Virus record (IMG/VR): IMGVR_UViG_3300021124_000013
Coordinates: 1-37,871 of that record
DNA from: a virus
Lineage: Duplodnaviria > Caudoviricetes
DNA: 37,871 nucleotides
Strand: one strand, 5' to 3'
This document shows, one piece after another, positions 1 to 37,871 of the stretch; position 1 is the stretch's first letter; each line of letters begins with the position of its first letter. The notes under the pieces were generated by a model, which ran no database searches, had not been told where the DNA came from, and worked only from the letters and a program-made list of their open reading frames with translations. The position numbers were made by a program, and so were the translations under genes.

Positions 1-99
1 CTCATGGCTAGCCGTAACAGTTGAACTCATCATTGGCATTGCCATGATTGGGCAGACCAAGCGTGATGCACAGATTATCCGCCACATTCTTAAGTTAGA
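1..99. repeat. Terminal direct repeat, identical to 37773-37871 (circular assembly overlap)
   Basis: CTCATGGCTAGCC...CTTAAGTTAGA occurs at both ends and an ORF reads through the junction; 99 nt is a common assembler k-mer size. Confidence 0.95.
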
Positions 100-154
100 A
101 AAACAAGAGATTGAACACCTAGAAGATCTTATTGAAGATATGGAAACAGAGTGA
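1..154 (+). CDS. 3' part of a DUF1003-like membrane protein that starts at 37579 and crosses the contig junction
   Basis: Frame reads ...SWLAVTVELIIGIAMIGQTKRDAQIIRHILKLEKQEIEHLEDLIEDMETE*; stop TGA 152-154 overlaps the endolysin GTG (GTGA). Confidence 0.8.
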   Translation, partial: SWLAVTVELIIGIAMIGQTKRDAQIIRHILKLEKQEIEHLEDLIEDMETE

Positions 155-624
155 GCACACAAGCATTAGCAGTAATAACAGCAGCTAAGTCACAGGTTGG
201 CTACAAAGAAGGCACCAACAACGACAACAAGTTTGGCGTTTGGTATGGCATGAACCACGAATCATGGTGCGCCATGTTTGTATCGTGGTGCTTTGACCAA
301 GCCCATGCACTGCCTGCCCTTGAGAAGTTTGCTTACTGCCCAGCCCTAGAGTCATGGGCGCATAGCAAGGGCATGATTGTTCCTATTGCACAGGTACAGG
401 CAGGGGATGTACTTCTCTTTGACTGGAACCACACAGGCGTAGCCGAACACACAGGTATTGCTACGGGTCCAATTGACCCGCACACCCATCTTCTGCCAAC
501 GATTGAAGGCAATACAGGCCCTGATCACATCGGGGTTAACCAGTCTAACGGTGATGGCGTTTATGCCAAGGTCCGTTATCCGGGTCTAGTCCGTGCTGTC
601 ATCCGCCCTAAGTGGACGGCGTAG
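151..624 (+). CDS. Endolysin, CHAP-type cysteine/histidine amidase
   Basis: SQVGYKEG..NDNKFGVWYG, WCAMFVSWC (catalytic Cys), GDVLLFDW, HTGI (His), TIEGNT; lies in the lysis cassette. Confidence 0.9.
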   Translation: MSTQALAVITAAKSQVGYKEGTNNDNKFGVWYGMNHESWCAMFVSWCFDQAHALPALEKFAYCPALESWAHSKGMIVPIAQVQAGDVLLFDWNHTGVAEHTGIATGPIDPHTHLLPTIEGNTGPDHIGVNQSNGDGVYAKVRYPGLVRAVIRPKWTA

Positions 625-764
625 TGGACGAAGATCTACCTGAGTACAGAATCTATCAACACGCTAGTTGCTACCGCTGCCAAGCCGTAGGTGCTGTACT
701 CTATAGAGGCTGGGTCTTTTACTGCCCGGCTTGTCATAAACAAATGCTCAAGGAAGAAGGATAA
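624..764 (+). CDS. 46-aa CxxC-CxxC zinc-finger microprotein (not in ORF track)
   Basis: GTG overlaps the endolysin TAG; MDEDLPEYRIYQHASCYRCQAVGAVLYRGWVFYCPACHKQMLKEEG*; stop abuts the next ATG. Confidence 0.7.
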   Translation: MDEDLPEYRIYQHASCYRCQAVGAVLYRGWVFYCPACHKQMLKEEG

Positions 765-1046
765 ATGAATCGATTCAATGTCTCTCCAAAGGTATGGACA
801 GTCTTCTCAGTTTACGCCCATACATTTATTGGTGCTGTTACTGCCTGCTATATGCTAGGCAACCACACACCAAAGGCTCTCGTTGATGCCGGCATCGCAG
901 CAATCTTGCCAGTCATCTTGCGTTGGGCTAACCCAGCAGACCAGTTCCCTGCTCCACAGGTATCACTTGCTACTGCTACTGCGGTAGTTAATACTCCTGC
1001 GGCTCCAGTAGTGGCAACACCTGCTACACCAGCACCTACCGCATAG
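765..1046 (+). CDS. Putative holin with Pro/Ala/Thr-rich tail
   Basis: Two hydrophobic segments and a 'PVILRWANPAD' motif of the kind seen in actinophage holins; follows the endolysin; SD GAAGGA. Confidence 0.7.
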   Translation: MNRFNVSPKVWTVFSVYAHTFIGAVTACYMLGNHTPKALVDAGIAAILPVILRWANPADQFPAPQVSLATATAVVNTPAAPVVATPATPAPTA

Positions 1047-1080
1047 CCTTTAAACGGCTTCTAAGGCCCCTCTGAGGCAC

Positions 1081-1128
1081 GAAACCCCCCGACCTAGTAT
1101 CTTTACTAGGGAAGGGGGTTCTTTTTTA
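1081..1128 (+). terminator. Intrinsic terminator between the convergent arms
   Basis: AACCCCC..CCTAGTA-tctt-TACTAGG..GGGGGTT followed by CTTTTTT. Confidence 0.85.
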
Positions 1129-1152
1129 TTTGTCTATAATTTCGATTTGACT

Positions 1153-1416
1153 TTACCTGTACTGTACAGTAAGATCGTCCCTTGTGGGGGCGATCTTCTG
1201 CCTACCTTTACGTATATGCTGCCTCTGTCTGGTGGTAGTACCTCCCCAGAACCCTTGGATTTCTGGAATGGACACCGCAAAGGTGGCACATTCTATCTTT
1301 ACCGTGCAATTAGCACAGGTCTTTTTAACTGCATCATCTACTTGTCCTTTTTCAACAAAGAATAATTCGACATCTAGTCCAGCACAGTTAGCACTGGCTC
1401 TCCAGTCTTCGCTCAC
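1153..1416 (-). CDS. whiB: WhiB-family Fe-S transcription factor
   Basis: W..A.C.G.D.ELFF, CANC, EC...A, GFWGGTT and a basic tail; four conserved Cys. Confidence 0.95.
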   Translation of the reverse strand: MSEDWRASANCAGLDVELFFVEKGQVDDAVKKTCANCTVKIECATFAVSIPEIQGFWGGTTTRQRQHIRKGRQKIAPTRDDLTVQYR

Positions 1417-1529
1417 AAATGCGTCCTATGACCGCACTTAGTACACTCAACCTTCCAGAAGTTTTCCTTAACAGTTACCACTATCCAGCGGTAATTCTTG
1501 CAGAAGAAGTAATGTTTTAATCGCTTCAC
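1413..1529 (-). CDS. 38-aa Zn-ribbon-like microprotein (not in ORF track)
   Basis: MKRLKHYFFCKNYRWIVVTVKENFWKVECTKCGHRTHL*; SD GGAGG upstream; GTGA overlap with whiB. Confidence 0.65.
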   Translation of the reverse strand: MKRLKHYFFCKNYRWIVVTVKENFWKVECTKCGHRTHL

Positions 1530-1697
1530 TTATCCTCCAGTTGAGTAGAACCCGCCGGTCTTAAAGTGCACCGGTGTAGAGGACCATACCTTAGTCATAG
1601 ACTCACCGCAACAGACAGGGACAGCATCATCTCCAAAGGATTTAGTTATCTCTTGTTGCCCACCGCAAACGGTGCAGCGATAGTCATATCTAGGCAC
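1530..1697 (-). CDS. FmdB-family zinc-ribbon protein
   Basis: MPRYDYRCTVCG...CCG..M.KVWS...VHFKTGGFYSTGG; GTG start at 1697. Confidence 0.85.
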   Translation of the reverse strand: MPRYDYRCTVCGGQQEITKSFGDDAVPVCCGESMTKVWSSTPVHFKTGGFYSTGG

Positions 1698-1878
1698 AGT
1701 CCATTTCCTTGTCAATAGGGGTGGGAGCCGTGGTTACTGTTCCGCATTCATAACAAGTTTGAGACAAGTCATACCAACCAGGTAACCTTGTCTCCTCATC
1801 CCACATAAGATTTACCTGAAATATCTTAGACCCACATATACAGGCAAAAGTAGGGATACCCCTAAGATCATTCGTCAT
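1690..1878 (-). CDS. Small Zn-binding hypothetical protein
   Basis: CICGS...CYECG; overlaps both neighbours. Confidence 0.75.
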   Translation of the reverse strand: MTNDLRGIPTFACICGSKIFQVNLMWDEETRLPGWYDLSQTCYECGTVTTAPTPIDKEMDCA

Positions 1879-2596
1879 CTAAGTCAGCCAACTCTTGTAA
1901 GCGATCTTCTTCTTGTTGCTTTTGAGCAGCCCAGAACATGTCATAGAATGCCTTGTCATAAGAAAAACGTTTCATATGTTGAACCGTTGCTCCTGTGTGT
2001 GCATAGAGTGGAACGTCTGCTTCTTTCATAAGGCGGAAAAAGTTAATGTCCTCTGATACGAACTGTTCGCCTACTCCAGTTTCATTAAAGAATGGAACAG
2101 AACCATACTTTTCACGCATTTTAGTTGCTGCATTACGATGCATAAACAAAAAGCCAAATCCAGCAGCGCCCACTTTGGCTAGTGCATTGACTGGTAATGG
2201 ATGAACGTAAGCCAACTTATAAGGATCATCAGTAAAGTTAAACAAAGCAGGGAATGGAGTCATCAATGCCTGCTCATTTTCCTTAGATACAAAGTAAGTG
2301 CCTGTCACTACTGGCTTAGTCGTAGGGTCACACTCATTCCAGACTGCACTCAGAGCTTGTTCAGTAAGAACAATGTCACTATCTACCCAAAGAATCCAGT
2401 TAAAGTCTGTGTGATCGTACCAAAAGTCAAAGGCATTCTGCCTTTGTCTGCCGATCTGATTGCCTTGTACTCGCATGGCAGATCTAATAGGCACATCAGA
2501 TGTAAGTACTGAATAGATTAACCCTTCGGTAAACTTGCCATCAGTAGTGCCGTTGTCGCACCAACAAACAATGACATCATCATTCTTCTGTGTCAT
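1868..2596 (-). CDS. GT-A fold (family 2-like) glycosyltransferase
   Basis: IGRQRQNAF, ILWVDSDIV (DxD), AAGFGFLFM, SEDINFF, HTGATVQH; start probably 2596. Confidence 0.85.
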   Translation of the reverse strand: MTQKNDDVIVCWCDNGTTDGKFTEGLIYSVLTSDVPIRSAMRVQGNQIGRQRQNAFDFWYDHTDFNWILWVDSDIVLTEQALSAVWNECDPTTKPVVTGTYFVSKENEQALMTPFPALFNFTDDPYKLAYVHPLPVNALAKVGAAGFGFLFMHRNAATKMREKYGSVPFFNETGVGEQFVSEDINFFRLMKEADVPLYAHTGATVQHMKRFSYDKAFYDMFWAAQKQQEEDRLQELADLDDE

Positions 2597-3248
2597 CAAC
2601 TGGCGCTTCTGTGCTCTGTTCGGTGGTGTCTTCGTCATGGTAGGGTCTCCATCCTCCAATAGATTGAATCAATGATGTCATTGCACGTTGAACTTTCATA
2701 CGCGCACCATCTAACGTAGTATCTAACTCCTCAGCAACTCTTGCCCAAGGTGCATCTGGATCGCTAAAACGTAGGCGTAGTATGTTTTGCTTGGCTTCGG
2801 ATAGCCGGTAGTAACCCCGAGCAATATCTGAGCGCAATCCTAGCCAGTTCATGCCATCATTGATTTCACTTGACTTAGTTTGACTACCCAAGTCTTTAAG
2901 TTTAGATGGCATCTCATATGACTCAGCAATAATTGTAGGCAAAAAAACTTCAACTACTGCTGCGTTGTAGTAATACACGTCAGCAATATCGTAACCACCT
3001 TTACGTGCCTTTTCTTTTTCGCAATACTTTAAACACTGGTTGCGCAAAGACTTAGCAATAAGTTTGTCTCTGTCTTTTGATTCATGCGTTGACCACTCTT
3101 TAAACTTCTTAGGGTGTGACACAAACCACAGATACATCTCTTGTTGTAGATCATCTAGTTCAACCATAGGATATTTGCGTTTATAATCCGAGGCTATTCG
3201 AATCATCATGTCTTTATACTCTAGCCATTCATCAATGGAATATTTCAT
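2580..3248 (-). CDS. Phage sigma-70/ECF-like RNA polymerase sigma factor
   Basis: Region 2-like 'IASDYKRKYPMVELDDLQQEMYLWF' and region 4 HTH 'LSEAKQNILRLRF...VAEELDTT...RMKVQRAM'. Confidence 0.8.
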   Translation of the reverse strand: MKYSIDEWLEYKDMMIRIASDYKRKYPMVELDDLQQEMYLWFVSHPKKFKEWSTHESKDRDKLIAKSLRNQCLKYCEKEKARKGGYDIADVYYYNAAVVEVFLPTIIAESYEMPSKLKDLGSQTKSSEINDGMNWLGLRSDIARGYYRLSEAKQNILRLRFSDPDAPWARVAEELDTTLDGARMKVQRAMTSLIQSIGGWRPYHDEDTTEQSTEAPVDDTEE

Positions 3249-3985
3249 GGAAGATTAATGTCCCCATTAATGATAGGCACAGCATAAGGGGTTACCTTGC
3301 GGTCGTCTTCGACTAAGATACCTATCCCTTGGTGCCAGTTAGCGACACCGCTGGCTAAGTAAGTGGCTTGTTTCATATCCATAAGGTGTCCTACTTCTAA
3401 ACCAAAGACACTTTTGTTCTTGCCATACAAACCTGTGGTCTCATGTTGCAGACCAAGTTTGTGCGTGTGACCACAGACTACAGACTTGCCAAGTTTCTTG
3501 GCTAGGCTTAGGGCTGTTGAACCCGGTACCTGCACTGCTCGGCCCTCGTCTCCATGAGCCATTACCCAGCCAGGTAACAACTCTTTGAACTTGTGCAGGT
3601 ACTGGATGTCTAAAGAAGTATACCCCAGTAGTTCTTCAATCTCTAACGAGCGGAGACTGCCGAACGCTGGGGCATACTTACGGATGTAAGTCTGGATCCT
3701 ATCGGTATGATTGGATCGCTGGATAATAAATGGCTTACCTTTACCGAGCGCCGCTCGAAAGTCAGCCATAATTTCGTGGGTTAAATCAATAGAGCTTTGT
3801 AGTGTTGGTGCAAATTCTCCTGCTAATCCTTTGTTCCAACGACTAGGTTCTGGTGCATCAAGTTCATCACCCACGCACCACAACTGGGTGGGTTTGTACT
3901 CCTTGATAAAGTCCACGACTGTCGTCAACGAATTTTTGTCGTGGTACGGAATCTGTAGGTCTGATAGGACTACTACTCTTTCCAT
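3245..3985 (-). CDS. Calcineurin-like metallophosphoesterase
   Basis: SDLQIPYHD, VGDELD, SNH, HGD and GHTH motifs. Confidence 0.9.
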   Translation of the reverse strand: MERVVVLSDLQIPYHDKNSLTTVVDFIKEYKPTQLWCVGDELDAPEPSRWNKGLAGEFAPTLQSSIDLTHEIMADFRAALGKGKPFIIQRSNHTDRIQTYIRKYAPAFGSLRSLEIEELLGYTSLDIQYLHKFKELLPGWVMAHGDEGRAVQVPGSTALSLAKKLGKSVVCGHTHKLGLQHETTGLYGKNKSVFGLEVGHLMDMKQATYLASGVANWHQGIGILVEDDRKVTPYAVPIINGDINLP

Positions 3986-4265
3986 TTGGCAAGCCTTCCC
4001 ACTGTCCACTTTGGACTAGTATGCCTATTATGGCATAGTTTGCTAAGTCAATGAAGGTATCTCTAAGACTTTCGTAGTTGGGCGTGTCGTTATTCGTGTC
4101 AACCAGGTGACTGAACCGTTGAAGTTTGTCAAACATTCTAACTCGTAGACCATTATAAGGTCCGCCTGGAGCGAGTGATATGTTAAGCGGACCGTAGTCT
4201 TGCTGCTTTTTAAGTAGGATTCCTTTGAGTTCTGCAAGGATGACATCGATCTCATTCTCCTTCAT
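3867..4265 (-). CDS. DUF1599 / nucleotide-modification-associated domain 1 (Nmad1)-like protein
   Basis: KKQQDYG, GLRVRMFDKLQR, ESLRDTFIDLANYAII. Confidence 0.85.
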   Translation of the reverse strand: MKENEIDVILAELKGILLKKQQDYGPLNISLAPGGPYNGLRVRMFDKLQRFSHLVDTNNDTPNYESLRDTFIDLANYAIIGILVQSGQWEGLPNGKSSSPIRPTDSVPRQKFVDDSRGLYQGVQTHPVVVRG

Positions 4266-4563
4266 TGTCTAGTACTTCCTTTACTTGTAGTTCAAAGTTC
4301 TTCATAGACTCACGGACTTGTAGTTCTTTCCAGACGGTCTCGGCATGCCCCATAGGGGCAGCCACTAGCAGGGCTGCTAGTCCGATAAGGAGTTCTTGCC
4401 CTTCTTTAGGCTCGGTCTTGCTGACAAAATAAATATCATACAAAGCGCCAAGAAGATCCAGCGTCTTAGTTTCCGAAACATTGATCCCAATACTACCCTC
4501 CATGTGTTCAATGTGTTCCCATATACTTTCATCAAGCGGCAATACAATTTCTGATTCGCTCAT
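4252..4563 (-). CDS. Hypothetical acidic protein
   Basis: 103-aa ORF coupled to both neighbours. Confidence 0.7.
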   Translation of the reverse strand: MSESEIVLPLDESIWEHIEHMEGSIGINVSETKTLDLLGALYDIYFVSKTEPKEGQELLIGLAALLVAAPMGHAETVWKELQVRESMKNFELQVKEVLDNEGE

Positions 4564-5161
4564 CGATCCACTCTTTCCCTAGTTTAATGATGACGCTGTT
4601 TACGTCTTCACCTTCTGGCATTGTTATTACATTGGCATTAGGTAGTTCACGAACTATCTTCTTGCCAAACTCAGCACCTGCATTGTCCCCATCAGCAAGG
4701 ACGATAACCATATCAAAGTCATCTAAGATTCTACTGTAATGTGGCTTCCAGTTATTAGCACCTGGTATACCTATCGTTGGATGCGGTGTCTTGACACCCA
4801 TCATGATTGCATCAAACTCACCTTCAGTTACACAGATGTATTTGCTTGCAGCAAAACAAGCCTGAGTATTAAACATTGTAGTCTTAGCACCCATCATGCC
4901 CATGTACTTAGGCTCTTCATTGTGCATCGCACGAAACCTAATATCTACTACACCACTAGGCGTAACATAAGGAATAGCAACTCTGCCTAGAAATTGTTCA
5001 TGACCCGGAAGAGGATCTACGACCACTCCCAAGTGAAACATTCGAGCCTCGTCTACCGAGATTTGCCTTGTTAATAGATACGCCTCGGCTTGGTCTATGT
5101 GCAGAGCGTACTGCTGGGTTGCCCGTAGTAGAAATTGTCGATGCGAATTCGATAGCCTCAA
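4532..5161 (-). CDS. DNA primase, TOPRIM subunit
   Basis: GRVAIPY, IRFR, PKY, VTEGEFD, ADGDNAG, EDVN. Confidence 0.9.
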   Translation of the reverse strand: MRLSNSHRQFLLRATQQYALHIDQAEAYLLTRQISVDEARMFHLGVVVDPLPGHEQFLGRVAIPYVTPSGVVDIRFRAMHNEEPKYMGMMGAKTTMFNTQACFAASKYICVTEGEFDAIMMGVKTPHPTIGIPGANNWKPHYSRILDDFDMVIVLADGDNAGAEFGKKIVRELPNANVITMPEGEDVNSVIIKLGKEWIDERIRNCIAA

Positions 5162-5375
5162 TTAATGTACCGCCTCTCTCTTTAATTATTAGATCGTATG
5201 TATCACCTGCTACGCCACAACCAAAGCAGTTAAACCTGTTAATGTCATAGTTAACTGCAGCACTAGCGTTACTGTCATCGTGGAATGGACAGCGCATCTT
5301 GCGCCATCCACTGCCTCTAGCAGGAATAGTAGCACCAATATGGTTTAGGTAATCTTCAATGCTGTGTTTGTCCAA
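4998..5375 (-). CDS. DNA primase, CHC2 zinc-finger subunit
   Basis: CPFHDD..SA.VN....FNCFGCG..GD; the C-terminal tail overlaps the TOPRIM ORF in another frame. Confidence 0.9.
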   Translation of the reverse strand: MDKHSIEDYLNHIGATIPARGSGWRKMRCPFHDDSNASAAVNYDINRFNCFGCGVAGDTYDLIIKERGGTLIEAIEFASTISTTGNPAVRSAHRPSRGVSINKANLGRRGSNVSLGSGRRSSSGS

Positions 5376-5700
5376 GTGCTCTCCTTAATAAATCTACCCA
5401 TACATGTCCGGGCATAGTGCAGTACCAATCAGCAGGGCTTCCCCTACCCTTCCTTTTGTGCCACACTACACCTGTCCATGCGTTATCGTTAGCCATCTCG
5501 ACTAACAACTCTTCTGTCCAACCAGCCAAGTCCATCTTGGCATGGTTTTTAATCTCAATAGTAACACCAGGTATTCCACTAATGTCGCCTTTGTCTAACG
5601 TTGCACCAGCCAAACGTCTGTCTACATAAGGGAACCATTGCTTTAAGTATTTAACAATGTCCAGTTCGGCTTTGGATCCTTTTGCTTTGGCTGCAGTCAC
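5356..5700 (-). CDS. Hjc-like PD-(D/E)XK Holliday junction resolvase
   Basis: KAKG..AE, DKGDI, IEIKN. Confidence 0.85.
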   Translation of the reverse strand: MTAAKAKGSKAELDIVKYLKQWFPYVDRRLAGATLDKGDISGIPGVTIEIKNHAKMDLAGWTEELLVEMANDNAWTGVVWHKRKGRGSPADWYCTMPGHVWVDLLRRALGQTQH

Positions 5701-5834
5701 GCTAGTTCTTTCTCCATATCTAATTGATCTTGATGCTCAATAGTACATTTAGTACACACATAGATCTTGTACTCTAGGTACAAACGTTTGTGTAACTTCT
5801 TGTTAACTGCTGAGCACATGTTGCAACTGCTCAT
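5697..5834 (-). CDS. 45-aa CxxC-CxxC microprotein (not in ORF track)
   Basis: MSSCNMCSAVNKKLHKRLYLEYKIYVCTKCTIEHQDQLDMEKELA*; ATGA and GTGA overlaps at the two ends. Confidence 0.75.
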   Translation of the reverse strand: MSSCNMCSAVNKKLHKRLYLEYKIYVCTKCTIEHQDQLDMEKELA

Positions 5835-6664
5835 ACAACCATCATCTCCTGATCATAATTACTATTGTAATCTCTGATCACATCTTCTAAGTACATAGAA
5901 GCTGGGTCAAATGATAATTGAACGTACGTATTGCCTGTTTGATCTGCCTTACCATAGCGATTCTTTACTGGTGCTATACATAAGTAATAGTCTAATCCAG
6001 TAGGCAGTGGCATCTGACCCACAGTTAATACCATTGCTGGTACCTGCGCTACCTTACCTTGCAAAGCAGATCGTGGTTGGCATGGGTAGCCTTGCGATCC
6101 TTCTTGCGTATGGTGCAGCACTAGCACAGCAGCATTGGTATCTCTTGCAAGATACTTTAACTCCTTCATGATCTGTCGCATAGCAGAAAACTCTTCATGT
6201 CCATCCATTGCAATGTCCATTAAGTTGTCTACTACTATAAGTGTGGGGCTTCTACCCCACATAGTTTCGAAGGCAGCCACTTCCTCATCAAGATCTTTAA
6301 GTGTAGGGCTAGGTTCAAACGACCAATACAAATGGTTGTTCTCTGCAAGGATAGACTCGGCAGTATCAGGGCTGGTTTTCATCATGATCTCTGCTTGTTG
6401 CTGCGTCATCTTACCTGTCATGGCTAGCAATCTCATAGCCATTGTATGTGCATTGGTATCGGCTGAGAAGTACAACGTTGGTTGCTTTAAGCGGGCTGCA
6501 ATATGTAGTGCAACAGATGATTTACCAGCACCGGGTGTGCCAGCAATTACTGTAACCTCAGCACGGCGTATAACAATACCCGCCTTTTCAAAAGCCTGAA
6601 AGGGAGCCGGTAAAGGCTCCCCTCCAACTTCTGGTTTACGGATTGAACGTCGTAATGTTTTCAT
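5831..6664 (-). CDS. DnaB-like replicative helicase (motor domain only)
   Basis: Walker A GTPGAGKS, LYFSAD, Walker B IVVDNL, VLHH, VKNRYG. Confidence 0.9.
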   Translation of the reverse strand: MKTLRRSIRKPEVGGEPLPAPFQAFEKAGIVIRRAEVTVIAGTPGAGKSSVALHIAARLKQPTLYFSADTNAHTMAMRLLAMTGKMTQQQAEIMMKTSPDTAESILAENNHLYWSFEPSPTLKDLDEEVAAFETMWGRSPTLIVVDNLMDIAMDGHEEFSAMRQIMKELKYLARDTNAAVLVLHHTQEGSQGYPCQPRSALQGKVAQVPAMVLTVGQMPLPTGLDYYLCIAPVKNRYGKADQTGNTYVQLSFDPASMYLEDVIRDYNSNYDQEMMVV

Positions 6665-7113
6665 TACTTCATGCGCTCAGGTACGAACGTGTTCCATTCT
6701 GGGTTAGACTTATCAATGTAAATAGTCTTGCACTTAGATGGATCACCTTGCGCTGATGGACAGAAGTAACCTTTGTACACACCGCCCTGCTTGGATGCAC
6801 CCTGAATGCTGGTCATCTTTCCATGTGGACATGTGCGCCCCCCACCAATTGGGGCTGGGCTAAAAGGTGGTGTATCTTGCTGGATAACTTGACCACCTAA
6901 TGACTGGGCAATCAAGTTAGATGCCTGTGTTAATGGGGCAGCCTGTGTCCCACGTACTGCAGACTCAAGCTCAGTTACTGCTGAACTAATAGCAGCGAGT
7001 GCATTAGCCACAATACTGTCTAAGCCCTCGCCTGATTCAGCACGTACAGTAACAAGACTACCAACTGGTGTTTTGACTGTGATGCTGATAGGTGCTTCTG
7101 TGCTACTCATCAT
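6664..7113 (-). CDS. Replication-region protein with C-terminal Zn motif
   Basis: CPHG.M......KQGGVYKGYFC......C; sits between nuclease and helicase, as in other actinophages. Confidence 0.75.
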   Translation of the reverse strand: MMSSTEAPISITVKTPVGSLVTVRAESGEGLDSIVANALAAISSAVTELESAVRGTQAAPLTQASNLIAQSLGGQVIQQDTPPFSPAPIGGGRTCPHGKMTSIQGASKQGGVYKGYFCPSAQGDPSKCKTIYIDKSNPEWNTFVPERMK

Positions 7114-7729
7114 TCTCCTTTGGTTGTTGGAACCACGTACAATGCATGGTCAGTCCACACATCTTACAGTGATCGAAGTTAGGAAGGAATATGTTTTCCT
7201 TTCTAGCCTTGTCGAACATACGAACAAGCGTTTCGATCTTGCTGTCATCGTAGTCAGCAAGATCGAACGCATCAGACAACTCACCCTTACGAGCCATCCA
7301 ATAGTATCCTTTAGTTGCATTGATACCATAGATCTTACGTAGCCCATAAGAATAAAACGCCAACTGCAATGCAGATGTAGGCGTAGTCTTGCCTGTCTTT
7401 AGATCGACAATAATATATTCACCAGTTGTAGTATCTAGCATTACACGATCAAGAAACATCTTGACAGTAATGTCATCAACAACTGGATTCATTTCAAGTT
7501 CAATGCCTAGTTCACCGGTATGTGTAATAGCCATTGTTAAGTGGGGGTTAGCCTGGCGCCAATCAATCCATCGTTCATAAAACTTGTAGCCATTAGTGAA
7601 CCACCAGTCTTCATCTTCTGGATTGCGTCGAGGTGATGCTACTCGCCAGCCAGTCTTATCGCCTGCATATTCAGGGCGTTCTTTGGCAGTTTCATCCCAC
7701 CATTTTTTCCACTCTGTTAATAGACTCAT
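7103..7729 (-). CDS. Cas4/RecB-like PD-(D/E)XK exonuclease, C-terminal part
   Basis: IELE, LDRV, IVDLKTG, QLAFY and C-terminal CKMC.....C. Confidence 0.9.
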   Translation of the reverse strand: MSLLTEWKKWWDETAKERPEYAGDKTGWRVASPRRNPEDEDWWFTNGYKFYERWIDWRQANPHLTMAITHTGELGIELEMNPVVDDITVKMFLDRVMLDTTTGEYIIVDLKTGKTTPTSALQLAFYSYGLRKIYGINATKGYYWMARKGELSDAFDLADYDDSKIETLVRMFDKARKENIFLPNFDHCKMCGLTMHCTWFQQPKENDE

Positions 7730-7914
7730 GGATTCATCCGATCATATTCTTCGGCTGCACGGTGCACTGCACTGCCACCATAGAACCACCATGCCGGTGT
7801 CTCTTGCAGTTTCTTTACACGGTTAAGATAGTAGAGCCAACCACATGATAGCCATGTAGTTAAGGCTGAGTAAGATATATGACTTGGTATTTCGTGGTCG
7901 TCAATAGAGACCAT
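7726..7914 (-). CDS. Cas4/RecB-like exonuclease, N-terminal part
   Basis: HISYSALTTWLSCG..YYL...G.AVH.AAE; SD AAGGGAGAG; ATGA overlap with the C-terminal part. Confidence 0.85.
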   Translation of the reverse strand: MVSIDDHEIPSHISYSALTTWLSCGWLYYLNRVKKLQETPAWWFYGGSAVHRAAEEYDRMNP

Positions 7915-7918
7915 ACAA

Positions 7919-7978
7919 CTCTCCCTTGTTAAGGTCGAGAAGGTGGGAAAGGAGAGAGCCAAAACCCACCGTCTCAAC
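7919..7978 (-). ncRNA. Putative structured 5' leader: hairpin with anti-SD loop (possible pseudoknot)
   Basis: GUUGAGAcGGUGGG-UUUUGGCUCUCUCCUUU-CCCACCuUCUCGAC, followed 6 nt later by the SD AAGGGAGAG. Confidence 0.6.
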
Positions 7979-7984
7979 GTTGAT

Positions 7985-7995
7985 AGTGTACCACA
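7985..7995 (-). promoter_or_regulatory. Extended -10 promoter of the replication operon
   Basis: TGTGG-TACACT on the - strand, 6 nt before the first G of the leader hairpin. Confidence 0.65.
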
Positions 7996-8038
7996 AATAA
8001 TGGGTAAACGGAGGACACATTATCTGTAGTGCTATCGG

Positions 8039-8197
8039 TTACTGATACGTAGGTCGTATCAGAATGTCGACAATATAGTTACCTAGGTTGTTCTCCTGGG
8101 CATAGTTATGCGCCATCTCTGGCGTATCAAATGGTCCATATACTGAGACGTCTACTAATGTAGTCAGCGCATGGGCTTGCTTAAGAATGTACATCAT
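8039..8197 (-). CDS. 52-aa hypothetical protein (not in ORF track)
   Basis: MMYILKQAHALTTLVDVSVYGPFDTPEMAHNYAQENNLGNYIVDILIRPTYQ*; ATGA overlap. Confidence 0.7.
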   Translation of the reverse strand: MMYILKQAHALTTLVDVSVYGPFDTPEMAHNYAQENNLGNYIVDILIRPTYQ

Positions 8198-8349
8198 CGC
8201 CAAGTCCACAAGAACCGAAGGTAGTACTTCCAGAATAAGAAACTAATCTGGAAGTACTGGTCATGTGGGCTGTAGTACAACCCAATGTCAAAGCCCCTGC
8301 CACTGTTGTGGGCATAGTGCTGTATCCATGAAGGCTTTAATGATTTCAT
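8194..8349 (-). CDS. 51-aa aromatic-rich hypothetical protein
   Basis: MKSLKPSWIQHYAH...FLWTWR*; ATGA overlap with the GATase stop. Confidence 0.65.
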   Translation of the reverse strand: MKSLKPSWIQHYAHNSGRGFDIGLYYSPHDQYFQISFLFWKYYLRFLWTWR

Positions 8350-9224
8350 TCTAGTCCCCAACTTTCTGATACTACATCTGACTTCTTCATATGAGTGCCA
8401 CCATAGTAGCAGTTGCAATCTACATACTGCGACTTGCAATCAAAGCAGTACATACACCAGTGGCATGTGTTCTCTAACTCGAGCATGCTTTCTTCATCTG
8501 ATTCAGCAGCACAGTTAGGGCATTCCACTAATCCATTTTTGTTCTTGGCGAGCGGCTTACCTTTCTTGTCCGTTGGAAAAAAGTCAAGCTCTTTATCAGC
8601 AACCCAACCTCCTGTTACCATGCTACGAGGCTTGGGTTTGTAACTAGACATTGGCGTAAGGTAACAAGAGTTGTTAGACCACCACACACCATGCTTATCT
8701 TCGGTGCCAAGATGTGCATTGAGTACATACATTTGATACTGAGCAACAGGATCTACTGTAAGTACACAGATCTTAGAACCAGAGGTGTAGTCTTCTAACA
8801 TATCCCAGATCAATGGGTTGTCTAAAGCAGCAACACCACCGATGGCAGGCAGCAGATCATCAGCAAAGACACGTGTGTCACTACGATCATCCTTTGCAGG
8901 GATCTTAATATCAAGCACACCATTGTGTCCAAGGTGTGTCTTCTCATCATTGCCTACTAAGAATGGATGACAGTTAACAACGTTACGGCTACCATGTGTA
9001 GCATAACGAGCATGCCACATTGACCAGCCTGTTGTGTACTTCTTCTTCATCTTAATGAACCGGGCAATAGATTCATCAGCATCCATAGTGCGCTCGCGCA
9101 AGATGCGATTCTCTTCTGGAATAACAATAGAGAATCCAAAGCCATGCGGATTGTTAAGGGCTGATGCTTCGAGCTTTTCTTTATCAGGCGTTACTCCTGG
9201 TGGTACTACACATAACATACACAT
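8346..9224 (-). CDS. Class II (Ntn) glutamine amidotransferase-like protein with Cys-rich C-terminus
   Basis: N-terminal MC, NPHGFG, HARYATHG, NCHPF, HNG, SDT, WWSN. Confidence 0.9.
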   Translation of the reverse strand: MCMLCVVPPGVTPDKEKLEASALNNPHGFGFSIVIPEENRILRERTMDADESIARFIKMKKKYTTGWSMWHARYATHGSRNVVNCHPFLVGNDEKTHLGHNGVLDIKIPAKDDRSDTRVFADDLLPAIGGVAALDNPLIWDMLEDYTSGSKICVLTVDPVAQYQMYVLNAHLGTEDKHGVWWSNNSCYLTPMSSYKPKPRSMVTGGWVADKELDFFPTDKKGKPLAKNKNGLVECPNCAAESDEESMLELENTCHWCMYCFDCKSQYVDCNCYYGGTHMKKSDVVSESWGLE

Positions 9225-10531
9225 TAGTTGTCCTCCTCAGAACTTGTGTTAGTTGGGATACGATCACGTTCAAACAACTCATTCAAGATGATGAACAAGT
9301 TAGGGTAAGTCTCAGAGTTCTCATTGACATAGCCAACAAACCTGACCCATGCAAATGAATTACTCTTACCAGTAACACGAAGGTTACGGGTGTACTCAAT
9401 AGCAGCAGCAACAAACTCGACTGCTGATAAGACACGTTCTTTACGTAGCGATCCACGAAAGACACGGATCTCTAACGTTGCACGGTTGTCAGTATTAACA
9501 GCAGAGTATCTGCCATCACGCTGCCTACCGGACTTTACTTTACGAACTACTCCGCCCTTGTCATTGAACGCAGCATAGGTAGATGAACGACCAGCAATAC
9601 GTTTGACTTGCTGCTCATTGTCATAGATCAACTTCATAAACTTAATCTGATGACTGTCACCACGTACATCTATGTCAGTACTAAATGCAGTACGAGACAC
9701 ATGCACATGCAGACCACACGATCTAGTGTTCCAAGATCTAAAGCCTAGGTCTTGTAACTTACTTAAGAATGTCCAGTTAAAGTTAGTCTGGAATTCTTTT
9801 AGTGTGTGTGGATGAGTGACAATCTCAAAGCCATGATTAAGTGAACCATCATACTTAAGATAAATACGCTCACCATTAGAACGATGTGCTAACTCAGAAC
9901 CAAAGTCAAAGTCTGAACCCATTGACTCTACTTCTAATTCGATACCAAACCCATAAGGTGTATCGCTACCATAAAAAATAGGCACTGGCTTGTAACTATA
10001 GTTATGAATAAAATTACTATCACTATCGTTCTCTTCATTACAATCATGCATGTCCCAATCATTCTCATGCATACGATCATTACAATCTCTGCATCTAATT
10101 GGTGTGTCATAACAAGTGCGACACATATATTGATCACGGAACTCTGACCATATAATGCCAGGATGATGAACGTCATAGAAAGCACGACCACTGCCATGCG
10201 CTGCACATACAATAGCTTCTAGTTCACCACTAATGCGCTCGCTAATAATCTTCTTATGACATGGACGACAGGTATCCCTATCGTTAAACCATCCTTCTTT
10301 ACTGGTATTAGTAGAACGCTTACGACAGACAGTACAAGTAAATGTACAACGATCGTGTGCCCATACTTCTTTAGTGTCACCTAAAGATGGATCACATTCT
10401 AGTGCATAGGTTGTAACGCGTGCGGTATGAAACGCCCTAACATTACGAGATTGGATCTTAAACAATTGATCTCTGCATTCATAGCATGCAGCGATCTCTA
10501 TTACTACCGGGGTACTGATTGTGTCCGGCAT
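9224..10531 (-). CDS. Glutamine-synthetase-fold amidoligase (COOH-NH2 ligase) with Cys-rich N-terminus
   Basis: GIELEVE, KYDGSL, FEIVTHP, CGLHVHVSR, RYSAVN, TLEIRVFRGSL. Confidence 0.9.
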   Translation of the reverse strand: MPDTISTPVVIEIAACYECRDQLFKIQSRNVRAFHTARVTTYALECDPSLGDTKEVWAHDRCTFTCTVCRKRSTNTSKEGWFNDRDTCRPCHKKIISERISGELEAIVCAAHGSGRAFYDVHHPGIIWSEFRDQYMCRTCYDTPIRCRDCNDRMHENDWDMHDCNEENDSDSNFIHNYSYKPVPIFYGSDTPYGFGIELEVESMGSDFDFGSELAHRSNGERIYLKYDGSLNHGFEIVTHPHTLKEFQTNFNWTFLSKLQDLGFRSWNTRSCGLHVHVSRTAFSTDIDVRGDSHQIKFMKLIYDNEQQVKRIAGRSSTYAAFNDKGGVVRKVKSGRQRDGRYSAVNTDNRATLEIRVFRGSLRKERVLSAVEFVAAAIEYTRNLRVTGKSNSFAWVRFVGYVNENSETYPNLFIILNELFERDRIPTNTSSEEDN

Positions 10532-10556
10532 CTCTCTCTCCTTATTTAGTAGTTAG

Positions 10557-10997
10557 TTAGTACCAACCATGAGTTCGCTCATGGCTCCAAGCGATAGAAG
10601 GCTTTCCATATCTGTGTGATATGTAAGCCAGCCCCCGCTCAACTTGTTGCGGGGCTGGCGTTCGTGGATCTAACGCCAGTAATTGTGGAATACCACCAGC
10701 ATGTGAGCCGTCAGTAAGATCACCGACAACATCATTGTATGCACTAGGATTCCAGTGTGACTCTGCAGTCCAGAGTTTGTTCAGTGCTTTGTATTCAGTA
10801 CGATCCCAGCCATACTGTTCATACATCACAGTTTTAGCAAAGGATTTTATCTTTGTCATTGTCCAATACTTGTATGGTATTAAACAGGTAGGTCGAAGAT
10901 ACTTAGTAGTAAGAGCAGCAACTTTAGTTGGCGCAACTACTGACCACAGTGCAAGGTATGCACTAGTTACTATCGTCATTGCTTTCTTGTACTTCAT
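10557..10997 (-). CDS. Exported lysozyme-fold (SLT/transglycosylase-like) protein
   Basis: N-terminal signal-like segment; LWTAESHWNPSAYN, GIPQ, Q...GLAYI..RYG.P..AW.H....GWY. Confidence 0.85.
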   Translation of the reverse strand: MKYKKAMTIVTSAYLALWSVVAPTKVAALTTKYLRPTCLIPYKYWTMTKIKSFAKTVMYEQYGWDRTEYKALNKLWTAESHWNPSAYNDVVGDLTDGSHAGGIPQLLALDPRTPAPQQVERGLAYISHRYGKPSIAWSHERTHGWY

Positions 10998-11166
10998 GTG
11001 TGTCTCCTAACTCAGTCCAGCCTGCTGATTCATCAAGCACCCAACCTGCCCAATCTTCAGACAGACGCAATGCATCTGCCTTCTCCCTGGCACGTTCAAC
11101 GTCAGGTGCTTTAACTTCAACAGTCCAGAGTACATGCTCATGGATAGTCACTTTGTATTTCTTCAT
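10963..11166 (-). CDS. DpnD/PcfM-like small protein
   Basis: KKYKVTIHE....TVEVKAPDVERAREKA pattern. Confidence 0.6.
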   Translation of the reverse strand: MKKYKVTIHEHVLWTVEVKAPDVERAREKADALRLSEDWAGWVLDESAGWTELGDTHEVQESNDDSN

Positions 11167-11411
11167 GCTAATGACTCTTCAATTAACTTGGGGTCAACAT
11201 CCCAACTACCATCGTCAATCGATACATGTTCTTGAAACTTATGATCGGTTAATGCACCTTGGGTTCTGAGCCACCTTTCTTTGTCAGCCATTGAGTAATC
11301 TTCCCACTCGGCTGGCAGTGGATCAACAACAATGTACTTGTAATCCACTGACCATGTACGATGCAGACTAATGTAACGTGGCACATTAGGCATAACGTAA
11401 ACGTTATCCAT
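11163..11411 (-). CDS. Hypothetical protein
   Basis: 82-aa ORF with ATGA overlap downstream. Confidence 0.7.
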   Translation of the reverse strand: MDNVYVMPNVPRYISLHRTWSVDYKYIVVDPLPAEWEDYSMADKERWLRTQGALTDHKFQEHVSIDDGSWDVDPKLIEESLA

Positions 11412-11598
11412 TCTTAACTAACTTACGTGCGCGATGGCTACGCTGTCTAGCTTTAGCAGCATTGGTATACTTGCCTGACTTAACATACTTGCGAGTCACT
11501 TTAACTGCTGGTGTTGCCGGTGCTACTGTTGCATTAAGTTGCTCACGAAGAATCTCCTTGAGAACTTCGCGTGTTAGTTGTTCGATTGTCTTAGCCAT
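11404..11598 (-). CDS. Small basic protein, possibly nucleic-acid binding
   Basis: SD AAAGGAGAAG before ATG 11598; N-terminal helix, PA linker, then RKYVKSGKY and an Arg/Lys tail. Confidence 0.75.
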   Translation of the reverse strand: MAKTIEQLTREVLKEILREQLNATVAPATPAVKVTRKYVKSGKYTNAAKARQRSHRARKLVKNG

Positions 11599-11755
11599 TT
11601 GCTTCTCCTTTATTTTCATAGTGTTCATGTAAGTCGATCTCATCGCTTACACCTGCATGGTAGCCTGTCCACCAGGCAGATCTGTATGTAAAGAACCATA
11701 CAGAAAGTCCGATTACTACATCAATCAACATATTAAAGCCATTGTAAAACATCAT
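11591..11755 (-). CDS. 54-aa single-pass membrane protein (not in ORF track)
   Basis: SD AAGGAGAG; MMFYNGFNMLIDVVIGLSVWFFTYRSAWWTGYHAG...*. Confidence 0.7.
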   Translation of the reverse strand: MMFYNGFNMLIDVVIGLSVWFFTYRSAWWTGYHAGVSDEIDLHEHYENKGEANG

Positions 11756-11886
11756 TGTGCGCTCTCCTTAACTAACCAATGAGGATGCTTGTCATCATCA
11801 AAGTGTTCACGTACATTACATGGGCAATCATTCTTTATATACTGGCAATCGCATAACTCACAACTGCACAACTCATACTCTTTCAT
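11752..11886 (-). CDS. 44-aa Cys-rich (three CxC) microprotein (not in ORF track)
   Basis: SD AAGGAGAGAG; MKEYELCSCELCDCQYIKNDCPCNVREHFDDDKHPHWLVKESAQ*. Confidence 0.75.
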   Translation of the reverse strand: MKEYELCSCELCDCQYIKNDCPCNVREHFDDDKHPHWLVKESAQ

Positions 11887-11904
11887 TCTCTCTCCTTACG
11901 CTGA

Positions 11905-11945
11905 GGTGATCTGCCCCCTGCCGTTCGGCACAGGGGGCAGTCACC
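11905..11945. other. Strong intergenic hairpin in the early operon
   Basis: GGTGAtCTGCCCCCTG-ccgttcggca-CAGGGGGCAGTCACC; no U tract. Confidence 0.8.
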
Positions 11946-11953
11946 GACTACCA

Positions 11954-12142
11954 TTATCTTTCCGTACTCAAACATTTAGGGCAAGTAAATGTGGTGTAGT
12001 TCACATTCTTTTTATACACCAACATAAACGCCTGACCACAATCACAATAGACCTTGCCAGTCTCGGCAAGATAGTAATGCTCAGGCTCCTGAGCATGTAG
12101 AAGAATGTTATCTTCTACTTCTCCACTAATAAAACCTTTCAT
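11954..12142 (-). CDS. Small Zn-ribbon protein
   Basis: YCDCG...FTCPKC; ATGA overlap. Confidence 0.75.
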   Translation of the reverse strand: MKGFISGEVEDNILLHAQEPEHYYLAETGKVYCDCGQAFMLVYKKNVNYTTFTCPKCLSTER

Positions 12143-12558
12143 GCGTTGACTCCTTCGCAGTTAGGACAGACTACATACTTGTTACATTGTAGGTAACACC
12201 ACTGACATATTACCTGAGTACTAGGTACATCCAGATCCTCATCCTCATCAAAGATCCTGTCGGACATATGGACAACAGGTTCAGTGAACTCTTCCCTGAT
12301 AGATCCATCCTTGCTACGTGTACTGGAACTTATCCAGTCATGACCACTAGGCATAGGCGTATCTACCAACCATTGCTTGCGATAAATAACGTTGCCTTCG
12401 TCAACTATCGTATGGGCAAGCACAGTCTGGTTGGTATCAAACTTATCCTGGCATTCAGGACAACGACCACCAACCATATCTTCATGCAACTCAATACAGG
12501 CAACACAGTTATTCATAATAGTCAATTCGTTTTGTACAACAACTGAGTCATTCATCAT
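12139..12558 (-). CDS. Double zinc-finger early protein
   Basis: CVAC..CPEC at the N-terminus and CQWC...CPNC at the C-terminus; SD AAGGAGAG. Confidence 0.8.
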   Translation of the reverse strand: MMNDSVVVQNELTIMNNCVACIELHEDMVGGRCPECQDKFDTNQTVLAHTIVDEGNVIYRKQWLVDTPMPSGHDWISSSTRSKDGSIREEFTEPVVHMSDRIFDEDEDLDVPSTQVICQWCYLQCNKYVVCPNCEGVNA

Positions 12559-12600
12559 TCTCTCCTTACTAAGTTAAGAGTCAGCCGATCTGGCAAACTC

Positions 12601-12637
12601 AACAAACGGAAAGGCTGACTGCCGAAGCAGCCAGCCA
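12601..12637 (-). terminator. Intrinsic terminator-like hairpin after the SSB-like gene
   Basis: - strand GGCUGGCUGC-UUCG-GCAGUCAGCC followed by UUUCCGUUUGUU. Confidence 0.7.
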
Positions 12638-12651
12638 ATCCGCTCCGCGGA

Positions 12652-12981
12652 TTAGGCGGTGATGCTTGTGAGCACCAGCGTCTCAGTCCAGATACCTTTA
12701 GCATCGGCTGTGTTCTTAAGCCAACCTGTAATGGTGACTACTGGACGGCTAGACTTCTTAGCCTTCTGCTCCTCTGGCGATAGAGCGGCAAACTCTGCGA
12801 GGGCTGGGATCTCCCGCACTTGCTCTGCAATATCGAAGGTACGGAACGCCTTTGAGGTGGTGTAAGCACCGTGCTCGCTGCGATCTACGATGAAGCCAGT
12901 AGCGTACAGATTGCCGTTCTTAGCGGTAGCGATCTTGAGGCTGCTTACTTCCGCGTTAGTGAAGACGATTGAGTGTGACAT
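12652..12981 (-). CDS. OB-fold single-stranded DNA-binding-like protein (first early gene)
   Basis: SD AGAAGGAGAG; beta pattern 'TAKNGNLYATGFIV', 'FRTF', 'VTITGWLK', 'W..TLVLTSI' resembles an SSB/PriB OB fold; no acidic tail. Confidence 0.7.
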   Translation of the reverse strand: MSHSIVFTNAEVSSLKIATAKNGNLYATGFIVDRSEHGAYTTSKAFRTFDIAEQVREIPALAEFAALSPEEQKAKKSSRPVVTITGWLKNTADAKGIWTETLVLTSITA

Positions 12982-12986
12982 GTTTC

Positions 12987-13219
12987 TCTCCTTCTGTTTT
13001 GCCTCCCCGTTTTTGGGGTGGTCTGTGACCGACGCTTTGGCAGGGCAGACACAGGCTGTCACCCGAGGGCTCGTCGCCTTTAGCGACGTAAGCGCCCGAG
13101 GGCTAGAGGTCGCGGCGATCTAGGCAGCTCCGCTGCCTGCCGCGCACGATTAGACCTTGACAGCCTGTTAGGCTCTGCCACGGTCTCTCAGACCACCCTT
13201 TGGGGTGGCAGGAAGGAGA
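12987..13219 (+). promoter_or_regulatory. Putative single-strand (Frpo/sso-like) hairpin promoter with Y-shaped head
   Basis: Long stem with TTGACA 13157-13162 at the top of the paired arm and TG-C-CACGGT 13176-13184 facing a 6-nt bulge (13032-13037); two sub-hairpins at the apex. Confidence 0.6.
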
Positions 13220-13742
13220 ATGGCACACTGTCTTCACTGGAAGTAGCCTCTGCTACCGCTGGCAATCTGCTACTGGATACGTCGTGCAGCGGGTGCTTCA
13301 CGCCTCAGTTCCGTGCCATTGCAGAGCGGGGAGATACCCCGTCGCTCGCCGCTGACAGAGGACAGAAGCAGTCCAGTATCAGCATGGTTGGCACAGCCGT
13401 AAAGGTTCAGGACTGGCTGGTGCCACAGCCACCGTAGGTGGCAGGCAGTCAGCCATCCGAACGTTTGCCAGTCGGCTCGTACGAAAATAATGAATCTGAC
13501 TTGGCCCCAGTCGGAACATAGTGGAGACTGTGGGACAGCAGAGACAGCCGTCCATACCAGCCAACCTGTCTGCCAGCGTCTGACCCGGGTGGTTATTAAC
13601 TGGGCTTCCGTTCATAGACGTATCTCTGCCTAAATATTTCTGGTGTCATAGTGACACCTGTACCAGAATGTCCCAGTTTGTCCTATTTTGGAAAACACAG
13701 TAGCAAAGGAAACACAAAATTGTTTCCATCAAAACGTTCGTT

Positions 13743-13771
13743 TTGACTGTTTGAACGGATTAATACAGTAT
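13743..13771 (+). promoter_or_regulatory. Candidate promoter of the terminase/late operon
   Basis: TTGACT-17 nt-CAGTAT (or TACAGT at 15 nt), overlapping the palindrome TCAAAACGttCGTTTTGA. Confidence 0.4.
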
Positions 13772-13867
13772 AGGAAGTAAAGTTATTCGCAGGCTCTTAT
13801 ATAGCCTGCTCATACTGTTACAGACAGTAACTTATAGACGGACGGTTGTAGACGGGAAAGGTCTGTC

Positions 13868-15757
13868 ATGACATTCAAAGCAGGAGAAGAACACTTTAAA
13901 GTCAAGGCGCTAGCCGAGGCTAAAGCCAAAGTTTTGTCCATGGTCGAGGCGGGAGCAACAACCCACCAAGCCATGGTAGCAATCGGTAAGAAGCCTGATA
14001 CAGTCAGACAGTGGCTACTGCGTGACTCGGACTTTGCTACAGCGTTAGCGGAGGCAAAGGATCGAGGTGAGACAAACTCCTTGTCGAGCATCGGTAAGGA
14101 CAAGTCTGAACTATCATTCTCAGAATTCTCTAAGATGTTTCTTGACCAGTCAGTATTCCCACACCATCAGGACTGGGTAGACTTACTGGAGTCGAGAGAG
14201 CCTTCATGGCTGCATCCTTCTATTATCTACGAGCCAGCCGAACGACACAGGCTCCTCATCAATGTTCCGCCGGAACACGCGAAGTCCACTGTGATCACGG
14301 TGAACTATTCGACCTACCGTATCGCCCTTGATCCTAACGTTCGAATCATCGTAGTTTCGAAGACCTTAGTCAAAGCACGCGAGTTCGTGTATTCAATCAA
14401 GCAGCGTCTTTCGCACCCTCGTTACCTCAAGCTTCAAAACGCTTACGGTCCAGAGGGGGGCTGGAAAGAGGACGCAGACACTTGGAAAACTGACACGGTT
14501 TATCTTGGGGGCGATGCGCGTAACTCTAGCGAAAAAGATCCAACCCTTCAAGCCCTAGGCATGGGTGGTCAGATCTACGGCGCACGTGCAGATCTGATCA
14601 TCCTTGACGACGTTATTACAACTGCCAATGCCCATGAATGGGACAAGCAGATTAACTGGCTACAAAAAGAAGTTATTACCCGTTTGGGTAAGAACGGTAA
14701 ACTTCTCATAGTTGGGACACGGATTGCGGCTAATGACTTCTATAAAGAACTTCGTAATCCAAAACACTGGTCTGGTGGCCGTAGCCCCTTTACTTATATG
14801 GGCATGCCTGCTGTATTGGAATTTGCTCAAGAACCCGCAGACTGGCAGACTCTATGGCCTGAGTCGGATGTCCCGTGGGATGGAGACGAAGACGTCCCAC
14901 CCAATGAAGATGGATTCTACCCAAAGTGGGATGGACCCACTCTCTTCAAGCGTCGTAGCGAGGTTACTCCTAGTACGTGGGCTCTTGTCTACCAACAAGA
15001 AGACATCCAAGAAGATTCAGTCTTCCCCCCAGCCCTGGTATCGGGATCAACAAATGGGGCTCGAAGAGTCGGACCTTTAAAACCTGGCGTAGTGGGACAT
15101 CCCAAATCAGTTGAGGGTTACACCATCATTGGTATGGACCCAGCAATTGCAGGTAAGACAGCATTGGTTGTACTAACGTACAACAAAGTAGACGGCAAGA
15201 TCTATGTCCTTGACTGCTTGAATATGGCGGAGGGTAACTATCAAAAGATCCGAGCGGCTATTGAGGCTTACACAGAAAAATACAAGCCACAAGAAGTCAG
15301 AGTCGAAATCAACGCATTCCAGAAAGCCTTTGAACTTGACGAAGATCTACGTAACTGGCTTGCCGGACGTGGAGTCAGACTTAACTCACACTTCACAGGC
15401 AAGAACAAGTGGGACACTTCATTCGGTGTGGCTTCTATGTCAGCGCTTTTCGGAACAATGAGAGATGGCAACCACCAAGATAACAACCTTATTGAACTTC
15501 CATCATCAGATGGTTCAGAAGGAATCAAAGCATTAGTACAGCAATTAATTACATGGAAGCCAGACACTAAAGGTCCAACAGACTGTGTTATGGCAATGTG
15601 GTTCGCGGTCATTAGAGCCCGCGAGATGATCCAAAAGAATACCCATGTGTCTCCGTACCTAACCAACAGGTGGGCTACTAAGTCACAAATGGAATCACGT
15701 TACTCAATCAATCTCGATGATGCTTTCTCAGAGCAATGGACCGAGACTTACGGATAG
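13868..15757 (+). CDS. terL: Terminase large subunit with N-terminal HTH-like extension
   Basis: PPEHAKST Walker A, GARADLIILDD Walker B, VGTR, YQQ, IGMDPA nuclease, E.NAFQ, DCVMA. Confidence 0.95.
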   Translation: MTFKAGEEHFKVKALAEAKAKVLSMVEAGATTHQAMVAIGKKPDTVRQWLLRDSDFATALAEAKDRGETNSLSSIGKDKSELSFSEFSKMFLDQSVFPHHQDWVDLLESREPSWLHPSIIYEPAERHRLLINVPPEHAKSTVITVNYSTYRIALDPNVRIIVVSKTLVKAREFVYSIKQRLSHPRYLKLQNAYGPEGGWKEDADTWKTDTVYLGGDARNSSEKDPTLQALGMGGQIYGARADLIILDDVITTANAHEWDKQINWLQKEVITRLGKNGKLLIVGTRIAANDFYKELRNPKHWSGGRSPFTYMGMPAVLEFAQEPADWQTLWPESDVPWDGDEDVPPNEDGFYPKWDGPTLFKRRSEVTPSTWALVYQQEDIQEDSVFPPALVSGSTNGARRVGPLKPGVVGHPKSVEGYTIIGMDPAIAGKTALVVLTYNKVDGKIYVLDCLNMAEGNYQKIRAAIEAYTEKYKPQEVRVEINAFQKAFELDEDLRNWLAGRGVRLNSHFTGKNKWDTSFGVASMSALFGTMRDGNHQDNNLIELPSSDGSEGIKALVQQLITWKPDTKGPTDCVMAMWFAVIRAREMIQKNTHVSPYLTNRWATKSQMESRYSINLDDAFSEQWTETYG

Positions 15758-15765
15758 GAAAAGCA

Positions 15766-16113
15766 ATGCCAGCAAAGCCAAGCAAGCCAACAGGAGCAAC
15801 TGCTCCTAGCAAGAGTCTTCTAAACAAGGCTGTTGCGGCAGCAGGTAATGAAGTTACAGGTTTAGCAAAAAACCTTGGAAGCGGCGTAGCACGTGAAGTG
15901 CGCGGCGTAGGTCAGATTATTGGCACTGTAGGTAAGGGTGCTGAGTGGGTTGGTAAAGAACTTGGCAAGGTAAACATTCGTGCAGCAGGTGCACCTAATG
16001 CTACTGGTGTAGCAGGCGGACAGCATATGGGTGGAAACTCAGATGTAGCAGGAATGCCAAAAGTTCCGATGGCTTTTAAGCCACAGGGTCGTTCAGTTGG
16101 AGGTAACGGATAA
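15766..16113 (+). CDS. Gly/Ala/Lys-rich hypothetical protein
   Basis: Start at ATG 15766 after AGGAAAAG; TAATG coupling to the next ORF. Confidence 0.75.
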   Translation: MPAKPSKPTGATAPSKSLLNKAVAAAGNEVTGLAKNLGSGVAREVRGVGQIIGTVGKGAEWVGKELGKVNIRAAGAPNATGVAGGQHMGGNSDVAGMPKVPMAFKPQGRSVGGNG

Positions 16114-16256
16114 TGCCAAAGAACTTTTCTAATTCAATGAGTAAAGGCAAAGTAGTTGCACCTAACTCAACATCTTCAAGTAAGAAAAAGATTGCTTCAA
16201 CTAACCCTAGCAGGTCAATGGCTACAAGCAAGAAGACTGCACCTAAAGCCAAGTAG
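16113..16256 (+). CDS. 47-aa Lys/Ser-rich microprotein (not in ORF track)
   Basis: SD GGAGGT; MPKNFSNSMSKGKVVAPNSTSSSKKKIASTNPSRSMATSKKTAPKAK*. Confidence 0.7.
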   Translation: MPKNFSNSMSKGKVVAPNSTSSSKKKIASTNPSRSMATSKKTAPKAK

Positions 16257-16280
16257 TAATTAACTTTTAAGGACAACTAA

Positions 16281-18113
16281 GTGCTAACTATTCCACAAGT
16301 CATCTCACGTGTACAGACGTTGCGCTATCGCAACACTTCACGTGACATGCGAAATCAAGACGTCCAGATGGTACGTCAGGGAAAGATCTCTCAGGTCTAC
16401 CCTAACTTCTTCCCAGACGGCATTGATCAAAACGTAGTAGCAAACTTTATTGACGTTGTTGCACGCGATCTTGCAGAGATGATCGCACCACTGCCTGCAA
16501 TTAATTGCTCAGCAGTAAACCAAACATCAGACCGTGCTCGTACGTTTGCTGACAAGCGTACTCGTATTGCCTCTAACTATTTCCGTCATTCGGAAATGGA
16601 AGTCAATATGTACAACGGTGCTGACATGTTTATCACCTATGGTTTCCTCCCGTTCATTATTGAATTGGATGAAGAAGCGAAGTTGCCACGCATCCGCCTA
16701 GAAAATCCTCTTGGAGCTTATCCAGAATTTGATCGCTACGGACGATGCATAGCCTTTGTTAAGCGTTACTCAATGACGCTAGGTGAACTGGTAGCCCAGT
16801 TCCCTGACTTTGAACGCCAGATCCTTGGACCTGATGGGTACAAGCAAGACATGAATGGCATGATCGAAATGATCCGCTATTATGACAAAGATCAAAGCGT
16901 TCTTTATTTGCCATCACGCAGTAACTTTGTACTAAGCCAAGCACCTAACCCACTGGGTAAGATGATGGTTATCATTGCAAAGCGTCCAAGCGTTGATGGT
17001 GAACTACATGGACAGTTCGACGATGTACTAGGTATTCAATTACTACGTAACCGATTTGCTTTGATGGCTATGGAAGCCGCAGAAAAATCCGTTCAAGCAC
17101 CAATCGTTCTGCCTAATGACGTTCAAGAGTTGCAACTCGGTGGAGATGCGGTTATCCGCACAGCAAACCCAGCAGGCGTACGCCGTGTAAGTTTGGAAAT
17201 TCCAGCAGGTGCATTCAATGAACAGCAACTTCTTAATGAAGAACTTCGTGTGGGTGCTCGTTATCCAGAGTCACGTACCGGAAACATCAAAGCATCTATT
17301 GTTACAGGTGCAGGAGTTGAGGCTCTTCAAGGAGCCTTCGATAGTCAGATTAAATCAACACAGGCTATCTTTACAACCGCATTGCGTGATGTTATTTCCC
17401 TTTGCTTTGAAGTAGATGAGAAGATATTTAATGTCGAAAAGACTATTCGTGGTACCGATGCAGGTTCTCCTTATGCCATCACCTATACGCCATCGAAAGA
17501 TATTAAGAGCGATTACTCAGCAGACGTCCGATACGGCATGCTGGCTGGTCTCAACCCCGCTCAGGGGTTAATCTTCATGCTCCAAGCCCTCGGAGGTAAG
17601 TTAATCTCCAAGGACATGGCTATGCGTGAACTACCATTCAATGTCAACGTTACATTGGAACAAGAAAAGATTGAGACGGAAGACTTACGTACAGCACTTA
17701 TGGGTGCTCTTACTGCTTACACTCAAGCCATTCCACAAATGGCATCACAGGGACAAGATCCAACGCAGATTATTAATAAGGTTGCTGAAGTAATTAAGCA
17801 GCGTCAAAAGGGTAGAGTCTTAGAAGACGTAATCCTTGACGTATTTACACCCGAGAATCCTCCTGCTGGTACTCAATTATCGGTTGAGCAACCCGTCTCT
17901 GCTCCCGGAGCACCAGTGGGAGGCGCTCCTTCAGGTATGCCTCAAGGCAATCCTATGGGAGAAATTGGTAGCGGCAATCCAGAAGGCCCTCCGTTTAGAG
18001 GTCCTGGCGAAACAACCGAGCGTCCAGAGTTACAAAGCATTCTTGCTAGCCTAAATGCTAGCGGTAAAGCAAGCGGAAGTGTAAGAACAATTAGTCGTCG
18101 TACAGTCGGATAG
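16281..18113 (+). CDS. Portal protein
   Basis: 610 aa after the terminase; VANFIDVVARD, GQFDD, TGAGVEAL and a Pro/Gly-rich tail typical of podovirus portals. Confidence 0.85.
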   Translation: MLTIPQVISRVQTLRYRNTSRDMRNQDVQMVRQGKISQVYPNFFPDGIDQNVVANFIDVVARDLAEMIAPLPAINCSAVNQTSDRARTFADKRTRIASNYFRHSEMEVNMYNGADMFITYGFLPFIIELDEEAKLPRIRLENPLGAYPEFDRYGRCIAFVKRYSMTLGELVAQFPDFERQILGPDGYKQDMNGMIEMIRYYDKDQSVLYLPSRSNFVLSQAPNPLGKMMVIIAKRPSVDGELHGQFDDVLGIQLLRNRFALMAMEAAEKSVQAPIVLPNDVQELQLGGDAVIRTANPAGVRRVSLEIPAGAFNEQQLLNEELRVGARYPESRTGNIKASIVTGAGVEALQGAFDSQIKSTQAIFTTALRDVISLCFEVDEKIFNVEKTIRGTDAGSPYAITYTPSKDIKSDYSADVRYGMLAGLNPAQGLIFMLQALGGKLISKDMAMRELPFNVNVTLEQEKIETEDLRTALMGALTAYTQAIPQMASQGQDPTQIINKVAEVIKQRQKGRVLEDVILDVFTPENPPAGTQLSVEQPVSAPGAPVGGAPSGMPQGNPMGEIGSGNPEGPPFRGPGETTERPELQSILASLNASGKASGSVRTISRRTVG

Positions 18114-18121
18114 GAGTAATC

Positions 18122-18364
18122 ATGGCAGCCGCACCGAAGAAAAAGAACACTCGGAATCGCACGGTTGCTGAAGATACATATTCCGAACTAGAAATGTATT
18201 GCATTTGGCTTAATGAGTACTACAAAGGATTGCGCAAAGCAGGCTTTACGGTTGAAAACGCTTTATGGTTTGCAACAACCAAGGAGTCTTATCCAGACTG
18301 GGTTAAGTACGGCAATCCAACCCCAGAACAAATTGAAGAATTCTTAGAAGACGAGGATGAATAA
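18122..18364 (+). CDS. Hypothetical protein
   Basis: SD AGGAG; LNEYYKGLRKAGF..E.A; acidic tail. Confidence 0.8.
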   Translation: MAAAPKKKNTRNRTVAEDTYSELEMYCIWLNEYYKGLRKAGFTVENALWFATTKESYPDWVKYGNPTPEQIEEFLEDEDE

Positions 18365-18789
18365 TGGCAGGAGATCAAGGCGGATACCGCCAGCCATCTA
18401 ATCCAGCACCAGTATCAGGTCCAGGCGCTCTTTCAAAGCGCACAGACGGTGGTGCCGTTGACGGTATGCAACCTCAAGCACCTAAGTACATGCCTGGACT
18501 AGGCTATGGAAAAGGCGGAGAGAACATGGCTAATCAGCAGGCTGCTCCATTAGCCGGTGCTCCAGTAACTCCACCTGCTCCTACAGTTGTACCTTTATCT
18601 GCCCCTACGCAGCGTCCTAACGAGCCAATTACTGCTGGCATTGACAGAGGTCCAGGACCAGGATCAGAAGCCATACAGGTGCCTAACATGGCTATTTCTC
18701 CATCGCACACTCTTCGCACCATTGCCCAGAATGATCCAACTGGAGACTCTGAACTTCTGTATAGGTCATTACTCAGTAGAGGTTTGTAA
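18364..18789 (+). CDS. Pro/Gly-rich putative virion protein
   Basis: TAATG coupling; PAPVSGPGALSKRTDGG, PTQRPNEPITAG. Confidence 0.8.
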   Translation: MAGDQGGYRQPSNPAPVSGPGALSKRTDGGAVDGMQPQAPKYMPGLGYGKGGENMANQQAAPLAGAPVTPPAPTVVPLSAPTQRPNEPITAGIDRGPGPGSEAIQVPNMAISPSHTLRTIAQNDPTGDSELLYRSLLSRGL

Positions 18790-21700
18790 TGCCAGATATG
18801 ACTCCAATTCCCGGCGTTGCCGTTGGGCCTCGCGCATCTTTGCCTGCCACGCCAGTTACTGGTATTACTGCTCCAACTAATACACTTGCTGGTAATACTT
18901 CAGCACTTAACCTAAGCCCACATGTTATGGACATGTCTCCTTCTCTTTATGCAGCAGCGGCAACTGGTGGTTTAAATGCAAACCAGCAGAATATGGTTAA
19001 TCAGATTGCTGGAACTGTGCAGACTTACAAAGCATTAAATGCTTTGCCAATACAGCAGGCTAAACAAAACTATAAAGCCCTAGGTCAAGAAGCACAAGCA
19101 ATGCTTAAGAGCATGTACGGTGCTCCTGCTTGGACTAATACAGATAACTGGATTACTGGTGCAGTTAAAGGTATTGCTTCGACAACTATTAAAGCAGTAG
19201 CAAGTCCACTTATTGCGCTTTACCAAGCTGCTGGTATTGAAAGCAAAGTTATTAATGCACCATATTTGTTTGCACGTGAATTAACACAAGGTGAGTCGGC
19301 TCTTAATTTTAATACATACAAAAAAGCATGGAACGGTAACGCTGTCTTTGACAACGGTACGCTTGCTAATCTACAAAAAACTTATGGCAAAGCCAATGCA
19401 TTTATTGCTGAAGGTATCCTTAAGGGTGAGACTCCTGGCCAAATCATTGACTCATACGGCAAGGTTGATGGAGATCTTTATACTGGACTAGCAAACATGC
19501 TAGGCAACACTAAAGAATTTAATTCCATGATGGATGAGTTCCGTGGAGCGCAGGTTAGTCCTGGCCGCGATCTAGCACGTCTTGCTTTTAACGTACCAAT
19601 TACTGATAGTCACTTCTACACTACGGGTAAGTGGAAATATTCTTCAGGTACAGTTGATGCGTTTTACGAAATCTTGCATGATCCTCTTACTTACATTACA
19701 GGTGGCGGAGCAAAAGTAGCAGAAGCATCTACTAAAGGTGCTCAAATGGCAGAAAAGTTAATTGCCGATCCTGCACTTCGTGCATCTAATGCAGAAGAAA
19801 TCTTTAAACCAGGCACTCAGTTGGCTAATACGTGGGACAATACACTTGGACCATTGGTCCAGCGTGCAACAGAAGCAGATAAAGCCAAAGATCCAGTTGC
19901 TAAAGCAGCAGTCATGCGTGACATTGTGCAAAGCGCACCTGAAATTAACAACCCTGACTTCCTTTCTATCCTTGGTAAAGCAAAAGCCTTTGATGCTAAT
20001 GGCATCAAGGAGTTTGCAAAGACTATGCAGGGCGCTCAAGAACTACATATGGGTACCATCGATGGTCCAACTGCACTGCGCATGGGTATTCCTGTAGCAC
20101 GTCGTGAACGTTTCAGCATTAGCGGTGCTAACCGCGTACTTAGTGACTTGTTTAATGGCAAGATTACTGAAGAACAAGTAGACAATGCACTTAAGAATGG
20201 TCATAAAGGGCTAGAAGAAATTGGTCGTGCACTAGATCCAGTAACTGGATTGCCAACTACTGAGTATGACCGTGCAAGACTTGATTCTTTCCAGGGTCAA
20301 ATGACCCTTGGTCGCCGTATTAGCCGTATGGCACAGACGCATCCAGGGCATGAAGTTATTAATGTTATGGATGAGAATGTTAAAAGCACTCTTTCTGTGT
20401 TTAATAGGTACTTGCGTCTTGCTGGATACCCTAAATACGCTGCAGATATTACAACTGCTGCTTTTGAGTACTCTAATCCTACAGATCGTGTAACAGTTCT
20501 TCGTGGATTATACAGTCAGATCATGAACTTAATGGGCGTACCAGAAGAAAGCCGTGCTGCTGTACTTAGTGCTAAGTTTGCAGACAGTGCTACCTTTGCA
20601 AACCCTAAAGATCTTTATATTAACCCTGAACATCTATCTGAGTGGAAGCAAGTAGACCCACTTGTGCATGATCCGCTTAAAGACGGAACAGATATGTACA
20701 AGGTTACTACTAATGGTCCGCTTCATGCATACCAGGGTAAGCCACATATTGGTGGATTGGACTTTAACGGTCCAGAACTAGCACCATATGGTTTTAATTT
20801 TGCTAAAACAAAGCCTGCTTATCTTATTAACCACGTACTAGGCAACGCTACACGTTCTGCCTTTGCTCGTAAGATAACTAATCTATGGGCAACAGGATCT
20901 ATCTTCCCACGTATGGGTACTCGCGGTACAGTAGAGCAGGGTATCTTCCATTTGCTTACTGCACCGGTACAGAACATTACTGGATGGGCTAGAGGTCGCG
21001 CACTTAATCGTTTAGGTATTGCCCTTACAGGCAACAATGAACAGATGCCTATTATCACACGTGGACTTAAGAGTATGTTTGGCATTAACCCTGCTAAATG
21101 GATACCTGAGAAAAGCGTTTATGATCAGATGGATAAAAAAATTGTCCAAGGTCATCTCGATCGTGGCATAGTCAATGGTCAAGAAGTTTGGCAAGCTGCT
21201 CAGCATGCAGATCTTATCCATGCTCTTGCTGCAAAGATTGATCGTTATTCAGGTGGAGATCCTGTTAAAGCACAGATCTTAGAGAAGTTCTTAAAGTACC
21301 CTACAGGTATTCGTTCTGCTGAAGTTAACTCAGTTATTGCTAAGAGTGCCATGGCACAGGGCATTATGGGTGGGGAACTAGATCAGTCAGTACTCACTGG
21401 TAATCAAATCCAGCGTATGCTTAAATCAGTAGGATACAAAGCAACAGGTCGTTTAAAAAATGTAGATCCTGCGCAGATCGCCAATAATCTTGGCGAAGAC
21501 GGTCTAGCAGATTCACACTTCCGTGTATGGGCTCCTATGTTTAAGAGTTTTAATAAACTAGATGGCTTCCATTTCGGTGAGAACTTTATTAAAAACAATG
21601 CTTTAAAGACTGGTGCAGACTTTGCTGCTGCACGTGATGCAATCCTCAAGCGCTTTGGTATGAATCCTGAGACACTTGAGATTGTAAAACCAGCAGAGTT

Positions 21701-24008
21701 TAAGAAGTACAAGCAGTTCTCTATGCAGACTGCACGTGATGTGAGCGATAAAGGATTAACAGAAGCACAAAGCGTACTTAATCGGGTGCAGATTGCACTA
21801 CAGGATATGTATACCACCTTTCATGGTGATCCAATTAAGTACAATGATAAGTTAGTCAAAGCAGTTCAGGACATTGCTAGTGCTCCTGGTGGCTCTATTG
21901 CCAAGGGATTGGATGCTATTGATCACAATGCATTCCGTGAACTAACACGTGACTTCCGTCCAACTGGTGAGTTTAAGTCTGACCTAGAACCTTTGCATGA
22001 TTCCTTGTGGAATAAAAGCAAGGAAGAAGTAGGCGGAGAAATCATGAACGCTATCAAACGTTTTGGTGATGGCGGTCTACAAGGCAAAGCACTTGGCATG
22101 ATGGACGCTCAGATTAACTATATGTTTAATCAACCTGCTCTTAAGATAGCAGCAATGACATTAAACGAAAAGTACCTTCCTCTTGAGAAAGAGATGTACA
22201 ATAAGTTAATTGAAGAAGGCTATGCCAAAGAGACTGCAAAGGAAATTTCTGAACGCCACTTTGTAGAAGTGGCTGAGAAGAATGCAGCGCAGCAAGTACT
22301 TAAGTTTGTAGATAGCGCAGCAAAGCAATCTAACTTAGCCTTTGCTCTCAAGACCTCTGGTCGATTCTACCGTGCTCAAGAGCAGTTTCAACGCCGTATT
22401 ATGCGTCTTAAAGACTACCTACCACGTGCTTTGTATCGTACTCGCCTAGCACATCTAGGTATAGATAATGCTGGATTCATTCATAAAGATCAGAATGGAA
22501 ACCCATACATCTCAGTACCGGGTGATGCAGCAATGTTTAATGCTATCAACGGCACATTAAACTTCTTTTTAAACCGTCCTGATACTGCAGTTAGTACACC
22601 TTTGTTTGCTAACTTCAATATGAACTTAATTCAATCAAGCCCATCTCTTGGACCTGATGCAGGTGTACCTGCATTCTCTGGTCCATTAATGTCTGTTCCT
22701 ATTTTAGGGCTTAAGATGCTATTGAATAAACTTCCTTGGGGCTTTGGAAAAGACGCAGCGACTAGTATTGATAGCGTAATGCTTGGTTCTAAAAATGCCA
22801 ATTTAACTGCAAGCAAACTAGAACCTGTCTTTGTGCAGCGTATGATTGAGCTTCTGCCTAAAGATGAGCAGGATCATCAGTATGCATCTGCTGCAATGAT
22901 GGCTATATCTTTTAATGCACTACATGGGTATGGGGATCTTACCCCTTCCAGTACTGCAGGCATGAGTACAGACGAATACAAGTCTAAGGCTCAGACTTAT
23001 TTAGACAACCTGCATGTTACTGTTAATAACGTTATAGGACTTCGTGCTCTTTTGGGAATGATTTCACCTATTGCACCTACATTGGCAGAGGGTAAAGACG
23101 TACCTAATGTCTTTAAAAATGTAGGTATTAATAACTTTAGCGCAGCATTTAATGACATCTTACAGGGCGTTCTGCGTAATGATAAAGGTCTATCAGACCC
23201 ATATGAAACTGCACTAGGTATCTTTACTGAAAAGAATCCAGGTATGTCTGTTTTTGCTATAGGCAAAAATGACAAGCAGACTAAGTTGTTGCAGTCTTAT
23301 ACACAAAATACCCAGTCATGGATGCTTAATAACTCTAAGTGGGTTAACAATAGTGATCCAGGTATAGCATCAGCAGCCATGATTTTTGCTCCTGATATGG
23401 GCAAGTATGATCCTAATACTTATACTTGGATGCAGTCAACAGGGCTGATTACACAAAAGCCATTGGCTAAATACTTACAAGATGTTATGACTGCACAGGA
23501 TGTAGCAGCATATTGGAATGCTAAGAACCGCGAAACTAATGCTCTTAGAATACAAGGCACAGATAGAGCAGGGGTTATTGCTGATGCTCAGGCAGAACAG
23601 CAATCTATTCTTACTGCTAACCCAGTAGTAGCACTTACTGTTGGTGATGCTAAGACTCAACTAGCCAAGTATCAAAATGCGTTTGCTGGACTGGGTGCTT
23701 TGCTATCACGAAAAGACTTTCCTATTCCAGATGCAATGCGCAAGAAGATGCAAGTTGTGTACAACTATGCATCAAATGCTATACAAAGCATGACGGTTGA
23801 TACAACTGCTAATGGATTTATTAACGCATCTGTTGATAAAGAAAAGATGAAGCAGGATGCTATTGATCAAATATCAAGCATTGGTGGAGCCACAAAGCCT
23901 GGCGATGCACCAACAGATCCACAGGTAGCAGAAGCATTAAAGTCAATCATTGTTCCATTGCTCGATAACTTGTCAAAAACTACAGTGAAAGCGGGGTTAA
24001 CTAAGTAA
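18789..24008 (+). CDS. 1739-aa putative internal virion / DNA ejection protein
   Basis: Very large, mostly helical-looking ORF in the structural operon; no catalytic motif recognised; product inferred from size and position. Confidence 0.6.
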   Translation: MPDMTPIPGVAVGPRASLPATPVTGITAPTNTLAGNTSALNLSPHVMDMSPSLYAAAATGGLNANQQNMVNQIAGTVQTYKALNALPIQQAKQNYKALGQEAQAMLKSMYGAPAWTNTDNWITGAVKGIASTTIKAVASPLIALYQAAGIESKVINAPYLFARELTQGESALNFNTYKKAWNGNAVFDNGTLANLQKTYGKANAFIAEGILKGETPGQIIDSYGKVDGDLYTGLANMLGNTKEFNSMMDEFRGAQVSPGRDLARLAFNVPITDSHFYTTGKWKYSSGTVDAFYEILHDPLTYITGGGAKVAEASTKGAQMAEKLIADPALRASNAEEIFKPGTQLANTWDNTLGPLVQRATEADKAKDPVAKAAVMRDIVQSAPEINNPDFLSILGKAKAFDANGIKEFAKTMQGAQELHMGTIDGPTALRMGIPVARRERFSISGANRVLSDLFNGKITEEQVDNALKNGHKGLEEIGRALDPVTGLPTTEYDRARLDSFQGQMTLGRRISRMAQTHPGHEVINVMDENVKSTLSVFNRYLRLAGYPKYAADITTAAFEYSNPTDRVTVLRGLYSQIMNLMGVPEESRAAVLSAKFADSATFANPKDLYINPEHLSEWKQVDPLVHDPLKDGTDMYKVTTNGPLHAYQGKPHIGGLDFNGPELAPYGFNFAKTKPAYLINHVLGNATRSAFARKITNLWATGSIFPRMGTRGTVEQGIFHLLTAPVQNITGWARGRALNRLGIALTGNNEQMPIITRGLKSMFGINPAKWIPEKSVYDQMDKKIVQGHLDRGIVNGQEVWQAAQHADLIHALAAKIDRYSGGDPVKAQILEKFLKYPTGIRSAEVNSVIAKSAMAQGIMGGELDQSVLTGNQIQRMLKSVGYKATGRLKNVDPAQIANNLGEDGLADSHFRVWAPMFKSFNKLDGFHFGENFIKNNALKTGADFAAARDAILKRFGMNPETLEIVKPAEFKKYKQFSMQTARDVSDKGLTEAQSVLNRVQIALQDMYTTFHGDPIKYNDKLVKAVQDIASAPGGSIAKGLDAIDHNAFRELTRDFRPTGEFKSDLEPLHDSLWNKSKEEVGGEIMNAIKRFGDGGLQGKALGMMDAQINYMFNQPALKIAAMTLNEKYLPLEKEMYNKLIEEGYAKETAKEISERHFVEVAEKNAAQQVLKFVDSAAKQSNLAFALKTSGRFYRAQEQFQRRIMRLKDYLPRALYRTRLAHLGIDNAGFIHKDQNGNPYISVPGDAAMFNAINGTLNFFLNRPDTAVSTPLFANFNMNLIQSSPSLGPDAGVPAFSGPLMSVPILGLKMLLNKLPWGFGKDAATSIDSVMLGSKNANLTASKLEPVFVQRMIELLPKDEQDHQYASAAMMAISFNALHGYGDLTPSSTAGMSTDEYKSKAQTYLDNLHVTVNNVIGLRALLGMISPIAPTLAEGKDVPNVFKNVGINNFSAAFNDILQGVLRNDKGLSDPYETALGIFTEKNPGMSVFAIGKNDKQTKLLQSYTQNTQSWMLNNSKWVNNSDPGIASAAMIFAPDMGKYDPNTYTWMQSTGLITQKPLAKYLQDVMTAQDVAAYWNAKNRETNALRIQGTDRAGVIADAQAEQQSILTANPVVALTVGDAKTQLAKYQNAFAGLGALLSRKDFPIPDAMRKKMQVVYNYASNAIQSMTVDTTANGFINASVDKEKMKQDAIDQISSIGGATKPGDAPTDPQVAEALKSIIVPLLDNLSKTTVKAGLTK

Positions 24009-25357
24009 TGGCACAGGATCCAAATAACCCAGTTATTCCAGCAGTTAAGAAACCTATTGTTAAGACGAATCCAGCAGGTGGACTGCCTGGTGCTACTAGT
24101 TCTAGTGCTGTTTCAACTGTTGTTAACCAGCCAGTAATTGGCGTTACCAACTCAACTACCTTAACTCTTAAAGATATTATTCCTGTTGCTCCTACTTCTG
24201 CTAGTGGTTCATGGACTACTGCTTACTTAGATAGTAGCGGAGCAGAGAAGTGGGCAGCAGTTTATTCTGATCCTAGTTCTCCTACTGGTTATAGCATTAC
24301 AACAGATCAGGCTGGCTATCGTCAGGCTGTTATTCAAAACCTTATTGGCAAGTATGGCAGCATTCTTAATGCAAAGAAAGCACTTGCTTCTGTTGCCGGT
24401 GGGCTAGGTGGAACTACTGCTAAAGCCAAAGCATCTATTGCTGCTGGCAATGGTAGCGATCCTGTTTTTGAAGCAACTGTTGATAGTCTTATTGGTACTG
24501 CTTCACGTACTAATTTCTACAGCAATGGTGTTAACACAACCAATGCTGTATCGCTTATTGATGGTCGTCCTAATTATGCTGGTACTCGTCAGTCTATTAC
24601 GGTTAACTACACTAGTAAAGATGCAGCATGGACTGACCTAGATAAGTTTATGGAAAATACTTTAGGGCGACATGCAAGCCTTGATGAGTTTAATAATTAC
24701 TATAAGCAACTTAATGCTTATGAAAAGACTCACCCTATTAATGCCACCGTTACAATGGATGGTTTGGGTGTAGAACGTAACCGTGTAGAAACTGCAGGAC
24801 CAAGTGCTGATGACAAGATGATGGTTCTTGTATCTGCTGTTACTCCTAGCCTTATGGCTGCTGGTAAAGATCCTAGTGCTATCTCAAAGACTGGTGGTCA
24901 ACTAGCACAAAACATGCTTGCTTTGCAGCAACGTGCAGCACAAATGGGCGTATCTGATTATTATGATCAGACTAAAGCATTTGAAGCAGCAGTTAATTCT
25001 ATTCAACCTGGCAATACTATTCAGGGAGAAGCAGCAAAGATTGACAACTTAGCAATTAGCCTTCCTAAATATAAGGGCATTGCTTCATCTCTTACTGCTG
25101 GCTTTACTGTGCAAGACATGCTTAAACCTTACAACGATAAACTGAATACTATTCTTGAAACAAGCAACCCTGTTGATTTTGCTAATCCATATCTTCAGAA
25201 AGCATTAACTGGTGGCCCCAATGGGGGACAAATGAATGATGATCAGTTTGCACAGTTAGTTAAAAGCGATCCTACATGGCGCAATACGCAGAATGCACGT
25301 GAGCAAGCGTCGCAGTACCTTAATCAAATTGGTCAGATGATGGGATTCACTGGATAA
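24008..25357 (+). CDS. Putative internal virion protein
   Basis: 449 aa, TAATG-coupled; LGRHAS.DE and DPTWRNTQNA motifs. Confidence 0.6.
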   Translation: MAQDPNNPVIPAVKKPIVKTNPAGGLPGATSSSAVSTVVNQPVIGVTNSTTLTLKDIIPVAPTSASGSWTTAYLDSSGAEKWAAVYSDPSSPTGYSITTDQAGYRQAVIQNLIGKYGSILNAKKALASVAGGLGGTTAKAKASIAAGNGSDPVFEATVDSLIGTASRTNFYSNGVNTTNAVSLIDGRPNYAGTRQSITVNYTSKDAAWTDLDKFMENTLGRHASLDEFNNYYKQLNAYEKTHPINATVTMDGLGVERNRVETAGPSADDKMMVLVSAVTPSLMAAGKDPSAISKTGGQLAQNMLALQQRAAQMGVSDYYDQTKAFEAAVNSIQPGNTIQGEAAKIDNLAISLPKYKGIASSLTAGFTVQDMLKPYNDKLNTILETSNPVDFANPYLQKALTGGPNGGQMNDDQFAQLVKSDPTWRNTQNAREQASQYLNQIGQMMGFTG

Positions 25358-25358
25358 C

Positions 25359-26576
25359 ATGGCTACTAATTTAGAAGCATCAGAAGCATCAGCACTAGCC
25401 AGATCTAAAGCAGCCGCCGCAGCCGCTGCAAAGAAAGCCGTACCTGGTTCATTGTTAGATCAATTTAATGCAGAGAACGCCGCACTTCTTGCAGAAACAA
25501 ATGTAGACTTTGCACAAATAAATGATTTAAGTACACAAAACAATGCTCTTATTGCTGACCTTGGAACCGTTGATCCAGTAACTAATGTTGTAACTTCTCC
25601 TGAAATTGCAATAGCCGATACAGCAGAACAAGAAGGAAAAACTGCTGCACTGGCCGCAGGCGGAGATGTAAAAATATATGGAGCCGATCCTCTTGCGGGA
25701 GTAACTGTTGTTAATCCAATTGATGCTGCTACTAAAGATGCTTACGCACTTATGGAAGCACAGTTTAGTCAATGGGGTATTCCAGAAGCAGCAACATTTT
25801 TTCAGCAACAAATGCAGAATAACATTGGTCCTAATGAAGCGTTGGTTCTATTGCGTAACCAGCCTTTTTATCAAGCAAGATTTGCTGGTAACACTGCTCG
25901 CTTAGCAGCGGGTATGAATGCTTTAAAAGAAGCAGATTATATTGCCCTTGAGAATCAATACTCTAACTTGTTTACAAGTTATGGAGTGCAGAACCTTGCT
26001 ACTAAAGAACAGTTTGCTACGCTTATTGGTAGTGACATTGCTCCTACTGAACTTAACACTCGTCTTGATTTAGCAGTAACACAAGTTCAACAAGCAGATC
26101 CAACTGTTATGTCTACGCTTAAGCAGTTCTATCCTAACATTAGTACTAGCAACTTGGTCTCATATTTCTTGGCACCTAATGAAACATTGCCTGCATTACA
26201 ACGTCAAGTACAGACTGCTGATGTCGGCGCTGCTGCTATTCAAGCAGGTCTTACAACTAGCCAGTCTTCTGCTGCAGCTCTTGCTGCATATGGAGTTACT
26301 TACTCTCAGGCACAAGCAGGTTACGGAAAAATTGCTGAAGTACTTCCTGCATCTCAGAAACTTAGTGCTATCTATGGTGCACAAACTGGTATCAACTATA
26401 ACCAGGCTGAAGGTGAAGCACAGTATCTTGAGAACTCTGGTGCTGCTGCACTAGAGCAACAGAAACTTAAAGACTTAGAAGGCGCACAGTTCTCAGGTAA
26501 ATCTGGAATTGTGGGAGCGAACGCAGCCGCTGGATACAGCGGTTCACTTGGACAGCAACTCCAAGGCAAGATCTAA
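25359..26576 (+). CDS. Putative internal virion protein
   Basis: 405-aa Ala/Gln-rich ORF; Y.ARFAGN..R, E.AQFSGKSG. Confidence 0.6.
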   Translation: MATNLEASEASALARSKAAAAAAAKKAVPGSLLDQFNAENAALLAETNVDFAQINDLSTQNNALIADLGTVDPVTNVVTSPEIAIADTAEQEGKTAALAAGGDVKIYGADPLAGVTVVNPIDAATKDAYALMEAQFSQWGIPEAATFFQQQMQNNIGPNEALVLLRNQPFYQARFAGNTARLAAGMNALKEADYIALENQYSNLFTSYGVQNLATKEQFATLIGSDIAPTELNTRLDLAVTQVQQADPTVMSTLKQFYPNISTSNLVSYFLAPNETLPALQRQVQTADVGAAAIQAGLTTSQSSAAALAAYGVTYSQAQAGYGKIAEVLPASQKLSAIYGAQTGINYNQAEGEAQYLENSGAAALEQQKLKDLEGAQFSGKSGIVGANAAAGYSGSLGQQLQGKI

Positions 26577-26584
26577 ATAGAATC

Positions 26585-26703
26585 CCTTTACCAACATACC
26601 AGCGTGGTAGAGGCGTATTAAGACTGGTAGTGAGATCCATTAATACTTCCCCGGGTATTGATGTGGCTTGCGATACACATAACAGAATGGGAGAACGGTT
26701 GCT
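26585..26703 (+). ncRNA. Putative cis-regulatory leader (pseudoknot plus anti-SD hairpin) of the scaffold-capsid genes
   Basis: CUUUACCA/UGGUAGAG stem; loop UACCAG pairs with CUGGUA 26624-26629; second stem UUAAUAC/GUAUUGA with loop UUCCCCGG. Confidence 0.55.
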
Positions 26704-27189
26704 ATGGCAACAAACGATTGGGACGACGAAGACGACTTTGATGTCGAGGAAACACAGACACAGCCTACAGGCGATGACGCTATGAAGCGTCTACGTAAGG
26801 CAAAACGTGCTGATGAAAAACGTATCAAAGAACTTACTGAGCAACTTGAGGGATTGTCCAAGGTGCAGCGTGAGCGTGTAGTTAAAGAAGTCCTTGATCA
26901 AAAGGGTGTAAATCCTAAGGCTGCTCGATTGATCCTCAATGATCTTTCCGATGTCACAGAAGAAACAGTCTCGCACTGGCTCGATGACAACGGTGATCTC
27001 TTTGGTTTCAGTAAGCGTCAAGAGGAAGTTAACCCTCAGCAGCAAGCAGATCTTGCGGCACTACGTCAGCAAGACATTGTTACTCAGGGTGCTTTAACAC
27101 CCGACAAAGCAATGGATGCTATGAATAGAATCAACGACGCTTCAAGCGCCGAAGAAATTATTCGTATGATTCAAAGCGGAAACTTTTAA
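26704..27189 (+). CDS. Capsid scaffolding protein
   Basis: Acidic N-terminus and coiled coil (LRKAKRADEKRIKELTEQL); directly before the capsid gene. Confidence 0.85.
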   Translation: MATNDWDDEDDFDVEETQTQPTGDDAMKRLRKAKRADEKRIKELTEQLEGLSKVQRERVVKEVLDQKGVNPKAARLILNDLSDVTEETVSHWLDDNGDLFGFSKRQEEVNPQQQADLAALRQQDIVTQGALTPDKAMDAMNRINDASSAEEIIRMIQSGNF

Positions 27190-27224
27190 TCAACCGAAAC
27201 TCTAACCTTTAGGAGGTGCAATAA

Positions 27225-28412
27225 ATGGCTAACGCATATACCAATACCGGATCTACCTCTCTCGGAGGTACCGCTGGTGGTGCTGGTCTCGTACAGAAGG
27301 CGTATGATCGCCTTATCGAGTTCGCCCTTCGTGCTCAGCCTCTTATCCGCCAAGTTGCAGATAAGACCCCAGCACGTCAAAGCATTCCTGGTTCATCTGT
27401 TGTATTGCAACGTTACGTTGACCTTACTCAGAACACATCTTCTCTTACAGAAACTGTGGATCCAGATGCAGTAGCGCTCGCTACACCAACATACACAACC
27501 ATTACTCTCCAAGAGTATGGTAACGCGGTGCTCGTCACTCGCGCGTTGGAACTCTTCTCACTTGCAGATGTAGATCCAGCAGTTGCTAACATCATCGCTT
27601 ACAACATGGCAGACTCAGTTGATACCCTTGCACAGACAACTCTTGCAACCGGTACCAACGTACTCCGTCCATCTTCTGTTACATCAACAGCAGCATTGAC
27701 TTCAAGCAACGTATTCAACTCAGCAGTTGCCCGTAAGGCAACAGCCAAGTTGCGTACAAACAAGGCTATCCCACGTAAGGGATCACTCTACTGGGCAGGT
27801 ATCCACCCAGAAGTTGCCCACGATCTCCGCGCTGAAACAGGCGTAGGATCATGGCGCCAGCCACACGAATACCAGGCAAATGATGAGATCTGGGCAGGCG
27901 AGCTTGGTACCTATGAAGGTGCTTTCTACGTCGAGTCTCCACGTCTCTTCTCTAACAAGACTGGTGCAACCCAGTCAACATTCACAACAACTACCTCTAC
28001 CTCAGCAGCATCAGGTGCGACCACACTCGCAATTGTTGCTCCTACAGGTGGAAACGTTATCAACGTTGGTGACCAGGTTTCTGGTACAGGCGTTGGAACA
28101 GGTGCAGTTGTTACTGCAATCGATACTACAGGTCTTATCCTCACAGTATCAGTTGCTGTTACATCAGCAGGTGTTACCTCTGGTGCGACTATCACAATCA
28201 CTCCTGTAACAAAGGTGTTCAACACCTACTTCGCTGGACAGCAGGCACTTGCGGAAGCAGTAGCCGAAGAGTTCCACGTTGTTATCGGACCAGTTGTTGA
28301 CAAGTTGATGCGTCACCGTCCACTCGGATGGTACGGAATTGCAGGTTGGTCTGTATACCGTAACGAAGCACTCTACCGTGTCGAGTCTTCTTCATCTATT
28401 GATTACGTGTAA
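27225..28412 (+). CDS. Major capsid protein (N4-gp56-like) with Thr/Gly-rich insertion
   Basis: SD AGGAGGT; TLQEYGN, IHPEVAHDLR, GELGTYEG..YVES, DKLMR.RPLGWYG. Confidence 0.9.
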   Translation: MANAYTNTGSTSLGGTAGGAGLVQKAYDRLIEFALRAQPLIRQVADKTPARQSIPGSSVVLQRYVDLTQNTSSLTETVDPDAVALATPTYTTITLQEYGNAVLVTRALELFSLADVDPAVANIIAYNMADSVDTLAQTTLATGTNVLRPSSVTSTAALTSSNVFNSAVARKATAKLRTNKAIPRKGSLYWAGIHPEVAHDLRAETGVGSWRQPHEYQANDEIWAGELGTYEGAFYVESPRLFSNKTGATQSTFTTTTSTSAASGATTLAIVAPTGGNVINVGDQVSGTGVGTGAVVTAIDTTGLILTVSVAVTSAGVTSGATITITPVTKVFNTYFAGQQALAEAVAEEFHVVIGPVVDKLMRHRPLGWYGIAGWSVYRNEALYRVESSSSIDYV

Positions 28413-28425
28413 CCAATAGTTAATT

Positions 28426-28465
28426 GACTGTAGGGCTGGGATTAAACCCAGCCTTATGGTAAGTC
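28426..28465 (+). terminator. Hairpin after the major capsid gene (attenuator/terminator-like)
   Basis: CTGTAGGGCTGGG-attaaa-CCCAGCCTTATGG; lacks a clear U tract. Confidence 0.5.
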
Positions 28466-28482
28466 CACTATTAAGGAGCGAT

Positions 28483-28779
28483 ATGGCACAGCAATATTTT
28501 ACTGGTCCAACGACCTCTGAAGGACCGGCGGGTGGCGGACGTTTGTTTATCCGTTTCCGTTTAACACGTGGTATCACGATCTATCGTCAGGCTGGTAAGT
28601 GGTATCAAATCCGCTATCCAACTGAAGACCAGACAGCAGCAGCGGATCCAGGTACTGTCCTAAAGGGCGGGTACTCAACTCCGATATCAGATTCTCTAGC
28701 GACGGAACTTACGAATGCAGGTTATGGACAATACATTACAACAGGATTGCCCCCAGTACAGTCATACGACACTTATTAA
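28483..28779 (+). CDS. Hypothetical virion-associated protein
   Basis: SD AAGGAG; F..PT..EGPAGGGRLF. Confidence 0.75.
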   Translation: MAQQYFTGPTTSEGPAGGGRLFIRFRLTRGITIYRQAGKWYQIRYPTEDQTAAADPGTVLKGGYSTPISDSLATELTNAGYGQYITTGLPPVQSYDTY

Positions 28780-29206
28780 AGAGTGGGGTTACAAGTTAGT
28801 TGATGGTGATGTTAAAGAATACGCATCCCTTTATGGTTGTTCTAAATGCAACGTTACATCAACAGAGCTCTTTCCTTCAGAAGAAGCAGCAGTAGTAGAC
28901 CACACTAAGTGTGGCGATGATTGCTTTGGTTGCAAGGTTAAAAACCTTCAACTTAATGCCGGTGATGCCAAGCACTCCATTACCGAATCAGGCACCACTC
29001 AAAAGAAGTGGGACAAAGAACTAGATTTCTACAAAGAGGCAAGATCTCAAGGGATCCAACCTGAAAGCACAACACGTGCTGCTGTAGAAAAAGCATACGA
29101 AGCCTCAGAGGTTCTTAACAAACCTTATGACGGTGGAACGATGCCGAAAGCCAACTTCATTAATAATAAAACAGTAGAAGTAATGAAAGAAGTAGGAGCA
29201 ATCTAA
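28724..29206 (+). CDS. Cys/His-containing hypothetical protein
   Basis: CSKC, H..C.DDCFGCK, KKWDKEL..Y..ARSQGIQP; start uncertain. Confidence 0.75.
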   Translation: MDNTLQQDCPQYSHTTLIKEWGYKLVDGDVKEYASLYGCSKCNVTSTELFPSEEAAVVDHTKCGDDCFGCKVKNLQLNAGDAKHSITESGTTQKKWDKELDFYKEARSQGIQPESTTRAAVEKAYEASEVLNKPYDGGTMPKANFINNKTVEVMKEVGAI

Positions 29207-29388
29207 TGGCTTATTCAAATAAGGCAGATGCAAAGCAAGACGCAAAGACAATGAAGGGTATGTCCCCCGCTCAAAAGGCAGCCTTCAAGAAGGCGGATGC
29301 AAAGATGGATTCTAAGAAGCCATCTGCCTCTGCTGACAAGAAGATGGATACAGCCCTTCGTTCCAAGATCATGAAGAAAGGTAAGTAA
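29206..29388 (+). CDS. Small Lys/Ala-rich protein
   Basis: TAATG-coupled; ends KKGK. Confidence 0.8.
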   Translation: MAYSNKADAKQDAKTMKGMSPAQKAAFKKADAKMDSKKPSASADKKMDTALRSKIMKKGK

Positions 29389-29390
29389 CT

Positions 29391-29510
29391 ATGTGCGCAA
29401 CATGCGGATGTACAGGACAGGTTGTATCACCACGTACTAAGGCTTCAGATAACTCTAGAGTTTCTAAAGACCAGGGTAACGTTGGATCAGCAACAGGCAA
29501 GGGCAGATAA
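29391..29510 (+). CDS. 39-aa protein with N-terminal MCxxCGC (not in ORF track)
   Basis: MCATCGCTGQVVSPRTKASDNSRVSKDQGNVGSATGKGR*. Confidence 0.75.
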   Translation: MCATCGCTGQVVSPRTKASDNSRVSKDQGNVGSATGKGR

Positions 29511-29512
29511 TT

Positions 29513-29656
29513 ATGTGCCGCAATTCAGTAATCGGTTGCGAGTGCAACGGAGAAACAGCAGTAACAATCGTAGCACCAGTCAGAGTAGCACCAGGTCAGA
29601 ATGCATCAGTCATTTCTGGCTTTGATACTCCAACACCTATCGGAAAAGGAAAGTAA
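29513..29656 (+). CDS. 47-aa protein with N-terminal Cys cluster (not in ORF track)
   Basis: MCRNSVIGCECNGETAVTIVAPVRVAPGQNASVISGFDTPTPIGKGK*. Confidence 0.7.
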   Translation: MCRNSVIGCECNGETAVTIVAPVRVAPGQNASVISGFDTPTPIGKGK

Positions 29657-29657
29657 C

Positions 29658-29858
29658 ATGGCAGCAGATATGATGAATCCAAAGCAGCGTTCAGTTGCTA
29701 AAGATTACTCTTCAGTAAACACAGGCGATTTCATGGGCGGAGTTGCTCCAGCAGGAGCACCAATGTACCAGACTCTTGACAACACAGGAACTGCTTCAGG
29801 TCCTGCTCAGGTTGTTCAGGGTGTATACGTTGCGCCTGAAGGCGGACGCGCTAAGTAA
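29658..29858 (+). CDS. Small hypothetical protein
   Basis: ATG 29658 after AAGGAAAG; MAADMMNPKQR...EGGRAK*. Confidence 0.75.
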   Translation: MAADMMNPKQRSVAKDYSSVNTGDFMGGVAPAGAPMYQTLDNTGTASGPAQVVQGVYVAPEGGRAK

Positions 29859-30043
29859 TGGCTGACGCAAAAAAAGGCATGGGCTTTTCTAAAGCTCAAG
29901 CGCAGATTGCAAAGAAGCAAGGTATTTCAAATAAAGCAGCGGGAGCAATCCTTGCAGCAGGTGCTCGCAATGCTAGCCCTGCCGCTAAGAAGGCTAACCC
30001 TAATTTAAAAAAAGTAGCAATGCCTAAAAAGCAAGGGAAGTAA
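29858..30043 (+). CDS. Small Lys/Ala-rich protein
   Basis: GMGFSKAQAQIAKKQG...AGAILAAGARNASPAAKKANPNLKKV. Confidence 0.8.
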   Translation: MADAKKGMGFSKAQAQIAKKQGISNKAAGAILAAGARNASPAAKKANPNLKKVAMPKKQGK

Positions 30044-30045
30044 TT

Positions 30046-30306
30046 ATGGCAACCGATCCACGTCTTAAGAAAGCCGGAGTCTCTGGCTTTAACCAACCAA
30101 AGCGTACACCTAACCATCCTACTAAGTCACACGTTGTTGTGGCTAAGTCTGGTGATCAGATTAAAACTATTAGGTTTGGTCAACAAGGCGTGGTCGGTGA
30201 CCATAAGCCAACAGCACGACAAGCTTCATTCAAAGCACGTCATGCAGCGAACATTGCTAAAGGCAAGATGAGTGCAGCCTATTGGGCAGACAAGGTGAAA
30301 TGGTAA
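30046..30306 (+). CDS. Small basic phage protein
   Basis: PKRTP.HPTKSHVV, IRFGQQG, SFKARH, SAAYWADKVKW. Confidence 0.85.
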   Translation: MATDPRLKKAGVSGFNQPKRTPNHPTKSHVVVAKSGDQIKTIRFGQQGVVGDHKPTARQASFKARHAANIAKGKMSAAYWADKVKW

Positions 30307-30482
30307 TGGCTAAGGCATTTAAAGCAGCAGACGGCAAAGCACACATTGTTACTAAAGATGTAGTAGTTAAGCATCCTGGTAATTCTAAAAAAACTATTGA
30401 CCTTACACAAAAGGCTGGCGTTAAATCAATTGCTGCAGGAAAGAAAGCAGTTCAAAAGTATCATTCTAAGAAAGGTAAGTAA
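30306..30482 (+). CDS. Small Lys-rich protein
   Basis: TAATG-coupled on both sides; ends KKGK. Confidence 0.8.
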   Translation: MAKAFKAADGKAHIVTKDVVVKHPGNSKKTIDLTQKAGVKSIAAGKKAVQKYHSKKGK

Positions 30483-30832
30483 TGCCACAGCCTACCTACG
30501 GAACAATTAATATTTATGGCACCAACTATACTTTGTATGGCAAGCCTGGTTCTACTGAGCGTGATGAACTTAACCGCTTAGCCAATGGTGGAACTTATCC
30601 AACTGTTGACAAATACATTGATGAGCAAGCAGCAGCAAACATATGGGCAGGTATTCATACTGATACCAGTTATCTTGCTACATCTTATGCTCTTAATCTT
30701 AAGTACAACTCAAGCCGTAAGCATACAGATTTTAAAGACTATAACGGTATCTGTAACGAACTAGCAGGACTAGGCACTGACCCATCTAAATGGGTTGAAG
30801 GCGTAACTGCATTAAGGTTGATTGCATCCTAA
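30482..30832 (+). CDS. Hypothetical virion protein
   Basis: ELNRLANGGTYP, GICNELAG. Confidence 0.75.
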   Translation: MPQPTYGTINIYGTNYTLYGKPGSTERDELNRLANGGTYPTVDKYIDEQAAANIWAGIHTDTSYLATSYALNLKYNSSRKHTDFKDYNGICNELAGLGTDPSKWVEGVTALRLIAS

Positions 30833-31758
30833 TGACTACTCAACTTACCGATTTAGTCAACGATGTTGAACTTAACATTCAAGGATTTACATACCGTCAA
30901 GACCGTGCTACTTGGCTGACAGCAGCCTGCACATCTGGAGATTTGATTCTTCAGGTTGCATCTACCGATAACATTGGTAAAGGTATCATTGAAATTGACG
31001 ATGAGATGATGTGGGTAGATGCCTATGATCGTCAGGCTAACACAGTTACCATTGCACCGTATGGTCGTGGATACAATTCATCTACTGCTGCGTCTCATGC
31101 GCTTAACGCAAAAGTAGTTATCACTCCTACCTATCCACGTGTATCAGTTATCCGTGCTATCAATGACACTATTAATTCTGTATACCCAAAGGTATTTGCA
31201 CTAGGTGCAACAGACTTTAGTTTCTTGGCATCTCGTACCACATACCAGATTCCATCTGAAGCAATTCAAATCTTGCATATGGCATGGCAGACTGTTGGAC
31301 CTACTAAGGAATGGCTACCTATTCGTCAGTGGCGCTGGGATCCGTTGGCTGATACAGCCTACTGGGGTGTTCAAACACCAGATGGAGTTAGCACAGGCTA
31401 CTCCAAGACTGTATCACTATACGACAACATTCTTCCTGGTCGTACTGTTCACTGTGTTTATGCCAAGCAACCAGTGCCAATGGTTAATGAAACAGATAAC
31501 TTTGAGACAACCACAGGGTTGCCTTCTAGCATGCGTGACGTAATTATTTATGGCGCAACATGGCGCCTATCTTCATTCCTAGATCCAGCTCGTAACTCTA
31601 TAACTTCCGCTGCAGCCGATGAGTTTGAATCAAAGCGACCATACGGTGTTGGCGGAAACGTAACAAAAAATCTTCAAGCAATTTTCCAGAGTCGTCTTGA
31701 AGAAGAATCATTAAAGCAAAAACTTCAGTTCCCAACCCGCGTCCACTACAGCCGATAG
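30832..31758 (+). CDS. Putative head-tail adaptor / tail tubular protein
   Basis: 308 aa; AIND..., D.IIYGA..RL pattern; contains an IEIDDE...RG...TAASH beta insert; position before the fibre gene. Confidence 0.6.
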   Translation: MTTQLTDLVNDVELNIQGFTYRQDRATWLTAACTSGDLILQVASTDNIGKGIIEIDDEMMWVDAYDRQANTVTIAPYGRGYNSSTAASHALNAKVVITPTYPRVSVIRAINDTINSVYPKVFALGATDFSFLASRTTYQIPSEAIQILHMAWQTVGPTKEWLPIRQWRWDPLADTAYWGVQTPDGVSTGYSKTVSLYDNILPGRTVHCVYAKQPVPMVNETDNFETTTGLPSSMRDVIIYGATWRLSSFLDPARNSITSAAADEFESKRPYGVGGNVTKNLQAIFQSRLEEESLKQKLQFPTRVHYSR

Positions 31759-31766
31759 GTCAATAG

Positions 31767-33794
31767 ATGACAACTCGTATTTATACTTCCAAGTCTCAAC
31801 AGACTACACTTACTGCATCAGTTACATCTGGTGCAACCATCTTCTCTGTTGTATCTGCTACTACTTTGCTAGGTGGTGCAACAGTAAACGCAGGTCAGGT
31901 CTTTACGATTGTTATCGATCCAGATACATCTCTTGAAGAAATTGTAGATGTATACTCTGCTAGTACCAATCCAGTATCTGCTAACAACTTAACAGTTGTT
32001 CGTGGCGCGGATAGTACTTCTGCTCAAAGCCATGCTGCCGGTGCAGTAGTTCGTCATATGGTTATTGGTCGTGACTTGCGTGAACCTAATACTCACGCTA
32101 ATACCTCATCAGGTGTTCATGGTATTGCAGGTAACGTAGTCGGAGATACTGATACCCAGACTCTTACTAATAAGACAATGGATGGTGGAAGCAATACATT
32201 CACCAACATTGGTGTTGGTTCACTGTCTACATCTGTAGTTACTCTTACTGGCACACAGACTCTTACTAACAAAACTTTAACTAGTCCTACTATTAATGGT
32301 GGCACAGTTTCATCAGCAACAGTTACTTCAGCAACTATTCAATCAGCAACGCTAGGTTCTGACCTTGCTGCTGGTAGCCACAAAATTACCAACCTTCTTG
32401 ACCCAGCCTCTGCACAGGATGCTGCTACTAAAAACTATGTAGATACTCAGATTACAAACCTTGTTAATGGTGCTCCTGTTTCATTGAATCAACTTAATGA
32501 ACTTGCTGCTGCTATTAATAATGATGCAAGTTTTAGCACAACCCTTACCACTGCTTTGGGTACTAAGTTGCCTCTTGCTGGTGGAACCATGACCGGTGCT
32601 ATTAACATGGGCACTAGTAAAGTAACTAACATGGGTACTCCTACTGCATCTACTGATGCAGCAACCAAGGGTTACATTGATACTATTTTTGGTTCTACTA
32701 CTTCTGCTGCAGCCAGTGCTACAGCGGCTGCTACCTCAGCAGCTAGTGCTGCTACGTCTGCTTCTAGCGCAGCCACAAGTGCTTCTAGTGCTTTAACTAG
32801 TCAGACTGCTGCTGCAACTTCAGCAACATCTGCTGCTGCTTCAGCAACTGCTGCTGCTACATCCGCTGCTTCGGCCGCTACTTCGGCTTCATCATCTTTA
32901 ACTAGCCAGACTTCTGCTGCTGCATCTGCTACGGCTGCTGCCACATCAGCGACTAGTGCTGCTGCATCGGCTACTGCCGCTGCAACTAGCGCTACTAGTT
33001 CTGCCACTTCAGCATCTGCTGCACTTACATCAGCCAACAGTGCTGCTACTAGTGCGTCATCTGCTTTAACATCACAAACTGCTGCTGCTACAAGTGCTAC
33101 TTCTGCTGCAGCATCTGCAACTTCTGCTGCTACTTCGGCTGCTAATGCTCTTGCTACTTACAATACATATAAAACATATTACCTTGGAGCATTCTCTACA
33201 GCACCCACTCTTGATAATCAAGGTAATGCTCTTATTGTAGGTGCAACTTATTGGAATACCGGTACTTCAACCATGTACTCATGGTCGGGTAGCGTTTGGT
33301 CTGCTATTTCATCTACTTCTGCGGTTACCAACGTAACTGGTACATCAGGTCGCATTACCTCTAGCGGTGGTTCTACTCCACAGATTGACCTTGCTACTGC
33401 AGGTACTGCTGGAACCTATGTTTACCCTGCATCAATTACTACAGATGCTTATGGTCGTACTACATCAATTACTGCTGGTTCTACTCCAGTGCTTGCTTCT
33501 GCTTACACAGCAACAGGCGATATTCTTGTAGGAACTGGTGCTGGAACATCAAGCAAGATTTCAATTGCTACAACTAGCGGTTGGATTCTTACATCTAACG
33601 GAACTACTGCAGCATGGGCTGCGCCTGCAGCAACATACTCAGCACCTACTATTGGTTCTACTGCTATTACATCAGGTGGAACATTTACAACAATTAATGG
33701 TATGACAAAAATTCAAGCAGCCCAGCATACTCAGTTGGACGGCTCAGGTTATGAAATGGATCACTTGCTTATGATGATCATGGGCGCAATCTAA
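31767..33794 (+). CDS. Tail fibre protein
   Basis: Two TQTLTNKT, two DAATK.Y.D, LNELAAAINND..F, LPLAGGTMTG and a long Ser/Ala/Thr repeat. Confidence 0.85.
   Translation: MTTRIYTSKSQQTTLTASVTSGATIFSVVSATTLLGGATVNAGQVFTIVIDPDTSLEEIVDVYSASTNPVSANNLTVVRGADSTSAQSHAAGAVVRHMVIGRDLREPNTHANTSSGVHGIAGNVVGDTDTQTLTNKTMDGGSNTFTNIGVGSLSTSVVTLTGTQTLTNKTLTSPTINGGTVSSATVTSATIQSATLGSDLAAGSHKITNLLDPASAQDAATKNYVDTQITNLVNGAPVSLNQLNELAAAINNDASFSTTLTTALGTKLPLAGGTMTGAINMGTSKVTNMGTPTASTDAATKGYIDTIFGSTTSAAASATAAATSAASAATSASSAATSASSALTSQTAAATSATSAAASATAAATSAASAATSASSSLTSQTSAAASATAAATSATSAAASATAAATSATSSATSASAALTSANSAATSASSALTSQTAAATSATSAAASATSAATSAANALATYNTYKTYYLGAFSTAPTLDNQGNALIVGATYWNTGTSTMYSWSGSVWSAISSTSAVTNVTGTSGRITSSGGSTPQIDLATAGTAGTYVYPASITTDAYGRTTSITAGSTPVLASAYTATGDILVGTGAGTSSKISIATTSGWILTSNGTTAAWAAPAATYSAPTIGSTAITSGGTFTTINGMTKIQAAQHTQLDGSGYEMDHLLMMIMGAI
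32695..33150 (+). repeat. Degenerate coding repeats (TSAAASATAAA / SASSALTSQTAAA)
   Basis: Seen in the translation, with synonymous divergence at DNA level. Confidence 0.9.
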
Positions 33795-33814
33795 TAACGA
33801 AAGGGTAGTAACTA

Positions 33815-34117
33815 ATGGCTACAACAACTAAGGCGCTGGCTAGAACAGCAGCGGCAACAACATCAACAACTCTTTACACAGTACCTGCTGCTACAACTGC
33901 AGTAGTTACTAACATTGCAGTGGTTAACACTGCAGGTTCATCAGCAACCTTCACCATCACCCTTGATGGCGTAGTGCTTATTCCTGCTGCAACCATTGCT
34001 GCTAACACAACAGCATTGTTTGACCTTAAGCAGGTACTTGCTACAACTAAAATTATTGCTGGGTTTGCATCTGCAACTACAGTTAACTTCCATATCAGCG
34101 GAGTGGAGATAGCGTAA
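33815..34117 (+). CDS. Small beta-rich tail-associated protein
   Basis: TLYTVPAATTAVVTNI.V.N, FHISGVEI. Confidence 0.75.
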   Translation: MATTTKALARTAAATTSTTLYTVPAATTAVVTNIAVVNTAGSSATFTITLDGVVLIPAATIAANTTALFDLKQVLATTKIIAGFASATTVNFHISGVEIA

Positions 34118-34875
34118 TGGCAAGTACAGTTTTTCCAGCCGCTAGTAGCGGAGTAACCCAGAAAGTTCAAGAGTTCTTGTCTACTGGTACTTTTACAACC
34201 CCATCTAACTGCACAACTGTTGAGGTATTCCTTGTTGGCGGTGGTGGCGGTGGTGGTGGTGCTAGTAGTGGCGCACCTGGATCACAGGGTGGTGGTGGTG
34301 GCGGTGGCGGAGTTGTATGGAAAACTATTGCTGTAACTGCTGGTCAAGCATACACAGTAACTGTTGGAGCCGCTGGAACCGCTGGTGCTTCTGCTGGCGG
34401 TTCAGGCGGAACTGGTGGAGACACAACTTTTGGTTCACTTGCTACTGCTTCAGGAGGAGGCTACGGAGGTGGCGGAACTGGTGGCGCTGCTGGCGGCAAT
34501 GGTGGTTCTGGTGGTGGTGGAGGATATTCTGGTACTGGTGGCGGTGCTGGTTCGGGTGGCGGTGCTGGAGGAAATGCTGTTGCTTATGCAGGTTCAACCA
34601 GCAGTGGAGGTACAGCAGGTGTCGGCTCGCAAGGAGGAAGCGGGTCTGTATATTCATCTACACCAGGCGGACCAGGGATTAACGGATTTGGTGGTGGCGG
34701 TGGTGGTGGTGCTAGTAGCATGCCTAGCGGAGGCGCTGGTGGAGGAAAAGGTGCATCGTCTACACCAACAGCAGGAGCAACCAACACAGGTGGCGGAGGC
34801 GGTGGCGCTTACAGCGCAACTGCTGCAGGAGCCGCTGGTGGTTCTGGCTATGCTCGCGTTACCTATTGGTCATAA
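34117..34875 (+). CDS. Glycine-rich tail fibre / receptor-binding protein
   Basis: F.S.GTFT.P, VFLVGGGGGG, YTVTVGA.G, NTGGGGGG, GGSG...V.Y. Confidence 0.85.
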   Translation: MASTVFPAASSGVTQKVQEFLSTGTFTTPSNCTTVEVFLVGGGGGGGGASSGAPGSQGGGGGGGGVVWKTIAVTAGQAYTVTVGAAGTAGASAGGSGGTGGDTTFGSLATASGGGYGGGGTGGAAGGNGGSGGGGGYSGTGGGAGSGGGAGGNAVAYAGSTSSGGTAGVGSQGGSGSVYSSTPGGPGINGFGGGGGGGASSMPSGGAGGGKGASSTPTAGATNTGGGGGGAYSATAAGAAGGSGYARVTYWS

Positions 34876-34884
34876 GGAGAAAAC

Positions 34885-35217
34885 ATGTCACATTTAGAAG
34901 AACACGAACACGCGTTTATTAAAAATAATGTAGTAGAACACATCTTTGTTTTTGATGAGTCTGCACACAGTTCTGGTTTATTAGAAACAGTAAAGACAGA
35001 ACAGGGCTGCGACACTGTTATATGCCTATGCAACCATGGCTCAGTGCCTGCTCGTTGGTCTACGTGGGATGGCACAACATTTACAGATCCAACACTTGAC
35101 TATCTTTACAGCATTGGTGTTACTGTAGAAAACCAAGCAATGCATGATGAGCGTTTAGCAAAAATAGAAGCAGCATTACAGGCTGCTCTTGCTGCAGAAG
35201 CAACACCAACAGCATAA
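34885..35217 (+). CDS. Putative tail fibre assembly/chaperone protein
   Basis: SD AAGGAG; AFIKNNVV..I.V, W.TWDGTTF..P; follows the Gly-rich gene. Confidence 0.6.
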   Translation: MSHLEEHEHAFIKNNVVEHIFVFDESAHSSGLLETVKTEQGCDTVICLCNHGSVPARWSTWDGTTFTDPTLDYLYSIGVTVENQAMHDERLAKIEAALQAALAAEATPTA

Positions 35218-35219
35218 CA

Positions 35220-35312
35220 ATGGATACTCCCGTCACCATCCTTATACCCATGTATAGGGATGTTGACGCACAAGCAGATACATTTGAACTTGCCTATGAA
35301 GGACTAATCTAA
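35220..35312 (+). CDS. 30-aa acidic microprotein (not in ORF track)
   Basis: MDTPVTILIPMYRDVDAQADTFELAYEGLI* fills the intergenic gap. Confidence 0.45.
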   Translation: MDTPVTILIPMYRDVDAQADTFELAYEGLI

Positions 35313-35322
35313 AGGAGATACC

Positions 35323-37296
35323 GTGTCAGGTCGTGACATTACCGAAGGTCGTGCTACCAGATCCATTGCCGTCGACATTGGTAACTTGACTGGAACTATC
35401 TGGCAGAACACAGGTGTCGATTACGACATCGCCATTGGTGGCGTGCCGTTCTTACTTGATGCAACTGATCAGCATCCATATGAGAGAAGCACTGCACCAT
35501 TTCGTAAAAACCAGTTTGATACACAACGTGATCCAGGTGAGCAATCAATCACAGGTTGGTGGCTTCGTAGCCAGTCTTCATTCCATGCTGGTCAAGGTGT
35601 TAACTTTTATGATCCGTTTGCCAATCCATTTTCTACTACGCTGGCATCTAACTCGTATCGTTATAACATATCTTTTGGTGTTAACCCCTGGAACATCGGA
35701 CAAGTAACACTGTTACCTACTACTAATCAAATTACTACCACTACTGCTGCTCGTCATCTTGAGTCAGTTAACGTAGGCGGTGTTGATTATGTAGTCATGT
35801 TAGATAGCAGCATTTATTTAGTAGATGGTTCAGGTGCTAAGACAACACTTGCTACTACAGCAAATACAATTTATTCTTTTACTACTGACGGCACAAATGT
35901 TTATTGGCTTGATAATGGTTATGTATATAAAAAACCACTTGCAGGTGGATCAACTACAACTTTGTTTACTCATGGTATATCAACCATTACCTCATCTGCT
36001 ATGCATTGGGTTAAGCAACGTTTAGTTGCTGGAATTAATAATTCACTTTATGAGCTGGTTGGTTCAGGCAGTCTTCCTTCACCTGTTTACACGCATCCTA
36101 ATACGTCATGGCAATGGACTGATATTGATGAAGCAGGTCCTGCTATTTATGCATCTGGTAATGCTGGCGCCAACTCAGGTATTTATATGTTTGTACTTAA
36201 TACTAGTGGCGTTATGCCTATTCTTACATCGGGAATTATGGCTGCTCAATTTCCATTAGGAGAATACATTACTGCTTTGTATTCACATCTTGGTGCTTAT
36301 CTTATAATAGGAACTAATAAAGGTGTACGTGTAGCACAAGTAGATCAGGCTACTGGTTATCTTAATTATGGACCACTCATTGTTTCTACTACTACGCCTG
36401 TTCGTGGATTTGCTGCTAGAGATTCTTATGTATGGTTTGGTTCTCAAATTACTGATGGCATTAATAACTATGCTGGCACATGGCGTATTGATCTTAGTAA
36501 TGAAATTGATACTCTTAGGTTTGCAGCAGGACAGGACGTTTATGCTAGTGGTGTTAACGGTACAGTTTATGACATTGCATTTCTTGGTAATACTGATCAG
36601 GTTGCATTTCTTGCAACCGTACCAGCAGGTGGACCTGCTGGTTTAGGTTTATATTTACAAGACTCAAGTGTTCTTGTTACAAACGGATTTATTCAAACTG
36701 GTTTAATTAGATACAACACTCTTGAACCTAAGAACTTTAAACGTATTGCAGGTCGTGGTGACTTTGGTATTGCTGCATCTAGTGCTTACCCAGCAGGTTT
36801 GACTAAAGGCTCAATGACTATTTCTACTGTAGATACATCAGGCAACATCTCTGATGTTGTGTCATATGATAACAATATTGGTACACCTGAATCAACTATT
36901 ACTAATCCTGTTGGTGCACAGGATGCCATTGCTTTGCGTTTTACTTTATACCGCGATGCAACTACTACTTCAGTCTCTCCTATATTCAAAGGATATCAAC
37001 TGAAGGCTGTGCCTGCTAGCCCACGTCAACGTATTATTAAGATTCCACTACTAGCCTTTGATGTAGACACAGATAAATACAACGCTACTGTGGGTTATGA
37101 AGGCTATGCCTATGACAAGTTAGCAGCATTGGAAAACATTGAAGCCAACGGTGATGTTATTACTTTGCAAGACTTCCGTACTGGAGAAACTAACCAGTGT
37201 CTTATTGAAGAGTTAAGTTTTATTAACAAGATATCTCCTGACAAACGATTAACAAACTTTGGCGGAACTATTGTCGTCACGGTTAGAACGGTATAA
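35323..37296 (+). CDS. Putative tail nozzle / tubular protein (beta-propeller-like)
   Basis: 657 aa, beta-rich; R.QFD..R.PGEQS..GWW.RSQSSFH.G.G; SD AAGGAG. Confidence 0.65.
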   Translation: MSGRDITEGRATRSIAVDIGNLTGTIWQNTGVDYDIAIGGVPFLLDATDQHPYERSTAPFRKNQFDTQRDPGEQSITGWWLRSQSSFHAGQGVNFYDPFANPFSTTLASNSYRYNISFGVNPWNIGQVTLLPTTNQITTTTAARHLESVNVGGVDYVVMLDSSIYLVDGSGAKTTLATTANTIYSFTTDGTNVYWLDNGYVYKKPLAGGSTTTLFTHGISTITSSAMHWVKQRLVAGINNSLYELVGSGSLPSPVYTHPNTSWQWTDIDEAGPAIYASGNAGANSGIYMFVLNTSGVMPILTSGIMAAQFPLGEYITALYSHLGAYLIIGTNKGVRVAQVDQATGYLNYGPLIVSTTTPVRGFAARDSYVWFGSQITDGINNYAGTWRIDLSNEIDTLRFAAGQDVYASGVNGTVYDIAFLGNTDQVAFLATVPAGGPAGLGLYLQDSSVLVTNGFIQTGLIRYNTLEPKNFKRIAGRGDFGIAASSAYPAGLTKGSMTISTVDTSGNISDVVSYDNNIGTPESTITNPVGAQDAIALRFTLYRDATTTSVSPIFKGYQLKAVPASPRQRIIKIPLLAFDVDTDKYNATVGYEGYAYDKLAALENIEANGDVITLQDFRTGETNQCLIEELSFINKISPDKRLTNFGGTIVVTVRTV

Positions 37297-37298
37297 CA

Positions 37299-37592
37299 AT
37301 GAATAGCAATACAGCCACTATCGTTTATTCTTATTTCTTTGTTTTAACTGGTTTGCTAGCAGGATTATCATTTGTTTTTAAACATTACCTTAATAGGATT
37401 ATTGATGAACAGGTTACTCCACTCCTAGGAATTATTAGCGAGATGGACAAACGCACTAGTCGTATTGAATACGCGCTATACAACGATGGTCAGACTGGAT
37501 TAATCAACAAGGTTGATCAATTGATTGAACGTCAACAGGAAATTAAAACCGACATAGCCGTAGTGAAAGCGAGAAGGAATGTTAAAGCGTAA
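37299..37592 (+). CDS. Membrane protein with coiled coil (lysis-associated)
   Basis: N-terminal TM segment, then RIEYALYNDGQTGLINKVD. Confidence 0.7.
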   Translation: MNSNTATIVYSYFFVLTGLLAGLSFVFKHYLNRIIDEQVTPLLGIISEMDKRTSRIEYALYNDGQTGLINKVDQLIERQQEIKTDIAVVKARRNVKA

Positions 37593-37871
37593 GTACGTTC
37601 ACCCTGATACTGGCGACATCCTCACCTTTAGTGAGCAAGTATCATGGACTATTCAAAGTGCTATTCGTAACTGGTGGTTTGTATTTGCATGGACTGGACT
37701 CAGTACAGTTTGGTGGCTTAAGCCACACATCTTTAAAGACAGTGGTTCGTATGTTCACTGGCAATTGCTAGCCTCATGGCTAGCCGTAACAGTTGAACTC
37801 ATCATTGGCATTGCCATGATTGGGCAGACCAAGCGTGATGCACAGATTATCCGCCACATTCTTAAGTTAGA
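37579..37871 (+). CDS. DUF1003-like membrane protein, 5' part (continues to nt 154; 115 aa in total)
   Basis: SD GAAGGA; MLKRKYVHPDTGDILTFSEQVS....IRNWWFVFAW...LLASWLA....IIGIAM. Confidence 0.75.
   Translation, partial: MLKRKYVHPDTGDILTFSEQVSWTIQSAIRNWWFVFAWTGLSTVWWLKPHIFKDSGSYVHWQLLASWLAVTVELIIGIAMIGQTKRDAQIIRHILKL
37773..37871. repeat. Terminal direct repeat, copy of 1-99
   Basis: Exact match to the start of the window. Confidence 0.95.

What the first reader, a model, noticed from the sequence alone, without database searches (positions are those of the whole stretch)
12583..13477. A non-coding gapped mirror copy of a whole gene: 900-nt fold-back around the SSB-like transcription unit
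Seen: 13211-13477 (about 267 nt) is the reverse complement of 12583-12995 (about 410 nt), in more than 25 strictly colinear blocks of 4-11 nt. The gaps are almost all on the mirror side, so the gene arm loops out mostly 3-7 nt after each block. Example pairs (gene arm / mirror arm): TCTCCTTCT 12987 / GGAAGGAGA 13211; AGTGAAGAC 12958 / GTCTTCACT 13230; TACTTCC 12946 / GGAAGTA 13239; AGCGGTAGC 12922 / GCTACCGCT 13252; CAGATTGCC 12907 / GGCAATCTG 13261; CCAGTAGC 12896 / GCTACTGG 13269; GGTACGGAAC 12838 / GTTCCGTGCC 13308; GCTCTGCAAT 12822 / ATTGCAGAGC 13318; TACTGGAC 12739 / GTCCAGTA 13371; CGGCTGTG 12705 / CACAGCCG 13392; GCACCAGC 12672 / GCTGGTGC 13416; GGCTGACTGCC 12613 / GGCAGTCAGCC 13444; CTGGCAAAC 12590 / GTTTGCCAG 13463. 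Coverage runs from the RBS and ATG through the stop codon to past the terminator. Inference: regular one-sided gaps with few substitutions do not look like a decaying duplication. The mirror may act as a surrogate non-template strand, so the gene is quasi-duplex when the DNA is single-stranded. That would let RNA polymerase release its transcript and would shield the strand, while the bulges avoid a long perfect palindrome in dsDNA. I know of no described equivalent in tailed phages, but could not search.
Basis: partly seen in the sequence, partly recalled or inferred. Interest (0 to 1): 0.95.

Follow-up and report, generated by a model that had tools for sequence, protein, structure and literature searches.

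The report
Phage gene with co-evolving mirror strand
In a group of uncultured freshwater phages, a gene for a predicted single-stranded-DNA-binding protein always sits beside a non-coding, gapped mirror copy that evolves in step with it and carries the promoter-like motif the gene itself lacks, likely letting the gene be read when its template strand becomes single-stranded and folds back on itself.

Summary
Confirmed, and larger than reported. The + strand of 12584-13476 folds into one rod (DNA -293 kcal/mol, z -35). One arm is the template strand of a 109-aa gene with a predicted SSB-type OB fold; the other is a non-coding gapped sense copy. All 71 distinct gene-bearing loci with enough flank have a mirror; 0 of 39 terminase relatives lacking the gene do. 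Each mirror fits its own gene best (26 of 26 clusters). When a paired gene base changes, the mirror changes in 66 of 90 cases, against 83 of 1945 otherwise. G.T wobbles favour the template strand, 51 to 7. New here: the tip rebuilds a sigma-A-type promoter whose -10 element lies on the mirror arm only. A terminator follows the gene. The cassette lies about 1 kb from the inferred right genome end and is patchy on the terminase tree. Best reading (0.6): an Frpo-like single-strand-activated transcription unit whose mirror stands in for the missing strand. The source of ssDNA, and function itself, are untested. One-sided gapping is lineage-specific. Nine literature searches found nothing like it in tailed phages; this scan noted similar fold-backs in marine phages (unchecked).

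The parts
12584..12651 (+). Distal gene arm: template strand of the 3' untranslated region, paired with mirror 13424-13476
12613..12636 (-). Intrinsic terminator-like hairpin plus T tract closing the transcription unit; one is found 29-45 nt past the stop in 23 of 25 clusters
12652..12981 (-). 109-aa gene, predicted SSB/PriB-type OB fold without an acidic tail; its template (+) strand is one arm of the rod
   Evidence: no Pfam/PHROG hit
12987..12995 (-). Shine-Dalgarno site; its template strand pairs with mirror 13211-13219
   Evidence: sequence
13000..13061 (+). Template arm of the rebuilt promoter and leader; 13032-13037 loops out opposite the -10 element
13062..13156 (+). Branched G+C-rich tip of the fold-back
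13157..13162 (+). -35 element TTGACA on the mirror (non-template) arm; the coding strand has GTGACA at the facing place
13176..13184 (+). Extended -10 element TGC-CACGGT on the mirror arm; the coding strand has TGC-CAAAGC (no T at -7)
13157..13476 (+). Non-coding gapped mirror arm (sense-like copy of promoter region, leader, ORF and terminator region); 0.66 of the CDS length over the ORF
13582..13621 (+). Conserved end motif (GACCC-N-TTAA) and inferred right genome end near 13621, by analogy with three cultured Beephvirinae
   Evidence: inferred
13868..15757 (+). Terminase large subunit, first gene of the late arm (context)

Best explanation
The element is a co-evolving fold-back of the gene's template strand that likely works as a single-strand-activated transcription unit for a predicted SSB: when the + strand near the inferred right genome end loses its partner, it would fold on itself, the mirror arm would supply the -35 and extended -10 elements and stand in as the non-template strand, and host RNA polymerase would transcribe the gene to its terminator. 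SHOWN: the fold, its selection, its strict link to the gene, the template-strand bias, the promoter-like motif on the mirror arm only, the terminator. PREDICTED: OB/SSB fold. INFERRED: (1) the position about 130-1040 nt from the 3' end of the + strand; (2) ssDNA most likely arising by 5'-to-3' resection of the entering early end by a host or defence nuclease or the phage's own PD-(D/E)XK exonuclease (7103-7729), less likely by single-strand entry or strand displacement; (3) the mirror re-pairing behind the polymerase to displace the mRNA, while the hairpin-capped near-duplex hides the tail from nucleases and SOS sensing; (4) the SSB produced coating the ssDNA and unfolding the rod, or refilling of the gap, as the off-switch; (5) gaps and mismatches keeping perfect inverted repeats under 15 bp so that the dsDNA stays stable.
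For: Mirror in 71 of 71 distinct gene-bearing loci with flank, in 16 of 16 gene-positive and 0 of 39 gene-negative terminase relatives, and in none of 1461 windows away from the cassette (max 237 vs cassette median 573). Own mirror best in 26 of 26 clusters. 14 pairs, no locus reused: mirror changed at 66 of 90 sites where the gene changed (59 restoring Watson-Crick) vs 83 of 1945 where it did not, odds ratio 62. Template strand folds better as DNA in 26 of 26 clusters; isolated G.T vs A.C 51 to 7 in an energy-free alignment. Mirror-arm promoter score beats 200 shuffles at p<=0.005 in 17 of 26 and beats the gene arm in 23 of 26; the facing coding-strand hexamer has both A(-11) and T(-7) in 0 of 26. 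The untranscribed -35 to -10 spacer is itself mostly paired with the other arm and differs between lineages, which an RNA started at this promoter could not do. Same layout as Frpo2 upstream of ssb in F (PMC9849209). Transcription of bare ssDNA leaves RNA:DNA hybrids (PMC4496689; 10.64898/2026.01.09.698686). Right terminal-repeat boundary 38 nt after the same motif in 3 of 3 cultured relatives checked; motif in 54 of 55 relatives.
Against: No experiment and no expression data. Tailed dsDNA phages have no established kilobase ssDNA phase at entry (own knowledge); the source is a guess. In dsDNA the mirror-arm motif reads as a rightward promoter. In 9 of 26 clusters the promoter score is not significant at p<=0.005; six of these have only an extended -10, and my scoring required A(-11)/T(-7) by construction. 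0 of 26 on the coding strand is not rare against random hexamers (about 1.6 expected), only against a homogenised copy, and gapped register can shift by a base. The rod ends beyond the terminator stem in only 14 of 23 clusters. Mismatch classes other than G.T do not separate DNA from RNA (A.G 29 vs C.T 21), and folded as RNA the two strands of the window have similar z (-18, -19). G.T bias could also come from C deamination on a single + strand. The cassette is dispensable in the family (11 changes on the terminase tree). The three cultured relatives have no such mirror.
Confidence: 0.6

Rival explanations
1. Protective cap or primer rather than expression device: the fold-back mainly converts a resected or displaced 3' tail into a hairpin-capped near-duplex, and the promoter makes a primer RNA for second-strand synthesis (single-strand-origin role), with SSB expression secondary.
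For: Position near the inferred 3' end. Frpo transcripts can prime complementary-strand synthesis and such stems are replication roadblocks (10.64898/2026.01.09.698686). Rod end is only loosely tied to the terminator.
Against: The mirror is tied to this one gene (16 of 16 vs 0 of 39) and covers its RBS and ORF; a cap could use any sequence. A re-pairing mirror would displace a primer rather than hold it (inference). A terminator is conserved right after the gene (23 of 25).
Confidence: 0.15
2. Ordinary dsDNA rightward promoter making a ~300-nt sense-like mirror RNA that pairs with the gene's template DNA strand or with an antisense RNA (R-loop regulation or priming).
For: TTGACA-16-TGC-CACGGT is a complete motif in dsDNA pointing into the mirror; G.U bias would have the same polarity.
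Against: The promoter spacer upstream of the start site is paired with the other arm across lineages, which needs a DNA fold-back or a longer RNA. Most -10 elements have non-consensus C at -12 and many a 16-nt spacer. A gapped copy is a poor invader of dsDNA (inference).
Confidence: 0.08
3. A long + strand RNA (antisense arm plus mirror) folds into a ~900-nt rod as a structured non-coding or replicon-like RNA.
For: RNA fold -505 kcal/mol, z -18; G.U bias fits the + strand; HDV and obelisk rods carry an ORF on one arm (recalled).
Against: No Rfam match; no sigma-70-like promoter found in 12300-14000 by the simple scan (the scan is strict and also misses the mirror-arm motif); conserved promoter elements inside the rod would be pointless in RNA.
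Confidence: 0.07
4. Quasi-palindrome kept in step by polymerase template switching or fold-back repair, with no selected function.
For: Template switching homogenises inverted-repeat arms (PMC8604942, abstract start) and would give covariation.
Against: It should drive arms towards perfect repeats, yet these stay at 9-14 bp; it would erase the -10 difference between arms, kept in all clusters; no strand-change joints were listed in 8 runs of contigs (contigs drop rare variants). It may still be the mutational route that helps the mirror keep up.
Confidence: 0.05
5. Cis-antisense 5' leader on the mRNA (- strand) that sequesters the RBS and ORF.
For: The - strand also folds (z -18.5 DNA, -19 RNA) and would mask the RBS.
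Against: Wobbles favour the other strand 51 to 7; - strand folds worse in 26 of 26 clusters; no conserved leftward promoter upstream of the mirror.
Confidence: 0.05

Closest known systems
Frpo / ssi / ssp single-stranded DNA promoters of conjugative plasmid leading regions (F Frpo1, Frpo2)
   Same: Template-strand stem-loop that rebuilds -35 and -10 boxes; Frpo2 drives ssb(F) on entry and is shut off by conversion to dsDNA (PMC9849209, PMC11541004; passages read).
   Different: Frpo folds only the promoter; genes behind it are read from bare ssDNA. Here the pairing runs on through RBS, ORF and towards the terminator as a co-evolving gapped copy. The host element is a tailed dsDNA phage without a known ssDNA transfer step. 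No DNA similarity to plasmids.
Phage N4 virion RNA polymerase hairpin promoters
   Same: Template-strand hairpin promoter in a tailed phage; transcription of single-stranded templates yields RNA:DNA hybrids that EcoSSB must displace (PMC4496689, passages).
   Different: N4 hairpins are short, extruded by supercoiling and read by a phage polymerase; displacement is by protein. Here the motif is sigma-A-type, the fold is 900 nt and displacement would be by a DNA mirror. No N4-type polymerase was identified in the window.
Single-strand origins (sso) of rolling-circle plasmids and ICEs
   Same: Strand-specific imperfect long hairpins recognised by RNA polymerase or primase (search listing PMC4595007; details recalled).
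   Different: Non-coding on both arms; make primers; not tied to one gene.
Bacterial SSB / PriB OB-fold proteins (for the protein)
   Same: Predicted fold matches SSBs at Z 10-11, rmsd 2.2-2.5 over about 90 residues.
   Different: 13-18% identity; no acidic C-terminal tail; no Pfam hit; ssDNA binding not shown.
Rod-like RNA replicons (HDV, obelisks) - recalled
   Same: An ORF on one arm paired with a largely non-coding arm over about 1 kb.
   Different: Those are circular RNAs; this is a DNA cassette in a phage genome with a bacterial promoter motif and terminator.

Membership tests
Frpo-type ssDNA promoter | Stable stem-loop on the strand that is template for the downstream gene | tested here: met
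   (prediction and covariation)
Frpo-type ssDNA promoter | -35 and -10 boxes rebuilt in the stem | tested here: met
   significant in 17 of 26 clusters, extended -10 only in six more; -12 often C
Frpo-type ssDNA promoter | Silent for its gene in dsDNA | tested here: inconclusive
   coding strand has A(-11) plus T(-7) in 0 of 26; sequence only
Frpo-type ssDNA promoter | RNA polymerase initiates on the folded ssDNA | not testable with these tools
   needs in vitro transcription
Frpo-type ssDNA promoter | Lies in the leading region of a conjugative element; sequence related to known Frpo | tested here: not met
   window is a complete tailed-phage genome; no plasmid match
Single-strand origin (sso) | Primes second-strand synthesis | not testable with these tools
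   none
Single-strand origin (sso) | Present in all members of the replicon family | tested here: not met
   absent from 39 of 55 terminase relatives; 11 changes on the tree
SSB/PriB OB-fold proteins | Five-stranded OB barrel superposing on SSBs | tested here: met
   model pLDDT 92.6; Foldseek and VIA top hits are SSBs
SSB/PriB OB-fold proteins | Acidic C-terminal tail of canonical bacterial SSB (feature recalled) | tested here: not met
   alignment ends at the last strand in most members
SSB/PriB OB-fold proteins | Binds ssDNA; forms dimer or tetramer | not tested
   conserved Y26, F46, W87, W98, R79 are suggestive only
Rfam structured RNA families | Covariance-model match | tested here: not met
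   0 matches at E<=1

The most novel reading that the evidence does not exclude
Many tailed phages pass the first kilobase of their entering end through a programmed single-stranded state, and have evolved self-duplexing genes: a template strand plus a co-evolving compressed mirror that together form a complete promoter, gene and terminator readable by host RNA polymerase with free mRNA release. Here it would be an ssDNA sensor that makes SSB exactly when the end is attacked. With the similar fold-backs this scan noted in marine T7-like phages (unchecked), this would be an unrecognised, repeatedly evolved step of phage infection.
Probability: 0.35. Interest if true: 0.95.

Novelty: categorically new. 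Interest (0 to 1): 0.86.

Why it matters
Single-strand promoters are known from plasmid conjugation, where ssDNA entry is certain. Finding their hallmarks in a tailed dsDNA phage implies an unseen ssDNA state at the genome end, and a co-evolving non-coding mirror of a whole ORF matches no element found in my searches. It makes two questions directly testable with synthetic DNA: can a gapped surrogate strand let a bacterial RNA polymerase transcribe and release mRNA from one DNA strand, and how few and how short can the helices be (here mostly 6-9 bp with 4-6 nt template loops)? It suggests a counter-defence route for phage DNA ends under nuclease attack, and a design for gene expression from ssDNA. 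If the ORF-covering arm proves merely protective, the rating falls to a new variant of Frpo.

Tried and rejected
Assembly artefact: rejected. Decaying duplication: rejected. Pfam, PHROG, PDB-by-sequence and annotated-phage searches for the protein were blank; the Atlas gave unnamed clusters and a DUF3127 lead at 0.90. Rfam blank. No RNA holder listed among sequencing runs, which says nothing on expression; only contigs were available, so ends and strands could not be read. Contig ends of relatives as evidence for termini: suggestive only (clusters 68-74 and 185-222 nt left of the motif; two right ends at +31 and +33, others further), so terminal-repeat length is undetermined. A strict motif scan for short fold-back promoters in gene-negative relatives found 6 of 39 on the + strand, but it also missed the window's own, so it is insensitive. 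Using the mismatch spectrum to tell DNA from RNA: the MFE-based counts looked DNA-like but the energy-free recount did not hold up. Codon-phase of loops: none (paired 0.68, 0.66, 0.69). The oligomer state of the protein was not predicted. P0007 and P0016 are repetitive proteins that I judged spurious and left out.

Full report
Context. The window is a complete, circularly permuted phage genome (99-nt end overlap) with replication genes on the - strand (primase, DnaB-like helicase, PD-(D/E)XK exonuclease, RusA, sigma-like factor) and virion genes on the + strand from the terminase at 13868. It is held in freshwater metagenomes. The nearest cultured terminases are those of Streptomyces Beephvirinae at 42-45%, so an actinobacterial host is inferred, not shown. 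The finding lies at the switch between the two arms.

Observation. 12560-13500 folds into one rod: DNA -292.7 kcal/mol on + (z -35) and -270 on - (z -18.5). Of the 13 quoted pairs, 11 are perfect and two have one T.G wobble. The rod runs from 12584/13476 inward to 13061/13158. A gapped inverted-repeat score peaks only here in the window. Single contigs of five further runs span it, and a sixth covers it in two pieces.

The gene. 12652-12981 (-) encodes 109 aa with no Pfam or PHROG hit. A profile finds 91 clusters at 90% identity, down to 25%. The model from a 26-row alignment has pLDDT 92.6, and its best matches are bacterial SSBs and PriB (Z 10-11, rmsd 2.2-2.5 over about 90 residues). It has no acidic tail. 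A second small family, whose OB fold I assumed from its sequence pattern and did not model, aligns weakly with it (hhalign probability 50%). That family lies downstream in 53 of 62 cassette loci with 2 kb of flank but is absent from this genome.

Gene and mirror go together. Of 80 terminase loci, 25 had under 1000 nt upstream and were dropped. Of the other 55, 16 carry the gene and all 16 have a mirror (scores 540-878, shuffles at most 315); 39 lack the gene and none has one (108-277); 8 of those 39 have under 1450 nt upstream. Of 112 gene-bearing loci, 71 distinct ones (window and two near-copies included) had a full gene and enough flank; all 71 have a mirror (184-391, shuffle means at most 76). 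None of 1461 windows away from the cassette exceeds 237 (cassette median 573). On a terminase tree of 50 rows the cassette needs 11 changes, at least 8 forced by strong branches: it is an exchangeable accessory module.

Co-evolution. In 26 clusters at 90% gene identity each gene scores best with its own mirror (26 of 26); foreign mirrors fall to about 0.3 of own below 75% identity. In 14 pairs with no locus reused, at confidently aligned Watson-Crick sites the mirror changed at 66 of 90 sites where the gene changed (59 restoring the pair) and at 83 of 1945 where it did not (odds ratio 62). Gene substitutions are also rarer in paired than in looped positions (194 of 3099 vs 147 of 1560). Geometry varies: 44-86% of the CDS is paired and mirror/CDS length is 0.64-1.08. 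In nine compressed clusters helices are mostly 6-9 bp, template loops peak at 1 and 4-6 nt, and 206 of 299 junctions have no mirror-side gap. The longest perfect inverted repeat is 9-14 bp in all 26. So the constant is whole-gene pairing, not one-sided gaps.

Which strand. The template strand folds better as DNA in 26 of 26 clusters (mean 22 kcal/mol). In an alignment without energies, isolated mismatches are G.T on the template strand 51 times against 7 A.C. Other mismatch classes do not separate DNA from RNA, and as RNA the two strands of the window have similar z-scores. Deamination of a single + strand would give the same bias.

The tip is a promoter-like element that is complete only in the fold. 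The mirror arm, which would be the non-template strand, carries TTGAC(A/G) or a variant, 16-18 nt, then TGn-(C/T/A)AnnnT, mostly 44-64 nt before the ATG along the fold; in the window TTGACA 13157-13162, TGC-CACGGT 13176-13184. The score beats 200 shuffles at p<=0.005 in 17 of 26 clusters; six more have TAGGCT or TATAAT (five with TG) close to a short tip with no -35; three are weak. At the facing place the gene's own coding strand has A(-11) plus T(-7) in 0 of 26 (one cluster misfolded), and in the window six template bases loop out there. The scoring required A and T by design, and 0 of 26 is telling only because the arms match elsewhere. The untranscribed spacer is itself paired, which points to a DNA fold-back. 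The TTGACA/TATAAT consensus is from PMC11541004; the TANNNT and TG-extension rules are recalled. An intrinsic terminator lies 29-45 nt past the stop in 23 of 25 clusters; the rod ends beyond its stem in 14 of 23 and short of it in 9.

Position. A motif GACCC-N-TTAA lies about 300 nt upstream of the terminase in 54 of 55 relatives and at 13582 here. In FlowerPower, Manuel and WRightOn, whose linear records begin and end with direct repeats of 253, 276 and 264 bp, the repeat's right boundary is 38 nt after this motif. By analogy the right end is near 13621, so the cassette fills the last kilobase and the folding strand ends 3' there. This is inference from phages at 42-45% terminase identity, which themselves have no mirror.

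Mechanism. I commit (0.6) to a single-strand-activated transcription unit. Loss of the 5'-ended coding strand at the early end, most likely by resection, would free the + strand to fold; the mirror supplies the promoter's non-template strand and re-pairs behind the polymerase; SSB is made and would end the state. The reason to pair the whole ORF is inferred from two reports that transcription of bare ssDNA leaves RNA:DNA hybrids (PMC4496689; 10.64898/2026.01.09.698686); protection from nucleases and SOS sensing may matter as much. Template-side loops cost nothing in coding because only the template must be complete. Rivals: protective cap or priming element (0.15), mirror RNA from a dsDNA promoter (0.08), long rod RNA (0.07), neutral template switching (0.05), cis-antisense leader (0.05).

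Comparison. It works like Frpo at the tip (PMC9849209; PMC11541004) but fails membership on location and sequence, and Frpo does not pair with its genes. Papers seen: passages of PMC11541004, PMC9849209 and PMC4496689; parts 1-2 of 4 of the 2026 preprint; others as search listings only; Masai and Arai 1997 only as cited there. No supplements were read. Nine searches of an open-access library showed no report of such an element in tailed phages; subscription papers are largely missing. This scan's own notes describe kilobase fold-backs around first early genes in marine T7-like phages; I did not test them, and no sequence look-alike was found.

Verdict. Real, selected, strand-biased and tied to one gene, with an undescribed architecture; function inferred. 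Interest 0.86.

Noticed in passing
L027 (815-649 nt upstream of terminase), L085 (463-439), L069, L073, L083, L084: Gene-negative relatives carry shorter hairpins with TTGAC-like motifs on the 3' arm of the + strand at the start of the early region; possible Frpo-like promoters without an ORF mirror.
   Followed up: partly
window 13733-13830: Strongly conserved block upstream of the terminase in all relatives viewed (GTTCG...TTTGAAC followed by an AT-rich tract and a small hairpin); candidate late promoter or packaging site.
   Followed up: no
window 13582-13630: End motif shared with cultured Beephvirinae terminal repeats; a marker for locating genome ends in this family.
   Followed up: yes
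window 8346-10531 (-): Adjacent glutamine-amidotransferase-like and amidoligase-like genes; possible peptide- or wall-modifying pair.
   Followed up: no
window 18789-24008 (+): 1739-aa protein after the portal region with no PHROG hit (not run against Pfam); candidate ejected internal virion protein that could bear on how the DNA end enters.
   Followed up: no
window 12139-12558 (-): Cys-rich 139-aa ORF with weak zinc-ribbon hits; similar-looking ORFs sit among the first early genes in most relatives viewed, with or without the cassette.
   Followed up: no
window 13223: Variant G>T in the mirror (L002, X5, X7, X8, X9) closes a mismatch opposite the second codon.
   Followed up: yes
L020, L074, L119 and others, downstream of the cassette: A second small early gene family, weakly alignable to the cassette protein, present in 53 of 62 cassette loci and many gene-negative ones but absent from this genome; it has no mirror.
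   Followed up: partly

What the first reader, a model, noticed from the sequence alone, without database searches (positions are those of the whole stretch)
12987..13219. Frpo/sso-like single-strand promoter at the apex of the fold-back
Seen: stems ACAGGCTGTCA 13051 / TGACAGCCTGT 13158, TGGCAGGGC 13038 / GCTCTGCCA 13172, GACCG 13027 / CGGTC 13181 and GGGTGGTCTG 13016 / CAGACCACCC 13189. They are capped by two sub-hairpins: CGTCGC/GCGACG flanked by a CCCGAGGGCT direct repeat at 13062 and 13095, and GCGGC..AGGCAGC/GCTGCCT..GCCGC. A consensus TTGACA (13157) starts the right arm, and 16 nt later TG-C-CACGGT faces a 6-nt bulge. In folded + ssDNA this would point RNAP down the left arm into the RBS and gene; in dsDNA the same box points away from the gene. 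Established: F-plasmid Frpo and rolling-circle ssoA elements are ssDNA hairpins recognised by host RNAP, and F ssb lies in the Frpo-driven leading region. TAGCGA at 13081 matches the short ssoA CS-6 motif, which may be chance.
Basis: partly seen in the sequence, partly recalled or inferred. Interest (0 to 1): 0.85.

Follow-up and report, generated by a model that had tools for sequence, protein, structure and literature searches.

The report
Whole-gene fold-back with single-strand promoter

Summary
The hairpin is real (z -8.8) and every quoted coordinate is right, but it is only the tip of a 0.9-kb fold-back (12583-13477, z -20). The distal arm is a non-coding, gapped mirror of the whole SSB-fold gene and its terminator: helices of at most 12-14 bp, broken here by 4-6-nt template-side bulges. 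All 40 of 40 related loci with enough flank have it. The arm tracks its own ORF across proteins 26-79% identical. Among terminase relatives, 16 of 16 with the gene have the rod and 0 of 36 without it do. Mismatches favour folding of the gene's template strand (G-containing 99, C-containing 31). A TTG-16/18-TGn-NANNNT promoter sits on the distal arm in 15 of 16 lineages, a short-apex group keeps only an extended -10, and the mirror copy is broken at -10. That is Frpo geometry, without Frpo sequence or plasmid context. CS-6/ssoA is chance. By homology with Streptomyces BF phage termini, the rod lies about 150 bp inside the genome's right end. Best reading: an ssDNA-activated transcription unit that makes an SSB when that end is resected or unwound. 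No activity was tested. The source of ssDNA is inferred.

The parts
12583..13477 (+). Whole fold-back (rod) of the + strand, which is the template strand of the SSB-like gene
   Evidence: MFE -292.7 kcal/mol as DNA for 12575-13500, z -20.3; arm alignment and ends; only such element in the window (score 173, next unrelated 36)
12613..12636 (-). Intrinsic terminator of the SSB-like gene, inside the proximal arm
   Evidence: Terminator scan; a terminator-like hairpin follows the ORF in the relatives listed
12652..12981 (-). 109-aa SSB/PriB-fold protein (no acidic tail), first gene of the early block; its template strand is the proximal arm
   Evidence: AF2 model pLDDT 91; top matches are bacterial SSBs, Z 11.2, rmsd 2.4, 91 aligned; no PHROG hit
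12986..12995 (-). Ribosome-binding site of the SSB-like gene; its complement is paired with 13210-13219 in the rod
   Evidence: Sequence and fold
13019..13024 (-). Predicted transcription start if RNA polymerase reads the folded strand (about 40-nt leader)
   Evidence: Inferred from the pairing of 13184 with 13028; not mapped
13032..13037 (+). 6-nt template-side bulge that interrupts the -10 duplex
   Evidence: a bulge or mismatch within the -10 in the 16 lineages shown
13062..13156 (+). Apex with two sub-hairpins; sequence, length and branching vary freely among relatives; contains the chance CS-6 match at 13081
13157..13162 (+). -35 box TTGACA on the distal (non-template) arm
   Evidence: TTG at this place in 15 of 16 lineages
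13176..13184 (+). Extended -10 (TG-n-CACGGT), A at -11 and T at -7
   Evidence: conserved in 16 of 16 lineages; sole promoter element in 10 of 10 short-apex loci, one of them TGCTATAAT
13220..13434 (+). Non-coding gapped mirror of the SSB-like ORF (about 60% of ORF bases paired, 110 ORF bases looped out)
   Evidence: equal pairing at all three codon positions
13435..13477 (+). Mirror of the terminator and of the 30 nt beyond it; end of the rod
13582..13622 (+). GACCC-N-TTAA motif (13582-13599) and inferred right end of the linear genome near 13622
   Evidence: Same motif ends 23 nt inside the right end of the terminal repeat in 4 of 4 Streptomyces BF phages and is found in 42 of 42 freshwater loci; end inferred by homology, not mapped

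Best explanation
The element is a conserved 0.9-kb fold-back in which a non-coding gapped mirror pairs with the template strand of a whole SSB-fold gene, and it likely works as a transcription unit that is active only when that strand is single-stranded. Shown by sequence comparison: the rod, its co-evolution with the ORF, the bias for the template strand, the promoter boxes on the distal arm and the broken mirror -10. Inferred steps: (1) the + strand becomes single-stranded from the nearby right genome end, where it is the 3' strand, by 5'-3' resection or unwinding after entry (host AdnAB type) or during end processing and lagging-strand synthesis; (2) it folds; host RNA polymerase with the housekeeping sigma binds the -35 duplex and the pre-opened -10 and starts near 13021; (3) it transcribes down the proximal arm, with the distal arm standing in for the non-template strand and shielding the template, and stops at 12613-12636; the short mRNA has a free ribosome-binding site; (4) the SSB coats ssDNA, and it or fill-in synthesis opens the short helices, which switches the unit off. 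In duplex DNA the gene has no matching promoter, and any read-through RNA from further right would bury the ribosome-binding site and ORF.
For: Rod in 40 of 40 loci, z 22-113, and in 19 of 19 further loci with enough flank. Arm scores 71-254 against its own ORF, 25-94 against the best other ORF. 95 of 122 ORF changes in helices are matched in the arm; third-position divergence 70/646 in helices against 67/330 in bulges. RNAalifold on 8 sequences of one lineage: 62 of 276 pairs change on both sides. Rod in 16 of 16 terminase loci with the gene, 0 of 36 without. Isolated mismatches G-containing 99, C-containing 31 on the template strand, same direction in 13 of 16 lineages; G-A (40) and T-T (34) nearly as common as G-T (44), which fits DNA better than RNA (the stability order is recalled). 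Promoter on the distal arm outscores anything on the sense side of the proximal arm in 16 of 16; score 7 or more in 11 of 16 against 6.5% by chance. Related BF phages have ordinary leftward promoters of the same pattern in this interval and no rod. Rod ends 105-201 nt inside the inferred end in 16 of 16. Duplex -1381 against two rods -293 and -269 kcal/mol, so extrusion from relaxed duplex is not expected. Frpo drives ssb in F and is off in dsDNA (passages of PMC9849209, PMC12672017).
Against: No transcription, binding or end-mapping data. No single-stranded stage is shown for these phages, and the genome end is inferred from phages whose terminase is only about 44% identical. The distal-arm boxes are also an intact rightward promoter in duplex DNA, which may be their real output. 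The -10 is weak in this genome and my promoter score was ad hoc. Strand bias is not absolute: all mismatches counted give 485 G-T against 353 A-C, six loci (L017, L022, L045, L123, L125, L126) clearly lean the other way, and the apex z-score is better on the template strand in only 16 of 22. Frpo units on plasmids need no whole-gene arm, so the promoter alone does not explain the rod. Good-scoring sense-strand sites exist further upstream in some loci (for example 8.5 in L034, 8.0 in L102), though not at a shared position. The gene and rod are absent from 36 of 52 close relatives and from the two cultured Planktophila phages, so they are accessory.
Confidence: 0.62

Rival explanations
1. The rod is a DNA end structure and the boxes are an ordinary rightward dsDNA promoter. 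The folded 3' tail would hide ssDNA or prime fill-in synthesis from its own paired 3' end, while the promoter serves the terminal repeat or late genes.
For: Fixed position next to the inferred end; the promoter is intact in duplex DNA and points at the terminal repeat and terminase; short hairpins with a + strand TTGAC also occur in several relatives that lack the gene.
Against: The rod covers exactly promoter, ORF and terminator and occurs only with this gene; a rightward promoter needs no hairpin, no broken mirror -10 and no fixed distance to the SSB start; no sense-side promoter is left for the gene.
Confidence: 0.17
2. The rod forms in RNA. Either a long leftward transcript folds back on itself, silencing SSB translation and masking the terminator until SSB or a helicase opens it, or a + strand rod RNA acts as a polymerase decoy or template.
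For: Both strands also fold well as RNA (apex z about -8.9); the ribosome-binding site and half of the terminator are paired; SSB translational autoregulation is known for T4 gp32 (passage of PMC10690425).
Against: Mismatch bias is against the mRNA-sense strand; no shared promoter for a + strand RNA left of the rod or for a long leftward RNA; G-A and T-T as common as G-T; conserved -35/-10 spacing is a DNA feature; masking a ribosome-binding site needs tens of bases, not the whole ORF.
Confidence: 0.14
3. A decayed inverted duplication kept similar by template switching or gene conversion, without function.
For: Quasi-palindromes are corrected by template switching (recalled); the cassette is accessory.
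Against: Kept in every lineage over 26-79% protein identity; helices capped at 9-14 bp with regular one-sided bulges; strand bias; slower third positions in helices; conserved promoter on one arm only.
Confidence: 0.03
4. An ssoA-type single-strand origin: RNA polymerase makes a replication primer at the hairpin.
For: Frpo-type hairpins can prime DNA synthesis (passage of PMC12672017); the cumulative GC skew has a minimum near 13 kb.
Against: CS-6 at chance level and not conserved; the phage encodes primase and DnaB and no rolling-circle initiator was recognised; a conserved ribosome-binding site, ORF and terminator follow. Priming as a side role of the same transcript is not excluded.
Confidence: 0.04

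Closest known systems
Frpo1/Frpo2 of plasmid F, ssi1-3 of ColIb-P9 and class 2/3 ssDNA promoters of pESBL (passages of PMC9849209, PMC12672017, PMC11541004)
   Same: Long template-strand hairpin that rebuilds -35/-10 for host RNA polymerase in front of an ssb gene; predicted to be silent toward the gene in duplex DNA.
   Different: No sequence match in 72,556 plasmids; dsDNA tailed phage, not a conjugative leading region; pairing covers the whole ORF and terminator, not the promoter alone; actinobacterial extended -10 form.
Phage N4 early promoters read by virion RNA polymerase (passages of PMC4496689)
   Same: Tailed dsDNA phage with a template-strand hairpin promoter linked to SSB; there transcription on ssDNA leaves RNA:DNA hybrids that SSB must displace.
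   Different: N4 uses short hairpins extruded by supercoiling and its own polymerase; here no RNA polymerase was recognised, the boxes are sigma-type, and the structure is 0.9 kb and too costly to extrude.
ssoA single-strand origins of rolling-circle plasmids (CS-6 motif; recalled, PMC4595007 does not mention it)
   Same: ssDNA hairpin thought to be read by host RNA polymerase.
   Different: CS-6 not conserved and at chance frequency; no rolling-circle initiator recognised; element heads a coding unit.
Streptomyces cluster BF podoviruses (Beephvirinae; PMC9753666) and Planktophila phages E7/F5 (PMC10202952)
   Same: Same genome plan (terminase at the left end, leftward early genes at the right end) and the same motif at the terminal-repeat boundary.
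   Different: They have no rod and no such gene; BF phages carry 2-3 ordinary leftward TTGACA promoters in this interval.
Rod-shaped coding RNAs (hepatitis delta virus, obelisks; recalled, not read)
   Same: An ORF paired along its length with a bulged non-coding complement.
   Different: Those are RNA replicons; this is a cassette in a DNA phage genome with a sigma-type promoter at the tip.

Membership tests
Frpo/ssi ssDNA promoters | Long stem-loop predicted on the template strand of the downstream gene | tested here: met
Frpo/ssi ssDNA promoters | -35 and -10 boxes rebuilt in the stem, on the arm distal to the gene | tested here: met
   15 of 16 lineages with both boxes, 16 of 16 with extended -10; short-apex group has -10 only
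Frpo/ssi ssDNA promoters | No equivalent promoter toward the gene in duplex DNA | tested here: met
   Mirror -10 broken and sense-side score lower in 16 of 16; sequence test only
Frpo/ssi ssDNA promoters | Sequence homology to known plasmid classes | tested here: not met
   No blastn match at E 1 in the plasmid collection
Frpo/ssi ssDNA promoters | Location in the leading region of a conjugative element | tested here: not met
   Complete virus record with terminase, portal, capsid, no transfer genes recognised
Frpo/ssi ssDNA promoters | Transcription from folded ssDNA and not from dsDNA | not testable with these tools
   Needs in vitro transcription
ssoA single-strand origin | Conserved CS-6 (TAGCG[T/A]) in a loop | tested here: not met
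   2 of 16 lineages, one of them in a stem; 29 matches against 27.8 expected
ssoA single-strand origin | ss-to-ds conversion activity | not testable with these tools
   Needs a plasmid assay
N4 vRNAP hairpin promoters | Phage-encoded virion RNA polymerase and short extrudable hairpin | tested here: not met
   No RNA polymerase among 43 proteins scanned (the 1739-aa protein has no PHROG hit and was not folded); rod extrusion unfavourable
Bacterial SSB/PriB OB-fold proteins (gene product) | SSB-type OB fold over the whole domain | tested here: met
   Z 11.2, rmsd 2.4, 91 of 109 residues; SSB and PriB rows tied within about 1 Z; Foldseek E 2e-5
Bacterial SSB/PriB OB-fold proteins (gene product) | ssDNA binding | not testable with these tools
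   Fold only
Known structured RNA families (Rfam 15) | Match to a covariance model | tested here: not met
   No hit in 12583-13477 at E up to 5

The most novel reading that the evidence does not exclude
A dsDNA phage carries a complete gene that exists as a working transcription unit only in single-stranded form: a resection sensor at the genome end that folds into a self-made pseudo-duplex (promoter, ORF, terminator), turns host attack on the incoming end into SSB synthesis, and shuts itself off. Similar gene-mirroring rods noted by other agents in marine podoviruses would make this a general, undescribed phage strategy.
Probability: 0.4. Interest if true: 0.95.

Novelty: categorically new. 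Interest (0 to 1): 0.86.

Why it matters
The promoter at the tip is a new variant of the plasmid Frpo kind. The co-evolving whole-gene mirror has no counterpart in the papers I could search, and that is what the novelty rating refers to. If the reading holds, tailed dsDNA phages have a programmed single-stranded stage at a genome end and express a gene from it, which bears on how DTR podoviruses of Actinobacteria survive end resection and start replication. It also gives a compact natural design for an ssDNA-only, self-limiting gene that can be tested with one synthetic strand and a mycobacterial or Streptomyces polymerase.

Tried and rejected
Rfam: no family in the element. Blastn of 12600-13900 and tblastn of the SSB-like protein against annotated phages: no match. 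No homolog in bacterial genomes; none for the distant homolog P0038 in viral contigs, so the most distant proteins (P0028, P0034, P0036, P0038, P0040) were not checked for a rod. Sequencing runs: no RNA holder listed; 8 of the 20 holder runs were laid, all contigs, and show no molecule ends. Contig ends are crowded 97-750 nt upstream of terminase (21 there, after leaving out 3 loci cut inside the gene, against 3 in the matching downstream bins) but are spread out and may reflect the variable module boundary, so I do not use them for the terminus. The idea that this SSB replaces another one failed: a second family that looks OB-fold-like by eye (not folded) is present in 26 of 29 loci, 8 of them with both; the window lacks it. 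A conserved promoter downstream of the terminator or to the left of the rod was not found, so how the remaining early genes are transcribed is open. The CCCGAGGGCT repeat and sub-hairpin sequences are lineage-specific. Whole-genome scans: no rod in Planktophila phage F5 or HTVC011P; a weak mirror in HTVC010P at the early/late junction (63 against shuffle maximum 59, best of 50 positions), a lead only. A DNA pattern from the promoter gave 17 viral loci, 16 beside this gene family and 1 unrelated: no rod with a different cargo gene was found.

Full report
Setting. The window is a complete virus record with WhiB, sigma factor, primase, DnaB, RusA and exonuclease on the - strand and terminase, portal and capsid on the + strand. 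Its terminase is 60% identical to cultured Planktophila phages E7/F5 and about 44% to Streptomyces cluster BF podoviruses (PMC10202952, first 10,000 of 16,658 characters read), so the host is probably a freshwater actinobacterium. The finding lies at the switch between early and late genes. The gene at 12652-12981 (-) is the first early gene, has its own terminator and folds as an SSB/PriB OB domain.

Observation. All coordinates are right and the hairpin is far beyond chance (z -8.8). In this genome alone the promoter and CS-6 matches are not above chance.

The larger structure. The + strand from 13220 to 13477 is a gapped copy, in mRNA polarity, of the ORF, the terminator and 30 nt beyond. 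The strand can therefore fold into one rod, 12583-13477, -293 kcal/mol, z -20. In this genome helices of 6-10 bp alternate with 4-6-nt bulges, nearly all on the template side; other lineages use more 1-2-nt bulges and mismatches. It is the only such element in the window.

Relatives. Searches gave 66 loci with the gene, 48 distinct in their proximal 200 nt; 8 had under 700 nt of flank and were dropped; 40 of 40 had the mirror (z 22-113). A later search added 20 loci; 19 of 19 with enough flank had it. In 16 representatives under 80% identical (26-79%), each arm matches its own ORF (71-254) better than any other (25-94), covers 78-100% of the ORF, and the longest perfect helix is 9-12 bp (up to 14). 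In 13 pairs of close relatives 95 of 122 ORF changes inside helices are matched in the arm, and third positions change half as often in helices as in bulges (70/646 against 67/330); these alignments are fitted to pairing, which can inflate the first count. RNAalifold on 8 sequences of one lineage gave 276 pairs, 62 with changes on both sides. Of 80 terminase loci I used the 52 with at least 1 kb upstream (3 duplicates left out): 16 of 16 with the gene have a rod (117-299), 0 of 36 without (21-49).

Which strand, DNA or RNA. Isolated mismatches read on the template strand are G-T 44, G-A 40, T-T 34, G-G 15 against A-C 14, C-T 14, A-A 10, C-C 3; 13 of 16 lineages lean this way, 2 tie, 1 is opposite. 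With all mismatches counted the bias is weaker (485 against 353) and six loci clearly lean the other way. The template strand has the lower apex energy in 22 of 22 loci but the better z-score in 16 of 22. So the mRNA-sense strand is the less likely folder. G-A and T-T rivalling G-T fits DNA better than RNA (stability order recalled, not from a call).

Promoter. On the distal arm, 15 of 16 representatives have TTG-NNN, 16-18 nt, TG-n, then NANNNT; the sixteenth keeps TG-n-TAGGAT without TTG. Spacer sequence varies while pairing is kept. The mirror copy on the gene's own strand lacks -11A or -7T or is split by a 3-6-nt insertion, so the folded promoter has a bulge or mismatch in the -10. A short-apex group has lost the -35 and carries TG-n-TAGGCT or TG-C-TATAAT 60-66 nt from the start codon (10 of 10 loci, about five distinct sequences). 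With an ad hoc score the distal-arm site beats the best sense-side site of the proximal arm in 16 of 16. BF phages have promoters of the same pattern in this interval, but pointing left in plain duplex DNA. This is the geometry described for Frpo (passages of PMC9849209, PMC12672017, PMC11541004 and 10.64898/2026.01.09.698686; Masai and Arai 1997 not read).

Where ssDNA could come from. BF phages have 253-276-bp direct terminal repeats (PMC9753666, first part read). In 4 of 4 the right end lies 23 nt after an ACCC-N-TTAA motif. The same loose motif, followed by a similar block, is present in 42 of 42 freshwater loci 252-443 nt before terminase, in the window at 13582-13599. By homology the right end is near 13622, and the rod ends 105-201 nt inside it in 16 of 16 lineages. 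The folding strand has its 3' end there, so it is the strand left by 5'-3' resection and the lagging-strand template. AdnAB-type unwinding or resection yields such a 3' strand in mycobacteria (abstract of PMC5314763); I did not check the host for AdnAB. Extrusion from relaxed duplex is not expected (-1381 against -562 kcal/mol). All of this paragraph is inference from homology.

Why a whole-gene arm. Inferred: it shields the template from nucleases and SSB/RecA coating and supplies a stand-in non-template strand, since transcription on naked ssDNA leaves RNA:DNA hybrids in the N4 system (passages of PMC4496689). Short helices would keep the duplex genome stable and the rod easy to open. None of this is tested, and the rivals (end structure with a rightward promoter, RNA rod) remain open.

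Known or new. It works like Frpo but is not a member (no homology, no conjugative context). It is not ssoA. Ten literature searches (mostly listings) showed no sigma-type ssDNA promoter in a tailed dsDNA phage and no gene-mirroring rod. The library lacks most subscription papers, and I did not read the supplements of the phage structured-RNA survey PMC10690425 (passages only), which could list part of the apex as an anonymous motif. Other agents of this scan noted Frpo-like hairpins in Bacteroidota phages and gene-mirroring hairpins in marine podoviruses; these are unchecked notes, and my one test on HTVC010P gave only a weak signal.

Verdict. Observation confirmed; interpretation partly supported; the real object is the whole-gene rod. 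Confidence in an ssDNA-activated SSB unit 0.62; in the full end-resection sensor 0.4; interest 0.86.

Noticed in passing
L025, L028, L029, L037, L040, L054, L057, L081, about 600-1000 nt upstream of terminase: Relatives without the SSB-like gene often have a shorter branched hairpin at the same place, with a + strand TTGAC paired to its mirror in front of the first early gene; the -10 spacing is less regular. Possibly promoter-only versions of the same device.
   Followed up: partly
window 13582-13660 and 42 related loci: Conserved GACCC-N-TTAA, 23 nt, then an A/T-rich block ending in GTGAC/GTTAC, shared with the terminal-repeat boundary of Streptomyces BF phages; lets the physical ends of these uncultured phages be predicted.
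   Followed up: partly
apex stems of L003, L008, L011, L018, L026, L062, L075, L089 and others: A recurring symmetric internal loop in the promoter spacer, GTT facing GTT (G-T, T-T, T-G on the template strand), kept in two distant lineages but absent from the window.
   Followed up: no
L029, L032, L040, L057 and others, second or third early gene: A second family of 103-118-aa proteins that look OB-fold-like by eye, in 26 of 29 loci; absent from the window. Not folded.
   Followed up: partly
L005, L021, L030, L039, L050, L053, L069, L073: In relatives without the cassette the first early slot often holds proteins resembling DUF4326 or YspA/SLOG families (recognised from memory, not scanned), suggesting an exchangeable end-proximal anti-defence slot.
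   Followed up: no
window 13731-13824: Non-coding blocks upstream of terminase that are nearly identical between otherwise divergent phages; candidate late promoter or packaging signal.
   Followed up: no
L177 (HTVC010P) 34472-35019, across the record end: Weak mirror of the start of the first early gene at the early/late junction.
   Followed up: partly
whole window: No DNA polymerase was recognised among the 43 proteins scanned although primase, helicase and resolvase are present; the 1739-aa protein at 18789-24008 has no PHROG match.
   Followed up: no
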